A stretch of 4,855 nucleotides of DNA, taken from positions 1 through 4,855 of the IMG/VR virus record IMGVR_UViG_3300015156_000014, one strand, 5' to 3'. The translations under genes were made by a program, and so were the position numbers. This document shows positions 1 to 4,855 of this stretch, in pieces (position 1 is the stretch's first letter; each line of letters starts with the position of its first letter). The DNA comes from a virus. Taxonomy: Duplodnaviria > Heunggongvirae > Uroviricota > Caudoviricetes. The notes below the pieces were generated by a model that saw only the letters and a list, made by a program, of their open reading frames with translations, was not told where the DNA came from and ran no database searches.

Positions 1-51
1 CGGCGACCACCGAGATCTACACTCTTTCCCTACACGACGCTCTTCCGATCT
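1..51 (+). other. Illumina TruSeq universal adapter remnant (synthetic, non-biological)
   Basis: Bases 1..51 (CGGCGACCACCGAGATCTACACTCTTTCCCTACACGACGCTCTTCCGATCT) match the 3' portion of the TruSeq universal adapter as I recall it. Bases 22..51 are the exact reverse complement of bases 4826..4855. Confidence 0.9.
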
Positions 52-1115
52 ATGACGTGTATATCAACGCGTGGTACCCGTTGAACGCTTCCGGTTCGAT
101 GGTGACTGACCAGAACCCCAACAGCCCGTTTTTCCAGGAAGCCAATAAAAAAATGAAGATTGGTGGGAAAGACTGGCATCCGTCACGCACACTGAAAATC
201 TTCAACGGCACACCGATTTATCTGGAGTTTCAGAGTTCATCGTTCGGATTCACCGGACGAAGTGTGTTTCAGCGCGTTCTTTATTCCCTGAAATCCTATA
301 TCAACACGATGGAGGCGAATGATCTCGTCAGCCAGAAGGCAGGCGTACTGGTGGCTAAAGTTGTGCAGAACGGTTCGAAACTTGACGGGATCATGGCTGC
401 CGCCACGGGACGAAAAAGGGAAAATGTCAAAGAGGCAAAAAATAAAGGTGTGCTTAGTATCGGGAAAGATGAGGACGTTACCTCGCTGAATTTACAAAAC
501 ATCGATGGCGCGCTAAATGCCGCCCGCGACAACATTATTTCCGATATTGCATCAGGTAGCGATGTTCCCGCGATTCTCATCAAGGAGGAGGCTTTCTCGA
601 ATGGTTTCGGTGAAGGAACTGAGGACTCGAAAGCTATCAGCCAGTATATCGATGGTGTACGCCAGCAGATTGAACCCGTGATGGATTATTTCGAACGCCT
701 GGTGCAGTACATCGCCTGGAACGAGGAATTTTATCAGTCGCTGAAAAATGATTACCCGGACATCATAACTGACGACTATAAAACCACGTTTTACCAGTGG
801 CGACGTGAATTTACCGCGACGTGGCAGGAGCTGGTGGAGGAGTCGCCGGACAAACGCCGGGAAAGCGACAGTAAAGTGATTCAACAGGCGATAGCACTTT
901 TCTCTGCCGTGTCGCCACAGGTTGATCCTGAAAACCGTGCCGCCGTCACTGAATGGCTGGCAAGCCTTGTTAATGTCACGCAAACCTATGGCGCAGCTCC
1001 ACTCATCATTGATGTGGACGCGCTGGCGAATTATGAACCACCGAAGCAGGAGACGCCTGATGGCAATTTCCAGCCGGGCGGTGAGGAAGAAGAAACGGAT
1101 CAGAACGCTGTATGA
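52..1115 (+). CDS. Portal-like protein, C-terminal portion (5'-truncated at the adapter junction)
   Basis: Frame is open from the window start through the adapter to the TGA at 1113..1115, so the GTG at 57 in the ORF track is not the real start. The translation is protein-like and ends in an acidic tail (PGGEEEETDQNAV). The portal call rests on position, immediately upstream of minor head, scaffold and capsid-like genes; the family assignment is inference. Confidence 0.75.
1048..1052 (+). promoter_or_regulatory. Shine-Dalgarno (AGGAG) for the CDS starting at 1060
   Basis: AGGAG lies 7 nt upstream of the ATG at 1060, inside the 3' end of the upstream CDS. Confidence 0.55.
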
Positions 1116-1893
1116 GGTTCTGACGGATGCCGTTAACTACTACGTAAATCACGGGTGGGATAGCGAAAAATCATTGCTCGAATGGTGCCGGAAACTCCGT
1201 GTAGCCGCTCAGCGAGAAACCCCTGATGATACCGTAGCCAGAAAACATCTCACCGCTATCTACAGCCGTCTTGTCATCGACGGCGGGGCATTACGGGATC
1301 AGCCTCCTGACGGCCCTAAAAAAATCACTGTTGAAAAACTGAAACCTGAGTTTCGCAAGGAACTCGACAGGCGAATTTTCGCCAGTGCCAACCTGATAAA
1401 ACTCAACCGCGAACAGGCTATCGAGAAAACCATACAGCGTTTTCAGGGGTGGGTTACGTCCATTCCCCCTGACGGGGTGAGCGAAATTGATCGCCGGGAA
1501 GTGAAGGCCGGGTTTCAGAAATCCGTGAAGGATATGGATTTTATCAGTCGTCGGGTGGCAATTGACCAGGGGCATAAGCTGGCAAGCAACGTTAAGTATC
1601 TGCTGGCTGTTCAGAGTGGAGCGATTGCTCTGCGCTGGCATTCGAACTGGCGGCGTCCGGGCTACAAATACCGACAGGACCACAAAGAGCGCGACGAGAA
1701 AATTTATCTCCTCCGCGATTCGTGGGCACTGGAGCAGGGACTGATTAAGCCCGTATATGGTTTTTATGACGAAATCACTGCTGCCGGGGAGGAGGTTTAT
1801 TGCAGTTGCGATGCTCTGCCGATCTACGCCCCTCAGAAACTACCCGACGAATTTTTAACGGAGAAGGGCAAACGTGAGTTTAACAGAACTTGA
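1060..1893 (+). CDS. Putative minor head / head-morphogenesis protein (277 aa); function uncertain
   Basis: ATG at 1060 is preceded by AGGAG with a 7-nt spacer. The tracked ORF begins at 922, but 922..1059 translates as Trp/Arg-rich junk overlapping the real C-terminus of the upstream gene, so 1060 is the likely start. The N-terminus is basic (RAVRKKKRIR). Placement between portal-like and scaffold-like genes is typical of minor head proteins. Confidence 0.7.
   Translation: MAISSRAVRKKKRIRTLYEVLTDAVNYYVNHGWDSEKSLLEWCRKLRVAAQRETPDDTVARKHLTAIYSRLVIDGGALRDQPPDGPKKITVEKLKPEFRKELDRRIFASANLIKLNREQAIEKTIQRFQGWVTSIPPDGVSEIDRREVKAGFQKSVKDMDFISRRVAIDQGHKLASNVKYLLAVQSGAIALRWHSNWRRPGYKYRQDHKERDEKIYLLRDSWALEQGLIKPVYGFYDEITAAGEEVYCSCDALPIYAPQKLPDEFLTEKGKREFNRT
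1860..1868 (+). promoter_or_regulatory. Shine-Dalgarno-like purine tract (GGAGAAGGG) for the CDS starting at 1874
   Basis: Purine-rich GGAG/AGGG motif 5-10 nt upstream of the GTG at 1874. Confidence 0.45.
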
Positions 1894-3196
1894 AGTGGCA
1901 GAACGCATCAGGGACGGAACCGTACCGTCTCCGGTGAAATTTTCCAACATGTGGCTGGTGAATTTGCGAATAACCGGAACCGGGCTTGCCTATCGCGCCG
2001 GGGAGAAAGAGCACGTCTGGCGTGATCCAAAGCTCTATCTGAATGAGGAGTTTTTAAGGCGATGCAATGGCCTTCCGGTTATCGCAAACCATCCTGATGA
2101 CGCAGTCCTGACGGAGGAGGATTTTAAATCGCGGATCGTCGGTAGTGTCATGCTGCCGTATATCCGGGGTGACGAGGTATGGGCAGTGTGCCGTGTTTAC
2201 CTTCAGAGCATTGTTGAAGAAATCACTGAGGGGGGTGTTTCGACAAGCCCGACGGTGGTGTTCAACAGCACATCAGGAAATGTGGAAGTACAGGAAGGTG
2301 ACACCAATTTTTTAATTGAAGGTGTTCCTTTCCTTGTTGATCACATCGCCCTGGTGACGAAAGCCCACGGCTCGCTGGGCGTGTGGGATAAAGACCGGAT
2401 CCCCGCAGGGGTTGAAGTGACAAACACAGGTGAAATCGAGATGAAAAAAGAAGAACTCCAGGCCCTGTTACAGGGGGTGGTGAACGATGCCCTGAGCGGC
2501 ATTAATCAGAAAATCGATGGAGTAGTCACGCGCATGGACTCACTGGAACAGCGGGACAAAGCGCGGGCGGATGCCGAAGAGCAGGCGAAAAAAGAGGACG
2601 AAGAAAAGGCCAAAGCCGATGAAGCCGCAGAGGAACAGCGTAAAGCTGATGAAGATGCGACAAAGAAGGCGGAAGAAAAAGCCAAAGCTGACGAGGCAGC
2701 AGACAAAGATGCTGAGGAGAAAGCAAAGGCTGATTCCGAAGCAGAAGAACAGCGTAAGGCCGACGAGGAGGCAGAAAAAGAACGCAATGATTCTGCCCTG
2801 GCAGAAGCACAGGCAAAAGCCGACTCCGCATTCAGTGCCTGCGGTAAAAACGCGCCAGCACCGTTTTCTGGCGAAAATGCGCTGGACTACCGTAAGCGTG
2901 CGCTAATCGCTATGCAGAAACACTCTCCGGCACATAAGGACGTCAATATTCGCGCGATAGCGGATTCTGCAACGCTGGCTGTGCTTGAGGACGCAATTTT
3001 CAGTGCCGCCCGTCAGTCCATCGAAAAAGAAATGATGAGCACGCAGGGGCAACTGCATAAACGTATCCGCAGCGACGAAGCCGGACGTCGCATTACTGAA
3101 TATCAGGGTGATCCGAACGTCTGGTTGGGTGCCTTCAAAATTCCGGGGCGTCGTCTGGCAAAAATTAACACTCAAGGGAGCCTGAACAATGGCTGA
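1874..3196 (+). CDS. Putative scaffolding protein, possibly a prohead protease-scaffold fusion (440 aa)
   Basis: GTG start at 1874 with an upstream purine-rich SD; it overlaps the upstream stop by 20 nt. A globular N-terminal domain of about 220 aa is followed by a strongly acidic, Lys/Glu/Ala-rich repeat region (EEKAKADEAA x3, EEQRKADE x2) typical of scaffold coiled coils. The stop at 3194..3196 overlaps the next start (ATGGCTGA). Confidence 0.8.
   Translation: MSLTELEVAERIRDGTVPSPVKFSNMWLVNLRITGTGLAYRAGEKEHVWRDPKLYLNEEFLRRCNGLPVIANHPDDAVLTEEDFKSRIVGSVMLPYIRGDEVWAVCRVYLQSIVEEITEGGVSTSPTVVFNSTSGNVEVQEGDTNFLIEGVPFLVDHIALVTKAHGSLGVWDKDRIPAGVEVTNTGEIEMKKEELQALLQGVVNDALSGINQKIDGVVTRMDSLEQRDKARADAEEQAKKEDEEKAKADEAAEEQRKADEDATKKAEEKAKADEAADKDAEEKAKADSEAEEQRKADEEAEKERNDSALAEAQAKADSAFSACGKNAPAPFSGENALDYRKRALIAMQKHSPAHKDVNIRAIADSATLAVLEDAIFSAARQSIEKEMMSTQGQLHKRIRSDEAGRRITEYQGDPNVWLGAFKIPGRRLAKINTQGSLNNG
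2599..2769 (+). repeat. Intragenic imperfect tandem repeats encoding EEKAKAD(E/S)(A/E)A and EEQRKADE(D/E)A units
   Basis: Three copies of about 30 nt at 2599..2628, 2672..2701 and 2714..2743 (gaagaaaaggccaaagccgatgaagccgca and variants). Two copies of about 26 nt at 2629..2654 and 2744..2769 (gaggaacagcgtaaagctgatgaaga and variant). All are in the coding frame of the 1874..3196 CDS. Confidence 0.75.
3174..3180 (+). promoter_or_regulatory. Shine-Dalgarno (AAGGGAG) for the CDS starting at 3189
   Basis: AAGGGAG lies 8 nt upstream of the ATG at 3189. Confidence 0.55.
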
Positions 3197-3806
3197 TATT
3201 AACTTTCATCCGTTTAAAAACCGTGGAGCATTTGGTGGCCTTTTTAACGTCGAATCCCGTGGGCTGATGCAGGGGGATGCGCAGGATGATCCGGCAATTC
3301 GTCTGCAACTTTGCTCCGGTCGACTGGACAGCAAAATCACTGATCCGGTATGGGGTGGCGTTGGAGTTATGGAGTGCATTGCTCCCGCGAAAGACAGCGT
3401 TAACGGCGCGGTAATTAAGCAGGCTACACAAAACGCATGTAACGCCTTTACGGTCTTTAATCAGGCATTTCATGGTATTACCACGCCGGATAATCCGGTG
3501 CCGTTATATCTCGCGGGTGGCTTTGTTCACTATTACCGCGTTGGCTCAGGCGCCCGCATTCCTCTCCCGGTCAGTGCAGAAGTTGTTGCGTTGGCTGATG
3601 GCAATAACACCGTTGCTGCCAGTGGCTTTGTGTGGGACCTGACGAAAAACATGGTTGATGTTTATTCGGGATCACCCGGCGCTAATCCGAAAGTGGATAT
3701 TAAGCTGCTGATGGTTTCAGTTGACGGAAACCTGACGGTGAAAAAAGAGGATGGCGGTAACGTTGTCTGGGAAATCGGCAAACCGTGCGGCCTGTTTTTA
3801 ATTTAA
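3189..3806 (+). CDS. Hypothetical phage structural protein (205 aa); possible head decoration or accessory protein
   Basis: ATG with a good SD, translationally coupled to both neighbours. Composition is Gly/Val/Asn/Ala-rich and beta-like. It sits between the scaffold-like and capsid-like genes, the position lambda gene D occupies between Nu3 and E. No recognisable motif; function is inference only. Confidence 0.75.
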   Translation: MADINFHPFKNRGAFGGLFNVESRGLMQGDAQDDPAIRLQLCSGRLDSKITDPVWGGVGVMECIAPAKDSVNGAVIKQATQNACNAFTVFNQAFHGITTPDNPVPLYLAGGFVHYYRVGSGARIPLPVSAEVVALADGNNTVAASGFVWDLTKNMVDVYSGSPGANPKVDIKLLMVSVDGNLTVKKEDGGNVVWEIGKPCGLFLI

Positions 3807-3811
3807 GGGGA
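3805..3811 (+). promoter_or_regulatory. Shine-Dalgarno (AAGGGGA) for the CDS starting at 3821
   Basis: AAGGGGA lies 9 nt upstream of the ATG at 3821, in the 14-nt intergenic gap. Confidence 0.55.
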
Positions 3812-3820
3812 TATTAATTA

Positions 3821-4825
3821 ATGAGTGCATTTACTCCTGCGACTACTATTGTGTCGCCGTCAATGGTGCTGCCGGAAATGATCGTGCAACAGAGCATGGC
3901 TTCCGGTGCGTTTGAAGTCCTGGCTGGCGGTGCTCCAGCGGTAAAAATTAGTTCCAGTGATTTGATGGTCTATCAGAAATATCTGCGCATGACCTCGCAG
4001 GCGCAGGTCGGCCAGTCTCTGCCGGGCCAGTTACCGTCTTCCAGTATCTCTGGCGGCTATGACGGGATGATGACTTACCGAATTTCTTCCCGCTCGCAAT
4101 ACAGCTATCTCGATACTGATGCAGCAGATCGCTGGGGCTATTCTCTGATTGAAGGCCTGCGCCTGGCTAACCGTCAGGGACACGCTCAAATGTTGCGTAA
4201 TATGCTGCTGTATGGCGTGAATGCAGCTAATAACGAGGGGATCACCAACTCCCCGAACGCAGTGACGCTGAATCTGGGCAACGACAGCAAAGGGAATGAT
4301 TCATATACCACCTGGGATTCCGGTGAGATGGCTAAATTTATGCTTGGCCTGATTGCTGACCAGAAAACCCGCATGTTGCTGCTGGGACAGCCATTAACGA
4401 CTGTTATTCTAAGCCCACAGCGATTCATGAAGGCGCTGGAGTGGACAGGAATTGTTGAGCTGACCAGTTACCAGCGTCCTGGTGGTGGTACCGGAACGGT
4501 GGGAACGATGGTTAAAGACGTCGCCGATAAGGCGACAGGTGATGACATCATTTTCTGCCAGGACGACACGCTGATTGGTAAAGGCGCTGGTGGTAATGAC
4601 CTGATCATCGTTACGAACCCGACGATTGAGGTTCCGGAAGCGCGTCACACCATTAACACCAATATTTTCTCCACGCTGGTACCTAACCAGCAGGCCGTCA
4701 ACGTGATGTTCTGTGATATGGCAGCGCCGACGGAAATTCCGTCCCCTATGCCGGATGGCGGCATGACCACGTTGTATACCATGCGTGCGACGCCGGGCTG
4801 GAACTTCCGCCCTGAGGGGATCACC
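3821..4825 (+). CDS. Putative major capsid protein, N-terminal 335 aa (3'-truncated at the adapter junction)
   Basis: Hand translation from the ATG at 3821 (MSAFTPATTIVSPSMVLPEMIVQQSMASGAFEVLAGG...) gives an uninterrupted frame to the end of the genuine insert and on through the adapter. It is not in the supplied ORF track because there is no in-window stop. Strong SD upstream. Its size and position directly after the scaffold-like gene suggest major capsid; the family is unverified. Confidence 0.75.
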
Positions 4826-4855
4826 AGATCGGAAGAGCGTCGTGTAGGGAAAGAG
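4826..4855 (+). other. Illumina TruSeq adapter read-through (AGATCGGAAGAGCGTCGTGTAGGGAAAGAG), synthetic
   Basis: Exact match to the canonical adapter read-through sequence as I recall it; reverse complement of bases 22..51. Confidence 0.9.

What the first reader, a model, noticed from the sequence alone, without database searches (positions are those of the whole stretch)
1..4855. Window is bounded by inverted Illumina adapter sequences: a synthetic 30-bp terminal inverted repeat
Bases 22..51 and 4826..4855 are perfect reverse complements of each other and correspond to TruSeq adapter sequence. A naive scan would score this as the terminal inverted repeats of a transposon or as the true ends of a linear element. 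It instead marks the sequence as a single adapter-ligated fragment or an untrimmed contig. Both terminal genes are cut by library construction, and nothing can be concluded about flanking context.
Basis: partly seen in the sequence, partly recalled or inferred. Interest (0 to 1): 0.5.

Follow-up and report, generated by a model that had tools for sequence, protein, structure and literature searches.

The report
Illumina adapter tails on a contig
The 30-base "terminal inverted repeat" is leftover Illumina TruSeq sequencing adapter stuck on both ends of an assembled piece of an ordinary E. coli prophage, so it is a laboratory artefact and not a biological feature.

Summary
Bases 22-51 and 4826-4855 are a perfect 30-nt inverted repeat. 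Bases 1-51 equal bases 8-58 of the TruSeq Universal Adapter, and 4826-4855 equal the first 30 bases of its reverse complement.

The insert (52-4825) is the head-gene module of a Rac-like E. coli prophage. It matches an independent NCBI assembly at 4773 of 4774 bases, and that assembly runs straight through both junctions. Similarity stops exactly at the adapter's T overhang (51) and the A-tail (4826). These points lie inside a portal gene (first 373 nt missing) and a capsid gene (last 24 nt missing).

A single TruSeq library molecule would read P5...P7. The window is therefore most likely an untrimmed assembled contig, not one ligated fragment.

The artefact is common and already published. 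At least 119 IMG/VR contigs carry the same adapter, and 105 of 122 occurrences are inward-facing end tails. Flanking context can still be inferred from near-identical genomes.

Interest is low. Trim 1-51 and 4826-4855.

The parts
1..51 (+). Illumina TruSeq Universal Adapter, bases 8-58 of 58. Bases 1-21 are the P5 flow-cell part, 22-51 are the read-1 primer site, and T51 is the ligation T overhang. Synthetic, not biological.
   Evidence: Exact 51/51 match. Similarity to genomes stops at 51/52.
22..51 (+). Left arm of the 30-nt perfect inverted repeat (part of the adapter).
4826..4855 (+). Right arm of the inverted repeat. It is the first 30 bases of the reverse complement of the same Universal Adapter (the 'read 2' read-through string). 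A4826 is the A-tail.
   Evidence: Exact 30/30 match. Similarity to genomes stops at 4825/4826.
52..4825 (+). Genuine insert: the head-morphogenesis module of a Rac-like E. coli prophage, colinear with relatives and not chimeric.
   Evidence: 97.4% identity over 100% of its length to E. coli chromosomes; 87 of 5426 complete genomes have a match. 95.3% to phage Rac-SA53. 4773/4774 identical to NCBI assembly GCA_050755655.1.
52..1115 (+). Portal protein gene, truncated at its 5' end (first 373 nt missing).
   Evidence: phrog_146 portal, E 2e-45. The full-length homologue hits PF06381 Phage_portal_3. Gene bounds from L001 and L003.
75..75 (+). The only base that differs from the closest relative: T here, G in all six relatives compared. 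It changes Asp to Tyr and lies 24 nt from the adapter junction. Probably a sequencing error in a thinly covered contig end (inference).
1060..1893 (+). Head morphogenesis (minor head) protein gene, complete.
   Evidence: phrog_324, E 4e-37. Bounds.
1874..3196 (+). DUF2213 protein with an Ala/Glu/Lys-rich central stretch; a putative prohead protease or scaffold. Complete.
   Evidence: PF09979, E 5e-6. phrog_6216, E 6e-207, plus weak head-maturation-protease PHROGs.
3189..3806 (+). 205-aa head-module protein of unknown function, complete.
   Evidence: phrog_6268, E 4e-101. The exact protein is listed in 302 blocks of the public assembly collection.
3821..4825 (+). Major capsid protein gene, truncated at its 3' end (last 24 nt including the stop are missing). 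It reads on into the adapter in frame.
   Evidence: phrog_6671, E 1e-179, and phrog_264 major head protein, E 2e-8. Bounds. Chimeric tail ...PEGIT|RSEERRVGKE.

Best explanation
The window is a de novo assembled short-read contig whose two ends were extended into untrimmed Illumina TruSeq adapter. Each junction is the sheared, A-tailed end of a library fragment shorter than the read length. The read-2 of that fragment ran off the insert into the reverse complement of the Universal (P5) adapter, and the assembler kept that read-through as the contig tip. One such read lies on each strand at opposite ends, so the same synthetic sequence appears in inverted orientation and looks like a terminal inverted repeat. 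The DNA between the tails is an ordinary piece of a Rac-like E. coli prophage head module. Shown: adapter identity, inward orientation, the exact breakpoints, the same arm at both ends, truncated tails, and genomic continuity in independent assemblies. Inferred: read-2 read-through from short inserts, and low coverage or an adapter-induced graph break as the reason the contig stops there.
For: The ends match the Universal Adapter exactly, 51 nt and 30 nt, both pointing inward, and there are no adapter 10-mers inside the insert. The repeat is perfect against a chance expectation of 0.00. Similarity to E. coli genomes and to phage Rac-SA53 stops at exactly 51/52 and 4825/4826, where T51 and A4826 replace genomic G and C, as expected from T-overhang/A-tail ligation. 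An independent NCBI assembly is identical at 4773 of 4774 bases and continues through both junctions. Both junctions fall inside genes. Past the shared 13-nt stem, both ends carry the P5/read-2 arm and neither carries the P7 arm. The tails are 51 and 30 nt instead of 58. The artefact class recurs: at least 119 IMG/VR contigs carry the adapter core, 105 of 122 occurrences are inward-facing tails within 80 nt of a contig end, the measured tails run from 33 nt (the pattern's own length) to 76 nt, and contig L046 carries it at both ends. PMC11536531 reports the same pattern in MGnify genomes: adapters at contig ends, reverse complements at contig beginnings, next to CGTCGTGTAGGGAAAGAGTGT. The only private base lies 24 nt from a junction, which fits a thinly covered end.
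Against: No reads are available, so coverage and the read-2 origin are inferred. I could not find the source contig; the junction scans and the look-up of the chimeric protein all returned nothing. Most assemblers clip adapter tips when genomic coverage continues, so this explanation needs low coverage, a graph break, or one-sided trimming. If both adapter arms were left untrimmed, the same arm at both ends would happen by chance only about 1 time in 4.
Confidence: 0.9

Rival explanations
1. The window is one physical 4.77-kb fragment with adapters ligated at both ends, read end to end. This is the first reader's other alternative, for example a long-read or synthetic long-read sequence of an adapter-ligated library.
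For: The adapter directly abuts the insert at both ends with the T/A ligation signature. The insert is colinear and non-chimeric.
Against: By TruSeq Y-adapter chemistry (established knowledge), every strand is 5'-P5/universal...insert...P7/indexed-3'. Here the 3' end diverges from the P7 arm after 13 nt and follows the P5 arm for 30 nt. A whole molecule should carry 58-nt adapters, and these are 51 and 30 nt. Variable tail lengths of this kind are what assembled IMG/VR contigs show. 4.8 kb is roughly ten times a normal insert.
Confidence: 0.06
2. It is an assembled contig, but the two junctions are the true physical ends of a discrete 4.77-kb linear DNA in the sample (a long-range PCR amplicon, a restriction fragment or a packaged fragment), so every fragment at those ends stops at the same base.
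For: The contig stops at an adapter on both sides, which a real DNA end would produce reproducibly. Nothing here excludes it directly.
Against: With many fragments ending at the same base, the P5 and P7 arms would be equally represented, and the assembly should stall at the 13-nt fork instead of following one arm for 30-51 nt (inference). The ends lie inside the portal and capsid genes, far from the terminase genes where a packaging site would be expected. A private base 24 nt from the end suggests thin coverage rather than a pile-up.
Confidence: 0.03
3. A genuine biological terminal inverted repeat: the ends of a transposon, or of a linear plasmid or phage.
For: Only the geometry: a perfect 30-nt inverted repeat close to the window's ends.
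Against: The arms are identical to a synthetic oligonucleotide. There is no transposase or protein-primed polymerase between them, only head genes. The junctions interrupt two genes that are intact in the related loci inspected, L001-L003. The junction strings occur nowhere in three public collections. Across 5426 complete E. coli genomes the adapter appears once, as a 28-nt insertion in a fliI gene flagged as frameshifted.
Confidence: 0.005

Closest known systems
Illumina adapter contamination at contig extremities (described for MGnify genome catalogues in PMC11536531; screened for by NCBI VecScreen and FCS-adaptor)
   Same: AGATCGGAAGAG followed by the reverse-specific arm CGTCGTGTAGGGAAAGAG sits at the contig's end, and its reverse complement sits at the contig's beginning, within tens of bases of the extremity. 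At least 119 IMG/VR contigs show the same pattern, and L046 shows it at both ends.
   Different: Nothing essential. This contig has the same arm at both ends, which produces a clean 30-nt 'TIR', and the left tail reaches 21 nt into the P5 flow-cell sequence.
Transposon or insertion-sequence terminal inverted repeats
   Same: Two inverted copies of a 30-nt sequence bracket a few kilobases.
   Different: The sequence is synthetic, there is no transposase, no target-site duplication can be assessed, the 'element' cuts two genes mid-frame, and it is absent from all related genomes.
Rac-like lambdoid prophage head module (Escherichia phage Rac-SA53, KU052037.1; prophages of E. coli W and other strains)
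   Same: The insert is 95-97% identical and colinear with the genes rac41-rac45: portal, head morphogenesis, DUF2213, a 205-aa protein and the capsid gene.
   Different: Only a 4.77-kb internal piece is present, and both of its end genes are truncated by the contig boundaries.

Membership tests
Illumina TruSeq adapter contamination of an assembled contig | Terminal bases identical to a TruSeq adapter oligonucleotide | tested here: met
   51/51 and 30/30 exact matches to the Universal Adapter and its reverse complement. The string is confirmed as an adapter in the literature.
Illumina TruSeq adapter contamination of an assembled contig | The adapter lies at the contig extremity and points inward: AGATCGGAAGAG... 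at the 3' end and its reverse complement at the 5' end | tested here: met
   Positions 1-51 (+) and 4826-4855. Same geometry in 105 of 122 IMG/VR occurrences and in PMC11536531.
Illumina TruSeq adapter contamination of an assembled contig | Similarity to authentic genomes stops exactly at the adapter boundary, and those genomes continue with unrelated sequence | tested here: met
   Breakpoints at 51/52 and 4825/4826 against L001, L002 and L003-L005.
Illumina TruSeq adapter contamination of an assembled contig | Raw reads show the junctions only as 3' read-through of short inserts | not testable with these tools
   No read data, and the source contig was not found.
Single TruSeq library molecule (P5-insert-P7) | Opposite ends carry different arms: universal/P5 at the 5' end and indexed/P7 (AGATCGGAAGAGCACACGTCT...) at the 3' end | tested here: not met
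   The 3' end shares only the 13-nt stem with the P7 arm, then follows the P5 arm for 30 nt.
Single TruSeq library molecule (P5-insert-P7) | Full-length adapters at both ends | tested here: not met
   The tails are 51 and 30 nt of 58.
Transposable element with terminal inverted repeats | A transposase or other mobility gene lies between the repeats | tested here: not met
   All five genes are phage head genes.
Transposable element with terminal inverted repeats | The repeats and junctions recur in independent genomes, with the element present or absent as a unit | tested here: not met
   Junction strings are absent from three collections. The insert is an uninterrupted part of a larger prophage in the loci inspected (L001-L005), and 81 complete genomes align over at least 80% of it.
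Linear phage or plasmid genome with inverted terminal repeats | The repeats coincide with the real genome ends, not with mid-gene positions | tested here: not met
   The junctions lie 373 nt into the portal gene and 24 nt before the capsid stop codon.

The most novel reading that the evidence does not exclude
The adapter junctions could mark the true ends of a discrete ~4.77-kb linear DNA present in the sample, for example a packaged or excised sub-genomic piece of the prophage head region or a long-range amplicon, instead of arbitrary shearing points at a coverage gap.
Probability: 0.02. Interest if true: 0.2.

Novelty: not a real feature. Interest (0 to 1): 0.04.

Why it matters
It matters only for data hygiene. 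Left untrimmed, these tails would be scored as terminal inverted repeats by transposon or linear-element finders. They add false residues to two proteins (ATTEIYTLSLHDALPIY- on the portal and -RSEERRVGKE on the capsid). They can also break assemblies or link unrelated contigs to one another. The same adapter is present in at least 119 IMG/VR viral contigs and, as an internal insertion, in one RefSeq 'complete' E. coli chromosome. Any scan for TIR-bounded elements in public contigs should therefore mask adapters first.

Tried and rejected
- **Junction scans.** I scanned for both junction strings in viral contigs, genome contigs and metagenome contigs to find the source contig or an independent occurrence. 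All six scans returned nothing.
- **Chimeric protein look-up.** An exact look-up of the adapter-portal product (window 3-1115) found nothing on record.
- **Pfam.** On the five proteins, only DUF2213 scored; PHROGs was needed to name the rest.
- **NCBIfam.** It gave only sub-threshold hits, none of which explains PGAP's 'anti-CBASS Acb1' name for the portal gene.
- **Literature.** A search for the adapter-encoded peptide LSLHDALPI found no papers.
- **Tandem repeats.** Nothing relevant.
- **A near-match to the adapter stem.** Window 1814-1825 matches AGATCGGAAGAG with one mismatch. It is genuine prophage sequence, because the independent locus L003 differs from the insert only at window base 75.
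- **The k-1 idea.** I considered that the 30-nt right tail equals k-1 of a k=31 de Bruijn graph. I could not test this. In IMG/VR the measured tails run continuously from 33 nt (the pattern's own length) to 76 nt, which points to read-through length and not a fixed k-1.
- **Biological TIR and single-molecule readings.** Both rejected, for the reasons given under rival explanations.

Full report
**1. The observation**

The window begins CGGCGACCACCGAGATCTACACTCTTTCCCTACACGACGCTCTTCCGATCT and ends AGATCGGAAGAGCGTCGTGTAGGGAAAGAG. The repeat finder reports arms 22-51 and 4826-4855, 30 nt, 100% complementary. The next-best inverted repeats are 19 nt or shorter and imperfect. The 30-mer occurs exactly twice, once per strand, against 0.00 expected in 200 shuffles. 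The coordinates and the claim are correct.

**2. Identity of the terminal bases**

Exact string comparison shows two things:
- Window 1-51 equals bases 8-58 of the 58-nt TruSeq Universal Adapter. Bases 1-21 are the P5 flow-cell part and 22-51 are the read-1 primer site.
- Window 4826-4855 equals the first 30 bases of the adapter's reverse complement.

I supplied the adapter string from my own knowledge of Illumina's adapter documentation. The literature supports it. The 33-nt form AGATCGGAAGAGCGTCGTGTAGGGAAAGAGTGT appears together with the read-1 string in 557 papers. PMC9387291 quotes it as a library primer, and PMC11536531 names CGTCGTGTAGGGAAAGAGTGT as the reverse-specific Illumina adapter. 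No adapter 10-mer or 12-mer occurs inside the insert. The one near-match to the 12-nt stem, at 1814-1825 with one mismatch, is genuine prophage sequence, because the independent locus L003 differs from the insert only at window base 75.

**3. What lies between the adapters**

Bases 52-4825 match E. coli chromosomes at 97.4% identity over 100% of their length. 87 of 5426 complete genomes have a match, all on chromosomes. The insert also matches Escherichia phage Rac-SA53 at 95.3%. Annotated context in both shows a lambdoid (Rac-like) late region: holins, endolysin, terS, terL, then the five genes of the window, then head-tail and tail genes.

| Window coordinates | Gene | Evidence (unless stated) |
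|---|---|---|
| 52-1115 | Portal, 5' end missing | phrog_146, E 2e-45; full-length homologue hits PF06381 |
| 1060-1893 | Head morphogenesis | phrog_324, E 4e-37 |
| 1874-3196 | DUF2213, putative protease or scaffold | PF09979 and weak protease PHROGs |
| 3189-3806 | 205-aa protein, function unknown | phrog_6268 |
| 3821-4825 | Major capsid, 3' end missing | phrog_6671 and phrog_264 |

**4. The junctions**

Alignment with E. coli JNEC-KY178 and Rac-SA53 shows similarity starting exactly at base 52 and ending exactly at base 4825. An exact-protein look-up of the 205-aa product found it in 302 blocks of the public assembly collection, on contigs up to over 1 Mb. One of these loci, L003 (NCBI GCA_050755655.1), is identical to the insert at 4773 of 4774 bases and continues through both junctions...ctgacagaag|ATGACG on the left and ATCACC|ctgttgtct... 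on the right.

At the junctions the window has T51 and A4826 where genomes have G and C. That is the T-overhang/A-tail signature of adapter ligation (sequence; chemistry from established knowledge). The left junction lies 373 nt into the portal gene, and the right junction lies 24 nt before the end of the capsid gene. Both junction strings are absent from the viral, genome and metagenome contig collections.

**5. Contig or single fragment?**

- In TruSeq Y-adapter chemistry, every strand carries the universal (P5) adapter at its 5' end and the indexed (P7) adapter at its 3' end. One molecule would therefore end AGATCGGAAGAGCACACGTCT...
- The window's 3' end shares only the 13-nt stem with that arm. 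It then follows the P5 arm for 30 nt. Both ends thus carry the string that a read-2 produces when it runs off a short insert.
- The tails are 51 and 30 nt, not 58.
- 4.77 kb is far longer than a short-read insert.

The best reading is an assembled contig. At each end, the outermost fragment was shorter than the read length, and its read-2 read-through into adapter was kept by the assembler. The read-2 origin and the reason the contig stops there are inferred, because no reads are available. The stop could reflect a coverage gap, or a graph break at the high-copy adapter node as PMC11536531 proposes. If both arms had been left untrimmed, the same arm at both ends would occur about 1 time in 4 by chance. 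If only the read-1 adapter was trimmed, it is the expected outcome. The single private base (T75, where all six compared relatives have G; Asp to Tyr) lies 24 nt from the left junction, which fits a thinly covered and error-prone end.

**6. How ordinary this is**

Among 122 occurrences, 105 are inward-facing tails within 80 nt of a contig end and 11 more lie within 250 nt. The measured tails run from 33 nt (the pattern's own length) to 76 nt. Contig L046 (5540 nt) has the full adapter plus homopolymer at both ends, the same pseudo-TIR as here. PMC11536531 documents the same pattern in MGnify genome catalogues and shows that trimming improves contiguity. The adapter is essentially absent from finished E. 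coli genomes: the only match in 5426 genomes is a 28-nt piece inside a fliI gene flagged as frameshifted.

**7. Rival explanations**

- A biological TIR is excluded. The sequence is synthetic, no mobility gene lies between the arms, the junctions fall mid-gene, and they do not recur anywhere.
- A single ligated molecule fails two defining features: different arms at the two ends, and full-length adapters.
- A discrete 4.77-kb DNA with real ends cannot be excluded without reads but is unlikely. With many fragments ending at one base, both arms would be equally represented and the assembly should stall at the 13-nt fork.

**8. Verdict**

The feature is real in the sequence but is not biology. 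It is a known and common artefact. Bases 1-51 and 4826-4855 should be trimmed, and base 75 should be treated with suspicion. The remaining 4774 bases are an ordinary fragment of a Rac-like prophage head module, whose flanks can be read from near-identical genomes. Interest is very low. The practical lesson is to mask adapters before scanning for TIR-bounded elements.

Noticed in passing
L125 (NZ_CP123349.1 702311-702338; E. coli AREA_R485 chromosome): A 28-nt piece of the same adapter arm (agatcggaagagcgtcgtgtagggaaag) sits inside fliI of a RefSeq 'complete genome', and PGAP flags that gene as frameshifted. This looks like an internal adapter insertion that survived assembly or polishing and created a false pseudogene.
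   Followed up: partly
L126 (PP818812.1 13989-37760, 'Actinobacillus phage vB_Apl-pPE4'): This phage is deposited with Actinobacillus pleuropneumoniae as host. It is 95.7% identical to the window's insert, and 23.8 kb of it is 98.5% identical over 91% of its length to a prophage of swine E. coli strain U90. The host label looks doubtful; it may be an E. coli prophage.
   Followed up: partly
window 52-1115; L001 5628-7043: RefSeq/PGAP names the portal gene 'anti-CBASS protein Acb1 family protein', yet it hits the portal families PF06381 Phage_portal_3 and phrog_146. NCBIfam gave only a sub-threshold HI1409-family hit. The product name seems misleading for a portal protein.
   Followed up: partly
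window 75: This is the only base that differs from the closest independent assembly: T here, G in all six relatives compared. It changes GAC (Asp) to TAC (Tyr) in the portal and lies 24 nt from the adapter junction, so it is probably a read error at a thin contig end.
   Followed up: partly
window 3-53 and 4826-4855: The adapter has no stop codon in the frames of the two cut genes. A gene caller would therefore produce chimeric proteins starting ATTEIYTLSLHDALPIY-DVYINAW... and ending ...PEGIT-RSEERRVGKE. Such adapter-encoded peptides could seed spurious protein clusters. The chimeric portal product is not on record in the collection searched.
   Followed up: partly
L046 (IMGVR_UViG_3300017791_000012, 1-66 and 5473-5540): This IMG/VR 'viral genome' of 5540 nt has the complete 58-nt Universal Adapter plus a poly-T/poly-A run at both ends, which is the same pseudo-TIR. 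At least 119 IMG/VR contigs carry the adapter, and many come from sample 3300045988.
   Followed up: partly
window 2560-2800 (inside the DUF2213 gene, 1874-3196): The central part of the protein is a highly charged Ala/Glu/Lys/Asp-rich stretch (…KADEAAEEQRKADEDATKKAEEKAKADEAADKDAEEKAKAD…). It attracts weak TolA and tape-measure hits and explains the 'TolA protein' label in phage records. The Rac-SA53 homologue of this gene is 30 nt shorter.
   Followed up: no
L002 (KU052037.1) 2036-3176: In phage Rac-SA53, the heat-labile enterotoxin IIa genes (eltIIaA and eltIIaB) sit just upstream of terS, in the slot where the E. coli JNEC-KY178 prophage has ParB-like and GREB1-related genes. This looks like a cargo hot-spot next to the packaging genes, outside the window.
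   Followed up: no

What the first reader, a model, noticed from the sequence alone, without database searches (positions are those of the whole stretch)
3821..4825. Capsid-sized ORF missing from the supplied ORF track because it runs off the window
Hand translation from the ATG at 3821 gives at least 335 codons with no stop, continuing through the adapter. The only ORFs listed here are two antisense ones (4186..4428 and 4409..4648), which are almost certainly artefacts. This ORF is likely the major capsid gene and the most informative marker for classifying the phage.
Basis: seen in the sequence. Interest (0 to 1): 0.45.

Follow-up and report, generated by a model that had tools for sequence, protein, structure and literature searches.

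The report
Prophage major capsid gene, adapter-truncated
The open reading frame at 3821-4825 is a real, nearly complete (335 of 342 codons) gene for the shell-forming major capsid protein of a common E. coli prophage; it is cut short only by leftover sequencing adapter, so it is an ordinary gene.

Summary
From the ATG at 3821 the frame is open to the window end. No other frame is open, and 0 of 5000 shuffles are open. Bases 4826-4855, like 1-51, are exact Illumina TruSeq universal adapter, so real coding sequence ends at 4825. A 99%-identical full-length homologue is 342 aa, so only 7 codons and the stop are missing.

The interpretation also holds. The protein matches PHROG 6671 ("unknown function") end to end. 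It matches a "major head protein" PHROG weakly. It falls below Pfam's cut-off for PF09950 Major_capside (DUF2184), which many of its homologues match. An AlphaFold model (pLDDT 77.7) gives only HK97-fold hits among the top 50 PDB matches: phage and other viral capsid proteins, with some encapsulin shells lower down. The best hits are FCWL1, T1, Pa193 and E217.

The window is about 95% identical to Escherichia phage Rac-SA53. The capsid gene is present in 84 of 5426 complete E. coli genomes. The two antisense ORFs are artefacts. This is an ordinary gene and an annotation gap, not a novelty.

The parts
3821..4825 (+). Major capsid protein gene (HK97 fold), 3'-truncated: codons 1-335 of 342
   Evidence: Open frame. 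PHROG 6671 at 1.1e-179, covering 1-335 of 343; phrog_264 major head protein at 2.3e-8. The 99%-identical homologue is 342 aa. AlphaFold pLDDT 77.7. Foldseek against PDB gives capsid proteins at E 3e-14.
3805..3810 (+). Shine-Dalgarno-like AAGGGG, 10 nt upstream of the ATG; it overlaps the TAA stop (3804-3806) of the upstream gene
   Evidence: Read directly from the sequence. The function is inferred.
3189..3806 (+). Capsid decoration/cement protein (205 aa)
1874..3196 (+). DUF2213 protein (440 aa), a putative prohead protease/scaffold with a variable Ala/Glu/Lys-rich helical region
   Evidence: Pfam PF09979 at 26.9 bits against a cut-off of 22. PHROG 6216, plus weak hits to head maturation protease PHROGs. 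The TolA hits are far below their cut-offs. It occupies the same position as the Pa193 gp24 scaffold (PMC11456595).
1060..1893 (+). MuF-like head morphogenesis protein; the start is taken from the RefSeq annotation of a close homologue and is uncertain
   Evidence: phrog_324 head morphogenesis, 4.5e-37. Homologue annotation.
52..1115 (+). Portal protein gene, 5'-truncated by the adapter
   Evidence: phrog_146 portal protein, 5.2e-45. The full-length Rac-SA53 homologue scores 6.9e-74.
4826..4855 (.). Illumina TruSeq universal adapter, reverse complement; not biological
   Evidence: Exact string match.
1..51 (.). Illumina TruSeq universal adapter, 3' 51 bases; not biological
   Evidence: Exact string match.

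Best explanation
Window 3821-4825 encodes the major capsid protein of a temperate, contractile-tailed, Rac-SA53-type E. coli prophage. The protein has the HK97 fold. By analogy with solved relatives, copies of it co-assemble around the portal on a scaffold supplied by the upstream DUF2213 protein, which probably also acts as the maturation protease. They form the pentamers and hexamers of an icosahedral procapsid. After DNA packaging and expansion, trimers of the 205-aa protein encoded just upstream probably bind at three-fold and quasi-three-fold positions and cement the shell. The gene looks incomplete only because the contig ends in untrimmed adapter; 7 codons are missing. Shown here: the open frame, the homology, the predicted fold and the gene order. 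Inferred: the assembly pathway, the protease/scaffold role of the DUF2213 protein, trimeric decoration and the T number. The T number is probably 7, given relatives' genomes of 47-52 kb.
Against: The window protein itself gets no significant Pfam or NCBIfam hit: PF09950 scores 13.3 bits against a cut-off of 26.8. Neither the sequence nor the family profile finds any solved capsid protein. Every near-identical database record calls it 'hypothetical protein'. I retrieved no virion proteomics or structure for this protein or a close relative, so the role rests on predicted fold and synteny. The model has three low-confidence segments: 1-9, 216-223 and 281-287.
Confidence: 0.95

Rival explanations
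1. It is an encapsulin-type nanocompartment shell protein (the same HK97 fold) and not a virus capsid protein.
For: Encapsulins appear among the fold hits at E about 5e-8 to 6e-7.
Against: Phage capsid proteins score six orders of magnitude better. The gene is embedded between portal, MuF, scaffold and decoration genes and, in relatives, terminase and tail sheath genes. No cargo enzyme gene is adjacent. Homologues occur in isolated phages.
Confidence: 0.01
2. The gene is a capsid-protein homologue in a decayed, cryptic prophage and no longer builds virions.
For: All 90 matching places in E. coli complete genomes are chromosomal, which fits a prophage location. Relatives are named after the cryptic Rac prophage.
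Against: All five head genes in the window are intact. They are 92-99% identical in protein to those of Rac-SA53, deposited as a complete phage genome, and the capsid protein is 99.4% identical to that of a record deposited as an isolated phage, vB_Apl-pPE4. Amino-acid identity (99%) exceeds nucleotide identity (about 95-98%), which indicates purifying selection.
Confidence: 0.04
3. The long open frame is a chance or assembly artefact, for example a chimera created at the adapter.
For: Both contig ends are adapter sequence, which shows imperfect read trimming.
Against: 0 of 5000 shuffles stay open. The whole insert 52-4825 is colinear in a single piece, at 95-96% identity, with two independent phage records. 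The gene is 98-99% identical to 84 E. coli genomes.
Confidence: 0.005

Closest known systems
Escherichia phage Rac-SA53 gene rac45 (KU052037.1, ALP46877.1), and the same gene in 84 complete E. coli genomes and in 'Actinobacillus phage vB_Apl-pPE4'
   Same: The protein is 99% identical, the DNA about 95-99% identical, and the flanking genes are the same. It is the same gene.
   Different: Those records are full length (342 aa) and label it 'hypothetical protein'. The window copy lacks the last 7 codons because of the adapter.
Pfam PF09950 Major_capside (DUF2184) family, including the major capsid proteins of Pantoea phage PdC23 (Certevirus) and Klebsiella phages Chronis, RothC and RothD (RothD is the representative of the proposed family Felixviridae)
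   Same: The protein is 44-46% identical over its full length, similar in length, and set in the same syntenic head module. The other four head proteins are 34-46% identical. Many family members pass or approach the Pfam cut-off.
   Different: The window protein scores only 13.3 bits against the 26.8-bit cut-off. PdC23's protein in the decoration slot is longer (290 aa) and aligns only over its N-terminal 162 aa. Family-level membership of the phage was not tested.
Solved HK97-fold capsid proteins of phages FCWL1 (9KMG), T1 (9KZJ), Pa193 gp26 (9B40) and E217 gp25 (8FRS)
   Different: Sequence identity is only 12-16%, and HMMER detects no similarity. E217 and Pa193 are virulent 66-kb T=9 phages whose capsid protein is 382 aa with an unseen 65-residue N-terminus. 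This protein is 342 aa and comes from a temperate phage of about 47-52 kb.

Membership tests
HK97-fold major capsid proteins of tailed phages | HK97 fold (N-arm, E-loop hairpin, spine helix, P and A domains) | tested here: met
   The AlphaFold model has pLDDT 77.7. Foldseek against PDB gives a top E of 3.3e-14 and probability 1.00, and all top 50 hits are HK97-fold shell proteins. DSSP shows a long hairpin at 49-59/74-84 and a 23-residue helix at 109-131, consistent with the E-loop and spine helix; that assignment is inferred.
HK97-fold major capsid proteins of tailed phages | Encoded in the head-assembly module, after portal and scaffold/protease genes and before head-tail connector and tail genes | tested here: met
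   The window order is portal, MuF, DUF2213, decoration, then this gene. In Rac-SA53, terL and portal lie upstream and the tail sheath downstream.
HK97-fold major capsid proteins of tailed phages | It is the main shell protein of purified virions | not testable with these tools
   This needs virion proteomics or cryo-EM of a Rac-SA53-type phage. I retrieved none.
Pfam PF09950 Major_capside (DUF2184) | Score at or above the gathering threshold (26.8 bits) | tested here: not met
   The window protein scores 13.3 bits, E 0.052. Homologues P0037 (73% identical) and P0097 pass with 27.2 and 29.6 bits. Of 44 aligned relatives, 27 hit at E<=1e-3. The protein is therefore a sub-threshold, divergent relative: homologous by transitivity but not a formal Pfam member.
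PHROG 6671 | Significant full-length match to the family profile | tested here: met
   E 1.1e-179, residues 1-335 on profile positions 1-335 of 343. The family carries no functional label.
Felixviridae (family proposed in PMC12629751) | Shared, syntenic structural core region (RothD gp1-gp24) | tested here: inconclusive
   The five head genes in the window are syntenic with those of PdC23, which the paper counts among the Felixviridae genomes, and are 34-46% identical to them in protein. The rest of the core and the genome-wide demarcation criteria were not tested, because the window covers only 4.8 kb.
Encapsulin shell proteins | Adjacent cargo gene or targeting peptide, and no phage packaging or tail genes nearby | tested here: not met
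   The neighbours are portal, MuF, scaffold and decoration genes, and relatives add terminase and tail sheath genes.

The most novel reading that the evidence does not exclude
The Rac-SA53-type capsid protein and its 205-aa partner may define a distinct, structurally unsolved branch of the DUF2184 capsid plus cement-protein pairing. It is invisible to Pfam and NCBIfam and has no detectable sequence similarity to any solved capsid. Its assembly details could differ from those of the Pbunavirus and T1/FCWL1 paradigms, for example in T number, N-terminal processing by the DUF2213 protein, or cement geometry.
Probability: 0.15. Interest if true: 0.25.

Novelty: already known. Interest (0 to 1): 0.1.

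Why it matters
The main value is for annotation. This capsid gene, its decoration partner and most of the module are labelled 'hypothetical', 'TolA', 'nudix' or 'anti-CBASS Acb1' in the Rac-SA53 phage record and the RefSeq E. coli annotation I examined, and PHROG 6671 and 6268 are 'unknown function'. The capsid gene itself is 'hypothetical protein' in every listed near-identical record. Assigning the major capsid and decoration roles would improve annotation of a prophage lineage whose capsid gene is found in about 1.5% of complete E. coli genomes. One member of that lineage, Rac-SA53, carries LT-IIa enterotoxin and pertussis-like toxin genes. The result also flags the contig as bounded by untrimmed adapters, so its ends are technical and not biological. 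No new biology is implied.

Tried and rejected
1. Direct Pfam and NCBIfam scans of the ORF gave no significant hit. At E<=10 only a sub-threshold PF09950 hit appeared.
2. A sequence search of the PDB with the protein returned only spurious, insignificant DARPin/ankyrin matches to residues 97-155 (E>=0.015). I rejected these as chance. The family profile found nothing.
4. PDB sequence searches with the DUF2213 protein and with the 205-aa family profile found nothing meaningful.
5. The encapsulin, chance-ORF and antisense-gene readings were considered and rejected on context, shuffling and lack of conservation.
6. Tandem Repeats Finder found no array in the Ala/Glu/Lys-rich region of the DUF2213 gene.
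7. The TolA-like annotation of the DUF2213 protein was rejected: 29.5 bits against a cut-off of 59.45, confined to the low-complexity stretch.
8. I did not use the metagenome, viral or genome contig scans or the 1.84-billion-protein search, because the question was already settled.

Full report
**Observation**

The window is a 4774-base insert (52-4825) flanked by sequencing adapter. Bases 1-51 are an exact suffix of the Illumina TruSeq universal adapter, and 4826-4855 are an exact prefix of its reverse complement. Both contig ends are therefore technical.

From the ATG at 3821 the frame is open to the last base of the window. Within 3821-4825 this frame has no stop, the other five frames have 5-27 stops, and none of 5000 shuffles of the segment stays open.

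The ATG is the first possible start, because a TAA lies in frame at 3815-3817. AAGGGG lies 10 nt upstream. The RefSeq annotation of a 98.7%-identical copy starts at the same base.

The ORF is missing from the mechanical ORF list only because that list omits ORFs that run off the source.

The last ten residues of the raw translation (RSEERRVGKE) are adapter-derived. The 99%-identical homologue P0001 is 342 aa and ends ...GITLLSAKYA. The window therefore holds 335 of 342 codons.

**What the protein is**

- **PHROGs.** The protein matches PHROG 6671 end to end (1.1e-179), but that family has no functional label. The only labelled hit is phrog_264 'major head protein' at 2.3e-8 over residues 70-185.
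- **Pfam and NCBIfam.** Neither gives a significant hit. With the threshold relaxed, PF09950 Major_capside (formerly DUF2184) appears at 13.3 bits, below its 26.8-bit cut-off. Homologues at 73% and 44% identity just pass, with 27.2 and 29.6 bits.
- **Homologues.** A search of 5.8 billion proteins found 241 homologues of about 340 aa. They are mostly enterobacterial; several carry PF09950, and a few are named 'major capsid family protein' or 'DUF2184 domain-containing protein'. Of 44 aligned members, 27 hit PF09950 at E<=1e-3.
- **Solved structures by sequence.** No solved structure is detectable with the single sequence or with the family profile. The weak DARPin matches are noise.
- **Predicted fold.** An AlphaFold2 model built on the 44-sequence alignment has mean pLDDT 77.7 and pTM 0.73. 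Foldseek against the PDB returned 277 hits at E<=1e-3. The top 50 are all HK97-fold shell proteins, led by phages FCWL1 (3.3e-14), T1 (2.4e-13), Pa193 (4.7e-13), E217 (4.1e-12), Pam3, Sf11 and XM1. TM-scores normalised to the query are 0.57-0.70, at 11-16% identity. Encapsulins appear only from E about 5e-8.

**Surroundings**

Upstream, on the same strand and tightly packed, the window holds four genes:

- A 5'-truncated portal gene (phrog_146, 5e-45).
- A MuF-like head morphogenesis gene (phrog_324, 4.5e-37).
- A 440-aa DUF2213 protein. It scores 26.9 bits on PF09979 against a cut-off of 22, and has weak hits to head-maturation-protease PHROGs.
- A 205-aa protein of unknown function (PHROG 6268).

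The Pbunavirus literature shows the same arrangement. In E217, gp24 (211 aa, beta-tulip fold, trimeric) decorates a shell of gp25 (PMC10329688). In Pa193, gp24 (478 aa, putative scaffold), gp25 (211 aa, decoration) and gp26 (capsid) are neighbouring genes (PMC11456595). In JJ01 the order is MuF, DUF2213, one ORF, then 'DUF2184 (major capsid)' (PMC9583000).

**Origin and relatives**

- **Nearest phage records.** The whole insert aligns in one piece at 95.3% identity to Escherichia phage Rac-SA53 and at 95.7% to a record named Actinobacillus phage vB_Apl-pPE4.
- **E. coli genomes.** The capsid gene alone is found at 95-99% identity in 84 of 5426 complete E. coli genomes, always chromosomal. Every listed record labels it 'hypothetical protein'.
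- **Flanking genes in Rac-SA53.** The module is preceded by terS, terL and portal and followed by small head-tail genes and a tail sheath (phrog_205). The phage is therefore contractile-tailed, and no other gene is a capsid candidate.
- **More distant relatives.** The capsid protein is 44-46% identical to proteins of Yersinia, Klebsiella (Chronis, RothC, RothD), Shewanella and Pantoea (PdC23) phages. PdC23 is in the genus Certevirus and is counted among the 54 genomes of the proposed family Felixviridae, for which RothD is the representative (PMC12629751). It has the same gene order and annotates the homologue as major capsid protein. The five window proteins are 34-46% identical to its proteins.

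**Antisense ORFs**

The ORFs at 4186..4428 and 4409..4648 have no PHROG match. No ORFs occupy the corresponding positions in PdC23.

**Mechanism**

Shown here: the protein has the HK97 fold and sits in the capsid slot of a head module.

Inferred from established knowledge of HK97-fold capsids and from the E217 and Pa193 structures:

- The protein assembles with the portal on a scaffold provided by the DUF2213 protein. That protein's Ala/Glu/Lys-rich helical region explains the spurious 'TolA' label, and the region varies by a 10-residue indel relative to Rac-SA53.
- The shell then matures and expands on DNA packaging.
- It is then reinforced by trimers of the 205-aa cement protein at three-fold and quasi-three-fold positions.

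The relatives' genomes of 47-52 kb suggest T=7. I did not test this. I also did not test whether the N-terminus, which is poorly modelled over the first 20 or so residues, is cleaved.

**Verdict**

Both the observation and the interpretation are correct. The gene is an ordinary, already sequenced and widely distributed prophage major capsid gene, truncated by 7 codons at an untrimmed adapter. Its only notable feature is that standard profile libraries fail to name it, which makes this an annotation gap and not a discovery.

Confidence that it is the major capsid protein is 0.95. Interest is 0.1.

Noticed in passing
window 1-51 and 4826-4855: Both contig ends are exact Illumina TruSeq universal adapter sequence in inverted orientation. 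The assembly was made from untrimmed reads, and both contig ends, including the truncated portal and capsid genes, are technical.
   Followed up: yes
[not shown]
   Followed up: yes
window 1874-3196 (about residues 226-326, roughly 2549-2851): The DUF2213 protease/scaffold candidate has an Ala/Glu/Lys-rich region. This region attracts far-sub-threshold TolA hits, and relatives carry the labels 'TolA protein', 'nudix' and 'nudix hydrolase'. It differs from Rac-SA53 by a 10-residue indel and is the least conserved part of the window (92% against 98-99% for the neighbouring proteins).
   Followed up: partly
L002 10859-12295 (homologue of window 52-1115): RefSeq/PGAP names the portal protein homologue 'anti-CBASS protein Acb1 family protein', although it matches portal PHROG 146 at 5e-45 to 7e-74. 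This looks like a misleading family name.
   Followed up: no
PP818812.1 (hits H1 and H18): A record named 'Actinobacillus phage vB_Apl-pPE4', with Actinobacillus pleuropneumoniae given as host, is 95.7% identical in DNA to this E. coli prophage module. Either the host assignment is wrong, or an E. coli prophage was picked up, or the transfer was very recent.
   Followed up: no
OK094664.1 and OP650936.1 (hits H28 and H29): 'Shewanella phage vB_Sb_QDWS' and 'Hujiaoplasma phage zrk29-1' (Tenericutes host) have the same record length (47,902 bp) and identical hit statistics. They may be the same genome deposited under two very different hosts.
   Followed up: no
L001 1014-5176 (Rac-SA53, upstream of terS): The closest phage relative carries pertussis-like toxin genes (eplBA) and LT-IIa enterotoxin genes (eltIIaAB) around the lysis cassette, just upstream of the packaging and head module. 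In the region shown for E. coli 401651, the corresponding positions carry other genes (TerB and DUF3927 family genes). The window does not reach this cargo region, so the toxin status of its source is unknown.
   Followed up: no
NZ_CP026085.1 (hit H9): A genome labelled E. coli 'DH5alpha' carries this prophage gene with the same identity (98.3%) as E. coli W and its derivatives. That is unexpected for a K-12 strain and may point to a strain mislabel.
   Followed up: no
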